NCBI GenBank assembly: GCA_965217895.1
Contig: CBDCJV010000002.1
Location: 4,064,001 to 4,128,000 of the forward strand
Direction: 5' to 3'
From: Waterburya sp.
GTDB taxonomy: Bacteria; Cyanobacteriota; Cyanobacteriia; Cyanobacteriales; Xenococcaceae
Length of the DNA stretch: 64,000 bases
The notes below the pieces were generated by a model. The model saw only the letters and a list, made by a program, of their open reading frames with translations, did not search any database and had not been told where the DNA came from. Numbering within the stretch: the first letter of the stretch is position 1; every line of letters begins with the position of its first letter. Shown here in pieces: positions 1-64,000 of this stretch. The position numbers were made by a program, and so were the translations under genes.

Positions 1-473
1 ATCAAGAATCTTTTTCTGAAACTTTTTTACAACAAGTCAAATACTGGGGACTATGGTTTGAGGGTACTGGAAAAGAATATGCAATTCATGCTTGTCATAA
101 ACGAGTATCAAAGCCTTCAAAACAAGATATAATTCAGCTTTTAGAACTAATTACAGATTTTGTTGAGAATCATTGGCAAACTCATCCAACAAAAATTCTT
201 GAGCGAGAAGATGATGCTTTGCTAATAGCTGAAGCTGAGAAGTATGATATATCTGGTGAAATTATGTCAGATAGACTTCAAGAAGTAACTCAAGAGCTTA
301 TTCAATCTGTTTTAATAGCAGCAGATAAAGTAAGACTAAAAAAACTTAAAGACTCCTCAAAAAGTGTCAAACAGGTAATGGAATGGATGGTAAATACTCC
401 CAAGTGGCAGGGTGATAATTTAGAATCTTGTCTTGAAATTGTCAAAAACAGCAGAATTCAGGCAGAGTTTTGA
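1..473 (+). CDS. 5'-truncated protein with an antitoxin-like C-terminal tail, directly upstream of a PIN toxin gene
   Basis: Frame is open from position 3 (QESFSETFLQQVKYWG...) to TGA 471-473. The tail PKWQGDNLESCLEIVKNSRIQAEF resembles small cyanobacterial VapC-associated antitoxins. The stop overlaps the TTG start of the PIN gene. Confidence 0.55.
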   Translation, partial: QESFSETFLQQVKYWGLWFEGTGKEYAIHACHKRVSKPSKQDIIQLLELITDFVENHWQTHPTKILEREDDALLIAEAEKYDISGEIMSDRLQEVTQELIQSVLIAADKVRLKKLKDSSKSVKQVMEWMVNTPKWQGDNLESCLEIVKNSRIQAEF

Positions 474-924
474 AAATATACCTACTAGATACTAATCAAT
501 GTAGTCAAATTATCAACAATAATCCACAAATACTATACAAGTTAACTACTCTCAATCAAGATGATATCCTCGCAACAAGTGTGATAGTGTGCGGTGAATT
601 AATGTACATGGCTTAGAAATCTACAAGAAAAAGCGAAAACTTATTGATTGTCAGGTCTTTTCTATCAATATCAATAGCGGTGATATTGATAGAAAAGTTT
701 TTGATACTTACGCTTTAATAAAGGCAAAAATATTTGATAAATTTGCACCTAAAGACAAAAAGCGAAAAAGAAAATACAAGCTAGAAAATATAGGATTTAC
801 TGAGAATGATCTATGGATTGCAGCTACGGGAATTGCCTATAATGCTAGTATTATATCGTCAGATAGCGACTTTCAAAGAATGCTTGATGTAGTTGAATTT
901 CAACTAGAATTTTGGACTGAATAA
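470..924 (+). pseudogene. vapC: VapC/PIN-domain toxin pseudogene
   Basis: Manual translation: MKIYLLDTNQCS...SVIVCGELMYMA*(TAG 614-616)KS, then a frameshift near 660-690 into ...GFTENDLWIAATG...SSDSDFQRM...WTE* (TAA 922-924). PIN motifs LDTN, GEL, NDLWIAA and SSDSDF are present. Confidence 0.85.
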
Positions 925-1036
925 TAAAGTTTTTAATGGTGTTGGGTCGCCTAAATCAATTTATCCTGTCTACTAGTTTTAAGCAGTATACTAGTTGTCT
1001 TCTTATTACCAAACAATATGATAGGTTAGAGCAACT

Positions 1037-1049
1037 GTATACAGCATAC
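1037..1049. promoter_or_regulatory. Putative GntR operator GTATACAGCATAC
   Basis: 25 bp upstream of the hydrolase ATG. Overlaps the palindrome CTGTATACAG and is 12/13 identical to 3741-3753 upstream of the GntR gene. Confidence 0.5.
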
Positions 1050-1074
1050 TTATTTACCTTCGGCTGCTTAACCT

Positions 1075-2328
1075 ATGAAATCGACAACTACGGCTCAACT
1101 ACTAGTAAATGGCGATCGCCTGAATCAAAGTATTACTAGCTTAGCAAGCATTGGTCAACTAGCTAACGGTGGTGTAAAACGTATTGCCTATAGTCAGCAA
1201 GACATTGAAGCTCGAAATTTAATCCAGCACTGGATGAAAGAACTTGAGATGGAGGTGAAAATTGATGCAGCAGGCAATATTATTGGTATATATCCTGGTA
1301 AAAATACTAATATACCAGCTTTAGCCACAGGTTCTCATATTGATACTGTTCCCTGTGGTGGGCATTATGATGGTGCTTATGGGGTTTTAGCGGGATTAGA
1401 AGTAGTGCAGATGCTTCAAGAGAATCAGATTAGGCTCAATCGCTCAATAGAAGTGATTGTCTTTACTGATGAAGAAGGGAGTATGATCGGTTCTAAATCA
1501 ATTTCAGGCAGAACAATTCAAGATCCTGAGTACTATCGTCGTCCTGATGGTACAGATATTCAAACCTGTTTAGCTAGAGTTGGTGGTAACTGGGATAATA
1601 TTGACCAAGCCCGTCGTAGCACCAAAGATTTAGCTGCATTTGTCGAGCTTCATGTAGAACAAGGGCCTGTCTTAGAGTCTATGGGCAAACAAATCGGCGT
1701 AGTTGAAGGTATAGTCGGACAAAGACGCTTTAATATCACTGTCAAAGGTAGTGCTAATCATGCTGGGACAACGCCGATGCAGATGCGCTGTGATGCTTTA
1801 GTTGCTTCTTCTCAGGTAGTTTTAGCTGTCAATAAAATTGGCAATACTCCTGGTCAACAGGTAGCTACTGTCGGCAAAATGGACGTGCTGCCCAATGCAG
1901 CTAATGTTGTTCCTGGTTGGGTCGAAATGAGCCTGGATATTCGTGACTTATCTAGTCTGCATATAAATACTCTACTAGAACAGCTACGCATCCATCTAGA
2001 AGAAATTGCCGTTGCTACTAATACCCAAATTCGCTTAAATCCTTGTCTTCACAACGAACCAGCTTTAGCCGAACCCTATATCCAAAAAGCGATCGCCCAA
2101 GCTTGTGAAAATCTCAACCTCAGTTATACTTATTTACCTAGTCGCGCCAGCCATGATGCTCAAGAATTAGCTCAAATTACCGATATGGGGATGATTTTTG
2201 TTCCCAGCAAAATGGGAGTTTCTCATGATGCTGACGAATATACCTCCCCCGAACAATGTACGCAAGGAGCAAATGTTTTGTTACAGACATTAATTCAGTT
2301 AGATTTAGAACTATCATCGAAAAAATAG
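1075..2328 (+). CDS. M20-family Zn-dependent amidohydrolase (allantoate amidohydrolase / N-carbamoyl-amino acid hydrolase-like)
   Basis: Motifs GSHIDTV, YDGAYGV, DEEG, ELHVEQG, NHAGTTPM, SHDAQ, MIFVPS..GVSH. Confidence 0.9.
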   Translation: MKSTTTAQLLVNGDRLNQSITSLASIGQLANGGVKRIAYSQQDIEARNLIQHWMKELEMEVKIDAAGNIIGIYPGKNTNIPALATGSHIDTVPCGGHYDGAYGVLAGLEVVQMLQENQIRLNRSIEVIVFTDEEGSMIGSKSISGRTIQDPEYYRRPDGTDIQTCLARVGGNWDNIDQARRSTKDLAAFVELHVEQGPVLESMGKQIGVVEGIVGQRRFNITVKGSANHAGTTPMQMRCDALVASSQVVLAVNKIGNTPGQQVATVGKMDVLPNAANVVPGWVEMSLDIRDLSSLHINTLLEQLRIHLEEIAVATNTQIRLNPCLHNEPALAEPYIQKAIAQACENLNLSYTYLPSRASHDAQELAQITDMGMIFVPSKMGVSHDADEYTSPEQCTQGANVLLQTLIQLDLELSSKK

Positions 2329-2580
2329 ACTTCTTGCATAAATCAAAAATATTAGCTAAGAATAAAGTCAGAAGTCAAAAGTATTTAGATCCAACCAAGT
2401 CCGTAAGTCTATGCCTACTAAAAGTTTGCGAGGTAAAATTAAAAACTTCCCCGTTAAAACTGCGGTCAGGACGGCAAAAAGTGCTTAATAATTACTGATA
2501 TTTATGGTGGGCAAAAAGTTAATCTTTAAATTGCTACAAATTTATTTTTCCTTGCCTACCCTACTATTACTGACGATTGT

Positions 2581-2985
2581 TCATTGTTCATTGTTCAATG
2601 ATTTATAAGCTGCCCAGCCACCTAGATCGGAAATATCGGGCCAGTTATGTTTCTCGATTAACTCTTGAGGATAGAGCATAGCGATCGCCGTTTCCTTTCC
2701 TTCCAAATTCACTGTCTCTGGATACATATGAGGAGGTTCGTTTGCCAGCAGATATTCATACTGTTCGGTTGTCATTTCATAAATCTCCCCAGGAATGGCA
2801 ATTCCGCCTGTTTCGGTAGCATAAATAGCAGGATGCCAGCCGTCTTCTGCTGCATGAAGACGATATTGAGGAAGGGTTTTAGTGGTTTTGATGAACTTTG
2901 CCGACTGGAGATTTTGATGGTCTGGTTGTCCTTTTAAAGCTGAACCACAGATAAAAACTCGCTTGATACCTGATGCTGTTGTCAT
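2581..2985 (-). CDS. Gamma-glutamylcyclotransferase-fold protein (allophanate hydrolase C-terminal-like)
   Basis: VFICGSALKGQPDH N-terminus, YRL, IPGEIYEM, EPP, and DISDLGGWAAY C-terminus. Confidence 0.75.
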   Translation of the reverse strand: MTTASGIKRVFICGSALKGQPDHQNLQSAKFIKTTKTLPQYRLHAAEDGWHPAIYATETGGIAIPGEIYEMTTEQYEYLLANEPPHMYPETVNLEGKETAIAMLYPQELIEKHNWPDISDLGGWAAYKSLNNEQ

Positions 2986-2993
2986 GATGTTAT

Positions 2994-3683
2994 TTAAATG
3001 GATGTAATTTCTGAGTTGTTGATCGCCTCTAATTCACGCACTACCCTAGCTTTGCTGGCAATTAAGTGTTCTTTAATAGTTGCTTGGGCTAAATCTGAGT
3101 TTTTTTCGGCGATCGCCTGATAAACTTGTCTATGTTCTAAGCGAATTTCTAAAACTTGAGGATTGTGTTTAGTAGTTTGCACTCTTAAAAGTGACATTTG
3201 GTCAAAAACCTGTTCCAGCAAGGTTAACAGCCACTTATTACCCGAACTTTCGACAATGAGATGATGAAATTGATAATCTATTTCCAGAAGTTTCAAGCTA
3301 TCAGCTTTATTAGACGGATGTGCTAACTTTTCTGCCAACAGCACATATTTTTCTAGCTGCTTTAGCTGCTTTAGGGTAATTTGCTCGCAAGCACTGACAA
3401 TGGCAAGTTGTTCTAAAGCTAGACGACAATCATAAAGCTGAACTGCGTCTTGAACAGAAAGGGTAGCAACTCTTAAGCTACCTGTAGAATTAGCTACTAT
3501 CAATTTTTCCTGCTGCAACTGACCAATTGCTTCGCGAACAGGGGTACGGCTAACCTGTAATTGTTTGGCTAGACTTGTTTCAACTATTCGTTCTCCTGAA
3601 GCCAAATCTCCTTTGAGGATAATTTGTCTTAGTACTTGATATACTTGCTGTCGTAAGGACTGGTTTTTTTCAATAGCAATCAT
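2994..3683 (-). CDS. GntR-family transcriptional regulator (FCD domain)
   Basis: HTH LAKQLQVSRTPVREA and FCD motifs DYQFH, SGN, EH. Confidence 0.92.
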   Translation of the reverse strand: MIAIEKNQSLRQQVYQVLRQIILKGDLASGERIVETSLAKQLQVSRTPVREAIGQLQQEKLIVANSTGSLRVATLSVQDAVQLYDCRLALEQLAIVSACEQITLKQLKQLEKYVLLAEKLAHPSNKADSLKLLEIDYQFHHLIVESSGNKWLLTLLEQVFDQMSLLRVQTTKHNPQVLEIRLEHRQVYQAIAEKNSDLAQATIKEHLIASKARVVRELEAINNSEITSI

Positions 3684-3740
3684 AGTTTGAGTTTCAACTC
3701 ATGAGAGACTACTAATTATTTAGATGAATTACAAAGTCAA

Positions 3741-3753
3741 GTATACAGTATAC
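3741..3753. promoter_or_regulatory. Putative GntR autoregulatory operator GTATACAGTATAC
   Basis: 57 bp upstream of the GntR start and matches 1037-1049. Confidence 0.5.
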
Positions 3754-3938
3754 GATATTAAACTGTGACTTTATGGCTTGAAATTATGAAAAATACCTTT
3801 TACATCTTGATGTAAAAGCATAATAATAGTATTTTAATTGAACGTATCATAAGAGTTTTGGCAGCAGCAACTATTTTAGGTTAGTTTTTGTCCTAAAATT
3901 AATTTTAATAATATCTAAACATCAACAAAATTTTAATT

Positions 3939-4520
3939 ATGGTAAAAACTGCTTCGACAATGCTGGCTTTAGGGACTGCTGCACCTGAGTTTGAGCTTCA
4001 GGATGTAGTGTCTGGTAAAGCTGTTTCTTTAACGGACTTTAGCGATCGCCAAGCTTTGCTATTAATGTTTATTTGCCAGCATTGTCCTTTTGTCAAGCAC
4101 GTACAGAATGAATTAGGGCGCATCGGTCAAGACTACGACCAGCAACCTTTAGGCATTGTAGCAATTAGTGCTAATGATGTAGCAAATTATCCTCAAGATG
4201 CTCCCCAGAAGTTAAAGCAAATGGCGCAAGAATTAAACTTCAACTTTCCTGTTTGCTACGACGAAAGCCAAGAGGTAAGTAAAGCCTATACTGCTGCCTG
4301 TACTCCTGACTTCTTTTTATTTGATGCAGATGGTAAACTGGCATATCGTGGTCAATTAGATGATAGTCGCCCTAGTACCAACATTCCCGTTACGGGCAAG
4401 GATTTACGTCAGGCGATCGATACCTTGCTAAACGGTAAGACGGTCGATTTTGAACAAAAACCTAGCATTGGCTGCAATATTAAGTGGAAACCAGGTAACG
4501 AGCCAAAGTATTTTAGCTGA
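3939..4520 (+). CDS. Thioredoxin-fold / AhpC-TSA (peroxiredoxin-like) protein
   Basis: FICQHCPFV, ACTPDFFLFD, YRGQLDDSRP, PSIGCNIKW. Confidence 0.9.
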   Translation: MVKTASTMLALGTAAPEFELQDVVSGKAVSLTDFSDRQALLLMFICQHCPFVKHVQNELGRIGQDYDQQPLGIVAISANDVANYPQDAPQKLKQMAQELNFNFPVCYDESQEVSKAYTAACTPDFFLFDADGKLAYRGQLDDSRPSTNIPVTGKDLRQAIDTLLNGKTVDFEQKPSIGCNIKWKPGNEPKYFS

Positions 4521-4833
4521 AAGCAACTGATTAACTCTTAAGAAACAAATTATCAGTTGAGGCTGGCTAAGGGGAAATTGTTTCTTCCTGACATTAAAAA
4601 TCAAAATTTTTCGGACGCTGATGTTACGCACTAGTCAATTTATAAAAACTGGTAAAAAGTCTCCTAAAGGATTTTAAAAAATGAGCTTCCAGATGATGGC
4701 TCTAAGCTTGCACGTTCCCTTGAATGTCTTTAAGGGATTGCTTGCGGGTGCATTCCGCACTTTTAAATAAATTACCTAAATGTTTTTAACGTTAACAAGA
4801 TATTTTTTAGCTATTTGAATATTTAAAATTTAT

Positions 4834-6213
4834 ATGGAAGATACAGAACCTCCAAACACTTTGTTTGTTCCTTTTTTGGGTCAGTCTAACGCTGAGCAAA
4901 TGAGCTATATTTACGATCCATATCAGCCAGGAATGATTACTAATGATACTTCTGGAGCAATTATTTTAGATCAAAAGTTGACAGCCTTGATTGAAGGCAA
5001 TGTGGTAACTAGTGATACTAGAGAAACCAATTTCGCTGTTGGCGGAAGTAAGGTCGACGGCAATGGTTATTTTCAAGATGATAGTACAGTCTGGTGGTAT
5101 CCCGATCAGGGTCAACCAGGGGGAGCTTTACGCCAGGCTGAACAAGGTTTACAAGACTGGTTATCTGTCCAAGGAGCGCAGCCAACAGACGAGATCGCCA
5201 TTGTTTGGTCTCAAGGAGAATCTGACGTAGGAGATGTTTCGAGAGAAGATCCTGTTGCTAGAGAAAAATATAAACAGTCTACTTTGGCAATTTTTGATGA
5301 TTTACGCAGTCAGCTAAATTATGCTGATGTTAAATTTTATCTTGTGCCTACAGGTCGTCTTCAGGCAGATGGAGCAGCTAATGCAGGTCTTTCTCCTCTA
5401 GAAATTGAAGCAATTAATAAAGGATTGGCAATAGTCCGTGAAGTCCAAAAGGAAATAGCCACCGAACGAGATGATGTCTTGCTGGCAACAGATTATTCTG
5501 ACCTTAATATGGTTTACGAAGAGGGTACATTATATGGTGCAAGCTACGATCTCGACTATAGTGAATGGTCTGCTGATTTTTGGCATTTAGGTCACGATGG
5601 ATTGAAGATTAATGGCGATCGCCTGGCGCAATATATTTCTCTCGATCGGGGTGAAAACAACGTTATTAGCTTTACTGATTCTTTTGGTAATCCTGCTCAG
5701 TCTACCTCGTTGGCTCGCGCTGGACTATTAGATATCAACGTTTCGGCTAATCCTAGTTTGGGGGTTATTCAGGGAACAAATAATCCTGATGTGATAGTCG
5801 GCACTTTGGCAGCCGATGTAATTGCCGGTGGAGAAGGTAATGACATAATTATGGCTAGCCAAGGAGTAGATACTTTGACAGGAGCTGCTGGAAGTGATGT
5901 TTTCTTCTTTGACCCTTTAATATATCCTGGTGTGGCTAGTAACTCTGATATAGTCACAGATTTTGAACTCCAAAGCGATCGCCTGGACGTATCAGAGCTT
6001 TTAAAGCTTACTGGCAACCCGCTAGCTGAGACTATTGCTACTCAATATATTATTGTTAATCCTCTAAGCGAGACTAGTTTGGAGATTAAGTTTGATGTTG
6101 ATGCCACAGGAGAACAGTCTGCTGAAACTTTGGCTATTTTAGAAAACGTTAGTCCTGGGGAATTTATCGCCGAAATTAGCTCTCATTTAATTGTTACGCC
6201 AACTGAATTTTAA
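4834..6213 (+). CDS. SGNH/sialate O-acetylesterase-like protein with RTX-like repeats and a type I secretion C-terminal region
   Basis: GQSNA, WSQGESD and DFWH catalytic blocks. GGEGNDII and GAAGSDVF nonapeptide-like repeats, then DIVTDF..DRLDVSELL. Confidence 0.7.
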   Translation: MEDTEPPNTLFVPFLGQSNAEQMSYIYDPYQPGMITNDTSGAIILDQKLTALIEGNVVTSDTRETNFAVGGSKVDGNGYFQDDSTVWWYPDQGQPGGALRQAEQGLQDWLSVQGAQPTDEIAIVWSQGESDVGDVSREDPVAREKYKQSTLAIFDDLRSQLNYADVKFYLVPTGRLQADGAANAGLSPLEIEAINKGLAIVREVQKEIATERDDVLLATDYSDLNMVYEEGTLYGASYDLDYSEWSADFWHLGHDGLKINGDRLAQYISLDRGENNVISFTDSFGNPAQSTSLARAGLLDINVSANPSLGVIQGTNNPDVIVGTLAADVIAGGEGNDIIMASQGVDTLTGAAGSDVFFFDPLIYPGVASNSDIVTDFELQSDRLDVSELLKLTGNPLAETIATQYIIVNPLSETSLEIKFDVDATGEQSAETLAILENVSPGEFIAEISSHLIVTPTEF

Positions 6214-6434
6214 ATATTAAAAAAAAATATTAAAAAAAATTTCTAAAATGTTGACGAGCGATCGCCAAATGTGATTTAATTGCAATTGAAGCTTTCATAA
6301 TGGGAATATTTGCAGTTAAGCATTAAAGTCACCACTCCCATCATAAAAAAATTTTAGCATAAAGCGCGATCGCCAAGCAAATTTAAATTTAAAAAATTTT
6401 CAGTAGTATCTTAGTACTAAAAACACTTTGTTAC

Positions 6435-7724
6435 TTAGATTAACTTCAACCCCAGACTAATCCCCAAAGCGATAGCACTTGATAAATAACCAATTTTTGC
6501 TAAGGGGCTATTTGTCTTGCCAATAGGTATTTGCCACCAAAAGTAAGCAAAAAGCACAATTTCCCCGACTGTAATCGCTGCTGCTATGCTTACCGCTTCT
6601 TGTATGCCCCAAAATATACTGCTGAGGGTAACTAGCAAGGCGGGAGTGATTATGGCAAGAATAGCCCCCTGGGTTTTTGCCTGAGAGTCTAATTTGGCAA
6701 TCTCGACTGCACCCAATTCGGTAATACCAATGGCGATCGCCGCAATAATGGCGATCGCTATATTGACTAAAGTTAGTTCTGTAGAGCGATCGACAAAGCT
6801 TAAGCTCCACGTGGCTGCGGTGCTTAAACCAAAAAGTCCCAATGTACCGACAATTATTGGTTTAGGCCAGATATTTAATTGGGAGTCATTAACTGCTACA
6901 ATACTACTAGATGTAGTTATAAGATCTAATAACGCATCTTGTGCAGCTAAAGCATTGGGAAAACGTTTACTTACTTTGGCATTAGTCATTTTGGCTAACC
7001 ACTGTCTCCAGTGGAGATCTAACTCTGGCAATAAAGATTTTAAGCTTAGTTGATAAGGGTCATCTGCCGATGTAAAGTCACGAATCTCGCTAATATTTTT
7101 GTTTGTTATTAGACAGACGAGAGTAACTCCCAAGCTATATAAATCAGAAGAAAGAGTTGGTTTAATAATTTGTTCAGGAGCAATAAATCCAGGAGTTCCC
7201 TTAAAGACGCTGCTACCAGATGCTTCAATACTACCTAAGCTAGCAAATCCAAAGTCAATTAAATACACCTGAAAGTCTTCAGACAATAAAATATTTTCAG
7301 GCTTGAGATCTCGGTGGATTATAGGAGGATTTTGTTGCTGTAAATAAACCAAAATTTCAATAATTTTGCAGGCAATTTGTTGGACTTCAAATAATGATAA
7401 TTGCCTAAAATTGTTCAAATTAGAGGCTGAGATGTATTCTTGGATTAAACAAAAACCATCATCTGTTTCTATGCTGTCTATATATTTAGGAATTCCAGGA
7501 TAATTTAGTTTTTGTAACACTTTTATTTCCTGTTCATAAGCTTTATATCCTGACCAAGTTGAGCCAGTCGTCGCAAAGCAAAACTGCTTGATTACTACTG
7601 TACGATCGACCTGTTGATTATTTAAAGCAACTCCTTTCCAGGTTATGCGCCCTCCTTCGCGATTCCGCCCTAATTCGGCGTTAATTTTATATCCGTAAGG
7701 TATCAAATTAGGATAATCATTCAT
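6435..7724 (-). CDS. Hanks-type Ser/Thr protein kinase with C-terminal transmembrane helices
   Basis: VVIK, HRDLKPEN, DFG, APE, SDLYSLG motifs and a hydrophobic C-terminal third. Confidence 0.92.
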   Translation of the reverse strand: MNDYPNLIPYGYKINAELGRNREGGRITWKGVALNNQQVDRTVVIKQFCFATTGSTWSGYKAYEQEIKVLQKLNYPGIPKYIDSIETDDGFCLIQEYISASNLNNFRQLSLFEVQQIACKIIEILVYLQQQNPPIIHRDLKPENILLSEDFQVYLIDFGFASLGSIEASGSSVFKGTPGFIAPEQIIKPTLSSDLYSLGVTLVCLITNKNISEIRDFTSADDPYQLSLKSLLPELDLHWRQWLAKMTNAKVSKRFPNALAAQDALLDLITTSSSIVAVNDSQLNIWPKPIIVGTLGLFGLSTAATWSLSFVDRSTELTLVNIAIAIIAAIAIGITELGAVEIAKLDSQAKTQGAILAIITPALLVTLSSIFWGIQEAVSIAAAITVGEIVLFAYFWWQIPIGKTNSPLAKIGYLSSAIALGISLGLKLI

Positions 7725-8183
7725 GTTTAGTTCTAAATACCTATACTCGCAAATAATATTAGTAAATTTTTGACAATAGTTTAAAATATGTTGAGCAAAA
7801 TTATTTATAGTAATTATTAGCCTAAAAATATTAGGCTAGGGTAGCAAAAACAAGCTAATTTTTAATACACACAATGAATTAGCAATAGTTCAGGTTGTTT
7901 TAATTCTTCATAACTGATTTAAAGAAAACATGAGGTTCAAAATAAGATAAAGTTTTAGCAAATTCAACTGTAATAAATAAGACATTGATAAAGTTTAGAT
8001 ATGCTATATTCTTATGTTACTAATAATACACAAAAACAATGAAGCTGTAGGCTAAAAACAATTGCGTTGGCGTTCAAGGGATCTAAAATTTATTTTTAAT
8101 TTATAAGCAGCATTAATCATAACAATTAGTTAACTAAATAAATTAGTAGTTAACTGTCAAGAAGTATCGACAGCACACACATA

Positions 8184-8660
8184 ATGTCAATCAAAACTAT
8201 CTTATTAGTAGAGGATAATCCTGACGATCGCGAGTTAATGACCCTTGCTTTCTCACAAGGAGAAATTTCTCACAACTTAGTCGTCGTATCCGACGGAATT
8301 GAAGCTTTAAACTATTTATTAGGGAATAATTCTAACAATGAGCCATCTGCATCGTTAACTGAGTCAAATTTGCCTCCAATGCCAGCCTTAATCATGCTAG
8401 ATCTCAATTTACCAAAAATAGATGGAATTGAAGTTTTAAAGCGTATTCGCGCTCATCCACAGACAAAATTAATCCCAGTCGTAATTATAAGCTCTTCAAA
8501 TGAGCCACAAGACCTCATTGACAGTTATATTAATGGTTGCAACAGTTATATTCGAAAACCGATACACTTTACACAACTACAAAATTTTGTTAAGGAAATA
8601 AGTACGTATTGGTTGACTGTTAATCAGTTACCACCTGTTTTTGGAGTCCCAAATGAGTAA
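8184..8660 (+). CDS. Single-domain response regulator (Rcp1-like)
   Basis: LLVEDNPDD, LDLNLPKIDG, YIRKP, YWL. Confidence 0.9.
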   Translation: MSIKTILLVEDNPDDRELMTLAFSQGEISHNLVVVSDGIEALNYLLGNNSNNEPSASLTESNLPPMPALIMLDLNLPKIDGIEVLKRIRAHPQTKLIPVVIISSSNEPQDLIDSYINGCNSYIRKPIHFTQLQNFVKEISTYWLTVNQLPPVFGVPNE

Positions 8661-10410
8661 ACTTCTGCGAGTCTTAATTGTTGAAGATTCAGAAGATGAT
8701 GCCGAACTACTAGCCATTGAACTTGAACAAGGTAATTATGAAATAACTTATCAAAGGGTTGACACTAAAGCAGATATGCAGGCTGCTTTACAGAAACCTC
8801 AATCTTGGGATATTGTGCTAGCTGATTATTCCATGCCCCAGTTTAGTGCGATCGCAGCTTTAGAACTATTAAAAGAATACGATCTAGATCTGCCCTTCGT
8901 CATTGTTTCGGGCAAGATCGGCGAAGATACGGCAGTAGCAGCGATGAAAGCAGGCGCTCACGACTATTTAGTCAAAGGCAAGCTATCTCGCCTAATTCCT
9001 GCCGTTGAAAGAGAGTTAAGAGAAGCAATACTGAGAGAGGAATATCGCGCTGCCCAAAAAAGACTCAGATATCTCGCCTTTTACGATAAGTTAACCAATT
9101 TACCCAACAGGACTTTATTTTTTGAACACCTCGGCCGTGAAATAGCTCGTCAGCAAGAACAAAAAGCTGATAATCAAAGCTTAAAGGGGGATAGATCATC
9201 AAGTACTTTAGCTGTTTTATTGCTCAGTATCGATCGCTTTGAGGGTATAAAGCATAGCTTAGGTTACGAAATTAGTGAGCAGCTACTAATCTCGATGGCT
9301 CGCCGACTAGAAGAATATATCAGTGAAGATGATTTTAATCTTGTTGCCAGGATCGGTGAAGACGAGTTTGCCTTGCTAATTACAAATATTAATAGTCCTC
9401 AAGATATTACGAATCGGGCTGAAAAACTCTATCGACAGCTAATTAAACCTTTTACGATCGAAGGCACTACAGTTTGCTCGACGGTCAGTATTGGTATTGC
9501 TCTAAATCGCAGCGACAATCAGAATCCTGCCCAGCTTTTGCAGTCAGCAGATACGGCTATGGGGTATGCCAAAGTTAATTTTGTTAAAACTTCGGTTTTA
9601 TTTAATGAACGAATGCGAAGCAAGGCAGTAGAAAAGTTACGGCTAGAAAACGATTTGCAAAAAGCGATCGACAACAAGCAACTATATCTCAACTATCAGC
9701 CCATAGTTTCTTTAGAGACTGGCAAAATTAATTGTTTAGAAGCTTTAGTTAGGTGGAAACATAATTCCCTTGGTTTAATTCCACCAGTCAAATTTATTCC
9801 TATGTGTGAAGAAACTGGTCAGATTATTGCTTTAGGTAAATGGATACTTTCTGAAGCCTGTTCTCAATTAGCAGCTTGGCAAAAGTTGTTTACTGCTAAT
9901 GCTCCACTGACAATGAGTATTAATTTGTCCCGTATCCAAATTTATCATCCCGAACTAATTCCGCAAATAGACTATCTTTTGGAGTCATTAAACTTAAAGG
10001 GAAAGGATCTAAAGCTAGAAATTACTGAAAGTACGCTGATGGAAAATACGACCGCAGTTACAAAAGTTTTAGAACAGTTAAAAGAACGAGATATAAAACT
10101 ATGTTTGGATGACTTTGGTACTGGTTATTCTTCTTTGAGCTATTTGCGCTATCTGCCTGTAGATACGGTAAAGATAGATCGCTCTTTTATTGGATCACAG
10201 ATTAATAATACTAATTACGATATTATTAAGGCAATTATTAACCTTGCTCATAGTTTAGGTTTGGACGTTATTGCCGAAGGTATTGAAACAAAGGCTCAGT
10301 TGGAAATATTACGCAGTTTAGGCTGTGAATATGGACAGGGATATTTTTTGGCTTATCCTCTCAATAGCCAAGATGTTATGAACGTGATGCAACGCCGATC
10401 TATTATCTAA
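8653..10410 (+). CDS. REC-GGDEF-EAL protein, probable c-di-GMP phosphodiesterase
   Basis: REC domain (IVEDSEDD, ADYSMP), DKLTNLPNR, degenerate RIGEDEF, EALVRW, DDFGTGYSS, AEGIE. ATG 8653 overlaps the upstream stop. Confidence 0.9.
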   Translation: MSKLLRVLIVEDSEDDAELLAIELEQGNYEITYQRVDTKADMQAALQKPQSWDIVLADYSMPQFSAIAALELLKEYDLDLPFVIVSGKIGEDTAVAAMKAGAHDYLVKGKLSRLIPAVERELREAILREEYRAAQKRLRYLAFYDKLTNLPNRTLFFEHLGREIARQQEQKADNQSLKGDRSSSTLAVLLLSIDRFEGIKHSLGYEISEQLLISMARRLEEYISEDDFNLVARIGEDEFALLITNINSPQDITNRAEKLYRQLIKPFTIEGTTVCSTVSIGIALNRSDNQNPAQLLQSADTAMGYAKVNFVKTSVLFNERMRSKAVEKLRLENDLQKAIDNKQLYLNYQPIVSLETGKINCLEALVRWKHNSLGLIPPVKFIPMCEETGQIIALGKWILSEACSQLAAWQKLFTANAPLTMSINLSRIQIYHPELIPQIDYLLESLNLKGKDLKLEITESTLMENTTAVTKVLEQLKERDIKLCLDDFGTGYSSLSYLRYLPVDTVKIDRSFIGSQINNTNYDIIKAIINLAHSLGLDVIAEGIETKAQLEILRSLGCEYGQGYFLAYPLNSQDVMNVMQRRSII

Positions 10411-10527
10411 TTAGAAGACTCAGCGGTATCCGCGATTGACAGCTATTAGCTTTTTAAGAATTATTAGTACATAAAATTCTACCTGCTATCTACTACCTAA
10501 TCTTCACAGATTAATTAGTGCGTCACA

Positions 10528-12039
10528 TCAGTTATGAGCTATGTTGCGTAAGCTGCGAGTTTGTTCGAGAATATCTTCAATGTCTTCTTGAGAGAGGCGT
10601 TCGACATAATTAATTTTGATTTCTTCTAGTAAGTCAATTAGTAAAAGCTCAATTTTGTTCATGCTTTGTTGTGCCTGTAGCTCACTAGAGACGGATTTGC
10701 CGATGTTATCTACCAGACTTTCTAATAAACGATCAAACTGTTCATCTTCTGCCAGTGCTGCTTGTAAGGTACTGCTAAAGGCACTGTAGGTTTGAGAAAC
10801 TAGCTGATGACTCAGGGTAGTCATAGCGCGATCGCCTCCAGGGAGCATTTTGATGCCTTGATAGGCTGGGCTTTGTCTTAAAGCTTTATCGACGCTATAT
10901 ATTAGTAGAGTTTCTGCTTCGGGCTGAATGGCAGGTAATACGCGATCGGCAAGGACTTTGGCTAAGATCCTGATAATTTCGGCGGTTTCGTTGGTGTCAT
11001 TGATGTCAATGTAGGGGTTAGCCGTTTGTTGAGACAATAATTTGCCTAGATCGCCATTACGAATTGAAGCTTGTGTTTGATTGATTAAGCGAATAATTAC
11101 CACTTCTGTCACGTCTTCGGCTATGCCTGCTACTAATCCTTGGCTTAACTGTTTCTGAATAGAATTAAGATTGATAATTTGTGCCTGACTCAAACGAACC
11201 GTAACGGGAATAACTCGCAGCCAACGCCAAAAAGGAAGCAGAAACAATATATCGTACCAACGCCAAAGCATAGCATCTAGCCAGCTTACACCCACTCGAC
11301 GACGGCTAATAAACCAAGTGCGTCCCAAAAATTCTAAGGCAAAAAGCACTCCAAAAGGAAAATCAATCACGCCAAAATAATCTATATAGCCACCATTATC
11401 ACCAACAGCACGATAGTAGTTTGTCGCCACTAAAGGTTTAATTTCGCGATCAAAAAAGTTTAGTTCCTCAGTGACTTTGCCCTGAAAATTATTAGGAGTC
11501 CAGTATTGCCAAAATGCTGCCTTGGCTGAATTATCTCGGTTGGGGAGGTGCGATCGCATTTCATTTTTAATCCGTTCTAAATTCCCTGTTTTGTTTGCTT
11601 CAGAAAAAGCATTGGTTTGAATAATCTCAATACTGCGACGACGGAGATCCCCGAAAAGATTTTTGGCTACAGGAGAATCAACGTCATTTACAGCTAATTC
11701 TTTTCTTAACTGCTCTACTTTGGCTAAATACTCTTGGGTGTCTCGGTTAGGAATTATGCCCTTGATGGCATCATAGCGAGTAATAAATGCAGATATATTC
11801 GCAGGAATCAGATCTAATTTTATGCCATCGTATTTGATGTAAGCCGTCTTAATGCCGCCGACTGTAACTTGACCAGATAGCCAAAAATCTCTTAAAGGAA
11901 TATAGCTAAGATCGAAAGCGACAATGGTTATGTTAATTACAGCCACTAAAGCCATTAACTTCTCAAACCAGAGATTAGGTCGATATTTTCTAGTTCTTCT
12001 TTTAGGTAATCTAGTGACGATAGTCATTTCATTTACCAT
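10528..12039 (-). CDS. Conserved hypothetical membrane protein
   Basis: 503 aa ORF with hydrophobic segments and WRWYD..LLPFWRWLRVIPV. Overlaps the TetR stop. Confidence 0.7.
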   Translation of the reverse strand: MVNEMTIVTRLPKRRTRKYRPNLWFEKLMALVAVINITIVAFDLSYIPLRDFWLSGQVTVGGIKTAYIKYDGIKLDLIPANISAFITRYDAIKGIIPNRDTQEYLAKVEQLRKELAVNDVDSPVAKNLFGDLRRRSIEIIQTNAFSEANKTGNLERIKNEMRSHLPNRDNSAKAAFWQYWTPNNFQGKVTEELNFFDREIKPLVATNYYRAVGDNGGYIDYFGVIDFPFGVLFALEFLGRTWFISRRRVGVSWLDAMLWRWYDILFLLPFWRWLRVIPVTVRLSQAQIINLNSIQKQLSQGLVAGIAEDVTEVVIIRLINQTQASIRNGDLGKLLSQQTANPYIDINDTNETAEIIRILAKVLADRVLPAIQPEAETLLIYSVDKALRQSPAYQGIKMLPGGDRAMTTLSHQLVSQTYSAFSSTLQAALAEDEQFDRLLESLVDNIGKSVSSELQAQQSMNKIELLLIDLLEEIKINYVERLSQEDIEDILEQTRSLRNIAHN

Positions 12040-12674
12040 TGTTCATTGTTCAAAACTCCCCGTAAAAAGATATCAGAAATACCTTCAGCCATTTCCTGCA
12101 TGGCTTGAGGTGATGAATCAGGATCAAGAATTGTTTCTTCAGAAAAACCAGCGATCGCAAATATGCCTAAAAATACTTTGGCGACTATTTTAGGATTCAT
12201 TTGACGATAAATTCCCTTGTCCATCGCGGTTTCAAAAAAAGCTTCTGCCACATCGGTCATCTTGTCAATTACTTCTGCTTGAATACTGTCTCTTAATTCA
12301 GGATGATATTGAGCCTCAATGAAGCAAACTCGCATCAAATCGCTATTTTTACGCATATTCAGCATTCTACGTCGCATCACTTGCGAAACTGCTTTATAGT
12401 TGCCCATTTCGCTAAGTTCCATCAGTAAATCTGTTAGAATATCAACCCATCCAGCAGTAGCTACTTCAATTAAAATTGCTTTTTTATTAGTAAAGTGACG
12501 AAACACAGTTCCCTCAGCTACTTGTGCTGACTTGGCTAGATCTTTAGTGGTTGTGCCATCATAGCCTTGGCGAGCAAATAGCTTTAGTGCAGCCTGTAAA
12601 ATTTTAGTGCGGGTGTCCTTCTCTGTAGAAGGAGTTTGACGCATTTTCCAGGTTTGCTGAGAAAAAACTGGCAT
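12033..12674 (-). CDS. TetR/AcrR-family regulator
   Basis: ILQAALKLFARQGYDGTTTKDLA...EGTVFRHF.NK HTH. Confidence 0.92.
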   Translation of the reverse strand: MPVFSQQTWKMRQTPSTEKDTRTKILQAALKLFARQGYDGTTTKDLAKSAQVAEGTVFRHFTNKKAILIEVATAGWVDILTDLLMELSEMGNYKAVSQVMRRRMLNMRKNSDLMRVCFIEAQYHPELRDSIQAEVIDKMTDVAEAFFETAMDKGIYRQMNPKIVAKVFLGIFAIAGFSEETILDPDSSPQAMQEMAEGISDIFLRGVLNNEQW

Positions 12675-12886
12675 AGTAATTGTTATTAATGAGTAATTAT
12701 GATGGGCTTAATAATATAGCAAGATTGGAAATATCTATTTTTCCCTAATATTTTGCCAGGAATTGCTTAATATTTCATAATAATTCTCTTTGGTTACAGG
12801 TTACAGTGAAACATTATTTACCAGCTTCTTGACAGAAGCAGCAAGCATGAAAATTAAGATAAAATATAACCGCAGTAAGATTATAC

Positions 12887-14527
12887 ATGGCTAAATTGAG
12901 ACATTTTTGGATATATTGGCTGAAATTAAGCAGATTGAATCGATTTTTTGCCGATCTAAATTACTTTTGTAAGTATACACAAGCGCAATGGATGAGTCTT
13001 ATGGCGAGTCGTAAACTAAGCGTATGCTTAATTGCTTTATTGTTCTGGAATTTGGCGGGGATGTCTGCTTTGGCTGCACCCCCAGATAAGTCAGGTACTT
13101 CAATTAAGCCTTATCTAAATCGGGTAATGGAACAGATAACGGAATTTACTCTAGATAATGGTTTAAAGTTTATTGTTTTAGAAAACCACGAAGCTCCAGT
13201 AGTTTCTTTTGTCACCTATGCTAATGTTGGTGGTGTTGATGAACCCGATGGTAAAACGGGGGTGGCTCACTTTTTGGAACATTTGGCATTTAAGGGTACT
13301 AAAAAGATTGGCACAACTAACTATTCTGCAGAAGCTAAAGAATTGAATAAGTTAGATCGCTTATTTGCCGACATTAAACAGGCACAAAAGTCGGAAAATA
13401 ATGCCAAGCTAGCTAAACTCACTGCTGAGTTTGTTGCCACTCAGGAAAAAGCCAGTAAGTACGTCAAGCAAAATGAATATGGCGAAATTGTCGATACGGC
13501 AGGTGGGGTAGGCTTAAATGCAGCTACTTCGGCTGACAGTACTACCTATTTTTATAGTTTCCCTGCTAATAAGCTAGAACTATGGATGTCTTTAGAATCA
13601 GAAAGATTTTTAGATCCCGTATACCGAGAATTTTATAAAGAAAAGCAGGTAATTTTGGAGGAAAGACGGTTGCGTACCGATAATTCTCCCATCGGTAAGA
13701 TGATCGAGGAATTTTTAGATACTGCTTTTACCGTTCATCCTTATAAACGTCCCGTAATTGGCTATCAAAAGGACATCGAAAATTTAAGTAGAGAGGATGT
13801 TCAAAAGTTTTTCCAAACTTACTATGTACCTAAAAATTTAACTATGGCGATCGCAGGAGATGTCGATCCTGTTAAAGTTAAAGAATTAGCTCAAACCTAT
13901 TTTGGACGATTTAAACCTGAACCTCAACCACCTAAAGTAGCTAAAGTTGAACCGCCTCAACAGCAAACAAGAGAAGTTACCGTTAATTTTCCTTCCCAGC
14001 CTTTATATTTAGAAGGCTACCATATCCCCGCCTTAAATGATCCTGACTATATAGTGTATGAGGTTATTTCGGAACTACTTAGCAGCGGTAGAACCTCTCG
14101 TCTCTATAAGTCTTTGGTAGAAGAAAAACAGGTGGCTTTATCGGCACAAGGCTTTAATGGTTTTCCCGGAGACAAATATCCTAATTTGATGTTAGTTTAT
14201 GCCTTAACTGCTCCAGGTACTAGCATTGAACAATTAGCAACTGCTTTGCAAGGCGAGATCGAACGTTTAAAAACAGAAGCGGTCAAACCTGCGGAGTTAG
14301 AACAGGTGAAAACTCAGCTTAAAGCAGGTTTGTTGCGAACCCTCGATTCTAATATGGGAATGGCAAGTATATTAGCAGAATACGACGCTAAAACAGGTAG
14401 CTGGCGCAATATTTTTGATGAGCTAACCAAATTAGAACAAATCACTCCCCAAGATATTCAGCGAGTAGCTCAAACTACTTTTACAGCCGAAAATCGCACC
14501 ATTGGACGTTTACTACCCTCTAGCTAA
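12887..14527 (+). CDS. M16 (pitrilysin/insulinase) family Zn peptidase; start uncertain
   Basis: GVAHFLEHLAFKGT (HxxEH), NAATS.D.T.Y, EKQVILEERR. Confidence 0.92.
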   Translation: MAKLRHFWIYWLKLSRLNRFFADLNYFCKYTQAQWMSLMASRKLSVCLIALLFWNLAGMSALAAPPDKSGTSIKPYLNRVMEQITEFTLDNGLKFIVLENHEAPVVSFVTYANVGGVDEPDGKTGVAHFLEHLAFKGTKKIGTTNYSAEAKELNKLDRLFADIKQAQKSENNAKLAKLTAEFVATQEKASKYVKQNEYGEIVDTAGGVGLNAATSADSTTYFYSFPANKLELWMSLESERFLDPVYREFYKEKQVILEERRLRTDNSPIGKMIEEFLDTAFTVHPYKRPVIGYQKDIENLSREDVQKFFQTYYVPKNLTMAIAGDVDPVKVKELAQTYFGRFKPEPQPPKVAKVEPPQQQTREVTVNFPSQPLYLEGYHIPALNDPDYIVYEVISELLSSGRTSRLYKSLVEEKQVALSAQGFNGFPGDKYPNLMLVYALTAPGTSIEQLATALQGEIERLKTEAVKPAELEQVKTQLKAGLLRTLDSNMGMASILAEYDAKTGSWRNIFDELTKLEQITPQDIQRVAQTTFTAENRTIGRLLPSS

Positions 14528-14814
14528 ATAGGTTCAAGATTAACCACAATAACGTCTTCATTGCCTTATAGCTGACAGTCTAACGAGGCAATGAAGCTAT
14601 CTCTTCAATCGCGATCGCAAATTATACTAAATTCGATTGGAAAAAGTATCTTAAACATTAAGTTGGTAGTTCGTAGTCTGTGGTTTGTAGTCAGAATTAT
14701 ACTACTTACTACCTAACAATATAAGTAACCTACGCCAATAGGATTTAGTATTACTCAGGCTTTTAAACAAATAGCGATCGCAATATACAAACAACCAATA
14801 ACCAAGCCAAAAGT

Positions 14815-16818
14815 TTACTCTTTTAAAGATGAGCTGGTTTGAGCAGGGTTGTCTGAGGATTTGTAATTTAGCTTTAATTTATTTGCTAGAGCGTGATTTA
14901 ATTTTTGAGATGCACCAGGGTATTGTGGTTCTATCTGTAGCAATCTGCTATAAATTTTTACCGCACCGTCCCAATTATTGACCAATTCCAACTGTTGACC
15001 CAAGAAAAAATAGGAATCTACATTATTAGGGTTATTGCTAATTTCTAGCTTTAAAAACTCTATTGCCTCTTTATGTTTGCCCTGCTTGCTTAAAATTTCG
15101 CTGAGGCGATAATAAGACTGAGAAAATAGAGGATTTAAGACGATCGCTTTATAATAATAACTTAAAGCCTGTTGTGATTGACCCTGATCTATTAAGGCAT
15201 TACCCAAATAAAAGCGGTCCATAGCTGTACCGATTTTTGGTTCAAGAGCCAAAGCCAACTGCATTTCTTGAATAAATTCTTCTTGCTTGCCTATTTTAAA
15301 CAAGGTTCTAGCTAGATTTAGGTGAGCCTTAGAATACTGAGAATTAAGGTCTATAGCTTTACGATAGCAGGCGATCGCATATTGCCATTTTCTTTTTCTG
15401 CCATACAGGTTTCCCAAATCAGTATGAACTTTAGGGGAGTTAGGTTGCAGCTTAGATTGCTTGTAATAGCGTTCGATTGCCTTATCTAGTTGAGTTGCAG
15501 GAGTATTAATTTTCGTTTCCTGAGAATCATGCTTTAACTGTTTTGACCAAAGTTCAGAGCTGGCTTCGTCGTTGTAAGGCGGAGCAATCTCTGACTCTTG
15601 CGGGGAAGACTTTTGCTGACTTGGTTTTGATTTCGTAGCTGCTGGTAGTACAGGTTGAGCCATGCTGAGATCTAAAGCTTTTCGATAGTATAATGCTGCC
15701 TGTTTCCAGTTGTTTTGCTGCTCTAATTTTTCAGCGAGCAGACAGTATGTTTCTACTGAGGGTTTTGCATCAAATAGAGCCTCATCATCTAAATCTGAAC
15801 TAGCTGCTTGAGAAACTGTTTCTAATTCTCTAGCTCGATAAAGATTTAACTCAGCTTTATCAGAGTTCCCCAACCGCTGCCAAACTTCAGCTAGGCTGCG
15901 ATAGATGGTTGCACTAGGTCTAATGATAATAGCTTTTTGATAATGTTTGACTGCCTGCTGCCATTTTTCTTGTTGAGTGTAAATATCGGCAATTCCGGCG
16001 TAAACCTCAGCTAGATTGGGTTCTACCTCTACCGCTTTGGCATAGCATGACATCGCCTCCCCAGTTTTCCCCATTCTTTGTAAAGCGTTACCCCAAACTT
16101 TGTAAGCCTCTGCCATGTTAGGCATAATTTGCACTGCTTGTTTACAGGCTAGTGCTGAACGTTCCCATTCCTGCTTTTCTGAATGTTCTAATGCTTTTTG
16201 GAGATAAACCTGCGCTGTTTCCCAGTCAATATCCTTAGATTGCTCTGGATTGATGGTTTTGAGAGGTTTTAAAAAAGAAGGAGATATACTATTTGGCTCA
16301 ACTTCAACTTTAGAACGAGGCGGTTGAGGGTCAGAAGTTTTGCTTAAAGCAGAATCGATCTTAGTTAGAGGCTGAAAAGAAAATGCTGCTTCTTTGAGAG
16401 TAAAAGTAGGAATAGGAGGGCTAGGAGAACTAGCTACGTTCGCTCTAAATAGCTGTTTTTTTGTGTTTCCCGTCAAAGCTTTGAGATTAATTGCCTGACG
16501 ATAATAGTTAGCAGCTTGTTTGGCGTTGCCATGATTTTTCAGCCCTGTTGCTAGTTTTTCATAAGCAACTGCTAAATCTCCCTGTTGTTTTAAACGTTCA
16601 GCTAGGCGTTGCTGAATCTCTATTAGATGAGGATACTTTTCTATTGCTAAACCGTAGATTGCTAAAGCTTCGCTTAATTTGCCTTGTTCCCAGAGAACAT
16701 CAGCCTGAGCAATTTGTGTTTCCCATGAATCATTAGCATCAGAGTTTGAAGAAACTGCTGAGTCAGATTGTTTTTTTCCCGTTTCCAAGGGAAGCAGGTT
16801 TTGAAATAGCTTAAACAT
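14815..16818 (-). CDS. Tetratricopeptide repeat protein
   Basis: Multiple TPR units, e.g. AEAYKVWGNALQRMGKTGEAMSCYAKAVEVEP. Confidence 0.9.
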   Translation of the reverse strand: MFKLFQNLLPLETGKKQSDSAVSSNSDANDSWETQIAQADVLWEQGKLSEALAIYGLAIEKYPHLIEIQQRLAERLKQQGDLAVAYEKLATGLKNHGNAKQAANYYRQAINLKALTGNTKKQLFRANVASSPSPPIPTFTLKEAAFSFQPLTKIDSALSKTSDPQPPRSKVEVEPNSISPSFLKPLKTINPEQSKDIDWETAQVYLQKALEHSEKQEWERSALACKQAVQIMPNMAEAYKVWGNALQRMGKTGEAMSCYAKAVEVEPNLAEVYAGIADIYTQQEKWQQAVKHYQKAIIIRPSATIYRSLAEVWQRLGNSDKAELNLYRARELETVSQAASSDLDDEALFDAKPSVETYCLLAEKLEQQNNWKQAALYYRKALDLSMAQPVLPAATKSKPSQQKSSPQESEIAPPYNDEASSELWSKQLKHDSQETKINTPATQLDKAIERYYKQSKLQPNSPKVHTDLGNLYGRKRKWQYAIACYRKAIDLNSQYSKAHLNLARTLFKIGKQEEFIQEMQLALALEPKIGTAMDRFYLGNALIDQGQSQQALSYYYKAIVLNPLFSQSYYRLSEILSKQGKHKEAIEFLKLEISNNPNNVDSYFFLGQQLELVNNWDGAVKIYSRLLQIEPQYPGASQKLNHALANKLKLNYKSSDNPAQTSSSLKE

Positions 16819-17464
16819 TAGCGAATTAAAATAATAGATAAATATTTTTACTTAGATCAATTTAACGGCAAGGGGAATTGACTACTGCAAACAGGCTATA
16901 TTCCGAGGTAAAAACTAGCTTTTTTTTAACCATCTCATATTTACAATTTACAATACAGAAAGATCGGTATTTATACATAAGTATTTACTAAATTTTAAAC
17001 GCATTATCAAAAAATTTACCTAATCTTTAATTTGTTAGGTATTTAGATTTTATTTTTTTAGAAAAAAACAGACTTATATTCGTTAAATGCTGGAATTTTA
17101 GTAGATATAAGCGCAAAATATAGCTTCACATATGAACCTTGGGACATTTGGTTAAATTGCTACTTTCTACTCCCTACCTCTTACTTCTTACTTATTTTGT
17201 ACGTCTATAAATAAATTCGCGCTGATAACCTTCCAGTGATTTTGCAAAAAAAAAGAGTGCCTTAACACTCAAGATAAAATTTATAATTGCTTAATGACAA
17301 GCCGATATATAGCGATTTAATTTTGATTCGTAATGTCACAGAGAAACAATTTAATTTTCCTGCTCCGTCCCTTTGTCGGAGGAAACCTCCGACGGGGCGG
17401 TGGGCTTTTCCCTTTTTTCCTTACCCAGCCTCAACAGATTAGTTTGTTTCTTAGGAGGAGTTAG

Positions 17465-18532
17465 TTAAATTTCCTCCCAACCACCAACTCCGCTTGACAT
17501 GACATAGCTAGTTACCCCAGCCTCAAAGAAATTAGCTTTAGTATGACCTTCTTTTTTGGTATCAGAGAATCTTTCGAGATGTCGGTAAGGACTTTTCTTG
17601 TATTGTTCATCGACATATAAAGGTTCTAAGCCAATCGATCGCAGACGCATATTAGCCATATACTTAGTGTATTGTTCGGTACTGGCTTCTGTAATGCCTA
17701 AAACGCTATCGCCGACTATATGGTTCGTCCAGAGACATTCATGCTGTACTGCCGTGTCAAACATTTCGTAGATTTGCTCTACAGAATGAGGAAATAACTG
17801 CATCGCTTCAGGAAGTAGTTTTTGATATAGTCGAACATGAGAAAGTTCATCACGATTAATCATTTTAAAAATGTCAGCACTTCCTGGCATTAACATCCGT
17901 GAAGCCAGATTATAAAAGTAAATAAAACCATTATAAAAATAAATTCCCTCTAACAGATAATCGGCTAACAGCGAAACAAAATAGTTTTCTGGGGTAGGAT
18001 TATCAATATATTTTTGATAAATAGAGGCGATAAATTCACAACGGTCTGATAATATTTTGTCCGTGCGCCAAAAATCGTATACGGTGCTACGGCGATCGCC
18101 AGGAATTACGGTTTCAATAATATATTGATAGCTTTGATTGTGCATTCCCTCTTGGGCTATTTGTTCTGCCATGCAGATGCTTACTTCTGGTGCAGTAACG
18201 CAACTTTTAATGTGAGGAATATTACAGGTTTGAACTGAATCTAAAAAGGTTAAATAGCTTAAAATACCGTCATAAGCACGACGTTCTTCGCCAGTTAGAT
18301 TCCAGTAGTCGGTTACATCTTGAGTAAGATCGAGTTTTTGGGGAATCCAAAAGTTCTCTCGCATCTGTTGATACAAACCAATTGCCCAAGAATAACGTAC
18401 ATCATTTAGCTGCATTAAGTTAGTAGTATTACCAAACCAAATAGAGCGATTTTCTACCTTGTCATCTCCACTCTTATTGAAAATGCGGTTGGACGACATT
18501 ACATCTTGAGGATTCGTTAAAAATGAAGTCAT
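17465..18532 (-). CDS. nrdB: Class I ribonucleotide reductase beta subunit
   Basis: FWIP, TFLDSVQ, QEGMHNQSY (radical Tyr), LEGIYFYNGF, INRDELSH, NFFE..VTSY. Confidence 0.93.
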   Translation of the reverse strand: MTSFLTNPQDVMSSNRIFNKSGDDKVENRSIWFGNTTNLMQLNDVRYSWAIGLYQQMRENFWIPQKLDLTQDVTDYWNLTGEERRAYDGILSYLTFLDSVQTCNIPHIKSCVTAPEVSICMAEQIAQEGMHNQSYQYIIETVIPGDRRSTVYDFWRTDKILSDRCEFIASIYQKYIDNPTPENYFVSLLADYLLEGIYFYNGFIYFYNLASRMLMPGSADIFKMINRDELSHVRLYQKLLPEAMQLFPHSVEQIYEMFDTAVQHECLWTNHIVGDSVLGITEASTEQYTKYMANMRLRSIGLEPLYVDEQYKKSPYRHLERFSDTKKEGHTKANFFEAGVTSYVMSSGVGGWEEI

Positions 18533-18677
18533 AAAATTTTATCTAAAGCTTAACGCTATATACGGTGCTATAGCCTAACAAAATTTATCGTAAAACACTA
18601 GTATTTCTAATAGTAAATTAAATATCAGAATATTTGTACTAAATTTAAGATAGAGTATATCTGTAATCTTAAATTTT

Positions 18678-19370
18678 ATGAAAGCATCTAGATCCTATCC
18701 ATTTTGGCAGCGCGTAATATTTTGGAGTGCTGGCGGTATTAATCTAGCCATTTTACTTATTTTATTGACTATTTGGCGTACAGGCGATCGCGCCTTAAAC
18801 TTTATTGGCAATATGTTTAAATTTCAGCCAGTTCAGCCTAGGATTGAAAGCTCAAGTACAGTTGTACAGCAGATTAGGAATATTCAAGAGTTAACCACTA
18901 CTGTACAAACAATGGAAACTATTATGCCAGCTACCGCCGAGCGCAAATTAGGAGAAATTTCCTTGGCGACAACTCGCTTACTATATATCGCCAGAGGAGA
19001 AATTAGAGCGGGAGTAGATTTAAGCAAGCTTACGGATAGCAATATTAAAATTAGCGATAATGCTATTGAGATCGATTTACCGCCAGCCAAAATATTAGAT
19101 AGCAAAATCGACGTAAATAACTCTCGCGTCTACGATTATGATCGCGGATTTCTTAATTTAGGTCCTGATGTTGCCCCCCAGCTACAAACACTGGCGCAAA
19201 GAAAAACTTTGACAGAAATTGTTGACACTGCCTGTAATGAAGGAATTTTAAATCGGGCTAATGAGCGGGCAAAAACTAGCATTACTCAACTTTTAGGCAG
19301 TACTAATAGTTATCAAAAAGTAAAGGTAAATACGACACTGCCTGATTCCTGTGGAACAGTTAATAGGTAA
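18678..19370 (+). CDS. DUF4230-like membrane-anchored protein
   Basis: N-terminal TM, ELTT, GEIRAGVDLS, LPPAKIL. Confidence 0.75.
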   Translation: MKASRSYPFWQRVIFWSAGGINLAILLILLTIWRTGDRALNFIGNMFKFQPVQPRIESSSTVVQQIRNIQELTTTVQTMETIMPATAERKLGEISLATTRLLYIARGEIRAGVDLSKLTDSNIKISDNAIEIDLPPAKILDSKIDVNNSRVYDYDRGFLNLGPDVAPQLQTLAQRKTLTEIVDTACNEGILNRANERAKTSITQLLGSTNSYQKVKVNTTLPDSCGTVNR

Positions 19371-19432
19371 GCTAGTTGTTAACAAATTAAAACAACTATC
19401 AGCTTAATTCTTAAACAAGAATTAGAATGGGC

Positions 19433-20506
19433 TTAATCGTCCATTTGCCAAGGTTGAGTAAGATTGCCTTCATCAAGTATCTTCTTAGGACGCAAAATCA
19501 GTACTAGTTGACCAACAATTGTTACATTTGGTTCAGTTTCAAACCAACGTACCTCTAATTTTCCTTCTATTTTGGCTACAAAATAGCTGCCAACATTCCA
19601 GGTTTTATTGGTTCGATCTAAAATGACCAAAACTTCTTCGATATTGCCACCAAGATATTTAGGCAGGAGGTTGCTTGGACATAAATAGGCTACAGGATCG
19701 TCTGCTTTGAGAACCGTTTGCCAACCAGGAACAGGTATATAAGTACCGCCCCTAGCTTGTATGTTGCCAAAAGGCTGTTTGATTTCTACTTTGTCTATTG
19801 CCTGTATTTCTTGATCGCCAAGGGGATATGAACCAGCCAAAGGCACAATGCGGGGCAACTCTTCTTCTAATTCTAAGCGATATAAGGGTAACAACGGTGC
19901 AGTGGCACTTTTGACTACGGTAAAGTCACTGAGAAGCTTGGTAATTTCGTCTCTAGCCGTATCTGAATGGGCGAATTTCAATCCTTGAGCAATTAAACGC
20001 GATCGCTCTTGAAGATCTTTTTTGCTTTTGGCTCTTTTCCAAGATATGTATGCTACCCAATCTCCAGGATGATTAGTAAAGGCTTCTGGTAGTTGAGACA
20101 TCCGTGACACGTCCTGCACCGCTTTGGCTACTATATGCGCCCCGTCTATATCAAGGCGTTTTTCATAAGCAAGCAGGCTAGCATCAACTCGCTGTTTCTG
20201 GTTTAATACCCGAAACTCATATAATACATCGCTGCGAGGCCCTCTAAAGTATTCTAATACTTCTGGTGTAACACCACCTTTGACTAAATTATCAAAAACT
20301 TGAGCAGCCACAATGACTAAATTTTGCTGACTATTTTGAAATCCAGTCTCTTCAAAGATTTTCTGGCTACTATATCCAGCTTTTTGTAACTTTTGGCAAA
20401 TTTGCCCCCACTCTACCCAAGTACCTTCCTTGTGTAAGAGCGATCGCATTAATTCTTGTCCTTCTGCTGCCGATATTTGAGTTTGACTATCTGGAATATT
20501 ATTCAT
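19433..20506 (-). CDS. raf1: Rubisco accumulation factor 1
   Basis: LLHKEGTWVEWG, IFEETG, SDVLYEFRVL, VPGWQ, LRPKKILDE and C-terminal WQMDD. Confidence 0.9.
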   Translation of the reverse strand: MNNIPDSQTQISAAEGQELMRSLLHKEGTWVEWGQICQKLQKAGYSSQKIFEETGFQNSQQNLVIVAAQVFDNLVKGGVTPEVLEYFRGPRSDVLYEFRVLNQKQRVDASLLAYEKRLDIDGAHIVAKAVQDVSRMSQLPEAFTNHPGDWVAYISWKRAKSKKDLQERSRLIAQGLKFAHSDTARDEITKLLSDFTVVKSATAPLLPLYRLELEEELPRIVPLAGSYPLGDQEIQAIDKVEIKQPFGNIQARGGTYIPVPGWQTVLKADDPVAYLCPSNLLPKYLGGNIEEVLVILDRTNKTWNVGSYFVAKIEGKLEVRWFETEPNVTIVGQLVLILRPKKILDEGNLTQPWQMDD

Positions 20507-20540
20507 AGCTTTTAAGTTTACTCTTTCCTAACGTCAGTAA

Positions 20541-21284
20541 TTAAGCTACACCAGGAAAACGACGATATTTGAGCAAGAAACCCGCAATCATTAGCAAAAT
20601 GATAATTGCTGTACCGATACCAATGGGGCTAGGTAGCCAAAATACGGCTTTAATATGATTTACCTCTCCTGGATGGAGTTGCCAAACTAAACCTTTTTTA
20701 AGAGCATTTTTGGTTGGCTGAAGGTTATCTGTATTGGAGATGCTGTGAGCAATCCAAGGCGTATTTAATTGAAACTTCAAGTCAGCCAGAGAATCTCGAT
20801 CAATGACGATATTTTCTTGTCTACTGAGAATTCCTAACGCTCTCAAGTCTATAGTCAGATCGATGCTGTTACGTTCGACAAAAATCAGATTGCTTTGATG
20901 TAAATCTACCTGAGAATTAAGCTCAATCAACTCAACTTTATCTTGAGGGATAGTCGCATTGGGAACAATAGCAGTTTGAAAAAGCTGGTTAAATTTTTGT
21001 GCCAATTCTGCACCGTTACCAAAGGGAATGGTTAGCAAAAGTTCTTGAGAATTAAGCTTTTTGACGCTTCCTTTGAACTGGCGCGATCGCTTTTCTAGAC
21101 TATTCAACCATTGTCTAGTATCCCCTGGTGCAAGGCTGGTTAGCTTATCATCAACTTTAATATGCTGCGTAATCTCGCCACTATAGGGAGTCTTAAAATT
21201 TACTCCCACTTCGTAATCAACACAGCCAGTCAACAAGGTTGTCAAACACAAAATCGGCAACAAAAATCTTAAAAAACTGTTCAT
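20541..21284 (-). CDS. DUF3153-like lipoprotein
   Basis: Lipobox LLTGC, WQLHPGEVN..FWLPSPIGIG and a C-terminal TM. Confidence 0.75.
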   Translation of the reverse strand: MNSFLRFLLPILCLTTLLTGCVDYEVGVNFKTPYSGEITQHIKVDDKLTSLAPGDTRQWLNSLEKRSRQFKGSVKKLNSQELLLTIPFGNGAELAQKFNQLFQTAIVPNATIPQDKVELIELNSQVDLHQSNLIFVERNSIDLTIDLRALGILSRQENIVIDRDSLADLKFQLNTPWIAHSISNTDNLQPTKNALKKGLVWQLHPGEVNHIKAVFWLPSPIGIGTAIIILLMIAGFLLKYRRFPGVA

Positions 21285-21308
21285 TGTTCATTGTTCATTG
21301 ATAATTGT

Positions 21309-22613
21309 TCATTGTCTAGCTGCCACACCCAACTTGGCAAAAAGAATATGGGGAACATAAGAACTGCTACCTACCCATTCAGGGCGATCGCTCATATCCA
21401 CTACATTATTGAAAGCTTCAAAAATGTTTCCTGCCACCATTGTATCTTTTACCCTACCGACAATTTTTCCCTGTTCGACTTTATAACCTAAATCGATGTT
21501 GACAGAAAATTCTCCTGCCAAAACATTAGATTGTCCTGCACCCAAAACCTGATCGACAATAATACCTTCGTCTATGCCAGCAATAAGCTCATCAACGCTA
21601 GTTTTACCAGGGTCAAGACAAACATTGGCTAGACTGGGGCTAGGACGGGATATCCCACCCCGAAAACCATTTCCACTAGACTGTACACCATGACGGGCAG
21701 CCCAGCGTCTATCCCAGTAAAACTGCTTGACAACACCATTATCAATCAAATGTTTTTTGCTGGTTGCAACTCCTTCATCATCAAACTTACAGGCAGAAAC
21801 TCCAAGGCTAGGATCTTCAAATACATTAATGCGCTCATCAAATATTTTTTCGCCCAGTTTGTCAGTCAAAGGGGAAGCCTTCTGCACTATTGATTGACCA
21901 GAAAAAATTGTGCCAAACATACTGCCCATTGTGCTGCTGGCTGCACTAGGTGTAAACAATACAGGATATGTCCCGCTGGTAATATTTGCTTTGCCTTCTG
22001 CGCGCCGATACTTTTGAATAAGCTTGTGTAAAATTGCTTCATAATCAGGCTGGCGATCGCTGGTTACTTCATAAGCATAAGCCTGTAAAAAGTCCTCGCC
22101 TCTAACTAAATTACCTGAGATAACTGCACTAAGGCTTTGACCATTTTGCTCGGTATAAACATCGGTGGTAGTAGCCAGCTTTTCAACACCAGAGCGACTA
22201 TGGAAGCTGACATCAACCAATATATCTTGGTTATACTGATGAACTTTGCTGATTAAATCTTCGCCTACGTTGACTAGCTTCTCGGTGTTGGGAAATTGAT
22301 AATTATCCTGGGGTTCAACATAATTTACGTCTTCAGTGAAATCAAACTCTACAGGATCGCCAATCTCTGCCGTAGCCACTGCTGCATCTACTAAGTCCGA
22401 CAAACGAGTTAAATCTGTAGAGCTAGCAAAACCCAATTTATTATCGACAATCACTCTCAAGGCAATACCTTCAGATGCTTTAGTCTCCAAGGATTTTAAG
22501 CGATTATTCGCAAACTCAATCGGCGTATCCCGACTAGAAGCATAATAAGCCTCGGCTTTGATACCCTTTTTCTTCGCAAGCTCGATTACCTGCTCAACTA
22601 TCTGATCCTTCAA
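21309..22613 (-). CDS. pmbA: TldD/PmbA family protein (PmbA/TldE type)
   Basis: GIALRVI..KLGFASST, FDDEGV, GEFS..GY.VEQG..G.VKDTMVAGN. No HExxH. Confidence 0.85.
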   Translation of the reverse strand: MKDQIVEQVIELAKKKGIKAEAYYASSRDTPIEFANNRLKSLETKASEGIALRVIVDNKLGFASSTDLTRLSDLVDAAVATAEIGDPVEFDFTEDVNYVEPQDNYQFPNTEKLVNVGEDLISKVHQYNQDILVDVSFHSRSGVEKLATTTDVYTEQNGQSLSAVISGNLVRGEDFLQAYAYEVTSDRQPDYEAILHKLIQKYRRAEGKANITSGTYPVLFTPSAASSTMGSMFGTIFSGQSIVQKASPLTDKLGEKIFDERINVFEDPSLGVSACKFDDEGVATSKKHLIDNGVVKQFYWDRRWAARHGVQSSGNGFRGGISRPSPSLANVCLDPGKTSVDELIAGIDEGIIVDQVLGAGQSNVLAGEFSVNIDLGYKVEQGKIVGRVKDTMVAGNIFEAFNNVVDMSDRPEWVGSSSYVPHILFAKLGVAARQ

Positions 22614-22950
22614 TGCACTTGCTCCTTTATTTACGATGTTGGTGATTTTGAATGTATAAACCGAAAATAATATTGTTCTTAGCTTTCAGCTTTTAGCTCT
22701 TAGCTTTTAGCTTTTTTTAACAAGCAGTTAAAAGTTTTTAGTTTTGGCTATCATATCCCGATCCAACAACGTCTTTTTGCGTTTTTCTATTAGAGATTGG
22801 GGACTGGGGATTAAAATAAAAACATTAGATTTGCTACTTGCGCGAACGGTCGTTCGCCGCCTTTGCGAAGGAAAGTCGAGACGCGAAGCGCGTCTGCTAC
22901 TTGCTAATTTATTCCTCATCCCTCATCCTTCATAATTCATCCTTTGAAGG

Positions 22951-25209
22951 TTATTCTTCTTCCCAATCAGCATTCTGTGCCTCACTACCACCGCCAACGG
23001 TAACTAGATCGATTTGCTGACGATAGTAGTCTACACTTTTGACTTCTACTTCAACGCGATCGCCTAAACGATATGCCGTCTGATTTTTTCTACCTACCAA
23101 ACAGCTATTACGAGAGCGATATTCATACCAGTCGTCTTTTAAAGAACTAACATGAACTAAACCTTCTACTAGTAAATCTTCGATTTCGACAAAGAAACCA
23201 TAAGACTGTACCCCTGTGATTAAGCCTTCAAAGATTTTACCTGTGCGTTCTTTCATTTGTTCGGCTTTTTTTAGTCCCGCCAGATCTTTTTCTGCATCTT
23301 CTGCCTGCTTTTCGCGGTCATTTAAAAACGGTAGCGTAGTTTGAATATCGATTTCAATCTGCTCTTGAACATTGGGAGGCAATACCTTCCAGTTGATTTG
23401 TCCGTGACAACTGCTGCTAGTCAAGTCTACCCCCTCTTTGGTGCGACTGTGACGGCGATCGCGTCCATGCTCAAATACTGCCTTCAAAATCCGCTGAATG
23501 ATTAGATCGACGTATCTCTGACCAGGTGAGATGCAGTGAGTATAACCATCTTCATAAGCCAAGCCAAAGTGTTTTCCAGGTTTAGTCAGATACTTGACTG
23601 GTTTGAAGGTGGTTTGCAACAGATAATTCAATACCATTATTGCTGACGAAGTATTAAACTGCTCCGTAAGTCTTTGATAGTCTTGGGGCGTAACGGTTTC
23701 TTCAACGCTAAGATCTAGGTCTAAGCCCAGGTTATTACCCAGCTTGATTAAATCTTCTAATTCTTCTACATCTGGCTCTGCCTGAGTACAGTAAACTCCT
23801 GGTAGTTCTAATGCCTGTAGATGTTCGGCGACTACTTTTCCTGCCAGAATTGTTAATTCTGTGAGCATCGAATGCACGGGTAAGGCAGACACTCCCAAAA
23901 TTGTTCCCATTCTTCCCTCATCTTTGAAAAGACTATGAATTTCTGGTGTGGTTACTTCTAAACCTCCCCTCTGCAAACGTTGAGCTTTAACTAATGGACT
24001 TAAGGTAAAAAACAAATCTGATAACATCGGCACAAGAGATGCTAGCTTTTTGTCTGGTTTTGACTCGCCACTGATTAATTCTTGAGTTTCTTGATAGGTA
24101 AGCTGATGATCTACAGAAATTACGGTCGGCGCAATTTGATATTCAACAATATTGCCTTGGGCATCTAGAGTAATCATTACCGAAATTGCCAGACGATTTT
24201 TGCCTGGAATTAAAGAGCAAAGCTTACTAACTTTTTCAGGAAACAAAGGCAAAACTTGCTTGCGAAGATTCACGGCAATACCGCGTTTTCTGGCAATACG
24301 ATCTAAGATCGTATCTTGTTCTATGTAGTGAGCTACATCAGCAATGTGGATTCCTAGCTGCCAGTTGTCGGCTGCGGTTTTTTCTAAGGTAAAAGCATTT
24401 TCAATCCAGTCACTATTTGCCAGATTAGATTCAGATTCAATGGTAAAAGTTAGCTTGTTTTTTAAATCCAAACGACTTTTGCTTTCGGCTGCGGGTATAC
24501 GCGCACTTGGTAATTTAGCAGTAGCAGCGATCGCTTTTTCAGGAAAATCTTGAGGTAAATCGTGTTTACAAGAAACAATATCTATATCGGCAGCTTCCTC
24601 CGCATCACTGCCCAACACTTTAGTTACCTGACCTAATGGGGGATGTTGCCCTAGAGGATAGCGCAGGACTGAAACGTGAACTAGGTGTTCTATAGCTGCC
24701 TGGAGGTCTTTGCCGTTGTCTTTGAGGTCAAGTTCAAACAATAAGCGGTCATCAAGGGGTATGGCTCGATATTTCTCTTCTTTTGCCGTAACCGTGGCTA
24801 ATAATGAAGGATTAGACCGTTCTAAAATTAACTTAACTTCACCTTCAGGAGAGCGACGACGACTGCCTTCTTTAATAATTTTGACAAAAACGCGATCTCC
24901 ATTCCAGGCATTGCTTAAGTGGCTTTCTCGCACATAAATGTCATCGGCATTTTCTTCATCTTGGATGGCAAAGCAAAATCCTTTGCTAGAACATCTTAAT
25001 TTTGCTTCAACTACGCCATCTTCATACAGACGACGATATTTGCCTCTTTCTTTGGTCAAAACGTTAATTTTTTCTAAAGCATCAAGAGCTATCTGAAGCT
25101 TTTGAACCCCCTCCTTATCTTCACAACCAAGTTTTTTTTCTATATTTTTGCCCGCGACTAATTTATCATCAACGAACTGAGCTAATAATGTAGCGATTGA
25201 AAATTCCAT
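22951..25209 (-). CDS. rnr: Ribonuclease R / RNase II family (RNB plus S1)
   Basis: Cold-shock domain KGFCFA, HIADVAHY, HFGLA..YTH.ISP..RY.DL, and S1 GLITGVQSYGFFVE..EGLVHVS. Confidence 0.88.
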   Translation of the reverse strand: MEFSIATLLAQFVDDKLVAGKNIEKKLGCEDKEGVQKLQIALDALEKINVLTKERGKYRRLYEDGVVEAKLRCSSKGFCFAIQDEENADDIYVRESHLSNAWNGDRVFVKIIKEGSRRRSPEGEVKLILERSNPSLLATVTAKEEKYRAIPLDDRLLFELDLKDNGKDLQAAIEHLVHVSVLRYPLGQHPPLGQVTKVLGSDAEEAADIDIVSCKHDLPQDFPEKAIAATAKLPSARIPAAESKSRLDLKNKLTFTIESESNLANSDWIENAFTLEKTAADNWQLGIHIADVAHYIEQDTILDRIARKRGIAVNLRKQVLPLFPEKVSKLCSLIPGKNRLAISVMITLDAQGNIVEYQIAPTVISVDHQLTYQETQELISGESKPDKKLASLVPMLSDLFFTLSPLVKAQRLQRGGLEVTTPEIHSLFKDEGRMGTILGVSALPVHSMLTELTILAGKVVAEHLQALELPGVYCTQAEPDVEELEDLIKLGNNLGLDLDLSVEETVTPQDYQRLTEQFNTSSAIMVLNYLLQTTFKPVKYLTKPGKHFGLAYEDGYTHCISPGQRYVDLIIQRILKAVFEHGRDRRHSRTKEGVDLTSSSCHGQINWKVLPPNVQEQIEIDIQTTLPFLNDREKQAEDAEKDLAGLKKAEQMKERTGKIFEGLITGVQSYGFFVEIEDLLVEGLVHVSSLKDDWYEYRSRNSCLVGRKNQTAYRLGDRVEVEVKSVDYYRQQIDLVTVGGGSEAQNADWEEE

Positions 25210-25290
25210 CTAAAAATTATCCTTATCCAATAGTAATTTAGTAACTACAAAAGCGAAGATGACTATATTAACTCGTACTCTATGGTTTAT

Positions 25291-25384
25291 ACCTCATGCC
25301 AGGCTTTTCTGAGACGGAAACTACCTGTTTCGCGGTTGGGATTTCCCTGAAAAGGGAATCTCTCTTTACACACACAGCAGAGGT
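25291..25384 (-). ncRNA. Candidate structured RNA in the 5' leader of rnr
   Basis: On the minus strand ACCUCUGCUG pairs with UGGCAUGAGGU and encloses the hairpin GAUUCCCU-UUUC-AGGGAAAUC. GC-richer than the flanking intergenic DNA. Confidence 0.35.
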
Positions 25385-25720
25385 TAAGATAACGAAATGT
25401 AGGTCGTTGGGCTGTTGCTCTGCATTTTTATAGAGTTTGAGAGAGTTATCGGCTAATAGTCTCCTCACTTAAAGAATGGCTTTAAAAGTTATAGTGAGAT
25501 TTATTATCTACCCAATTTACACTTTTTACACCTAGTAGTTTTAGCTTGCGATCGCCAACAAATTAATCATAATATGAATCTCAATCACAAAAACTACAAT
25601 TTGACCTGTAGCCAATTCGGTATCTATTGTAAATTCTCAATACTTATTGGCAAATTTCTTTTTTCTGTCGGCAATAAGTAGTAAATTAATACTAACAAAT
25701 TAAAGATAAATTTTAAGGAT

Positions 25721-26533
25721 ATGATGCTAACTAAATTTCGCGAACAATATCCTCAAGGAAGTTTGGTCAGTGAATTGGTAAAAATAGACCGAGGAATCTA
25801 CATTGTCAGAGCTTCAGTTCAGATAGACAGTACTGTTTTAGCTACTGGTTTGGCAGCAGCGGACAAAATCGAAGTGGCAGAAGATAAAGCCAGGGAAAGA
25901 GCGATCGCCGCATTGGCTCTAGATCTGCATCAAACCTCTTCTAATCTGAAAACAGAAAAATCAGTCATCAACTCAACCTTGCCAGACTCTATAATACCTA
26001 ATGACCCCGAGCAGATAGCTCCAGCTTTAGTAAATAAAACAAGCAACATTAGTAATATTAACGATAGCACTAAAACTTTATCGACATTAGAAGCTATTGG
26101 GCTTAAAACCTCTACGGCAAAAACCGAACCAGCTATAGTTTCTCAACCGCCGACACCAGAACCTTCGGTCGAACCTGAAAATGTAGAAGTTAACTCAAAT
26201 CCTGAGCCAGTAATTAATTCTAGTAATTTATTCGAGGGAACGTCTGCCAAGGAGCAATACAGTAATCCTCTAGCTGAAAATAATAATATCGTTTCTCAAC
26301 TGCCAGATTCTAATGATAGCCAAAATATAGAGTCTGAAACAACAGAAACTATTGACTTTAATGAAATTAAGCAAAAAACTGATATTGAAATAAAAAGGTT
26401 AGGCTGGACAAAAGACGACGGACGAGAATTTTTAAAAACTCGCTATGGTAAGCGCAGTCGTCTTCACTTGACTGATGAGCAGCTATTAGAATTTCTGCGT
26501 TACCTAGAAAAAGAACCAACACCAGTAAAATAA
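25721..26533 (+). CDS. Hypothetical protein with conserved-looking ends and a low-complexity linker
   Basis: FREQYPQGSLVSELV N-terminus and RLGWT..GREFL..YGKRSR..LTDEQL C-terminus. Confidence 0.75.
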   Translation: MMLTKFREQYPQGSLVSELVKIDRGIYIVRASVQIDSTVLATGLAAADKIEVAEDKARERAIAALALDLHQTSSNLKTEKSVINSTLPDSIIPNDPEQIAPALVNKTSNISNINDSTKTLSTLEAIGLKTSTAKTEPAIVSQPPTPEPSVEPENVEVNSNPEPVINSSNLFEGTSAKEQYSNPLAENNNIVSQLPDSNDSQNIESETTETIDFNEIKQKTDIEIKRLGWTKDDGREFLKTRYGKRSRLHLTDEQLLEFLRYLEKEPTPVK

Positions 26534-26666
26534 ACCCAGAAATTATCTAAGATTTGTTACTATCAGATACCGAACACAAGTTAACCCTTGTATCATCGTG
26601 TCAAAATAACAATAATAAAGATAGTAAAGTCCACTAAAATAGGAGTTACTCACAGAGGAAAAACTC

Positions 26667-26978
26667 ATGTTACACCGCAAGATTTATCAACTCTGTCAAG
26701 ATGGTCGTGAAGTCTGTATTTTCTTGCGGGATCAGCAACGCTGGATTGAAGGCGGATGTATTGTTGATTTCGAGGGAGATATTGTGACGATTCGCTATGA
26801 GACAGAAGAAGAAGACGAGATTAGCTCTTGGGAAGAAATGGTGCGCCTAGAAAGTATTGGTGCTGTTACCCAAAAACTGGCTTCGGTATCCAAAACCAAC
26901 AGCGAAATTATAGTTTCCGATGACTGTCCTGAAGCAGAGCAAATCCATCCTCCCTCACCAGAACATAATCAAGATTAA
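26667..26978 (+). CDS. Small conserved cyanobacterial protein (DUF6679-like)
   Basis: MLHRKIYQLC.DGREV.IFLRDQQRWIE with GAGG RBS. Confidence 0.75.
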   Translation: MLHRKIYQLCQDGREVCIFLRDQQRWIEGGCIVDFEGDIVTIRYETEEEDEISSWEEMVRLESIGAVTQKLASVSKTNSEIIVSDDCPEAEQIHPPSPEHNQD

Positions 26979-27055
26979 CTGTTTCATGATTTAGTTATGG
27001 CAGTTAAAACAACTTTATTAAACTACAAACTACAAACGACGAACTACAAACTAAA

Positions 27056-28711
27056 TCAATTAGCTTCTTTTTCTTTCGCTTCAAAAACTGGACAGTAGCC
27101 TTCTGGCACTACCTTAAAACCGTAAAGAGGCGACATTTGATTCCAGCAACGTTGATTGCCATAGTGTAAACAGCGATCGCAGCAGTCTAAATCTGATGAT
27201 ATTCGCCCTTGGCTATTAGAACTAAGTAGTTCTCTTTGAGATACTCCCCTAACTACCAATTCATCTCCTTGCCAACGTGCTTGGATAATACCAGTATCGG
27301 CGATGTTTTTCCATCTAGAGTCGTTACTAATGTTATCAGGTAAAATTATGGCGATCGCCGAACCAACTTCATTTAGCTCTCCTTCATAAAAAATAGGCTG
27401 AGGTGCTTTTGGCTGTAAAAAGCGATCGCCAATGGGCAACTCTACCAACATTTCATCAACAGGAGCATGAATCTGATAGCGGTTACGCAACTCTTCTAAA
27501 CTAGCAAGCTCCAGTAAATAGTTTAACGAGCCGTGGACAAAAATAACGTGCTGGGGGCGTAAGTTATGAATCAACTGAGTAGTGTTGCGTCCATCACTAT
27601 GTTCGGCCAATAAATAAGTCTCAATAGACACCGAAGATAGGCTATGAAGCAACTCTAGCTGTGGCGAATTTGGATGAATATAGTTCTGGGGATGTTCTGG
27701 TAACAAGATTAGCCATTCCCTGGTTTCTGTAGCTGGATATTCCCATAGGTCACTGCGATAATCTACCAAAAACACCCCAGCTTTTTGGTCATAAACTTTA
27801 TTCTCCAAAGGATTTAGACGACGCATTCTGGGGGAGATCCGTTCATCCCAAAACAAAGATTGATGCTTGGCAAAATTGCGAACAGATACAGGAAATTCAG
27901 ACAATAAATCTAGATAAATATCACAGGCAACAGCGACAGAATCATCCACCCAAATATCAATATCTTTGCCTGTAAACTGATGGTGCGATCGCAACAGTTT
28001 AAGTATTTCTTGCCCTAAGCCTATAGGAGGCACAGGAAGTAATACATTTTTGTTCTGCATCGAGGCTTGGTAAATACGCTCCATCAGCTGTTTTTCCTGG
28101 AGGCGACGATGGGGATGTCGTACTGTGCCATAACTGCCCTCGATAATCAGAATATCTGGAGATAGTCCCCGCAGGCTATCAATGGACATTCCTTCGACTA
28201 GCTGAAAGTTAGAAACAGAAAAATCCCCCGTATACATCACCCTGTAGTTACGTTCGGGGGTAGTGTAGGTAATCACAATAGCAGCAGCACCAGGTAAATG
28301 TCCCGCAGGCACTAATTCTATCTGTAAGTCTTGGCTGATGTTTACTGGCGATCGCCAAGGGACTACTGTACACCAATTTAGCTGTTCAAGAAGATCTTCA
28401 TCATGCCAATGAACCGCCAGTAATTTAGACGTAACTTCACTAGTATAAATTGGTAGTTGCGGAAAAGCCTGATGGAGCTGTAATAATCCCCGACAGTGAT
28501 CGTCGTGAGCATGAGAACAAAAAATTAAATCTGCTGGAGGCTGATTTTGCTCAAGCAGTATCTGCAAATTTTCCAGACCACAATCTAACAAAATGCGATA
28601 ATTACCAATCTGCAACAGCAAACAGATGCCTTCATCTCCATGACCTGCTCCATATACAAAACAGGATAAAGGCAGGGAGCTAGATAAAGCTTTCCCCTGA
28701 CTTTTACTCAT
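27056..28711 (-). CDS. MBL-fold / beta-CASP metallo-hydrolase (RNA-processing nuclease-like)
   Basis: LLDCG, SHAHDDH, AGHLPGA, YTGD, EGSYG, EHSD, FVHG and a C-terminal Cys cluster. Confidence 0.88.
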   Translation of the reverse strand: MSKSQGKALSSSLPLSCFVYGAGHGDEGICLLLQIGNYRILLDCGLENLQILLEQNQPPADLIFCSHAHDDHCRGLLQLHQAFPQLPIYTSEVTSKLLAVHWHDEDLLEQLNWCTVVPWRSPVNISQDLQIELVPAGHLPGAAAIVITYTTPERNYRVMYTGDFSVSNFQLVEGMSIDSLRGLSPDILIIEGSYGTVRHPHRRLQEKQLMERIYQASMQNKNVLLPVPPIGLGQEILKLLRSHHQFTGKDIDIWVDDSVAVACDIYLDLLSEFPVSVRNFAKHQSLFWDERISPRMRRLNPLENKVYDQKAGVFLVDYRSDLWEYPATETREWLILLPEHPQNYIHPNSPQLELLHSLSSVSIETYLLAEHSDGRNTTQLIHNLRPQHVIFVHGSLNYLLELASLEELRNRYQIHAPVDEMLVELPIGDRFLQPKAPQPIFYEGELNEVGSAIAIILPDNISNDSRWKNIADTGIIQARWQGDELVVRGVSQRELLSSNSQGRISSDLDCCDRCLHYGNQRCWNQMSPLYGFKVVPEGYCPVFEAKEKEAN

Positions 28712-28877
28712 ACAAATAGCTCCTGAAAACTAAGATCGCCACAAACATCTAATACGCGTCTTTGTTTAAGATCTTAAGTTATAGCAGTCACAAAGTTCGA
28801 TTAAATCTAAAGAGAAGTTAAGCTCAATTTAAATGATTGAACAAATACAGTTGAATAATTGCTAATTAGTTTAATAA

Positions 28878-29000
28878 TCAATGGGCTGAACCGTTACCAT
28901 CATATTTGTCGGTATCATAATAACCGCCCTTGGTGCCAAAAAACAAACAGGTGACGGTAAAGATTCCTGTTAGAATTAGCAGAATTAATTTAACATCCAT
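28878..29000 (-). CDS. ndhP: NDH-1 complex small subunit NdhP (40 aa; not in ORF track)
   Basis: Manual translation MDVKLILLILTGIFTVTCLFFGTKGGYYDTDKYDGNGSAH*: one TM plus the characteristic FGT..GYYDTD.Y.GNGSAH tail. Confidence 0.9.
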   Translation of the reverse strand: MDVKLILLILTGIFTVTCLFFGTKGGYYDTDKYDGNGSAH

Positions 29001-29288
29001 AATCATAAAATCTCGTTTACTAAAACTCTTCTTATATGATAATGCGATAATCTAGCAGCAATTCTGCAAAAAATCTATTAAATTATACCTATATGTAGTT
29101 GCCCTAATCCTTTTTGTTCATAGCAACAACGCCTTGAAACAGCAGAAACAAACCACTAGTGACAATAATTAATGCCACTACACCAAATGTCAAATCCATC
29201 CAGCTACTGTTTTCCATTTGTTTTCCTAAATTGAATATAGAATAATCAGTAATATTATTTACATTTTTTCATAATTACTTACATTAGA

Positions 29289-29549
29289 ATGTTTCGAGTT
29301 ATAACTCCTGGTTTTGCAGCACATTACACTCGCTGGACAGATGCTTTAAACAAAGCTAATTCCTTGATACCTAGCTGCAAAGGTTTGTTCAAAGATGTGC
29401 GTATTTATTATGGAGATAATTTGATTTGGCTTTACAGTCGATCGCATAAATATCCTCAATATATTGGCGCAGGTATTTACGATAAGTTAGCCAAACTGTT
29501 TATCATCGAGGCAATGGAAGAAGAAGCTGAAGAACCTCTTTTAGACTAG
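29289..29549 (+). CDS. Hypothetical protein
   Basis: 86 aa ATG ORF with natural-looking composition (WLYSRSHKYPQYIGAG). Confidence 0.65.
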   Translation: MFRVITPGFAAHYTRWTDALNKANSLIPSCKGLFKDVRIYYGDNLIWLYSRSHKYPQYIGAGIYDKLAKLFIIEAMEEEAEEPLLD

Positions 29550-29686
29550 TGCGATCGCAACTACTCTAATTCATAATTAAATCTTGGCATGAATTATAGT
29601 CTTGAATATTTTTAGTTTATATAAAGTAAATATTTTTTTTTGATGAATTTTGTTGTTTTTTTTGCGAATTATTTTTATGACCATAG

Positions 29687-29722
29687 ACAAAAGCCTATAT
29701 TATTCACAATATAGGCTTTTGT
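29687..29722. promoter_or_regulatory. 15 bp perfect inverted repeat upstream of the pentapeptide gene
   Basis: ACAAAAGCCTATATT-ATTCAC-AATATAGGCTTTTGT. Confidence 0.5.
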
Positions 29723-29758
29723 AACTTAAAATAATATTTGTAATATTTAATTCAAAAT

Positions 29759-30532
29759 TTGGTGGATAAAAACACAGTTAATGAACTTCTTCAGCAATAT
29801 TCTTCAGGGATAAGGCGATTTCATCAAGCACAACTTGAACAAGCAGATCTAAAAGAACAATTTTTGAGTCAAGTTGATTTAAAAGAAGCCAATCTTAATC
29901 GCGCCAACCTTAAAAATGCCGATTTGAGTGATGCTGATTTAAGTAAATCATCTTTAGTCAACGCAGATTTAAGTAAAGCTCATTTGAGTCGTATAAATTT
30001 GGTAAATGCCAATCTTACTGGAGCAGACTTGAGTGAATCAATTCTCAATCGAGCAGATTTAAGTAAAGCTTGTTTAATTAATGCTCGTTTAACTTCAGCA
30101 GTCGCCATAGAAGCTAATTTTAGCAACGCTAATTTATCAGGAGCTAATTTGAACGCCACAGATCTCAGCACTGCAAATCTTGCAGGAGCTTTCTATGATA
30201 ATAATACCAGTTTTCCTGCTGATTTTGATCCCGTGAGCAGAGGAATGATCGGCGAGTGTAATATTAAAGAATTAATTGCTCAGTTCGATCATCTTTGTCA
30301 GTGCAGTAATAAATATTTGGGAGGTACAATGACTACCAAGTATTTTAATTCCTCTCGCCCAGATTTTGATTGGCTCAATCAATTTGCGATCGATAAGTCT
30401 AGTCAGGTATCGTTTCAGGGAGATTTAGCAGATTCAATCAGCCCTCAGCAGCTACATTGGTTTCAAACTTGGATGGATTCTTTTATTAAATCTTGTTCTC
30501 AAATAATCAAGGATTTCCCAAAGCGAATTTAA
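29759..30532 (+). CDS. Pentapeptide repeat protein
   Basis: Tandem A(D/N)Lxx repeats, then AFYDNNTSFPADFDP. Confidence 0.9.
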   Translation: MVDKNTVNELLQQYSSGIRRFHQAQLEQADLKEQFLSQVDLKEANLNRANLKNADLSDADLSKSSLVNADLSKAHLSRINLVNANLTGADLSESILNRADLSKACLINARLTSAVAIEANFSNANLSGANLNATDLSTANLAGAFYDNNTSFPADFDPVSRGMIGECNIKELIAQFDHLCQCSNKYLGGTMTTKYFNSSRPDFDWLNQFAIDKSSQVSFQGDLADSISPQQLHWFQTWMDSFIKSCSQIIKDFPKRI

Positions 30533-30707
30533 GTTTTATTAATCAATTATTTCAGTATAAATACGCATTAATTTTCGATACAGATAATATCTTAAGCTGC
30601 TGCCAAACTAAAAATTTTTAAACTCTTTAATGATTTAGACTGAAATATCTTTCTAAATCCAATTGACATCAAAAATTATACAATCTATCTATTAGTGCGA
30701 CTCGTTT

Positions 30708-30852
30708 AGTAGAAAGGTACTAATTTAGTACGGGGATTACTAGCATGGAATGGCTAATGCCTCAAAGCAAGCCAATACAACCATGACAACTGAATATCCA
30801 TGAGAGTTCCCGAACTCCTGTTACAAGGATTAAGGTTAGTCACCTTTCTACT
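30708..30852. mobile_element. Candidate MITE or IS remnant at the left edge of the island
   Basis: Terminal inverted repeats AGTAGAAAGGT-ACTAA and TTAGTCACCTTTCTACT (one indel). No ORF inside. Confidence 0.45.
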
Positions 30853-30909
30853 TATCATTTGTTCCTATTTGGTAATTTGATATTTTTGGTAGATCTTTCC
30901 TTTTCCTGT

Positions 30910-31650
30910 TTACACATATCCACCGCTGGCGGGAAACGTATGTCCTGTAATCCAACTACACTGCTCGCTCACCACAAATGCCACGACATCTGCAATATCA
31001 TCTGGTTGTCCGATGCGATTAAAGGGAGATTGAGCAGCAGCAGCAGCTTTCGATTTGTCTATAGAGTCTTTAAACTCTTCTGTCTCAGTCGGACCAGGTG
31101 CGACACAATTGACGGTAATGCCGCGATCGCCTAACTCAATTGACAGCACTTTGCTCATGCCTTCAACGGCTGTTTTGCTGCCCACGTAAAGACCGTATCC
31201 TGCGGGTGGACGAACCACCAGACCGCTAGAGATATTTACGATTCGTCCGTTATTATTAAGTCGTCGCGCTGCTTCTCGCATACAAAAAAACGCACCTTTG
31301 GCATTAAGCCCAAACATTTTATCGAAGGTATCATCGTCCGTATCGGCGATCGCACTAATCAAACGAATTCCCGCCACATTTACTACTATGTCGGGCTTGC
31401 CAAACTCTTGTTCGGCGAGGTCGAATAACGCTGCTACGCGATCGCTCTGACTCAAATCTGCCTGCACGGCGATTGCTTTACCTTTGTTTGCCTCAATGCG
31501 TTGTACGACCTGTTGAGCAGCATCTTCATGCCCGCTATAATGCACCACAACTGCTGCACCCTCTCTTGACAGGCGATCGCAGATAGCCGAACCAATTCCG
31601 CCCGATCCCCCTGTGACTATTGCAACTTTATCTTTTAATGTTGTTGGCAT
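30910..31650 (-). CDS. SDR-family oxidoreductase
   Basis: TGGSGGIG, NVAG, YVGSK, VNCVAPG. Confidence 0.92.
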   Translation of the reverse strand: MPTTLKDKVAIVTGGSGGIGSAICDRLSREGAAVVVHYSGHEDAAQQVVQRIEANKGKAIAVQADLSQSDRVAALFDLAEQEFGKPDIVVNVAGIRLISAIADTDDDTFDKMFGLNAKGAFFCMREAARRLNNNGRIVNISSGLVVRPPAGYGLYVGSKTAVEGMSKVLSIELGDRGITVNCVAPGPTETEEFKDSIDKSKAAAAAQSPFNRIGQPDDIADVVAFVVSEQCSWITGHTFPASGGYV

Positions 31651-31721
31651 ATTCTCTCCTTAATTTTTTTAGCCTTTGCAAGCATAAATCCTCTCATCGT
31701 GAACCTTGCAACGGGATGTAC

Positions 31722-32177
31722 TCAATTGACTGCTTTTTCGCTATGGGTTGGATAAGTGCCTGGCGGACCGAGAATTTCGTCGCCGATCTCAGCACTAATG
31801 CGCTCCATCAATGCCATATCTGGCGTTGCTTCTCGTTCTAGCGTCCCCGTTTCGGCAATTAGCCGAGCAAAGCCACTGGGCGCAGCGACCACCAACATAC
31901 GGGCGGGCTGACTGCTAAGGGCAGCGACGGTGTGGGGAATGCCAGTCTGAATCAGAAAACTTTCACCAGCCTTTAATACAGCCTTTTGCTCGCCAGCCCA
32001 GGCTGTAAACTCTCCTTCTAGTAAATAGATTTGTTCAGAATGGCGGGTGTGACGGTGAAGGGGAGTCTGTGTACCAGCAGGGAAGTAGCCTTCAATGAGA
32101 TCGTATTGACCACCCGTTGCCCTATGGTCGGCAATGATGCGGAAGTAGGCATCCAGAAACCAAAGTGATTGTGTCAT
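31722..32177 (-). CDS. Cupin-domain protein (quercetin dioxygenase-like)
   Basis: PLHRHTRHSEQIYLLEG...GIPH. ATG 32177 follows an AGGAG RBS. Confidence 0.85.
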   Translation of the reverse strand: MTQSLWFLDAYFRIIADHRATGGQYDLIEGYFPAGTQTPLHRHTRHSEQIYLLEGEFTAWAGEQKAVLKAGESFLIQTGIPHTVAALSSQPARMLVVAAPSGFARLIAETGTLEREATPDMALMERISAEIGDEILGPPGTYPTHSEKAVN

Positions 32178-32213
32178 GAGATTGCTCCTAAGTTGTTTTG
32201 TTTGTTGCAATGC

Positions 32214-32990
32214 TTACGCTCCCTGTGCCTCTGCCCGCATAAATCCCCCATCCATAACGTAAGTAGAACCCGTCACATAGTCCGAGTCAGACGAGGCTAA
32301 GAACAATGCTAGTTTGGCAACTTCTTCGGGCTGGGCTGCACGCTTCATGGGAATACTTTGCTCCATTGTTTGGCGCAGCTTAGGATCGTCAATAGCCTTC
32401 TGGTTGATGGGCGTTAGGGTCATACCTGGAGCTAGATTGTTGACGTTGATTCCGTCTTCGGCTAGTTCTAAAGCCAGCGTCCAGCTAAGACTGCGTAAGC
32501 CACCCTTGGACGCGCAGTAGTCAGCCGTATTAGGCGTGACCACTTCCTCATGAATAGAGGTTACGTTGATAATTTTTCCCTGACCGCCTTGTTCTTGGCG
32601 ATGACGGGCAAAAAGGCGACACAGGTAGAACGGGCCAAATAGGTTGGTACGGATCGTCCTTTCAAACTCTTCGACTGGCATTTCCACAACAGATTTATGA
32701 GCGCCGTTCGTACCAGCATTGTTGACCAAAATATCTAGCGTCTTAAACTCAGCTTGTGCCTGCTCGAACAACGCTTCTACCTGGTTAGAGTCACTTACAT
32801 CAGCTTGAACGACAAAGGCTCGCTGACCAGCAGCTTCGACCTTCGTGCGCGTTTCTTCTGCGCCTTCTTTGTCGGTATGGTAAACAATAATAATGTCTGC
32901 TCCTTCTTGGGCAAACTGACAGGCGATCGCCTGTCCGATACCTGAATCTGAGCCAGTAACCAGAGCAGTTTTATGGGTAAGTTTTTTCAT
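32214..32990 (-). CDS. SDR oxidoreductase, glucose 1-dehydrogenase-like
   Basis: TGSDSGIG, LVNNAG, TSIHE, YCASKGG, NNLAPG..TPIN. Confidence 0.9.
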   Translation of the reverse strand: MKKLTHKTALVTGSDSGIGQAIACQFAQEGADIIIVYHTDKEGAEETRTKVEAAGQRAFVVQADVSDSNQVEALFEQAQAEFKTLDILVNNAGTNGAHKSVVEMPVEEFERTIRTNLFGPFYLCRLFARHRQEQGGQGKIINVTSIHEEVVTPNTADYCASKGGLRSLSWTLALELAEDGINVNNLAPGMTLTPINQKAIDDPKLRQTMEQSIPMKRAAQPEEVAKLALFLASSDSDYVTGSTYVMDGGFMRAEAQGA

Positions 32991-33026
32991 AGTAATATTT
33001 ACGAGATGATTTCAAACAAAATCTTT

Positions 33027-33160
33027 TTAAGAATCCAATTGCTAGAAAAATTACAATGCAGATCTCAGATAAGGAAATGTTAACGAGCTATATGAAATTA
33101 GCTTAAACCAAGTAGACTGAGCATTTCTTCCTCGTTCTTGCCTAAACTTGTCAAATCTTG
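33027..33160 (-). promoter_or_regulatory. Duplicated promoter region, copy A (upstream of SDR-cupin-SDR)
   Basis: Colinear with 41496-41644: TTAAGAATC..AGAAAAATTACAAT..GATCTC..GCTTAAACCAA..GCATTTCTTC..TTCTTGCC..ACTTG..AATCTTG. Confidence 0.65.
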
Positions 33161-33180
33161 TCTAAAGGAGTTATATTTTT

Positions 33181-34083
33181 ATGCCCTCTATTAAAAACGA
33201 CCAATATCTCTTTGAGTTTGAAACTGTACAGGTTAATGAACAGGGTCAGATTATCGAACGAAAGCAGAGTCAAGCATTTGCCTTTAGTGAACTCTTGGCA
33301 GATGAAATTGAACTAGAAATGGTAGCAATACCCAACGGTAAATTTATGATGGGTTCGTCAGAGTCTGAATATGATCGCTCGGAAGAGGAAAAGCCTCAAC
33401 ATCCAGTCACCATGCAACCGTTTTTTATGGGAAAGTATCCAGTCACCCAAGTGCAATGGCAGACGATCGCCAAGACTTTACCAGTAGAGCGAGAACTAGA
33501 CCCCGACCCATCTGCATTTGAAGGCGATAATCTACCCATAGAAGCTATTTATTGGGATGAAGCCATTGAATTTTGTCACCGCTTATCACGAGAGACAGGA
33601 CGAAGTTATCGACTACCGACGGAAGCAGAATGGGAATATGCTTGTCGGGCTGGAACTAAAACCCCTTTTAATTTTGGTCAGACAATTACTTCTGATTTAG
33701 CCAATTATCGAGGTACTGATGTTACAGATCCGAAATTGTCATTATCAGGTTTTTACGATCGAGGTCCAAAAGGTATTTACCGTCAAGAAACGACTCCAGT
33801 AGATACTTTTTTGCCGAATGCCTTTGGCTTATATGATATGCATGGAAATGTGTCGGAATGGTGCTTAGATCGTTGGCATGGTGATTATAAAGGCGCACCC
33901 GCTGACGGAAGTAGTTGGATATCTGATGGTGATGATAATGTAGTTATGCGGGGTGGTTCTTGGGATGCCTTTCCGCGTCTTTGCCGTTCTGCAAGTCGCC
34001 AACTCCAGTCTCCAGAAAGATACATCAGCCGACTTTGCACTATTGGTTTTCGAGTTGTCTGTGAGATTCCCAGAACTCCGTAA
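33181..34083 (+). CDS. Formylglycine-generating enzyme (SUMF1/FGE-sulfatase) domain protein
   Basis: FMMGS, YPVTQ.QW, YRLPTEAEWEYACRAG, NAFGLYDMHGNVSEWC, RGGSW, GFRVV. Confidence 0.92.
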   Translation: MPSIKNDQYLFEFETVQVNEQGQIIERKQSQAFAFSELLADEIELEMVAIPNGKFMMGSSESEYDRSEEEKPQHPVTMQPFFMGKYPVTQVQWQTIAKTLPVERELDPDPSAFEGDNLPIEAIYWDEAIEFCHRLSRETGRSYRLPTEAEWEYACRAGTKTPFNFGQTITSDLANYRGTDVTDPKLSLSGFYDRGPKGIYRQETTPVDTFLPNAFGLYDMHGNVSEWCLDRWHGDYKGAPADGSSWISDGDDNVVMRGGSWDAFPRLCRSASRQLQSPERYISRLCTIGFRVVCEIPRTP

Positions 34084-34148
34084 TTCTTTAGACCCAATTA
34101 TTCGGTACCGAGGGCGGTTTTACGGGCAAGTTTTTTTATATAGATGCT

Positions 34149-34862
34149 TTAGTTGGATCGTCGGGTTTCAGATATTTTTAGCTGATAAAATGCTAGTAAT
34201 AGCAACAGCAAAGCAACTGCCGTTATTGTCAAGTTTTTCAAGTAAAGTACCATACCAGCTCCACCTCCTGCGCCGAGGATGAAAGCCAGCCAGAGCGAAC
34301 CAATAAGAGGGGAAGTGGGATCGCCTCGCCTCTGGCGGTCAGTAGCCGAAGCTGGCGTTGAAGCAAGATGGTGATGCCTTCGATCAAACTCATGCTTAAT
34401 TAGCTTAGTAACCATGCCAGTAACATAAGTGGTATGTACGCTAACGCCATTTGCTTTTTGTAAAGCACCGTTCTGTAGTCCGAGAGCCAGACACATAAAA
34501 CTAATGAACAGTTCTCGATTATATGACTGATGAAGATTTCTACTAAAACCAGCAGCTATGAAAACTATAGTGGCTTCTAAAAAAAGCGCAGTGGTCAAGG
34601 AAAATCTCGAGAATTTGCGTTTTGCTAAGTGTTCCGTAGTCAAACTCAATAGAAGACCGAGCCAGAAAACAGCGATCGCCAAAAAACGATCCATAGCCAC
34701 CGACCATTCACGATTGACGAGACTGACGGCAGCCAAAATAGAATTTCCCGTGATATGTCCAGTAAAGGTTTGAGCCAGAAGATAGCTAGACGCATCGACA
34801 TAGCCGCCAACAAACGCTAGTCCTAAAGAGATCCAAGTTTCCCGATTTTTGACTATACTCAT
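34149..34862 (-). CDS. YoaK/DUF1275 family membrane protein
   Basis: LAFVGGYVDA, FTGHITGN, ALGLQN, TTYVTG, FILGA. Confidence 0.88.
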   Translation of the reverse strand: MSIVKNRETWISLGLAFVGGYVDASSYLLAQTFTGHITGNSILAAVSLVNREWSVAMDRFLAIAVFWLGLLLSLTTEHLAKRKFSRFSLTTALFLEATIVFIAAGFSRNLHQSYNRELFISFMCLALGLQNGALQKANGVSVHTTYVTGMVTKLIKHEFDRRHHHLASTPASATDRQRRGDPTSPLIGSLWLAFILGAGGGAGMVLYLKNLTITAVALLLLLLAFYQLKISETRRSN

Positions 34863-34936
34863 TCTTGGTTCTCTTACAGCCGAAAGTGTCTTTATTTAAA
34901 AAGCTCTTAGCTCTTAGCTATTAGCTTTTAGCTATA

Positions 34937-36580
34937 TTATGCGAGTTTTTTGTACTCTGGTTTGTAGACCTGCTGGCGAATGAATGTCTCAAGATCATTA
35001 GGGCGACCGACGCGGGCTAAATCGCTATCAAACACCAGCTTTGCCACCCGAATCGCCGTTTTGATTTCGATTTCGAGAATGTCGGACTGCAACGGATAAA
35101 TTAGCCCTTGTTTCATCTGGTCTTCTGGCACTTGGTCGGCAACGGCGTAAGCAGCCTCGATGAACATCTCATCAGAGACACGCTTGGCTTGCGTTGCATA
35201 GATAGCTAAACCAACTGCTGGAAAAATATAGAAATTGTTGGCTTGCCCAGGTAAAAAGGTCTTGCCGTCTAAATGAACGGGAGAAAACTGTACGCCAGCA
35301 GCGTAGATTGCCTTCCCCTTTGACCATTTATATGCCTGTTGGGCAGTACATTCGGCGTGTTCTGTCGGATTTGAAAGTGCTAGAATGACAGGGCGATCGT
35401 TTAGCTGCGACATCGTTTCGACCACCTCTTGAGAGAAAGCGCCGCCAACGGTGCTGACCCCAATAATTGTAGTAGGCTTAAGGCTCTTAATCGCTTCTAT
35501 AAAGTCTTTGGTGGGGTCATGCTTATGAGCGTAGGGCTTCTGGAAGTCTACGAGATCTGTACGAGTAGTTTCTAATAGTCCGTTGATATCAAACATCGAC
35601 ACCCGTGACTGAGCGTCTTTAAGCTCCATGCCCTGCTGCACGAGAGCGGTACAGAGCAAGTTAGCCAGACCAATTGCTGCTGAGCCTGCCCCCAAGAACA
35701 GATACTTCTCGTCTTTTAGTTCTGTGCCTTTAAGTTTGGTCGCGTTAATCATCCCTGCTAAGGTAATGCCTGCTGTACCCTGTACATCGTCGTTGTAGCA
35801 AGATACTTTGTCTCGATAGCGTTCTAGCAAATGAACCGCATCTACCCCCGTCCAGTCTTCAAAGTGGATGCAGCATTTGGGAAACACTTCCTGCACAGCA
35901 TCGACAAATTCATCTACAAAAGAATAAAGGTCTTCAGTGGAAGGACGGGGCTTTTGCAAGCCTAAATACAGCGGATCGTTTAAGTACTGCTCGTTATTTG
36001 TGCCAGCATCGAGATAGATAGGCAATAAGCCTTCTGGAGGAACACCCGCAGCAGCCGTGTAAAGCTGTAGCTTGCCTATGGGAATGCCCATACCGTTAGC
36101 ACCAAGATCGCCCAATCCTAGAATGCGTCCGCCATTGGTAACACAGATAACTCTGACATCTTTAACAGACCAGTTACGCAGAATCTCTTTTACCTGTCCT
36201 CGACGCTCGATTGAGATATACATACCTCTTGGGCTGCGGAAAATATGTCCAAACTTGAGACAAGCTTCACCAATGGTAGGGTCATAGACAATAGGTAGAA
36301 ACCGCGTTGGATCGGACATAATAGTTCGATAGAACAAGGTTTCATCATGATCTAGTAGATTCATTAGATAGATATATCGGTCGAGGTCGGTATTCTTGTT
36401 GCCAAGTTGCTGCATCACGCGCTTAAGCTGTAGATCTTCAGACTCAATTTTGTCGGGGATTAGCCCGATCAAACCGAGTGACTTTTTTTCATCTTCTGTG
36501 TAGGCGGTGGACTTATTCAATGCTGGGTCAAGTAGTAATTCAACGCCATGCTTGTTTGTCTTGTTCGTTTCAGTAGTCAT
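34937..36580 (-). CDS. maeA: NAD(P)-dependent malic enzyme (MaeA/SfcA type)
   Basis: PIVYDPTIG, RILGLGDLG..GMGIPIGK, HFED, NDDVQGT, GAGSA, LSNPT, GQANN.YIFP. Confidence 0.9.
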   Translation of the reverse strand: MTTETNKTNKHGVELLLDPALNKSTAYTEDEKKSLGLIGLIPDKIESEDLQLKRVMQQLGNKNTDLDRYIYLMNLLDHDETLFYRTIMSDPTRFLPIVYDPTIGEACLKFGHIFRSPRGMYISIERRGQVKEILRNWSVKDVRVICVTNGGRILGLGDLGANGMGIPIGKLQLYTAAAGVPPEGLLPIYLDAGTNNEQYLNDPLYLGLQKPRPSTEDLYSFVDEFVDAVQEVFPKCCIHFEDWTGVDAVHLLERYRDKVSCYNDDVQGTAGITLAGMINATKLKGTELKDEKYLFLGAGSAAIGLANLLCTALVQQGMELKDAQSRVSMFDINGLLETTRTDLVDFQKPYAHKHDPTKDFIEAIKSLKPTTIIGVSTVGGAFSQEVVETMSQLNDRPVILALSNPTEHAECTAQQAYKWSKGKAIYAAGVQFSPVHLDGKTFLPGQANNFYIFPAVGLAIYATQAKRVSDEMFIEAAYAVADQVPEDQMKQGLIYPLQSDILEIEIKTAIRVAKLVFDSDLARVGRPNDLETFIRQQVYKPEYKKLA

Positions 36581-36648
36581 GTTTTTTGTCCTAATTATTG
36601 AGAGTTATTAATGAAAATTAATTTGGTCAGATGTACAAGCAAAAGCCT

Positions 36649-38055
36649 CTACGACTTCTTCAGATCCTGGGGACGAACCATCTTGGCGGGAGCGACTACT
36701 TTGTCAAACTCATCAGCAGAAATATATTCCAACTTTAGAGCAGCTTCTTTAAGCGTCATATCGTGGTCAAGCGCATAGTGCGCTACCTTTGAAGACTTAT
36801 CGTAGCCAATCACGGGACTAAGAGCCGTTACTAGCATGAGAGACTGCTTAACAAAGGCATCAATCTGTTTGTGATTGGGTTCTGTGCCAACCACCAAAAA
36901 CTTACTAAAGTTGTGGCAGCTATCGCTCATAATCCGAATCGAGTGCATCACGTTATGAATGATTAGTGGTTTGTAAACGTTCATTTCTAGATAACCACTG
37001 GCACTCCCAAACGTTACCGCCACATCATTGGCTATTACCTGCACTGCCACCATCGCCAAGGCTTCACACTGGGTTGGATTTACCTTTCCTGGCATGATTG
37101 ACGAACCAGGCTCGTTGGCTGGAATATTTAGCTCGTTAATTCCACAGCGCGGTCCACAGCTCAACAGACGAATATCATTGGCAATTTTGTATAGAGAGCT
37201 TGCCAGGGTTTTCAGCGCACCACTGAGCATTACCAGTGCGTCGTGGCTACCCTGCACCGTAAACTTGTTGGGCGCGCTCACAAAGGGCAGTTTAGTAAGA
37301 TTAGCAATCTCTTTGGCAACTGCATCGGCAAATTCAGGCGTTGAATTAATGCCCGTGCCAACTGCCGTACCACCCAGGGCGAGGCGATACACTCCTTTCA
37401 AGCTATCGCTTAGGTGTTCTAAGTCATCATCCAACAATCCTACATAGCCTGAAAACTCCTGTCCTAGTGTCAGCGGTGTTGCATCCTGTAAGTGAGTGCG
37501 ACCAATCTTGACTATATCTTTCCAGATTTCTGCTTTGGCATTGAAAGCATTACGCAGTGCTTTAACCGAGGGCATCAGGTTTTGAGTTACCCCCTTAGCA
37601 GCCGTCATGTACATCGCCGAGGGAAACGAGTCGTTAGACGACTGGGACATATTCACATGATCGTTGGGATGCACAGGCTTTTTGCTGCCCAGCGGATTTC
37701 CCGCTAGCTGACAACAGCGATTAGAAATTACTTCGTTGACATTCATGTTGAACTGAGTGCCACTACCCGTCATCCACACGTACAAGGGAAACTGATCTAA
37801 ATGCTGCCCTGCTAAAATCTCATCGCATACTTGAACAATCAGATCGTGCTGTTCATCTTCTAACTCCCCAGATTGATGATTGACGATCGCGGCTGCTTTT
37901 TTGAGTTCTGCATATGCCCGAATCATCTCGCGGGGAATTAAATCATCCCCAATACTAAAGTGTTCTAGCGATCGCTGGGTCTGCGCTCCCCAAAGCTTGC
38001 CAGCAGGTACTTTTACTTCCCCAAGGCTGTCGGTTTCAACCCGAAAATCAGTCAT
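36649..38055 (-). CDS. fumC: Class II fumarate hydratase
   Basis: [56 protein letters not shown]. Confidence 0.95.
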
Positions 38056-38235
38056 ATGAATGTTCCTATATCTATTTCTTAAATGCTTTACTAGACCGAC
38101 AACTGTCGCTCTATGGAATGATTGCTACATCGAGTAATAAAGCTGGAAAAAAATATTGCTGCGATGGATCTACAACACTAAAGTTGTAAAAATCGGTTTT
38201 TGTCAATTATATATTTGACATAATATACTTTATGA

Positions 38236-38450
38236 TTCAATAAGATCGTGTTGCTCGTTACCTAGCTCTTCAAATTGACGCTCGCAGCCGCTTTTCCGAG
38301 TTCTGCGTATGCTCGAATCATCTCTCGTGGGATTAAGTCATTTCCAATGCTGAAGTGTTCTAGCGATCGCTGGCTCTGCGCGCCTCAAAGCTTGTCAGCA
38401 GATACTTTAACTTCACCGAGGCTATCGGTTTCCAGCCGAAACTCAGCCAG
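38236..38450 (-). pseudogene. fumC: Degenerate second copy of the fumC 5' end
   Basis: [21 protein letters not shown](TGA 38385-38387)[34 protein letters not shown], then a frameshift to [10 protein letters not shown] (fumC has [10 protein letters not shown]). Confidence 0.88.
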
Positions 38451-38580
38451 ATAGCCACTCTTATAACTAAGTGATGTTTAAAACCTTATACGTCCTGAGT
38501 TGTGGTTCTTAGAGGTATGGTATAGAAAGAACTCTCTTGCTCGAGCGCTCATTTTTTCAAGCAAAATAATTGCTGCTGTT

Positions 38581-39486
38581 TTAGGAAGATCCTTGGCTGA
38601 GAAATTGTTTAATTGTCATGGGTTTGATGTCAGGATAGCGATCGTTTTGAATGCGATCTAGTTTGCCCTTGCCCGATACCATCGCGTAAATGTACTGGTC
38701 GTAAACATATTCTTCGATTGAACTGGCTGACGCTTTTTTGTCAGCAATCCAGGCTTTCATCTCAGAGATACTACCCAATGATTTTTCGGTTAGTTTGTTG
38801 CCTGTCGCTGCTTCATAAGTAGACTTCAACTGTTTTGGGGTCATAGTGTCACCTGCGACTTCCAGCGCGGTGTTTGCTAGGTCTGGGTCGCTCACCGCTT
38901 CGGCTGTGTACTTGGCAGTATCATCAGTAGTCGTAAAATTCATCGGCATTTCACCATCGCCCCAATATTGAAATGCCTGATGTTCTAGGTCAAACAGTGG
39001 CATATAGGTGATGTACTCCATAAACATCCCGTTCAAAACTAGGGTGTATTCCAAACCGCTTTGCTGAAGATGCTCAAACACTTCCTTGCGCATATCTAAA
39101 TTGTGATTGTCGCCATAATCGAGCTGGCGATAGTCAGCAGAATAATCTGAGGGAATGAACCGCTTCACCCCTTGCTGTTTGGCAGCATCAATCAAGTTTT
39201 TCTGTCCTGGCACAGTCACTTCACTATTCCCAATCGCCGAGACGACAACATCGACCCCTGCGCAGGCTGGCAGTAACGTCTCAGGCTGCATTACATCGGC
39301 TTCGACGAGGGTTGCGCCCTTGGCTTTCATTGCGTCTATCTTTTGACGATTTTCTGGCTTGGGATCGTTACTTTGTCGCACCATTGCGCGAACATTAAGA
39401 TTACCTTTGTCGAGTAGAGCAAGAACAATCTTAGAACCTAGCATTCCAGTAGAGCCAGCGACTAAAACCGTTAATTTTGTAGCCAT
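38581..39486 (-). CDS. NmrA / isoflavone reductase-like NAD(P)-binding protein
   Basis: VAGSTGMLG, GVDVVVSA, LIDAAKQQGVKRFIPSDY. Confidence 0.88.
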   Translation of the reverse strand: MATKLTVLVAGSTGMLGSKIVLALLDKGNLNVRAMVRQSNDPKPENRQKIDAMKAKGATLVEADVMQPETLLPACAGVDVVVSAIGNSEVTVPGQKNLIDAAKQQGVKRFIPSDYSADYRQLDYGDNHNLDMRKEVFEHLQQSGLEYTLVLNGMFMEYITYMPLFDLEHQAFQYWGDGEMPMNFTTTDDTAKYTAEAVSDPDLANTALEVAGDTMTPKQLKSTYEAATGNKLTEKSLGSISEMKAWIADKKASASSIEEYVYDQYIYAMVSGKGKLDRIQNDRYPDIKPMTIKQFLSQGSS

Positions 39487-39627
39487 GATTGATTTTCCTC
39501 TTAAAGTTTACAGAAATTGTTCTTTGTTGCTATTTCTCAATGAGACAGGCTTATTACCTAAAAAGTAATTGCACAAAAAGCGATCGAGTTGTTGGAGCTA
39601 AACTCGAAGCGTCCAGTGTCGGGGAAT

Positions 39628-40137
39628 TTAGTCTGTAAAACCTTCTAAGTAAATAGTTTTAGCAGCAGGATATTTTTCAACAACTGACTCAAGCACTTTG
39701 TTTGCTTCTTCTTGAGTCGGAAAAGACACTGAAGGGGGTAAAGTACGTGCTTCTGCGGGTACAGTCGTTGCCATAATCACATATTCAAACCCTGCGGGCA
39801 CATAAGTATTGATGAGTCGTACTGTTTCTGAGTCGATTTGAAAGGCGTGTTTTGTGCCTGGTGGAATTGCCACAAACGAGCCAGCGGTTCCTTTAATTGG
39901 CTTATCTTCAACAAAGAAGGTGGCTTCGCCTTCGAGGATGTAGAAGGTTTCCTGTGCTACCTCATGGATATGCGGTCCTGCTGATGGACCTTGCGGTATT
40001 AACTGCTCTATACAGGAGTAGGCTCCATTCGTATCTTCGGCAGTCGCCAGCATAGTCCAGAGAATACCCAAACCCCAGTAAGCAGGAGCCTCAGTATTGC
40101 TGGCTTCAAAAGCTTGTAGCTTATTTTGTGCATTCAT
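39628..40137 (-). CDS. Cupin-domain protein (quercetin dioxygenase-like)
   Basis: GPHIHEVAQETFYILEG...IPPGTKHAF..PAGFE. ATG 40137 follows an AAGGA RBS. Confidence 0.85.
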   Translation of the reverse strand: MNAQNKLQAFEASNTEAPAYWGLGILWTMLATAEDTNGAYSCIEQLIPQGPSAGPHIHEVAQETFYILEGEATFFVEDKPIKGTAGSFVAIPPGTKHAFQIDSETVRLINTYVPAGFEYVIMATTVPAEARTLPPSVSFPTQEEANKVLESVVEKYPAAKTIYLEGFTD

Positions 40138-40315
40138 ATATAAATCCTTTAATTTGATAGGTGATGACAGCGATCGCCGACTTTTCATCTTGATCGGGTT
40201 CAAATTGAGTTTAGTGCGAACCCAATCTATTGTTTAACGATTCCAATTTTCTCAAGTCTTCACCGCTATAGCTTGCAACCTTAATTTAGTGCCATTTATA
40301 CATAGCTTAATAAGT

Positions 40316-41251
40316 TTAAGCATCGAAATCTATCATGTTCTTGCTGTCTTGAATGTATTGCCTTGGAGTAACACAAACAAGCCGCTTGAAGTGCGATCCA
40401 AAGTGGCTTTGACTCGCAAATCCAGTTTCAGCAGCGACTTTCTCGATCAGCCACTCTTTTCTCAGCAGCCGTTTTGCCTGCAAAATTCGCACTTGAATTT
40501 GATAAGCGTGCGGTGGCAGTCCAAACGTTTTGCGAAACTCTCGATTGAGATGAAAGGAACTCAAGCTTGCAACCCGTGCTAATTGCTCTAACGAGATTTC
40601 TCGATCATAATTTTCTTCTATATATGCCCGAACGCGACCGACAGGCTGACGTTCTTCCCCTAACTTGGCAAGACAAGGTGAATTTTTAGCACAGCGTAGA
40701 ATCAATTTGGCTAACAAATCTAGTATTAATGTCTGTTGTTCGAGTTGAGAACTAGATTGTGATAAAACTTGATGAACTCGAACGATTTGCTTATTCAGGT
40801 CGCGGTCATGGACTAGAGGCATCGGAAAAAATGGCAGATCCGTTTTGCGCCCTGCAACTTCTGTTGCAACTTGTTGAAGCAAATCTGTACCTATCCGTAG
40901 CCCTCGAAAAACACGGTCTCGATCGCTTTTAGACTCAGCATAATGTGCTTCTCCAGGTTGTATTACTACCAGGGTATCTGATGGAACGCTATGTATCACA
41001 CCTCGGTAATTAAACCGCCAGCCGTCACCCTGCCTGATGCCAAGCTCCAGTTCTTCATGGAAATGGCGCGGCAATGAATGGCTTTTAGAAACACCATGCA
41101 CTAACTCGATCGATTGCAAGTGCTGAGGTCGCCAAACTTTAGTGCGTGATAGATTTACTTTTGGCGATCGCTGGGTCTGCGCTCCCCAAAGCTTGTCAGC
41201 GGGTACTTTTACTTCCCCAAGGCTGTCGGCTTCAACTCGAAAATCAGTCAT
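40316..41251 (-). CDS. AraC-family regulator whose first 29 codons derive from fumC
   Basis: PRHFHEE ligand-binding domain and double HTH (SLEQLA..LSSFHL.R.F..GLPPH.Y; GFASQSHF..FKR). The N-terminus [29 protein letters not shown] matches FumC. Confidence 0.9.
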   Translation of the reverse strand: MTDFRVEADSLGEVKVPADKLWGAQTQRSPKVNLSRTKVWRPQHLQSIELVHGVSKSHSLPRHFHEELELGIRQGDGWRFNYRGVIHSVPSDTLVVIQPGEAHYAESKSDRDRVFRGLRIGTDLLQQVATEVAGRKTDLPFFPMPLVHDRDLNKQIVRVHQVLSQSSSQLEQQTLILDLLAKLILRCAKNSPCLAKLGEERQPVGRVRAYIEENYDREISLEQLARVASLSSFHLNREFRKTFGLPPHAYQIQVRILQAKRLLRKEWLIEKVAAETGFASQSHFGSHFKRLVCVTPRQYIQDSKNMIDFDA

Positions 41252-41317
41252 AATTACTTTATCAGTTAATATAGGTATTTTTTGTTTCTTCTTTGAGCTG
41301 TAATAGTTTGTTTGTCT

Positions 41318-41494
41318 AATTAGCCGTTAGGGCGATCGCAGCGGGTAAAACTACAATCATCATCTTTGGTCGAGCAGAACCAGATTGTAGTCACCAGGAA
41401 CTGTAAAATAGTGTTCTAACCCAACGGTTTCGAGAAGTTCGGTAAGATAAGTGCCGATATTATGTTGAATACTCGGATTGTTTGGTTTATTCAT
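41318..41494 (-). pseudogene. pdc: Pyruvate / alpha-keto acid decarboxylase remnant
   Basis: MNKPNNPSIQHNIGTYLTELLETVGLEHYFTVPGDYNLVLLDQR* (ATG 41494, TGA 41360-41362) matches the PDC N-terminal motif G.YL...L...G..H.F.V.GDYNL.LLD. A shifted frame then reads DDCS, as near PDC C-termini. Confidence 0.8.
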
Positions 41495-41495
41495 A

Positions 41496-41644
41496 TTAAG
41501 AATCTAACGATCAGAAAAATTACAATCGAGATCTCTGTGCAATAAAGAAATGCTTAAATATTATTGATGAATCATTAATAATGAGCTTAAACCAAATAGA
41601 GCGGGCATTTCTTCCATTTTCTTGCCCAGACTTGCCTAATCTTG
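41496..41644 (-). promoter_or_regulatory. Duplicated promoter region, copy B (upstream of the pdc remnant)
   Basis: Colinear with 33027-33160. Confidence 0.65.
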
Positions 41645-41662
41645 CGCTACCAGACAGACAAA

Positions 41663-41866
41663 ATGAAATTTGAAACGGAAAGATTGAGGATTAGGGAAAT
41701 CCTGGACAGTGATTTTGATGGTTTTTACGATCTTCATAGAAATAAAAATGTAATGGGTATGATTCCAACAAAAACCTTAGATTTTGAGCAAACCCAGCAA
41801 GAATTTCAAAAAATTATTCGAGAAACTGAAATAGGTGACTTCCGAACCAGTTTTACCACCAATTAA
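41663..41866 (+). pseudogene. Truncated RimJ/RimL-type GNAT N-terminus
   Basis: MKFETERLRIREILDSDFDGFYDLH...V start, terminating after about 67 codons. Confidence 0.6.
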
Positions 41867-41973
41867 CCTACTACCAATCGCAGCACCAGCTACACCGCCA
41901 CTTACCGCGCCAAATCCTGTTTTTATGGCGTTATGCTTCTGTTGCTGAGTAAATTCTTGTTTTCTTCGTTCAT
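41835..41973 (-). pseudogene. Glycine-zipper protein remnant (frameshifted and truncated)
   Basis: ATG 41973 MNEE, then a frameshift to QEFTQQQKHNAIKTGFGAVSGGVAGAAIGSRLIGGKTG. Runs into the GNAT remnant. Confidence 0.55.
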
Positions 41974-41990
41974 CTTAGGCTATTTTCTCT

Positions 41991-42113
41991 TACTTTTTAC
42001 TGTCTTGGTGCGCGTTCCCAAGCCAGTCCGTTAGGCGGGTTTCCCGACTTAAAACAAAGGACTTGTCCGCATGTACTGCTGAATCCTTCAGGGGGTCGCA
42101 CTGCTTTTTACTT
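41991..42113 (-). repeat. Short dispersed repeat element, copy 1
   Basis: Reverse complement GTAAAAAGCAGTGCGACCCC...GGGAACGCGCACCAAGACAGTAAAAAGTA shares both ends with 46679-46799. Confidence 0.75.
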
Positions 42114-42119
42114 CTTACT

Positions 42120-43721
42120 TCATACTTCCCCCAACCCAGCAAACTCAGGCACTCCCATCCGTTCTTTTAAATGCTCTGCTACTCTAATGGCATTGGCAAT
42201 AATAGTTAAAGTGGGATTTACGCCAGAATGGGAAGGAAAGAAACTACCATCAACTACATATAGATTGTCTACATCATGAGTACGGCAGTTGAGGTCTAAA
42301 ACAGAAGTTTGAGGATCTACGCCAAAGCGACAAGTACCGCACTGATGAGCTACCGCAGACAGTGGTAAATAGTTGCGGGGATAGATGCCAAAGGGAATAA
42401 CGTGCTTGGTGCTGCGATCGACTGCTTTCAGAATTGAAGTCCAGCGATAAATCAATCGATCTCTGGCTTCGGTATTGTTGGGCGTATAGTCTAAATGCAG
42501 CTTACCATTTATCCACTGCACGCGATTATTAGGAACGGGTAAATCTTCGGTTTGCAACCACCAGCCTGTAGTATGCTTTGCCATTACTTCTAATGCATTT
42601 TCTGGTGTCAACTTAACGTAAGGAGCAAGAAGTGGTGGCGAATCGGCAGGCATCATACCTGCTTTGACGTTGCCCGTATTCTGTACCATACCCATAGGAT
42701 AGGGAAAATCAGGTTCACCCCAGTAATAATCATTTAAACCAATAGTTTTTTGATGTACCGACTCGTTCGGCTCATCTTGCAGAGATACCATTGCTGTTGC
42801 CAAGTGTTTCATAAAGTTACGTCCTACTTGGTCGGAACTATTGGCTATTCCGTGGGGATGGGAATCGTTAGCCGAACGGAGTAATAAGGCAGCAGAGTTA
42901 ATTGCACCGCAGGAAACGACTACCAAATCGGCAGAAAATAAATGTTTTTGCTCGCCGATTTCGGTTTCTACTGCCGTAATTTCCTGTCCAGACTCGCTCG
43001 TATGTAACTTGACTACTTTAGCTCCTGTCATTAAGGTTAAATTAGAATAAGCCTGGGCTGGACGCACACAGTTAACATCAGCATCTCCTTTAGCGTGAAC
43101 CAAACAAGGAAAACCATCGCAGGTATCACAACGAATACATTCAGATAAAGTTTTATCTACTTCATTAAGTTTAATTGCTACTGGTAAATGAAAAGGATAA
43201 AATCCCAACTGACTCAGTTTGTCTACTATCCTCTGCATAAAAGGTTCTTGACTGACTGGAGGATAGGGATAGTCTCTTTCTGCTGGCGGTTCGGTGGGGT
43301 CTTCTTTCCTTTTGCCGTGAACGTTGAAAAGTTTTTCAGCTTTGGTATAGTAAGGAGCAAAATCTTGAAACTTAAGGGGCCAAGCTGGAGAAATACCGCC
43401 TTTATGCTGTACCTGTTCAAAATCGCGCTCTCTTAAAGGTAACAGTGCTGCGCCATAAACTTTAGTATTGCCACCTACCCAATAGCAAGTTTGGGGTTTA
43501 AAGGTTTTCCCTTCTTTGTTGCACCACTCCTCATCGGTAAAGTAGCGTTGTTTTTGATAGACTTCGGTAGGATTCCAATTATCTTTTTCACGGGGTAAAA
43601 ACTCGCCTCGCTCTAGTAGCAAGATTTTTTTTCCAGTAGGGGCGAGTTCGTGAGCGACAGTACCTCCTCCTGCGCCCGTACCGATAATAATGATGTCGTA
43701 GTGTCGATCTTTAACGCTCAT
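42120..43721 (-). CDS. GMC-family FAD oxidoreductase
   Basis: IIGTGAGGG, VGGNTKVYGA, CIRCDTCDGFPC, AHQCGTCRFG, NLYVVDGSFFP..VNPTLTI. Confidence 0.92.
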   Translation of the reverse strand: MSVKDRHYDIIIIGTGAGGGTVAHELAPTGKKILLLERGEFLPREKDNWNPTEVYQKQRYFTDEEWCNKEGKTFKPQTCYWVGGNTKVYGAALLPLRERDFEQVQHKGGISPAWPLKFQDFAPYYTKAEKLFNVHGKRKEDPTEPPAERDYPYPPVSQEPFMQRIVDKLSQLGFYPFHLPVAIKLNEVDKTLSECIRCDTCDGFPCLVHAKGDADVNCVRPAQAYSNLTLMTGAKVVKLHTSESGQEITAVETEIGEQKHLFSADLVVVSCGAINSAALLLRSANDSHPHGIANSSDQVGRNFMKHLATAMVSLQDEPNESVHQKTIGLNDYYWGEPDFPYPMGMVQNTGNVKAGMMPADSPPLLAPYVKLTPENALEVMAKHTTGWWLQTEDLPVPNNRVQWINGKLHLDYTPNNTEARDRLIYRWTSILKAVDRSTKHVIPFGIYPRNYLPLSAVAHQCGTCRFGVDPQTSVLDLNCRTHDVDNLYVVDGSFFPSHSGVNPTLTIIANAIRVAEHLKERMGVPEFAGLGEV

Positions 43722-43785
43722 TTTTAATCTTTGTCAAATTAGTTTGCTTATTGTTGGGCTGAATATAAATTTCTTTTAGAGATTG

Positions 43786-43890
43786 CTAGGAGGTCGAACT
43801 ACGAATTAATACTCGAATCACTAATAAGGCAACAGACAGTAATAAGGCATCAATCAAATAGGTTTCCATTAGCCAGTAAATCCATCTCAT
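43786..43890 (-). CDS. Small single-TM protein (34 aa; not in ORF track)
   Basis: MRWIYWLMETYLIDALLLSVALLVIRVLIRSSTS* with an AAGGA RBS, 64 bp upstream of the GMC gene. Confidence 0.5.
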   Translation of the reverse strand: MRWIYWLMETYLIDALLLSVALLVIRVLIRSSTS

Positions 43891-44228
43891 TGCTAATTTC
43901 CTTGTTTTTATTTAAAGATGATTTACTTATTACCTTAAAGCGATCGCATCTCAAAGTTGTGTCATTGCTATTACATTTGGTGAAATTGTTATTTATTAAA
44001 GTTATAGCAGTTCTCATTTAAATGAGGTAAGTTAATAACCTTGGTTTTTGTTAATCGTTAATTGTTAATCAGGTGTACCCTTATTACCTATTACCTCGGC
44101 TTCATAGATTGAGAGCGTGCGTAACATCAGTTCTTTAAAAAGTTTGTTGGTTTCTCTTTCTGGTCGAATAGTCGAATAGTATTGTATCTTGAGTTTTGGG
44201 ACAAGATCTGGAAATATCTGTAGGAAAG

Positions 44229-45629
44229 ATGACAAACAACTATCGCACCGAAGAAGACTCTATGGGGTCAAAGGAAATACCCTCTAACGTATATTATGGT
44301 ATTCAGACTTTAAGAGCTACAGAGAATTTTCCGATTAGCGGTATCAAACCTTTGGCAACTTATGTAGATGCCTGTATCCTGATTAAAAAAGCTACAGCGA
44401 TCGCCAATGGAGAATTAGGCTGTATAGACTCAGAAATTAGTCAGGCAATTGTCAAAGCTGCGGATGAAATTCTAGAGGGAAGTCTGCGAGATCAGTTTGT
44501 GGTCGATGTCTATCAAGCTGGGGCAGGAACATCTCATCACATGAACGTGAACGAGGTTTTGGCTAATCGAGCTTTAGAGATATTAGGAGATGAAAAAGGT
44601 AACTATAAGAAAGTTAGTCCTAACGATCACGTTAATTATGGTCAGTCTACCAATGATGTAATTCCTACGGCGATAAGGGTAGGAGCATTGTTAGCTTTAG
44701 ATAAAACTCTTTATCCTGCTTTAGATAGTGCGATCGCCTCAGTTGAGCAAAAGGCGATAGAATTCCAAGATATTGTTAAATCTGGTCGCACCCATATGCA
44801 GGATGCTGTACCTGTGCGTTTAGGGGCAGGATTTCAAGCCTGGGGACAAATTTTACAAGACCATAAGGGCAGAATTGAAGCTGCTGCTGGCGATCTTTAC
44901 AGTTTAGGTTTAGGCGGTAGTGCTACAGGCACAGGACTAAATACCCATCCCCAATATCGTCATCGTGCAGCCGAATTGCTAGGAGAATTTATTGACAAAC
45001 CGCTACAGCCTGCCCCGCACCTAATGGCAGCTATGCAAAGCATGAGTCCTTTTGTAAACGTCTCAGGGAGCTTACGTAACCTAGCACAAGATTTAGTCAA
45101 GATTTCCCATGATTTGCGTCTGCTGGATTCAGGTCCACAAACAGGATTTAAAGAAATTCAGTTACCCGCAGTGCAGCCAGGCTCATCAATTATGCCAGGA
45201 AAATATAACCCTGTAATGGCGGAAATGACCTCAATGGTATGTTTTCAAGTGATGGGCTACGATACGGCGATCGCTTTTGCAGCACAGGCAGGACAGTTAG
45301 AATTAAACGTGATGATGCCTCTGATCGCCTATGATTTAATTCACAGCATCGAAATCTTAGGCAATACTATTGATAGCTTGAGTAAGCGTTGTTTGCTAGG
45401 CATTACTGCCCGTCGCGATCGCTGTTTGGCCTATGCTGAAGGTAGTTTAGCTTTAGTTACGGCTCTTAATACTCATATTGGTTATCTAAAAGCAGCAGAT
45501 GTAGCCAAGAAGTCTTTAGCTACTGGAAAATCTATTAGAGCGATCGTTTTAGAAGCAGGTTTAATGGACGAAAATCAATTAGCAGCAGTCTTAGATTTAG
45601 GTAAAATGAGTAATTTGCCCGAATCTTGA
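44229..45629 (+). CDS. aspA: Aspartate ammonia-lyase (fumarase/aspartase superfamily)
   Basis: [55 protein letters not shown]. Confidence 0.8.
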   Translation: MTNNYRTEEDSMGSKEIPSNVYYGIQTLRATENFPISGIKPLATYVDACILIKKATAIANGELGCIDSEISQAIVKAADEILEGSLRDQFVVDVYQAGAGTSHHMNVNEVLANRALEILGDEKGNYKKVSPNDHVNYGQSTNDVIPTAIRVGALLALDKTLYPALDSAIASVEQKAIEFQDIVKSGRTHMQDAVPVRLGAGFQAWGQILQDHKGRIEAAAGDLYSLGLGGSATGTGLNTHPQYRHRAAELLGEFIDKPLQPAPHLMAAMQSMSPFVNVSGSLRNLAQDLVKISHDLRLLDSGPQTGFKEIQLPAVQPGSSIMPGKYNPVMAEMTSMVCFQVMGYDTAIAFAAQAGQLELNVMMPLIAYDLIHSIEILGNTIDSLSKRCLLGITARRDRCLAYAEGSLALVTALNTHIGYLKAADVAKKSLATGKSIRAIVLEAGLMDENQLAAVLDLGKMSNLPES

Positions 45630-45871
45630 CAACACTTTAAAATAAAATTTATCTAGCACTATTCAACAAAGTAAGTAGCAAGTAGTAAGTAGCAAGTAGG
45701 AAATAAAATCTTGCTTATTCGGTTTTATATTTAATTCTGCCTACTTACTTATAGTTGCTATATTAATTGAGTCCTATTGCCTAAAGTTTATGAATATCGG
45801 TTTTTGGTTAATAGTTTCTATTACTCGTGCTTCAATTTTTAATTAGTTACAGCTATACAAATTATAAAATA

Positions 45872-46090
45872 ATGTCAAAATCGACTATTTGGGTAAACGA
45901 ACAGATCGATCCAGGTGGGCTAATCCATGCTTGTATTGCCTGTCAAAATAAAGATGCAGCAGAAAATTGTCATCAAAATTGGCAAAATGATCTGACTGAA
46001 GAACAAAAGCAAAACGGCTGGATTGCTAGTCTGCGTACAGTTGATTCTTGGGATGATGTTCCTGTAAATGCTTTGAAATTGAGCTTTTAG
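45872..46090 (+). CDS. Small conserved cyanobacterial protein
   Basis: TIWVNEQIDP.G.I.ACIAC...GW.A.LRTV.SWDDVPVNALKL. Confidence 0.75.
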   Translation: MSKSTIWVNEQIDPGGLIHACIACQNKDAAENCHQNWQNDLTEEQKQNGWIASLRTVDSWDDVPVNALKLSF

Positions 46091-46188
46091 TATAGGGCGT
46101 GTCATTAATTTTTCTATCTTGTTATAGATTGCGCGATCGCCTGTTGTTTTGAGAGAATGATTCTAATCACTTTATCAGCTCCAATAAA

Positions 46189-46623
46189 TTGCCTCAAACT
46201 TCTTTTGCGCCGCTAGATTGGCTACATATTTCATTACGCTTAGGTGTTGCTTTACTAGTAGGTGCAATTATTGGTTTGGAAAGAGAAACTAAAAGTAAAC
46301 CAGCAGGATTAAGAACAAATATGTTGGTTAGTTTTGGCTCGGCATTGATGGTACTTGTTCCCATTCAGATAGGTGCAGCAGAGCAAAATTTAGATGTTTT
46401 AGGCAGAGCTATCTCAGGCGTAATTAGTGGTGTTGGCTTTATTGGTGGAGGAACTATTTTACGAGAGTCTAAAGTTAAAGGTTTAACTTCGGCGGCGGCA
46501 ATTTGGGTTTCGGCTGCTCTTGGTATTACTGTAGGCTGTGGCTTGTGGCTTCTAGGATTGATAGGAGCTTTAATTACCTGGATAATTCTCCGACTATTTG
46601 ATGAGTGGGAAAAATATATTTAG
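46189..46623 (+). CDS. MgtC/SapB family membrane protein
   Basis: IGLERE...AGLRT, SGVGFIGGG.I, GLTSAAAIW. Confidence 0.92.
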   Translation: MPQTSFAPLDWLHISLRLGVALLVGAIIGLERETKSKPAGLRTNMLVSFGSALMVLVPIQIGAAEQNLDVLGRAISGVISGVGFIGGGTILRESKVKGLTSAAAIWVSAALGITVGCGLWLLGLIGALITWIILRLFDEWEKYI

Positions 46624-46678
46624 TATCTGATGTTATGCACTCATCGATCCGTGAGGCTTGGGGACTTTGGGAAGTAAA

Positions 46679-46799
46679 AAGTAAAAAGCGGTGCGACCCC
46701 GCGTCGCCGTCAGGCGCGCCCTCGGCAGTCACTCTATGAGGGAAACCCTCAAGACCGTGCTGCCTCGCAAGGGAACGCGCACCAAGACAGTAAAAAGTA
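46679..46799 (+). repeat. Short dispersed repeat element, copy 2, with a nested GGAAACC-hairpin element
   Basis: Same ends as 41991-42113. The inner part GCCCTCGGCA..GAGGGAAACCCTC..TGCCTCGCAA resembles 52963-53016. Confidence 0.75.
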
Positions 46800-46997
46800 A
46801 GAAGTAACACTGCTCCTCGTCACCTCGTCACAGCAGTTATAGTCATTCCAATTAATTTCCTTATGGTAGTTTTGTATTGATTGTTAGGTTGAATATTATT
46901 TGCTACTTGCTACTTTTTTCAGAGATAATCTGGTTGCTATTTAAAATGACTATAGATTAAATGCGCCCCAGGTCAGTTATCAAATTAAGTTTTCGCC

Positions 46998-47017
46998 TAT
47001 GTCTGAAATCGTACAGA
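46998..47017. promoter_or_regulatory. CRP/FNR-type box TATGTCTGAAATCGTACAGA
   Basis: TGT-N10-ACA spacing, 19/20 identical to 49812-49831. Confidence 0.6.
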
Positions 47018-47103
47018 GACGATAGGAAAAACCAACCAGAATTGAAGTTAGTAGGTTATCGACTATTACCGAGCGAGATGTTAATATAGCTACTAAAAAG
47101 CTT

Positions 47104-47487
47104 TTGCTTATTGACGATAATGAAGACAACAGAATATTAGTTAAGTTGGCTTTAGAGATGAATCCAGACTGGGAAGTTTTAACGGCGATCGATGGCATAG
47201 AAGGCATAACTAAGGCAGAATCGATACGTCCCGATGTGATTCTTTTAGATTTAATCATGCCAGGCTTAGACGGACTAACTGTCTATGAAATTTTAAAGTC
47301 TAATTTATTTACCTGTTCGATTCCGATCGTTTTTATGACAGCTTTGACCCAAGAAAAGATGCTTTCTCAATTAAAAACTACTTTAGCTGAAGGAATAATT
47401 ATTAAGCCTTTTGATGTTATTAATCTAGATTCCCAAATAGCCAAGATTTGTGACTGGGAATTAGTTAGCCAGTCAAAGATTACTTAG
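47104..47487 (+). CDS. Single-domain CheY-like response regulator; start uncertain
   Basis: LLIDDNED, PDVILLDLIMPGLDG, FMTA, IKPFD. Confidence 0.88.
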   Translation: MLIDDNEDNRILVKLALEMNPDWEVLTAIDGIEGITKAESIRPDVILLDLIMPGLDGLTVYEILKSNLFTCSIPIVFMTALTQEKMLSQLKTTLAEGIIIKPFDVINLDSQIAKICDWELVSQSKIT

Positions 47488-47520
47488 AAAAGCCTGAAAA
47501 GTAAGCTTTATTTTTTTTGC

Positions 47521-47551
47521 GATCGTAACTCAACGAAGTTGAGTTACGATC
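47521..47551. terminator. 14 bp perfect hairpin after the response regulator
   Basis: GATCGTAACTCAAC-GAA-GTTGAGTTACGATC followed by TTT. Confidence 0.5.
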
Positions 47552-47652
47552 TTTATGCTTATAAAATTTGGCGACATAGGAATTTAAACTTGTTTTCCTT
47601 TTTGTGCCGTTAGCTTTTTTAGCAGCAGCACAATTAATAAAGAGGTTTTCCT

Positions 47653-48351
47653 TTGTCTCAAGACCATTCGCATTCAGCTAATCGTCTTCTGGCTGCCTTG
47701 CCAGAAATTGAATACCAGCGTCTAAAGCCTTACTTAACTTCTGCTTCTCTGACTTTGGGAACTGTTTTATACGAAGCTTCAGAAAAGATCGAAACTGTTT
47801 ACTTCCCCAATACCGCGTTGATTTCTGTGGTTAACATTCTCAGCGACGGTCTGACTACTGAAATTGGTATAATCGGCGGGACGGGAATTGTTGGTCTTCC
47901 AGTTATTCTCAGCAATGGTTATAGTGCCAACCGTGCCATAGTTCAAGTACCAGATCATGCTCTGAAGATTTCTGCTATCGTTTTAAAAAGGGAGTTTGAC
48001 CGAGGAGAAGAGTTGCAAAGGGTGTTGCTTAACTACACCCAGACTAGACTAAATGAGACTGCCCAAATAGCAGTTTGTAACCGTCATCATACAATAGAAG
48101 AGCGTCTGGCTCGTTGGCTGCTGACGGTTCAGGATTTAACTCAATCTAATGAATTGCCTCTGACTCAGGAATTTATTAGTAGTATGCTAGGGGTTCGTCG
48201 TTCGGGCGTAACCATAGCCGCAGGTATTCTTCAATCAGCAGGATTGATTCGTTATGCTCGTGGCAAAATTACTATTTTAACTCGGTCTGCTTTAGAAAAT
48301 TCTGCTTGCGAATGCTATGGGCTGTTTCGTGATAACTTCTATCGGGATTAA
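47653..48351 (+). CDS. Crp/Fnr-family transcriptional regulator
   Basis: NRLLAALP..EY, VYFP, CNRHHTIEERLARWLL, LTQEFISSMLGVRRSGVT HTH, LENSACECY. Confidence 0.92.
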   Translation: MSQDHSHSANRLLAALPEIEYQRLKPYLTSASLTLGTVLYEASEKIETVYFPNTALISVVNILSDGLTTEIGIIGGTGIVGLPVILSNGYSANRAIVQVPDHALKISAIVLKREFDRGEELQRVLLNYTQTRLNETAQIAVCNRHHTIEERLARWLLTVQDLTQSNELPLTQEFISSMLGVRRSGVTIAAGILQSAGLIRYARGKITILTRSALENSACECYGLFRDNFYRD

Positions 48352-48974
48352 GTTTGTTGTTTAATTTCATGAGCAGTATTATTGTTGATTGATTTTTGGT
48401 TCATTGAGGAATAAGAAACTATACTAAAAAATAAGATAGTTCCCGATATTAAAGCTGTACCTATGGCTAAATTTTTTGAATATTTGTAGTTAGCTATTTT
48501 CTGCCATAAACTCTGAGAGCGGAAGTTTTTATGGGATGGGATATTATCATGGTGTGAGTTTTGCTCTTTTCTTGCAAGCAATCTATAAATACGTTCTGGG
48601 GTAAAGCCACCAATTCTTTCTTCTTGTACGGCTTCCAGCCTTTCTTTTAAAACAATTATATTTTTGAGCTTAGATTCAAAAGTAGTTAGGTAAACAAATA
48701 TTCCTTCCAAATCATCCACTAAGAAATCTAATTTAGAATCTGTTTCTTTAATTGGCGATGGCAAAACAGAATTCTGTGAATCAGAGAAGTTTGTTTGAGA
48801 TGATTGTAGTTTTAAAAACTCCAATTGTTGCTTTAAACTATCTAGTTCGGTAGGAAGTGCGCTTAACTTATGTTTGCTTTTATCAATCTCTTCTATTAAA
48901 GGAATGTACATTTCAACAATAGAAATCAAATTGGTTATTTGACATTGAAGATTTTGGTGACTAATTTTTTTCAT
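48348..48974 (-). CDS. Hypothetical coiled-coil protein with a C-terminal TM
   Basis: 208 aa ORF with heptad-rich segments and LAIGTALISGTILFFSIV. Confidence 0.6.
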   Translation of the reverse strand: MKKISHQNLQCQITNLISIVEMYIPLIEEIDKSKHKLSALPTELDSLKQQLEFLKLQSSQTNFSDSQNSVLPSPIKETDSKLDFLVDDLEGIFVYLTTFESKLKNIIVLKERLEAVQEERIGGFTPERIYRLLARKEQNSHHDNIPSHKNFRSQSLWQKIANYKYSKNLAIGTALISGTILFFSIVSYSSMNQKSINNNTAHEIKQQT

Positions 48975-49372
48975 TGAATTGTTATTTAAAATTTAAAACT
49001 AAATAAATAATTGTTGGCGAGAAGACTAAAGTTGTGTTTTGCGATCGCAAAATAAATAAAAGAGACATTAAGTGGCGTACGATTAGTTGAAATGTCTCCC
49101 TGAAGCTGAATCATTAGAAAATGCTTGGTATACGATCTTTCTTGATAAACATGACCGTTAGTAGTGCCAGCTTGTGAACTACGCGACTTTCATAATCAAT
49201 TACTAATCTATGCCTTTACTAGCTTATTTAAAAGTAGAAAATTATTTCATCAGTCTAGAGTAATAGATGCTCATTATTTACCATTTAGTAATGGGTTTAA
49301 AGTCCCGCATCTTAGGGCGATTAAGCTATCAGCTATCAGCTTCAAGCCCCTGCATAGCTAATGTAAACCGAC

Positions 49373-49486
49373 TATAGCGTTTCTCAGTTTACTGAAGTAC
49401 ATCTAACTTCTGCCTAGCTGCGGCGAACAAGCCTTTCTGCCTTAAAGCGATTTACTTTGTACCTGACTAATTTGAAAATCGCTATA
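49373..49486. repeat. TATAG-ended MITE-like element
   Basis: TATAGCGTTTCTCAGTT ... AATTTGAAAATCGCTATA imperfect terminal IRs. Similar ends at 46838-46954 and ~44003. Confidence 0.55.
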
Positions 49487-49509
49487 TTTGCGAGGAAAAT
49501 CGTTTTCAC

Positions 49510-49700
49510 AAGTAGCAAGTACCGCGCTTTGCGCTCAAGTAGCAAGTAGCAAGTTTTACCTCTCGTTAAAACAAGAGGATTCAACAATTGAAATATAATT
49601 TCATATTTTCCTCATTCATGAGGAGGCTTTATACCATCTTCGGAGCTATTTACTTGCTACTTGCTACTTGCTACTTGTTACTTTTGCTCCAAAGGAGCTT
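49510..49700 (+). repeat. STRR-flanked dispersed repeat, copy 1
   Basis: (AGTAGCA)n-TTTTACCTCTCGTTAAAACAAGAGGATT...GCTTTATACCATCTTCGGAG-(TGCTACT)n-CTCCAAAGGA. Second copy at 52071-52310. Confidence 0.75.
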
Positions 49701-49811
49701 GGTAAAGGGTTCTCTCCGCTGAGGTACCTGCGGGGAGTACCCCTCTTGGTTGCCGAGGATGCGCTTTACTTTAGGCTATTAATTGAATATTGAATGTTTT
49801 AAATTAATACT

Positions 49812-49831
49812 TATGTTTGAAATCGTACAGA
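49812..49831. promoter_or_regulatory. CRP/FNR-type box TATGTTTGAAATCGTACAGA upstream of the rhodopsin
   Basis: 19/20 identical to 46998-47017. Confidence 0.6.
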
Positions 49832-50066
49832 AACATTTGAACAATAACCATAGTACTTAAATCCGTTTTAACTTCTTTATTTTTAAATAATTTAGGATTG
49901 CTATATCTATCCAAAGAAAGAAGAATAATTTGCAAACTATAATTAAATTTATAAAGCAAAGTATCTCTGACTTAAGTTTATTAAAACACAATAAATATAG
50001 TCTATCTAGAGACTGAATATATATAGTTTCAGTCATTTTTAAAGTTGAAAAAATAGGAGAAAAATA

Positions 50067-50807
50067 ATGCCCCAAGGTTGGACAGAAATTTGGCTATGGG
50101 TAGCTTTTATCGGCATGGTAATTGGGTTCGTAATTTTAGGCATAAGAGCGATCTCTCACCGTCACAGAGAAGGCATGGAGTTTAGCATGATAAGCTTCTT
50201 TATTTGTCTTTGGGCTGCCTGTATGTATCTCTCAATGGCTCTCGGTCACACCATCACCCTAGCAGGTGGTCAAGAGGTATACTGGGGACGCTATCTAGAC
50301 TGGATTGTAACTACACCACTGCTGCTTCTCGATCTAGGAATTTTAGCAGGCGCGCGACCAAAATTGATCGGCGCAGTTATTGGTGCAGATATTTTTATGA
50401 TCGTCACGGGGGTTATTGCCTCGCTGACAACTCCTCCAGAGGATTTTATTTGGTATGTAATTAGTTGCGGGGCTTTTGTGGCTCTTCTGTGGGCTTTGTT
50501 TAGCGAATATAGTGCTACGGCTCGCCGTCGTGACGACAAAGTAAGCAAGCTGTTTTCTACTATGCGTAATCTGCTGGTTGTATTGTGGATTTGCTACCCA
50601 ATTGTCTGGATCTTAGGAGCGCAGGGAATTACAATTATTGGCACAGCATGGGAGGCGTTTTTCTATGCAGTGCTAGATGTGACAGCTAAAGTAATCTTTG
50701 GTTTAATTCTGACTTCTGCTAGTGCAACAACATTAGCAAAAGCAAGCAATTCCGACAGAATGATGAAGACAGCCGAGTCATACATACAAGGATATCAAGG
50801 AGAGTGA
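50067..50807 (+). CDS. Microbial rhodopsin, cyanorhodopsin-like DTD-motif proton pump
   Basis: Seven TMs. Helix C RYLDWIVTTPLLLLDL corresponds to BR D85/T89/D96. Helix G LDVTAKVIFG carries D212 and the retinal Lys. AGGAG RBS. Confidence 0.92.
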   Translation: MPQGWTEIWLWVAFIGMVIGFVILGIRAISHRHREGMEFSMISFFICLWAACMYLSMALGHTITLAGGQEVYWGRYLDWIVTTPLLLLDLGILAGARPKLIGAVIGADIFMIVTGVIASLTTPPEDFIWYVISCGAFVALLWALFSEYSATARRRDDKVSKLFSTMRNLLVVLWICYPIVWILGAQGITIIGTAWEAFFYAVLDVTAKVIFGLILTSASATTLAKASNSDRMMKTAESYIQGYQGE

Positions 50808-51042
50808 TCGAGGCTTCGCCCCTAAAAGATGAATTATGAGGACGAAGGAAAGAAGTTGCTTTTTATCCTCAATTCTCATCCCTCATATTTTAATAATGTT
50901 CGGTTAAGCCCCCTTGCCTTCAACTTTGGGGAAGCTAGATTCAGAGAAGTCCCCCAGACTTGAGCGACTAACCGAACAGTATTGCATCATATCTTATTTG
51001 ACTTATCAAACGTATTGTTTCAAGAAAACGGATTTAACATTT

Positions 51043-51996
51043 ATGAAAGCAGCAATCATCGATCGCTATGGATCTACTGAAGTTTTACAGATTAAAGAGA
51101 TTGCCAAACCTCAGATCGAACCAGACCAAATGCTAGTTAAGGTTCATGCTAGCAGTATTAACCCCATTGACTGGAAAATTAGAAAAGGTCTGCTGAAAAA
51201 TCGTTCGGGCAGTGAATTTCCCATGTTATTAGGATACGATGTTTCGGGTGAAGTTATTGAAGTAGGCGATCGCATTAAAGAGTTTCAACCAGGCGTGCAG
51301 ATTTATGCTCGTTTAGATCAGTCAACGGGTGGTGCTTATGCCGAATATGCTGCGGTTTCTGAGAGAATTGCTGCTGCCAAACCGAACAATATGTCTTATG
51401 AAGAGGCAGCAACAGTACCTCTTGCAGCGATGACTGCACTACAGGCTCTAAGAGACAAAGGCAACATAGCAGCGGGACAAAAGGTATTAATTAACGGTGC
51501 TTCGGGAGGAGTCGGTATTTTTGCCGTTCAAATTGCTAAAGCATTAAAGGCAGAGGTTACGGGAGTTTGCAGCAGTAGCAATGTCGAAATGGTAAGAAGC
51601 TTGGGTGCCGATCGCCTTATTGACTACAAGCAGCAAGATTTCACCGAAGATAACGTCGAATACGACATTGTTTTTGATGTGGTTGGCAATCGTACGCCAC
51701 CTGAATGTAAGTCTGTCTTGAAACCCGATGGAGTCTATATTACGACTCAGCCAACCCCCGATGACAAGTTAGCAGAATGGGAACAGAATCTCATGCCCAA
51801 CCAAAAAGCAGAAGTAATTATGCTTCAATCCAATACAGAGGATCTTGTTTATCTTGCAAGACAAATTGAAGCAGGTAAAATTAAAACCATCATCGATCGC
51901 ACCTATCCGCTCTCAGAAATTGCTGATGCTCATGCCTATAGCGAAACAGAACACGCAGCGGGCAAAATTGCGATCGCTATTTTGCCGAAACACTGA
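51043..51996 (+). CDS. NADP-dependent MDR-family oxidoreductase (quinone reductase-like)
   Basis: MKAAIIDRYG, SINPIDWK, GYDVSGEV, INGASGGVG, IDRTYPL..GKI. Confidence 0.92.
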   Translation: MKAAIIDRYGSTEVLQIKEIAKPQIEPDQMLVKVHASSINPIDWKIRKGLLKNRSGSEFPMLLGYDVSGEVIEVGDRIKEFQPGVQIYARLDQSTGGAYAEYAAVSERIAAAKPNNMSYEEAATVPLAAMTALQALRDKGNIAAGQKVLINGASGGVGIFAVQIAKALKAEVTGVCSSSNVEMVRSLGADRLIDYKQQDFTEDNVEYDIVFDVVGNRTPPECKSVLKPDGVYITTQPTPDDKLAEWEQNLMPNQKAEVIMLQSNTEDLVYLARQIEAGKIKTIIDRTYPLSEIADAHAYSETEHAAGKIAIAILPKH

Positions 51997-52070
51997 GCAG
52001 TGAAATAGTATTAAGCTCTAAAATAGTAACCTAGTAACCAAACACTTCAAACTTTTAGATATATATTTCA

Positions 52071-52310
52071 AAAGTAGCAGATAGCAAGGAGCAAGTAGCA
52101 ATTTTACCTCTCGTTAAAACAAGAGGATTGAAACAAAGAAATGTGTTTTATTTTTTTTCGTCTTTAAAGAGCGCAACGCGCAAGCGTTGCCAGTCGTCTT
52201 CGACGACGATCTGAGCCTTTCAGGCTCTGCGCTTTATACCAACTTCGGAGTTTTCTTAATTGCTATCTGCGCGAACTCCACGCGGCTGCTACTTAACTCC
52301 GAAGGAATTA
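52071..52310 (+). repeat. STRR-flanked dispersed repeat, copy 2, with extra nested hairpins
   Basis: 28 bp core 52102-52129 is identical to 49554-49581, and 52231-52250 is 19/20 identical to 49626-49645. Confidence 0.75.
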
Positions 52311-52336
52311 GGTAATTAATTACATTCAAATAGGTT

Positions 52337-52933
52337 ATGTTGATAAATGCCAAGCTTCCCTTAGATAGCGATCGTCTTCAAAGACAAGACCAAACTTTGA
52401 GTTTGGCAGGAATGACTTGGATAGATTACGAAAAATTTAATTCCCAAGAGTACCCAGGCTACAGAGTTTCTTATTTTGATGGAGTAATTACTTTAGTGTC
52501 TCCTAGCAAGAATCACGAGAGAATTGCCCAAACCATTGCTATTTTGGTGTTTACTTACTGTAGAAAGTACAATTTATCCTATTTTCCCTTGGGTTCAACT
52601 CGATTACAAAATAAACCATTAGCGGGAAAAGAGCCAGACGTTAGTTTTGCTTTTGATACTGACAAAGATATTCCTGACTTGGCGGTTGAAGTTATATTTT
52701 CTAGTGGTAGCTTTGACGATCTCGATAAATATCAAGCCATAGGCGTTAACGAAGTTTGGTTCTGGAAAAATCATCAAATTACTTTTTATCAACTGCAAAC
52801 TCAAGGATACATAGAAATTTCTACCAGTAAATTTTTACCTAACTTGTCATCTAAAATATTGGAAAACTTTGTTAACCAAGGACTTACCAAAAGTTTAGTC
52901 ACCATTGAAGCCAATTTTTTACAACAAATTTAA
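52337..52933 (+). CDS. Uma2-family (PD-(D/E)XK) endonuclease-like protein
   Basis: SPSKNHE, GKEPDVSF, PDLAVEVIFSSG, KYQAIGVNEVWFW. Confidence 0.9.
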   Translation: MLINAKLPLDSDRLQRQDQTLSLAGMTWIDYEKFNSQEYPGYRVSYFDGVITLVSPSKNHERIAQTIAILVFTYCRKYNLSYFPLGSTRLQNKPLAGKEPDVSFAFDTDKDIPDLAVEVIFSSGSFDDLDKYQAIGVNEVWFWKNHQITFYQLQTQGYIEISTSKFLPNLSSKILENFVNQGLTKSLVTIEANFLQQI

Positions 52934-52958
52934 CAGTGAACATTGTTCACTGTTAAAT
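52928..52958. terminator. 15 bp inverted repeat at the Uma2 stop
   Basis: ATTTAACAGTGAACA-T-TGTTCACTGTTAAAT. Confidence 0.45.
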
Positions 52959-53022
52959 GCTCGCCCTCGACAATAACCTCAACGGGGGAAACCCCCGCAA
53001 CGGTTTTGTCTCGCAATGATAA

Positions 53023-53994
53023 ATGTTTATGAATACTCGACCGACAGTGCTAGTTACCCGCAAGTTACCCGCTGCTGTAGAAACACGTTTAGAAAAAGAT
53101 TATCTGCCCTGTTTGAATCAAGACGATCATCCTTATTCTATAGAAGAGTTATTGCTAGGTAGCCAAGAAGCAGATGCTTTAATCATCACTGGACAAAACT
53201 CTCTTGATGCAGAAGCGATCGCTCAATTACCAGCATCAATTAAGGCGATCGCTACTTTCTGCGTGGGTTACGACCACATCGATCTCGAAGCAGCCAAAAA
53301 GCGTGACATTTACGTAATTAATACTCCCGATGTGCTAACTGACGCTACAGCAGATTTAACCTGGTTATTACTGTTATGTGCTGCCCGTCGCGCCCATGAG
53401 GGAGAACAGTTAATACGTCAGGACAAATGGAGAGATCCTCATCCTACTCAACTACTCGGTACGCAAGTTACGGGGAAACGTCTGGGTATCTTGGGAATGG
53501 GACGAATTGGCAGGGCAGTTGCTCGACGAGCTAAAGCGTTTAAAATGGAAGTTCATTACAGTAATCGTCATCGGCTTTCGCCAGAACAAGAAGGAGGAGC
53601 AATTTTTCACGACGATCCAGAAGAATTATTAAGAGTAAGCGATTTCTTTTCGTTTCACTGTCCTGCCACTCCCGAAACCGAACATTTCCTTAATGCTCGA
53701 CGAATTGAATTATTACCCGATGGGGCGATTATCGTTAATGCAGCCCGTGGTAGTTTGATAGTGGATGAAGATTTAATTGCAGCATTGCGATCGCGCAAAA
53801 TTCAAGCTGCTGGTTTAGATGTATTTGAGGGAGAGCCTGAAATCAATTCTGCTTATCAAACTTTACCCAATGTATTTCTCTTACCGCATATTGGCAGTGC
53901 TACGTTAGAAACTCGCACCCAAATGGGTTTTTTGCTGCTAGATAATTTAGATGCTGTCTTTGCTGGTAAACAACCCCCAAATTCGCTTACCTGA
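53023..53994 (+). CDS. D-isomer-specific 2-hydroxyacid dehydrogenase (glyoxylate/hydroxypyruvate reductase-like)
   Basis: VGYDHID, NTPDVLT..TAD, GMGRIG, VNAARG, GLDVFEGEP, PHIGSA. Confidence 0.92.
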   Translation: MFMNTRPTVLVTRKLPAAVETRLEKDYLPCLNQDDHPYSIEELLLGSQEADALIITGQNSLDAEAIAQLPASIKAIATFCVGYDHIDLEAAKKRDIYVINTPDVLTDATADLTWLLLLCAARRAHEGEQLIRQDKWRDPHPTQLLGTQVTGKRLGILGMGRIGRAVARRAKAFKMEVHYSNRHRLSPEQEGGAIFHDDPEELLRVSDFFSFHCPATPETEHFLNARRIELLPDGAIIVNAARGSLIVDEDLIAALRSRKIQAAGLDVFEGEPEINSAYQTLPNVFLLPHIGSATLETRTQMGFLLLDNLDAVFAGKQPPNSLT

Positions 53995-54038
53995 CCTATA
54001 AAACATTGATAAATCTGAGGTATTTTGCTCTTCCTAGA

Positions 54039-54063
54039 GTGTATGATGTGCATATACATACAC
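54039..54063. promoter_or_regulatory. Putative VapB operator palindrome
   Basis: GTGTATG-N11-CATACAC, 12 bp upstream of the vapB ATG. Confidence 0.5.
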
Positions 54064-54075
54064 ATTGTTGCGGTT

Positions 54076-54273
54076 ATGAGAACTAATATTGAAATTGATG
54101 ATGAATTAATGCAAGAAGCCTTTAGTCTAACTAATGTGAGAACTAAAAAAGAACTGGTTCATTTGGCTCTACAAGAATTTATCAAAGCCAAAAAGAAAAA
54201 AGACCTGCTTGAGTTAAGTGGAAAAATTCAATTTCATGAAGGTTATGATTACAAGTCTTTAAGAGGCAATTAA
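54076..54273 (+). CDS. vapB: VapB-family antitoxin
   Basis: MRTNIEIDDELMQEA...TKKELVHLALQE, directly before a PIN gene. Confidence 0.9.
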   Translation: MRTNIEIDDELMQEAFSLTNVRTKKELVHLALQEFIKAKKKKDLLELSGKIQFHEGYDYKSLRGN

Positions 54274-54275
54274 CC

Positions 54276-54671
54276 ATGTTGTTAATTGATACTTCGGTTT
54301 GGATTAAATTATTTCGTGAGGAGAACAACGATTTTAAGCAGACTTTAACGGAGATTATTGACGGCAGAGATTATTATTTATCTCGATTTACCCAAACTGA
54401 GTTATTGCAAGGTTGTAGAAACGAACAAGAATGGTCGCAGCTAAATAGTTACCTGGAAACTCAAAACTATATTAATCCTAGCCTCCAATCATGGACTCAA
54501 GCAGCTCGTCTTTATTTTGAGCTTCGTCGTCAGGGAATTACGGTTCGTAATACTATTGATTGCCTAATTGCAGCTTTGACTATTGAGCATAAATTGCTGC
54601 TGATACATATCGATCGCGATTTTGAAGCGATCGCTCAGGGCGTAGCTCTCAATCAAATTCGACTTGATTAG
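54276..54671 (+). CDS. vapC: VapC PIN-domain toxin (intact)
   Basis: LIDTSVWI, TELLQG, TIDCLIAA, H.DRDF. Confidence 0.92.
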   Translation: MLLIDTSVWIKLFREENNDFKQTLTEIIDGRDYYLSRFTQTELLQGCRNEQEWSQLNSYLETQNYINPSLQSWTQAARLYFELRRQGITVRNTIDCLIAALTIEHKLLLIHIDRDFEAIAQGVALNQIRLD

Positions 54672-54683
54672 CGATCCTCACAC

Positions 54684-55259
54684 TCACTTTAAAGCTTTTA
54701 GCATCATATTTTTAGCTTTTGAGGTTGCCTGGGTAAAAACATTTGTATCATCAGTAGCTTGTGCCATTACAAGTCCACCTTGAATTGCCACCATCGAACA
54801 CTGTGCTAAGTGTCGGCTTTCTTTTTCTGACAAGCCTTGGTTCTGTAAATAAGTAGTAATAGCCTCAATCCATCGTTTAAAATAGCTTTTAATCTCAGAT
54901 GAAAACGGTTCTCTAGCTTCATAAAGAGCAAAAGCTCCAAATAAACAGATTCTTTGTCCACTATCAAAATATGTATCGACTGCTGTAAACATCTTACCTA
55001 AGACTTTTTCTGGGACATCATTTGTATCTAAGGGAGCAAATATATTTTCTTCAAACCAGCAGTCAATCTGTTTCAATACGGCTTTGGCAATATCTTCTTT
55101 TCCTGCTGGAAAATAATTATAAAGACTTCCTTTTCCTAAACCAGAAGCCTTCATAATTTGAGCGTAGGATGTGCCATGATAACCTTGTTCCCTAAATAAC
55201 TCAGCTATAGCTGCAATAGCTCGCGCTTTGTCAATTTTGGGTGCAGGCATAATTTTCAA
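54684..55259 (-). CDS. TetR/AcrR-family regulator
   Basis: FREQGYHGTS...SGLGKGSLYNYFPAGKE. Confidence 0.92.
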   Translation of the reverse strand: MKIMPAPKIDKARAIAAIAELFREQGYHGTSYAQIMKASGLGKGSLYNYFPAGKEDIAKAVLKQIDCWFEENIFAPLDTNDVPEKVLGKMFTAVDTYFDSGQRICLFGAFALYEAREPFSSEIKSYFKRWIEAITTYLQNQGLSEKESRHLAQCSMVAIQGGLVMAQATDDTNVFTQATSKAKNMMLKALK

Positions 55260-55266
55260 GACCTAA

Positions 55267-55731
55267 TTACGTTAAACCTGGGTGGTCTTCTGGTCTTATA
55301 TTTCCCGACCAAAAGAATTTACGTTTCTCTACTTTAATTTTAACGTCATTAATACTCGCTTCTCGACGAGACATCAAGCCATTTTCATCAAATTCCCATA
55401 ATTCATTTCCATGAGCGCGATAGCATTGCTCTGAATCATCATGCCATTCATACTGAAAACGTACTGCTATTTTGTTGTCGTCAAATGCCCACAACTCTTT
55501 TATAAGCCGATAATCTAGTTCTTTATGCCATTTTCGTGTCAAGAATTCTACTATCTTATCGCGACCTTGAAAAAATTCGTCACGATTACGCCATACACTA
55601 TCAAATGTATAAGCTAATGCTACTTGTTGAGGATTGCGAGTATTCCAGGCATTCTCTGCCATTCGCACTTTTTGAATTGCTGTGTCTCGATTGAAAGGGG
55701 GAAGTGGTAAGCGTTGTTCTATTTCATTCAT
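55267..55731 (-). CDS. DUF1348 / SnoaL-like (NTF2-fold) protein
   Basis: PLPPF...[49 protein letters not shown]. Confidence 0.9.
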
Positions 55732-55746
55732 TTTCTATTAAACCTT

Positions 55747-55783
55747 TTGGTACAATGTCAATTGTATTGTACCAATTAGTAAA
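55747..55783. promoter_or_regulatory. Putative TetR operator upstream of the DUF1348-tetR pair
   Basis: TTGGTACAAT-N9-ATTGTACCAA palindrome overlapping TGTACCAATTAGTAAA. Confidence 0.5.
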
Positions 55784-55873
55784 ATAATTTAAAAACCTTT
55801 TTCAACTTTAACTGTGTCCGCTACAGATTGATTGTAGGGGCGAACGGCTGTTCGCAATCTGTCTTTTTTATTA

Positions 55874-56746
55874 TTAAGACAGTTCTTCGTCGATTCGTTT
55901 TACTTCTTCAGTAGAGAGTTCCAAATCTACTGCTTTAACCGAATCTTCGATACTAGAAATATGGCTCGCACCAGGAATCGGCACGATACAGTCATATTTG
56001 GCTCGCAACCATGCTAAAACTATTTGATAAACCGAAACCTCTCTATCTTTAGCCAACTCGGCAATAACTTGAATATTCTGCAAACGACTAACGCGACTGC
56101 TTCCTCCTAGAGGACTCCAGGGAAAGAAAATTAATCCTTCTTTTGCACAATAATCTAACACCCCATCAAATTCGGGTTGACGATGCCAGGGATTGTATTG
56201 ATTCTGTACAGAGACAATATCTACTACTTGACGAGCCTGTTTAATTTGTTCGACAGTAAAGTTAGAAACGCCAACGTAGCGTATCAATCCTTGTTCTACA
56301 GCTTCTTTTGCTGGAGTTAGGGCTTCTTCAATTGTATAGTTGGTATCTGGTGCATGATATTGCCAAAGATCGATAGGTTCAGAACCCTTCAGAATTACAT
56401 GGCTTTCGCGAATGGTTTTCTGTAAGCGATCTGGATTGCCGTCTTGAGTCCATCTGCCTTCAGGACGCAACAAACCCCCTTTGGTGGCAACCGTAACCAA
56501 ACTTGTATCTCCTGAATACTGTTGCAGTGCTTTAGCAATCAGGCTTTCATTATGATGTTTGTCGGATTCATCTCGGCAATAAGCGTCAGACGTATCGATT
56601 AAAGTCACGCCAAGATCGAGAGCTTTATGGATAACGGAAATTGCCTCTGATTCTGGCGGACGACCTGATATTGATAGCGGCATTGCACCTAAACCGATCG
56701 CACTTATCTGGCGATCTCTACCTAGCTGTTTATATTTCACGAGCAA
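55874..56746 (-). CDS. Aldo/keto reductase
   Basis: IGLGAM, IDTSDAY, VATKGG, IDLWQYH, VGVSNF, SVQNQY, PWSPLG, PIPG. Confidence 0.92.
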   Translation of the reverse strand: MLVKYKQLGRDRQISAIGLGAMPLSISGRPPESEAISVIHKALDLGVTLIDTSDAYCRDESDKHHNESLIAKALQQYSGDTSLVTVATKGGLLRPEGRWTQDGNPDRLQKTIRESHVILKGSEPIDLWQYHAPDTNYTIEEALTPAKEAVEQGLIRYVGVSNFTVEQIKQARQVVDIVSVQNQYNPWHRQPEFDGVLDYCAKEGLIFFPWSPLGGSSRVSRLQNIQVIAELAKDREVSVYQIVLAWLRAKYDCIVPIPGASHISSIEDSVKAVDLELSTEEVKRIDEELS

Positions 56747-56807
56747 TCTTTAATTTTCAATTGAATTATTTCTATTTACTCTTAGGGCAACTAGAAATTT
56801 ATCTATC

Positions 56808-56879
56808 CTAAGTATTAACATTGGCTGAGGCAAAGATTTGTGCTGCTGTTAGATTCAGTTCTTTAAACTGTGGCGATTG
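56808..56879 (-). pseudogene. C-terminal remnant of a Uma2-family gene
   Basis: QSPQFKELNLTAAQIFASANVNT* resembles the typical Uma2 end (SP.F.EL.LT..QIF). Confidence 0.5.
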
Positions 56880-57066
56880 ATCGCACTAGCTCTTCACGCC
56901 TTTGTGCGAGACAATATTGTCTTTATGAGCGCAACTTAGTATAAGACCCGTCCCGTTAAAAGAACTGTCGAGTATGACATGAAACTAGATTCTAAACACC
57001 TGATTGAATTGATGGAAATATTACAGGTAGAGGAAATAGAGAAGCTTACAAGCTACTTTCTGCTTC

Positions 57067-58209
57067 CTACTCCCTACTCAAAACATAGTTCGGCGCGTCA
57101 GAATGAATTGGTGCAATACGGTTTTTAAGAAATCCACCCTGGCGATTTTGGCTAACGGCTTGAATTTCGGCAATGATCGAAAGGGCAATTTCTTCGGGAT
57201 TATCTGCACCTATGTCTAATCCTACAGGACTATATAATTGCTTAGGCCGATCGATAAGTCCCTCATACTTCAAATCTTGTAGTAATCTATTAGTTCTTTT
57301 TTTAGGGCCGAGAATACCAAGATATTTTAAGTCAATAGTATTTATAGCCTGCAAGAATTCTAGATCGTAGAGATAATTATGGCTCATTACCACGGCTACG
57401 GTTTGGTCATTAAAATCAACACGGGAGTGGGAAATGGCTTCATCGGCAGTTCCCAGGATAACGCGATCGCATTCTTGAAAACGTTCTTTTGTCTGAGGGC
57501 GTGCTTGAGGATCGATGACAGTGACGTACCAGCCTAATTCTTTGGCGAAATGAACTACGGGTAGCGTATCAAAACCCGCACCAAAAATAATTAAATTAAT
57601 TGGTGGAATAATTACTTCTAGAAAAACTTCTGCTGTCTCCTCGGTTAGTATATAAGCTCGCGATCTAGACTTTTTTTGTTGTAATACCAATTGAAGATCT
57701 TGTTTGGAGATCGCTTCTAATTCTGAATTATTAATATTAGAAACGATACTGCCATCTGGATAAAGTAAAACGCGGTTAATATTCTTTTTTACTTCAGTCG
57801 TCTCTACGTTGAATACAGTTGCTACCGCACCTGCTTGTCTAGTCGATAAACACCGTTCTATGACGCTTAAAGCATTTAGTTGTTCTGCATTCAATCGCTC
57901 AATGAGAATATAGGCTACACCTTGACAGCCCAAGCCCAAACCCCAGATTAGGTCATCTTCGTCAGTAGTGTCATATTTAACCAGGCTAGGTATGCCAGTT
58001 TTGAGAACGACCTGCGATCGCTTTACAACATCGCTTTCTAAACAGCCACCGCTAATCGTTCCTACCTGTTGACCATCGGAGGTTATCAACATTCTCGCTC
58101 CAGGACGACGATATGCTGAACCTTCTACCTTAACTAAAGTTGCTAAAGCTGCTGTTTGTCTCTCTTGAAGCTGTTTCCAAACTATAACAATATCTTGTAA
58201 TTCTTTCAT
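57067..58209 (-). CDS. xdhC: XdhC/CoxI family molybdoenzyme accessory protein
   Basis: LATLVKVEGSAYRRPGARM, GTISGGCLE, GLGCQG, IFGAG.D, YLGILGP, SPVGLDIGA..PEEIALSI.AEI. Confidence 0.92.
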   Translation of the reverse strand: MKELQDIVIVWKQLQERQTAALATLVKVEGSAYRRPGARMLITSDGQQVGTISGGCLESDVVKRSQVVLKTGIPSLVKYDTTDEDDLIWGLGLGCQGVAYILIERLNAEQLNALSVIERCLSTRQAGAVATVFNVETTEVKKNINRVLLYPDGSIVSNINNSELEAISKQDLQLVLQQKKSRSRAYILTEETAEVFLEVIIPPINLIIFGAGFDTLPVVHFAKELGWYVTVIDPQARPQTKERFQECDRVILGTADEAISHSRVDFNDQTVAVVMSHNYLYDLEFLQAINTIDLKYLGILGPKKRTNRLLQDLKYEGLIDRPKQLYSPVGLDIGADNPEEIALSIIAEIQAVSQNRQGGFLKNRIAPIHSDAPNYVLSRE

Positions 58210-58310
58210 AAGCTTTAACGTCGATAGTTTAGCGATTGGACATGGAGTCTTTGACCTAAGTTTTGTATACAAGTCATTCATTTGTCGCCAAACTGTTTTT
58301 TTGCCTAATC

Positions 58311-58595
58311 TTAACTTCGAGGATTATGAGCTTCCATATACGCTCGTAGTAACTTATTAATTTGAGTCTGATAGCCTTTACCTTGAGATTTGAACCAATT
58401 TAAAACATCGCGATCGATTCGCAAAGTAACTTGAGACTTCTTTCGATCTTGAGGTAAACCCTTTCTGACTAATGCTTTGGCAAATTGCTCTGGCGTAATC
58501 TCAGGACAATCGGATAGATCGATCTCTTCGTCAGTCATAAGATCGAGCCTGTTCCAGTCTGTTTTAGATTTGCTCGAAGTAGGTTCTTTGTTCAT
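58311..58595 (-). CDS. brnA: BrnA antitoxin
   Basis: TDW.RL..MTDEEID.SD.PE, VTLRID.DVL.WFKSQG.GYQTQIN.LLR. Confidence 0.9.
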   Translation of the reverse strand: MNKEPTSSKSKTDWNRLDLMTDEEIDLSDCPEITPEQFAKALVRKGLPQDRKKSQVTLRIDRDVLNWFKSQGKGYQTQINKLLRAYMEAHNPRS

Positions 58596-58833
58596 ATTTA
58601 GTTGCTTTTCTGAGTGAAATGATGCGGATGAGATCTTCACTTTCTGTATGAACAATGGCAACAACGCGCCCTTGAAGCAAACCAAAAGTTACGAATCTTT
58701 CTTCTCCATAATCAAATCGGTCGTTTTCAATAGTTAGGATCGCTCCGTTAAAAACTGGCGGAACATCTAGAAAATCTATACCGTGCTTACAGAGATTAGA
58801 AATTCGTTTTGATTTATCCTATTCAAATTGCAT
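58564..58833 (-). pseudogene. brnT: BrnT toxin with an amber stop at codon 5
   Basis: MQFE*(TAG 58819-58821, in place of the W of FEWD)DKSKRISNLCKHGIDF...DYGEERF...VHTE...RIISLRKA...EQI*. Confidence 0.9.
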
Positions 58834-58838
58834 ATTCT

Positions 58839-58869
58839 ATATTGTAACTACAAATTGTCGTTACAATAT
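58839..58869. promoter_or_regulatory. Putative BrnTA operator palindrome
   Basis: ATATTGTAACTACAA-A-TTGTCGTTACAATAT (one mismatch) just upstream of brnT. Confidence 0.6.
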
Positions 58870-58909
58870 TATGAATCTAATTAATTTTATAGTTTTTCAA
58901 TGAACTGCT

Positions 58910-59095
58910 TTTGTTTATTTATAGTTTGACTACCACTTAATTATGCTGCGTTTAGCAAACTAAGAAACTCACTGTTTTTCTAAGTCAGTGGGAGACTCCG
59001 CAACAAAAATGCGTCCTTGTTCGGTAGTAAACTGGTAGTCATGCCACAGGGTTCTGCATGATCGCCGACTGCTACCTCGCTATTACTTCTCGCCT
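58910..59095 (-). ncRNA. ssaA: Probable 6S RNA; ends approximate
   Basis: About 185 nt GC-richer intergenic block. The minus strand folds by hand as a rod: GCGAGGUAGCAG with UUGCUAAACGC, AGAACCCUGU with ACAGUGAGUUUCU, a central bubble, and an apical GGAC-GCA..UGC-GUCU stem. AT-rich -10-like sequence upstream. Confidence 0.6.
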
Positions 59096-59205
59096 CTTTA
59101 TTAATATTTAACTTCACTGCGATCGCTTTAACTAAGCGCGTTAATAATATAGTTACATTGAACATCAATCGCTAAAACCATGATTTAAACTAGCCGAAAA
59201 TGGCA

Positions 59206-62200
59206 CTATCTGCGTGCTAACAAGGCTGCTACTGTATCAATTAATTCTTGTGGCTGAACGGGTTTTCCCAGATAGTCTGTTGCACCTAATCGTTTAGCTT
59301 CTTGCTTATGGCGATCGCCTGTACGCGAAGTTGCCATAATTACTGGCGTATTTTTAAAAGCGGGCTGGGCGCGGACTTTTGCTAATAGTTCAAAGCCATT
59401 GAGTCGAGGCATTTCCACATCGGAAACAATCAAATCGATTCTGCCTGTATATTGTTCTGTTTGCTCTAACGCTTCTTGTCCATCACGGCATACAATTACT
59501 TTGTAACCAACAGCAGTTAATATTTTATCCAACATTTTTCTCGTAGCAATAGAATCCTCGGCAATTAAGATAGTAGAGGTGTTGCTGGCTTGAGTAACGG
59601 ATTTTGCTTTGAGTGAACCTGTGGTAACAGCACTTTGCTCCAAGCCTTGAGGCAGAATTACGGGAATTACTTCTCCTGAGCCTAGTACAGTACAGCCTAC
59701 CATATAAGCTGGTACGGGAATAGTTTCATCAAAAGGTTTAATAATCAATTTTTCTTCTTTGACAATGGCATCTACCACAATTGTCACAGGTTCAAAGGCT
59801 GTTTCTAAAACGATCGCAACTTTCTCTAAGCTCAGTTGAAAAGGTTCTCTGGGACAGGGAAACAGATTAGAGGCAGAAGTTAAGGTAACAACTCGATTGT
59901 GCCAATTGATATATTGTTTCCGCTCATCGGTAAAGTCCAATTCCCGATAGGGCAGTATTTCTAAAACGCTAGTGTGAGGAAAAGCTATAATTTGATTCTG
60001 TAGCTGAACCAGTAACAAAGACTGTAGGCTGAGGTTTAAAGGTAAGGTGATTGTAAACGTCGTGCCTAAACCAGCATCAGTTTGGATCTGTAATTGACCT
60101 TTCAATTGACGAATTAAATTGAGGACAATATCTAGCCCCATACCTCGACCAGAAATATCACTAACTTTGGCTGCGGTAGAAAAATCAGGCTCAAAAATCC
60201 AGTTTAAAATTTCTCCTGGCTGAAAGTCTTTAATTGATTTTTCGGGAGGACAAATTCCTCTCTCTACTGCACGATTGTAGACTTTTTCAATACTAATTCC
60301 TCCTCCATCATCTTTGATCGTAATTACTAAGCTATTTCTTTGTAGCTTGGAAGTTAACTGTATAATTGCCGTTTCTGGTTTCTTAGCAGCAAGACGCTCG
60401 TATTTGGACTCGATACCATGATCGAAAGCGTTATTGAGCAGATGAGTTAAGGGAGTTTGTAGCTGTTCGAGTAATATTTGATCGACAGGAGTATTTTTTC
60501 CTTCAATTTTTAAATCAACTAGCTTATCAAATCGTTGACTTAAGCCAATAATTTGGGGAACAAACCTTTTAGCTAACAAATCAAAAGGAACTAGTCGTGA
60601 ATCAGTAACTTCAGAATATAGGTTGTCTAGATTATTGCGAGTTTGTTCAATATCTTCAGCAAACTCTCGCTCGACAAAATCAATGTCAGTGCGAGTTTCT
60701 TGGATCTGGAGCATTAATTCTTGAAACAATTGCAGGCTACTGTGTAAATCTGTGTAGCGATCCATTTCCAAAGAATCGAAGCCTTCGTTAGCTTTTTGAG
60801 CATTACCTATGGTTGGGGATACATCACCAGAACCAATTGCCAGGCGATCGTATAAATTCTGAATTTGCTCTCGAATCGGTTCAAACTGACGGGTCAGCGA
60901 TCGCAAGCGACGATTTGCTTGGTTTAACTGTTGTTGTTGGCGACCAAAACGAGAGTAGGTCAAAATCAACTCCTCTACGTTGTTGGTCATGTCCTGTAGT
61001 CTTTCTAAGGGAATTTTTAGCTGATTAGCAGCAGGCTTTTTAGATTCTTCTGCTACTTTGGTAATCATTTTAGCTGCGGACACCTCAGCAGGGGCAAACA
61101 TTACGGTAGCTGGTGCGGCCTCATCCTCTTCATCTTCAGAGCCAAAAAATCCTGCTTCATCTAGTTCCTCATTTTCGTCTAATTCCTGCTCTACATCTTC
61201 GCTATATAATTCTTCTGCATCTTCTTCACTATCAATCAATGCCTGCTCATTAACCCCTGTCAAATTCTCTAAATAAGAATCGCGCCGTTGACGAATCTGC
61301 TGGGCTAATTCCTGTACTGTTAATAAAGCTTCTAGAGGATCGGCTTCAGCTATCAGCGTGCCGATTTCTGATACCGCTTCAATTAACCAAGGCAAGGATA
61401 AAGTTTCCCCAAAAAAAGTACATTCATCCCCAAAGCCAGTCACCGCCTCATTGATAACTTCTTCTGGCGTATCTAAAGCTAAGTCTAAGATCCCTTGGCA
61501 TAAGTCTTCTAAATCCTGATTAAGAGTGTTGGCGACAAATTCATAGTTATTTGCTGTTTCTGGTTCAGACTCTTGATTAACATCAATATTGCTGAGATAA
61601 TCTGCAATCTCAGTTCTTAGCTGGGTAATAATTTCTTTGGTTAGTAACAATGCTTCAACCGCATCCGATTCTTGTAGAGTCTCGGTAATTGGTGCAGCAA
61701 CTTCTCCTAACCAGGATAAATCCAGAGTTTCTGCCAAGAACGTACATTCATCAGCAAATCCTGACAAAAGAGACTCAATAACTTCTTCGGGGGTATCTAG
61801 CTCTAATTCTTCAATAACCACAAAGCTATTTTCTAAGTCTACGGTCAAGGTACTGTAAACCAGGGCATCTTGGCTACTATTGTCGTCACTTTCCCCAGTA
61901 GAATATTCAGAATATTCCTGGGTATCTGAACTAAAGCCGACCAAAGACTCTAGAGCCGTAATTAATTCAGGATTGGCGATCGCATTATCTACCGTGCGAG
62001 CCTGACTTAAAATATAGCCTACTTCGTCAATACTTTTTTCTACTAACGCCCAAGCCAAATCTAGTTCGGCAATTTTTCCTTCCTGAATCCCTAGCATCAC
62101 GTCTTCTAATTTATGAGCTAAGTTTTGCAGGCTAGTCAAACAAGCTAAACCTGCTCCCCCTTTAAGAGAATGGGCAGCCCGCAATAAATCAGTAAAATTA

Positions 62201-62328
62201 GGATCGGCACGATCTTGTAAACCTTGTTCGAGCATCTGAAGATATTCGGGAGCATCTTCATCTAAAAAGCACTGGCGGGCTTCGGCGGTAATAGCGGCGA
62301 GAATTTCAGGGTCTAACTGGGAACTCAT
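59206..62328 (-). CDS. cheA: CheA-like hybrid histidine kinase (Hpt, HATPase, CheW, REC)
   Basis: LRAAHSLKGGA, HLLNNAFDHGIE, DDGGG, FSTA...SGRGMGLD, CheW domain, C-terminal REC (AEDS, SDVEMP, KP). Confidence 0.93.
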   Translation of the reverse strand: MSSQLDPEILAAITAEARQCFLDEDAPEYLQMLEQGLQDRADPNFTDLLRAAHSLKGGAGLACLTSLQNLAHKLEDVMLGIQEGKIAELDLAWALVEKSIDEVGYILSQARTVDNAIANPELITALESLVGFSSDTQEYSEYSTGESDDNSSQDALVYSTLTVDLENSFVVIEELELDTPEEVIESLLSGFADECTFLAETLDLSWLGEVAAPITETLQESDAVEALLLTKEIITQLRTEIADYLSNIDVNQESEPETANNYEFVANTLNQDLEDLCQGILDLALDTPEEVINEAVTGFGDECTFFGETLSLPWLIEAVSEIGTLIAEADPLEALLTVQELAQQIRQRRDSYLENLTGVNEQALIDSEEDAEELYSEDVEQELDENEELDEAGFFGSEDEEDEAAPATVMFAPAEVSAAKMITKVAEESKKPAANQLKIPLERLQDMTNNVEELILTYSRFGRQQQQLNQANRRLRSLTRQFEPIREQIQNLYDRLAIGSGDVSPTIGNAQKANEGFDSLEMDRYTDLHSSLQLFQELMLQIQETRTDIDFVEREFAEDIEQTRNNLDNLYSEVTDSRLVPFDLLAKRFVPQIIGLSQRFDKLVDLKIEGKNTPVDQILLEQLQTPLTHLLNNAFDHGIESKYERLAAKKPETAIIQLTSKLQRNSLVITIKDDGGGISIEKVYNRAVERGICPPEKSIKDFQPGEILNWIFEPDFSTAAKVSDISGRGMGLDIVLNLIRQLKGQLQIQTDAGLGTTFTITLPLNLSLQSLLLVQLQNQIIAFPHTSVLEILPYRELDFTDERKQYINWHNRVVTLTSASNLFPCPREPFQLSLEKVAIVLETAFEPVTIVVDAIVKEEKLIIKPFDETIPVPAYMVGCTVLGSGEVIPVILPQGLEQSAVTTGSLKAKSVTQASNTSTILIAEDSIATRKMLDKILTAVGYKVIVCRDGQEALEQTEQYTGRIDLIVSDVEMPRLNGFELLAKVRAQPAFKNTPVIMATSRTGDRHKQEAKRLGATDYLGKPVQPQELIDTVAALLARR

Positions 62329-62405
62329 GTTGGATAAGACTGCGCCTTGGTAAGATTAGTTAGGTAATAAAAAGTTTGTTTAAAGCTATGAAGCTTTTCT
62401 TAAGC

Positions 62406-64000
62406 TTAAAGTTTAAATTGCGATATCGACGATTGGAGAGTTTCTGCTTCTTGAACCAGAGTTTTCAGTGATTTCACCACGTTTTGGGCTTCAGTGGAAT
62501 TAGTTTTTGCTACTAGAGCAATACCATTAATTTTTTCATTGACCTGCTTGGAATTATCAGTTTGCTTTGTGGTGTTGGTAGAAATTGATTTTAAATAATC
62601 ATCAATTTGTTGACTAGTGTTCGCCAAACTTTGAAGGTTAAGTTTGGTCATGCGTACTAGTTCACTACCGTTTACTACTTCTGAGGTGCTAGTTTCCATC
62701 CCTTGCAGTACCGAAGTGGTATCTTGCTGAATTGCCGTCACTAGTTGTTGAATATCCTTGGTTGATTCGGTAATTCGATCTGCCAGACGACGGACTTCTT
62801 CGGCAACAATTCTAAATCCTTCTCCGTGTTCCCCTGCCCGCGCTGCCTCAACTGAAGCGTTAAAAGCCAGTAAGTTTGTTTTCTCAGAAATACCTGAAAT
62901 AATTTCTACAATTTGGGCAATTTCTTGAGAAGATTCTGCAAGCTGCTTTACTTTTTTCGAGGTATTGGCAACGGTAGTCCGAATTTTTTCGATACTGTGA
63001 ACCGTTGCGTCCATCGCTAAATCCCCTTCTTTAGCTTGAATTGAACCATTACGGGCAATTTTAGCAGCCTCTTGAGCATAGTCAGCAATTGTTTTTACCG
63101 ATTGATTAATTTCGTCGATACTGCTTAACGCCTGCTCGATTTCTGCTGCTTGAATCAGGGCAGATTCTGAAAGCTGTCGTACCGAACCTTCCCCAGCTAG
63201 AGACAATTGACCGACATCGGCAGATACAGTTTGAACTTTTTGCAGTAATCCCTGTAATTTTTTGAGAGTCGAGTTAAAGGCATCAGCAATTGAGCCGACT
63301 GCACCATCACTCATAGCTGCTCTAACGGTTAAATCTCCTCTTTGCGCTCCCTCTACGTCCATCAGCAGACTCATTACCCCTTGTTGTAGAGTTTCTCTTT
63401 GTTGCTGCTGATTTTTAGCTTCTCGCTCTTGAGTATAAAGCAAATCTTGAATCTGTCCTGCCATTTTGTTGATGTTAGAGCTTAAATTAGCTAATTCATC
63501 CTGTCCAGTAATAGGTATACGAACATCAAATTTCCCTTTGCCTATTTCGTCAATGGCATCACTAGCTTCTAGAAGAGGTTTAGTGATTTTGGTTGCGAGG
63601 GCTGAGGCGACTAAACCGACTAAAGCTATCAAGACAGCACTACTTAGTCCCAAAGTTAAGCCTAAGTTTTTTTGAACTGTGGACTTTTCCTCTTGTGTCA
63701 TTTTTTCTGGCAATGCCTGATTAACATAGTAATAGGCTGTTGAACCAATGGTAACAGTTGGTATGATACTCAGGAAAAATACCATTAACGGGACTTTGAG
63801 TTTTAAACTTAGATTCTGCCCAAACCAACCTTGAGAATCGGTTGGAATAACATGAAATTCTTTTGTCAGCAAAGATGGTTTGGATTTTTGCAAATTAGCC
63901 AACGCTTCCCTGGCGACATTACCGTAATTACCATTGGGATCTAGGACGGCAATTTCTTGGTAAATAGCGATCGCTTTTTCTATTTCTCCCGTACTTTCCA
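62406..64000 (-). CDS. Methyl-accepting chemotaxis protein (5' end outside the window)
   Basis: Two TMs, HAMP, signalling domain ISEKTNLLAFNASVEAARAGEHGEGF. The frame stays open past 63902 to the window edge (ESTGEIEKAIAIYQEIAVLDPNG, TPR-like). Confidence 0.92.
   Translation of the reverse strand, partial: ESTGEIEKAIAIYQEIAVLDPNGNYGNVAREALANLQKSKPSLLTKEFHVIPTDSQGWFGQNLSLKLKVPLMVFFLSIIPTVTIGSTAYYYVNQALPEKMTQEEKSTVQKNLGLTLGLSSAVLIALVGLVASALATKITKPLLEASDAIDEIGKGKFDVRIPITGQDELANLSSNINKMAGQIQDLLYTQEREAKNQQQQRETLQQGVMSLLMDVEGAQRGDLTVRAAMSDGAVGSIADAFNSTLKKLQGLLQKVQTVSADVGQLSLAGEGSVRQLSESALIQAAEIEQALSSIDEINQSVKTIADYAQEAAKIARNGSIQAKEGDLAMDATVHSIEKIRTTVANTSKKVKQLAESSQEIAQIVEIISGISEKTNLLAFNASVEAARAGEHGEGFRIVAEEVRRLADRITESTKDIQQLVTAIQQDTTSVLQGMETSTSEVVNGSELVRMTKLNLQSLANTSQQIDDYLKSISTNTTKQTDNSKQVNEKINGIALVAKTNSTEAQNVVKSLKTLVQEAETLQSSISQFKL

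Follow-up and report, generated by a model that had tools for sequence, protein, structure and literature searches.

The chimeric fumC::araC gene in the genome of Waterburya sp. is best read, at a probability that we put at roughly 0.55, as the left-hand scar of an insertion of 3.2 kb in a resident fumC gene, one end of the block having been joined end-to-end at the palindromic octamer HIP1 (GCGATCGC) and the other by a homologous crossover. The layout of this locus, U-R1-HIP1-X-R2-HIP1-D, recurs at 12 loci of the genome (referred to as G000), and such HIP1-ended scars are most likely the products of integrase-free insertion with target duplication, which suggests that HIP1 is a joining point when DNA is gained. 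Taken alone, the fusion gene is of little weight, being found in one strain and in a decaying region; its value is that of one member of a HIP1-ended insertion signature, and the gene itself is probably an insertion by-product.

The features of the locus in the window (the whole stretch of 64,000 nucleotides analysed) are as follows.

41495..41653, minus strand: upstream region of the pyruvate-decarboxylase-like (pdc) gene, a putative promoter region; over 41365-41653, identity to the pdc start and its upstream sequence in G020 is 90%.
41366..41494, minus strand: 5' remnant (43 codons) of the pyruvate-decarboxylase-like TPP enzyme gene; G023 and G424 have full TPP_enzyme genes with a matching 5' end.
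41316..41363, minus strand: 3' remnant (15 codons and stop) of a Mem_trans (PF03547) transporter gene, by C-terminus match to PF03547 genes.
41164..41251, minus strand: R1, the orphaned first 88 nt of fumC (84/88 to fumC), from which the fusion takes its start codon and 29 residues.
41164..41171, no strand assigned: HIP1 octamer at the fumC-side breakpoint (sequence comparison).
41162..41163, minus strand: two junction bases, forming with the last octamer base a Pro codon at the position of the orthologues' start Met (orthologue alignment).
40316..41161, minus strand: AraC body, intact from codon 2 onward (PF02311, PF00165, PF12833; 72-83% identity to 27 orthologues in alignment A1).
39628..40137, minus strand: Cupin_2 gene (Pfam, ORF, conserved order).
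38581..39486, minus strand: NmrA-like gene (Pfam, ORF, conserved order).
38225..38450, minus strand: older fumC 5' pseudo-copy with its start lost and an in-frame stop (83.8% to fumC over 179 nt; also in G019).
38056..38224, minus strand: spacer upstream of intact fumC, ~99% identical to G019.
37968..38055, minus strand: R2, the second 88-nt repeat copy (84/88) and start of intact fumC, ending in HIP1 at 37968-37975.
36649..38055, minus strand: intact class II fumarase gene fumC (Lyase_1, FumaraseC_C).
34937..36580, minus strand: malic enzyme gene, mae (Pfam).

The two copies of the fumC start, 41164-41251 and 37968-38055, are identical at 84 of 88 nt with the HIP1 octamer at their 3' end, the similarity starting 1 base ahead of the ATG and stopping with the octamer; this match, its end at HIP1 and the intact in-frame AraC, from which the sequence-only reading had started, are all confirmed. 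Over the five bases past the octamer, the chimera reads CAAAA, where fumC has TAGAA and the aligned araC orthologues have TGAAA; the fumC-side break lies 0-2 nt beyond the octamer, and the bases CA match neither parent cleanly. The fusion ORF (40316-41251, minus strand) is an open frame of 311 aa, whose product scores above the Pfam cut-offs for AraC_binding (PF02311, 42 bits), HTH_18 (PF12833, 72.7) and HTH_AraC (PF00165, 57.3), and thereby has the AraC/XylS layout of an N-terminal ligand-binding domain and a C-terminal double helix-turn-helix. Neither Lyase_1 nor FumaraseC_C is present in the fusion protein according to Pfam, and its FumC part, at 29 residues, falls short of a class II fumarase. 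Past the fumC start, the first alternative in frame is a TTG no earlier than codon 45, so that the full AraC relies on the fumC start. The predicted structure is strand-rich and then helical, with the body folded as an AraC protein (mean pLDDT 67.9) and residues 1-35 unstructured (pLDDT < 50). The RNA fold around the start codon is unremarkable (z 0.54), the 88-nt leader carries two private changes, and the exact fusion protein forms a singleton cluster. In the first helix-turn-helix, residue 238 (window 40538-40540) is Glu where 26/27 aligned orthologues have Ser, a replacement that may alter DNA recognition.

The junction itself appears to be sound. Contigs of two runs, X1 and X2, span 40796-41193 with 0 differences from the window, at a depth of 26.9 (X1) and 197.4 (X2) against 29.3 and 201-220 in neighbouring single-copy pieces. 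These contigs hold only 30 letters on the fumC side, 1 short of the bridging rule, and X1 and X2 represent one sample, possibly the source of the assembly, so that they speak against a consensus error without being an independent confirmation. Misassembly across the 88-nt repeat might be suspected, as the run contigs break within a 32-nt stretch common to R1 and R2, leaving the copies unphased, and a second strain is present in run X1. However, the junction occurs at single-copy depth and without differences in both runs, the assembly consists of only 2 contigs, and R1 and R2 are distinguishable at 4 sites; misassembly as the source of the fusion is unlikely, and in our estimate exceedingly so.

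On the araC side, the homologues show what the gene looked like without the leader. A protein search within 171-545 aa found a FumC-like leader in none of the 119 AraC homologues listed, as had been anticipated, and 87/119 are 281-282 aa long. The Pro codon of the fusion is the start codon in 21 orthologous loci (20 ATG, 1 TTG). The further expectation that the homologues would carry HIP1 at the same codon failed: HIP1 is found at the araC start codon in 0/21 orthologous loci, and the loose ends of runs X3, X4, X6 and X7 (X4-X7 containing only distant relatives) show a normal araC ATG, with no HIP1 there. HIP1 occurs at -28 in 2/21 loci, these variants being only ~83% identical, and in frame at codons 11-13 in 12/21, with the junction elsewhere. 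The AraC-side break is thus at its start codon, and the joint, with HIP1 on the fumC side alone, is one-sided. Loss of the start Met alone with the frame kept is unlikely for a random break; the exact in-frame joint may reflect selection for a working AraC, or merely which cases get noticed. The order araC-cupin-nmrA is kept in several orthologous loci, bearing out the claim that these genes travel as a block.

The sequence ahead of the leader belongs to a decayed gene cluster. The Mem_trans remnant, which contains a HIP1 at 41332-41339, has its matches in genes of the fumC-mae clusters of G229 and G325; G424 likewise has a matching remnant. A reading of the 113 nt ahead of the leader as the pdc C-terminus was rejected, these being the transporter C-terminus and a spacer by homology to PF03547 genes. 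The proposal that the regulator was placed under the pdc promoter holds in part: read-through is plausible, but pdc breaks off at codon 43, where the final 15 codons of the transporter follow, and a promoter and terminator scan gave results at chance level. Intact clusters are found elsewhere as pdc-mae-SDR-fumC-mae (G424) and as fumC-mae with the transporter (G229, G325), and, because such clusters of pdc, transporter, fumC and mae parts exist, the leader is likely what remains of a resident fumC in a malate-to-pyruvate cluster that has decayed. The pdc gene of G020 (L043:5621-6343) is broken as well, by an internal deletion, and the gene ends in unrelated sequence.

G019 has two related fumC-mae cassettes, each with its own deletion. 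Compared with one of them, G000 differs at 1/200 nt over the spacer and fumC nt 1-50, whereas beyond nt 50 the next two 100-nt blocks show 11 and 13 differences; R2 follows G019 up to nt 56 and then equals R1 at 3/3 informative sites in nt 57-88. This mosaic switch fits a donor-to-resident crossover within the repeat, although G019 could be the genome that switched. The older fumC 5' duplicate (38225-38450), located 395 nt upstream of intact fumC, has its 3' end away from HIP1, an octamer lying within it at 38363-38370, and is possibly an earlier event of the same kind. In G019, an araC fragment is fused to the fumC pseudo-start by a deletion without HIP1 (L041:10214-10420). The same joint (window 38449 to 40636) is present in run X1 at a depth of 17.3, which indicates a second strain with that allele in the sample. 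An internal nmrA deletion in G019 (L042:10546-10738) has HIP1 as its joint, with HIP1 at both ends in the orthologue L128, and looks like a true HIP1 × HIP1 deletion.

The 88-nt copies lie 3196 nt apart and bracket a 3.2-kb block (araC-cupin-nmrA-fumC remnant). With a chromosomal HIP1 density of 1.11 per kb (2.4 per kb inside local repeats), the chance that one break falls within 3 positions of an octamer end is ~0.3%. In a first self-comparison, 24/540 two-copy repeat ends stopped at HIP1 against ~2 expected. The strict local test considered low-copy direct repeats 40-400 nt long, with an identity of 80% or more and a separation of 0.25-12 kb, and retained 99/361 local matches with 172/198 ends abrupt; its filters were set after the first HIP1-end results were known. 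As many as 21/172 abrupt ends stop at a shared HIP1 (15 at 0, 6 at +1), against an expectation of 0.57 from genome density or 1.26 from the density inside repeats, and at every other distance up to 39 nt there are 2 ends at most, so that a sharp peak stands at 0-1 nt, 36-fold over genome density. The same count for 200 abundant control octamers gave 5 against 12.0 expected (0.42-fold). Since clustered ends are not independent and the filters were chosen post hoc, the locus count is the fair measure: HIP1 ends occur at 12/45 loci, 2 of the 21 ends being those of fumC::araC. The genome-wide test thereby removes the worry that fumC::araC was cherry-picked, and repeats elsewhere in the genome also end at HIP1 far above chance. 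Distant two-copy repeats end at HIP1 in 7/309 cases against 1.04 expected, and 80/99 local repeats do not end at HIP1. Three candidates of an anchored scan (E10, E12a and E12b), outside the 21, were dropped, their homology extending past the octamer.

The enclosed blocks are 0.6-6.3 kb long and carry toxin-antitoxin genes, small regulators and enzymes, and in one case a Uma2-family gene. No integrase or transposase family was found among the 35 ORFs that lie within or next to the other blocks, nor among 34 queries from the window. By our own reading of the ORF layout, the repeat lies over or close to one of the two ends of an intact ORF at 8/12 loci. No Ku gene was found in a search of the genome, which has six PF00145 methyltransferase genes. 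Two clusters of nested repeats that end at HIP1 and are filled with toxin-antitoxin modules (L276, G000:C2 2376931-2383389; L278, 3516952-3525541) look like repeated use of one site.

Site searches in relatives gave clean empty sites (U-R-HIP1-D) in 2/8 cases; one candidate failed, with homology reaching 12 nt past the octamer, and the other sites searched were rearranged. At a symporter-gene locus (G000:C2 127981/128616), G020 and G023 have a single repeat copy without the insert, whereas G019 has the insert; at a Mg-chelatase-family locus (2232772/2233877), the insert is absent in 5/5 genomes searched. At both loci, it is the resident end that is duplicated. In an MFS gene, G019 holds a different insert, which has its end at the same HIP1. 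For one further locus of G000, the block starts after a HIP1 in two unrelated contexts (G020 and G017), which means that two-sided joints occur too. Further 3' pieces of the symporter gene (L360 and L361, in G019 and G020) break off at this gene's HIP1 position or at a variant differing from it by one base, and the sequences beyond them are unrelated. Where R1 and R2 differ, over five loci, both alleles occur in relatives at 18/44 differences, which suggests that the second repeat copy may arrive with a donor from another lineage, although homoplasy may inflate the allele sharing. For fumC itself, an empty site (transporter-fumC-mae without the block) was found in none of the 60 family genomes or 60 relatives searched, the DNA searches scoring 4-6 candidates per genome.

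Replication in other genomes points in the right direction with small numbers and is thin. In unselected 400-kb stretches of four genomes, 1/61 ends is at HIP1 (expected 0.15, P 0.14), a number below that which the G000 rate would give, on few events; in 631 kb of loci retrieved for other purposes, the count is 2/35 (expected 0.10), one of them in another family. The total outside G000 is accordingly 3/96 against 0.25 expected, replication outside the genus consisting of one 400-kb stretch and these additional loci. Among the general breakpoints between G019 and G000 there is no clear excess, 3/232 abrupt breakpoints lying at HIP1 against ~1 expected, under a null in which control octamers are inflated 3.7-fold; the claim therefore covers local duplications around blocks, not all rearrangements.

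In the predicted mechanism of the insertion, the resident chromosome would open or stall at HIP1, and incoming DNA composed of araC-cupin-nmrA-fumC remnant-spacer-fumC start would be joined by one of its ends, end-to-end, at the resident HIP1, its other end being anchored by a homologous crossover within the fumC start that it carried itself. The homologous arm would thereby rebuild the interrupted gene, leaving fumC whole and the old start orphaned, and the latter would come to lie in frame on araC in place of the lost start codon. Translation from the fumC start would then yield an AraC regulator that carries an unstructured leader of 29 residues, its transcription possibly coming from the pdc region. 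That it is expressed and active as a regulator is a supposition to which we give somewhat less than even odds. We speculate, more tentatively still, that HIP1 is the default joining point of integrase-free gene acquisition in cyanobacteria. If this is true, thousands of HIP1 sites would allow donor DNA with one homologous arm to be fixed at HIP1; the joints would duplicate the end of the target gene, keep the gene intact and sometimes create fusions such as fumC::araC, and HIP1 would gain a natural, genome-visible role in horizontal transfer.

A deletion between tandem fumC-mae cassettes, running from HIP1 of the first fumC to the araC start codon, is the nearest alternative to this insertion. 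The region is prone to deletion, with pdc joined to the 3' end of the transporter here and, in G019, two fumC-mae cassettes, one araC-to-fumC-remnant deletion and one nmrA deletion, and the failure to find an empty fumC site in the 60 family genomes and 60 relatives searched also speaks for it. It leaves unexplained, however, the departure of intact fumC from the G019 type at nt 56/57 and its agreement with R1 at 3/3 sites thereafter, and two sister loci of the same layout have empty alleles in several relatives, so that we regard the deletion as unlikely. Somewhat less likely again is a HIP1 × HIP1 crossover through a HIP1 in the 5' untranslated region of araC, followed by a small deletion that took away the araC start and set the frame. 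Such a site exists at -28 in 2/21 orthologous loci, 3/119 homologous proteins begin with MRSP, HIP1 precedes the block start of another G000 locus in two other contexts (G020 and G017), and both positions brought together by the nmrA deletion of G019 are HIP1 in L128; yet the -28 variants are only ~83% identical, the 30 nt that precede the ATG are free of HIP1 in the closest araC relative seen (X3, 13 differences in 163 nt), and this route requires at least one further event. Of the original proposal of recombination at HIP1, the fumC side is supported, as it ends at HIP1; HIP1 in both parents, as in the smtB case described below, is not seen (0/21 orthologous loci).

It might also be supposed that HIP1 lies at the repeat end by chance or by an effect of alignment, decaying repeats merely seeming to stop at an abundant and conserved octamer. 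HIP1 is indeed frequent (1.11 per kb, and 2.4 per kb inside repeats), general breakpoints show no clear excess, and the araC side is without it. Nevertheless, the peak at 0-1 nt is 36-fold over genome density when control octamers reach 0.42-fold, identity in fumC::araC drops from 95% to background level within a coding sequence that runs on in its homologues, and the empty sites at two loci fix the break at HIP1, all of which makes this explanation very improbable.

The insertion favoured here is worth comparing with homology-facilitated illegitimate recombination, in which one homologous anchor and one non-homologous joint bring in foreign genes without an integrase, and which deletes resident DNA by the anchor and uses short microhomologies. 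Here, in contrast, the resident end is duplicated, not lost, as the loci with empty sites show, and the joint lies at a fixed motif. As for the anchor, the fumC mosaic switch fits a crossover, either G000 or G019 having switched. Scars of the kind reported here are not described in the accessible text of PMC5861425, PMC3025956, PMC9239245 and PMC5101192.

A closer precedent is insertion with long target duplication, in which a block of < 20 kb is flanked by direct repeats of > 30 bp with no mobile-element enzyme (PMC2853133), the repeat being single in strains without the block and a double-strand break being suggested (PMC2853133; Furuta, Abe and Kobayashi 2010). In fumC::araC, the repeat is likewise > 30 bp (88 nt), the block < 20 kb, and no integrase or transposase is present, and a single-copy empty strain was found for two sister loci, though not for fumC (60 family genomes and 60 relatives searched). 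Long target duplication is described for restriction-modification cargo (PMC2853133), which differs from the araC, cupin and nmrA genes found here; the sister blocks carry regulators, enzymes and toxin-antitoxin genes, and their end is HIP1. A Microcystis case has an 88/88 repeat with CGATCG inside, not at the end (PMC2853133), and the searchable part of the supplement of that paper gave 0 matches to HIP1 or the octamer and names no repeat-end motif.

The function of HIP1 itself is still called unresolved (PMC5861425; PMC13756078), and the octamer has been tied to smtB deletion and to higher transformation (PMC13756078). The smtB excision in Synechococcus PCC 6301 took place between two HIP1 sites (Gupta et al. 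1993, via PMC13756078) and is likewise a natural rearrangement with a HIP1 breakpoint, a type to which the G019 nmrA deletion appears to belong; it is, however, a deletion with HIP1 on both sides, whereas fumC::araC has HIP1 on one side in all relatives seen and is accompanied by the duplication of a gene end. In Synechococcus PCC 7002, HIP1-dependent recombination of plasmids (Akiyama et al. 1998, cited in PMC4390886) made HIP1 a crossover joining unrelated DNAs, as here, but was a laboratory plasmid fusion, with long target duplication unmentioned in the accessible text of PMC4390886. HIP1 has further been noted near an inversion, where plasmid fusion was suggested (PMC9239245), and HIP1 in homologous arms has been linked to integration efficiency, with a hotspot-like role proposed (Kamoku and Nielsen, 10.1101/2024.09.10.611283); that study concerns the frequency of engineered integration, and its accessible text is without the words junction, breakpoint and illegitimate. 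Prior evidence for HIP1 recombination, as far as these sources present it, thus consists of a selected deletion, a plasmid assay and transformation frequencies. In the present case, natural scars in a wild genome end at HIP1 36-fold over expectation, with empty alleles in relatives; no paper in the full-text literature searched, to which the subscription papers (the 1993, 1997 and 1998 originals) do not belong, describes duplicated gene ends that stop at HIP1. HIP1-ended repeats provide a countable signature for any cyanobacterial genome and make the old question about HIP1 testable.

Several minor features of the window may finally be recorded. The pdc upstream sequence 41496-41644 is 72% similar to 33027-33160, upstream of a short-chain dehydrogenase gene at 32990, and this shared regulatory element of the pdc and short-chain dehydrogenase upstream regions is also found in G019 and G020. 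A second Lyase_1/FumaraseC_C gene lies at 44196-45629 on the opposite strand, 3 kb from the fusion, and a microbial rhodopsin gene (PF01036) at 50067-50807. A small-gene remnant at 41846-42001 has homologues at G000:C2 910014-910200 and in G020.
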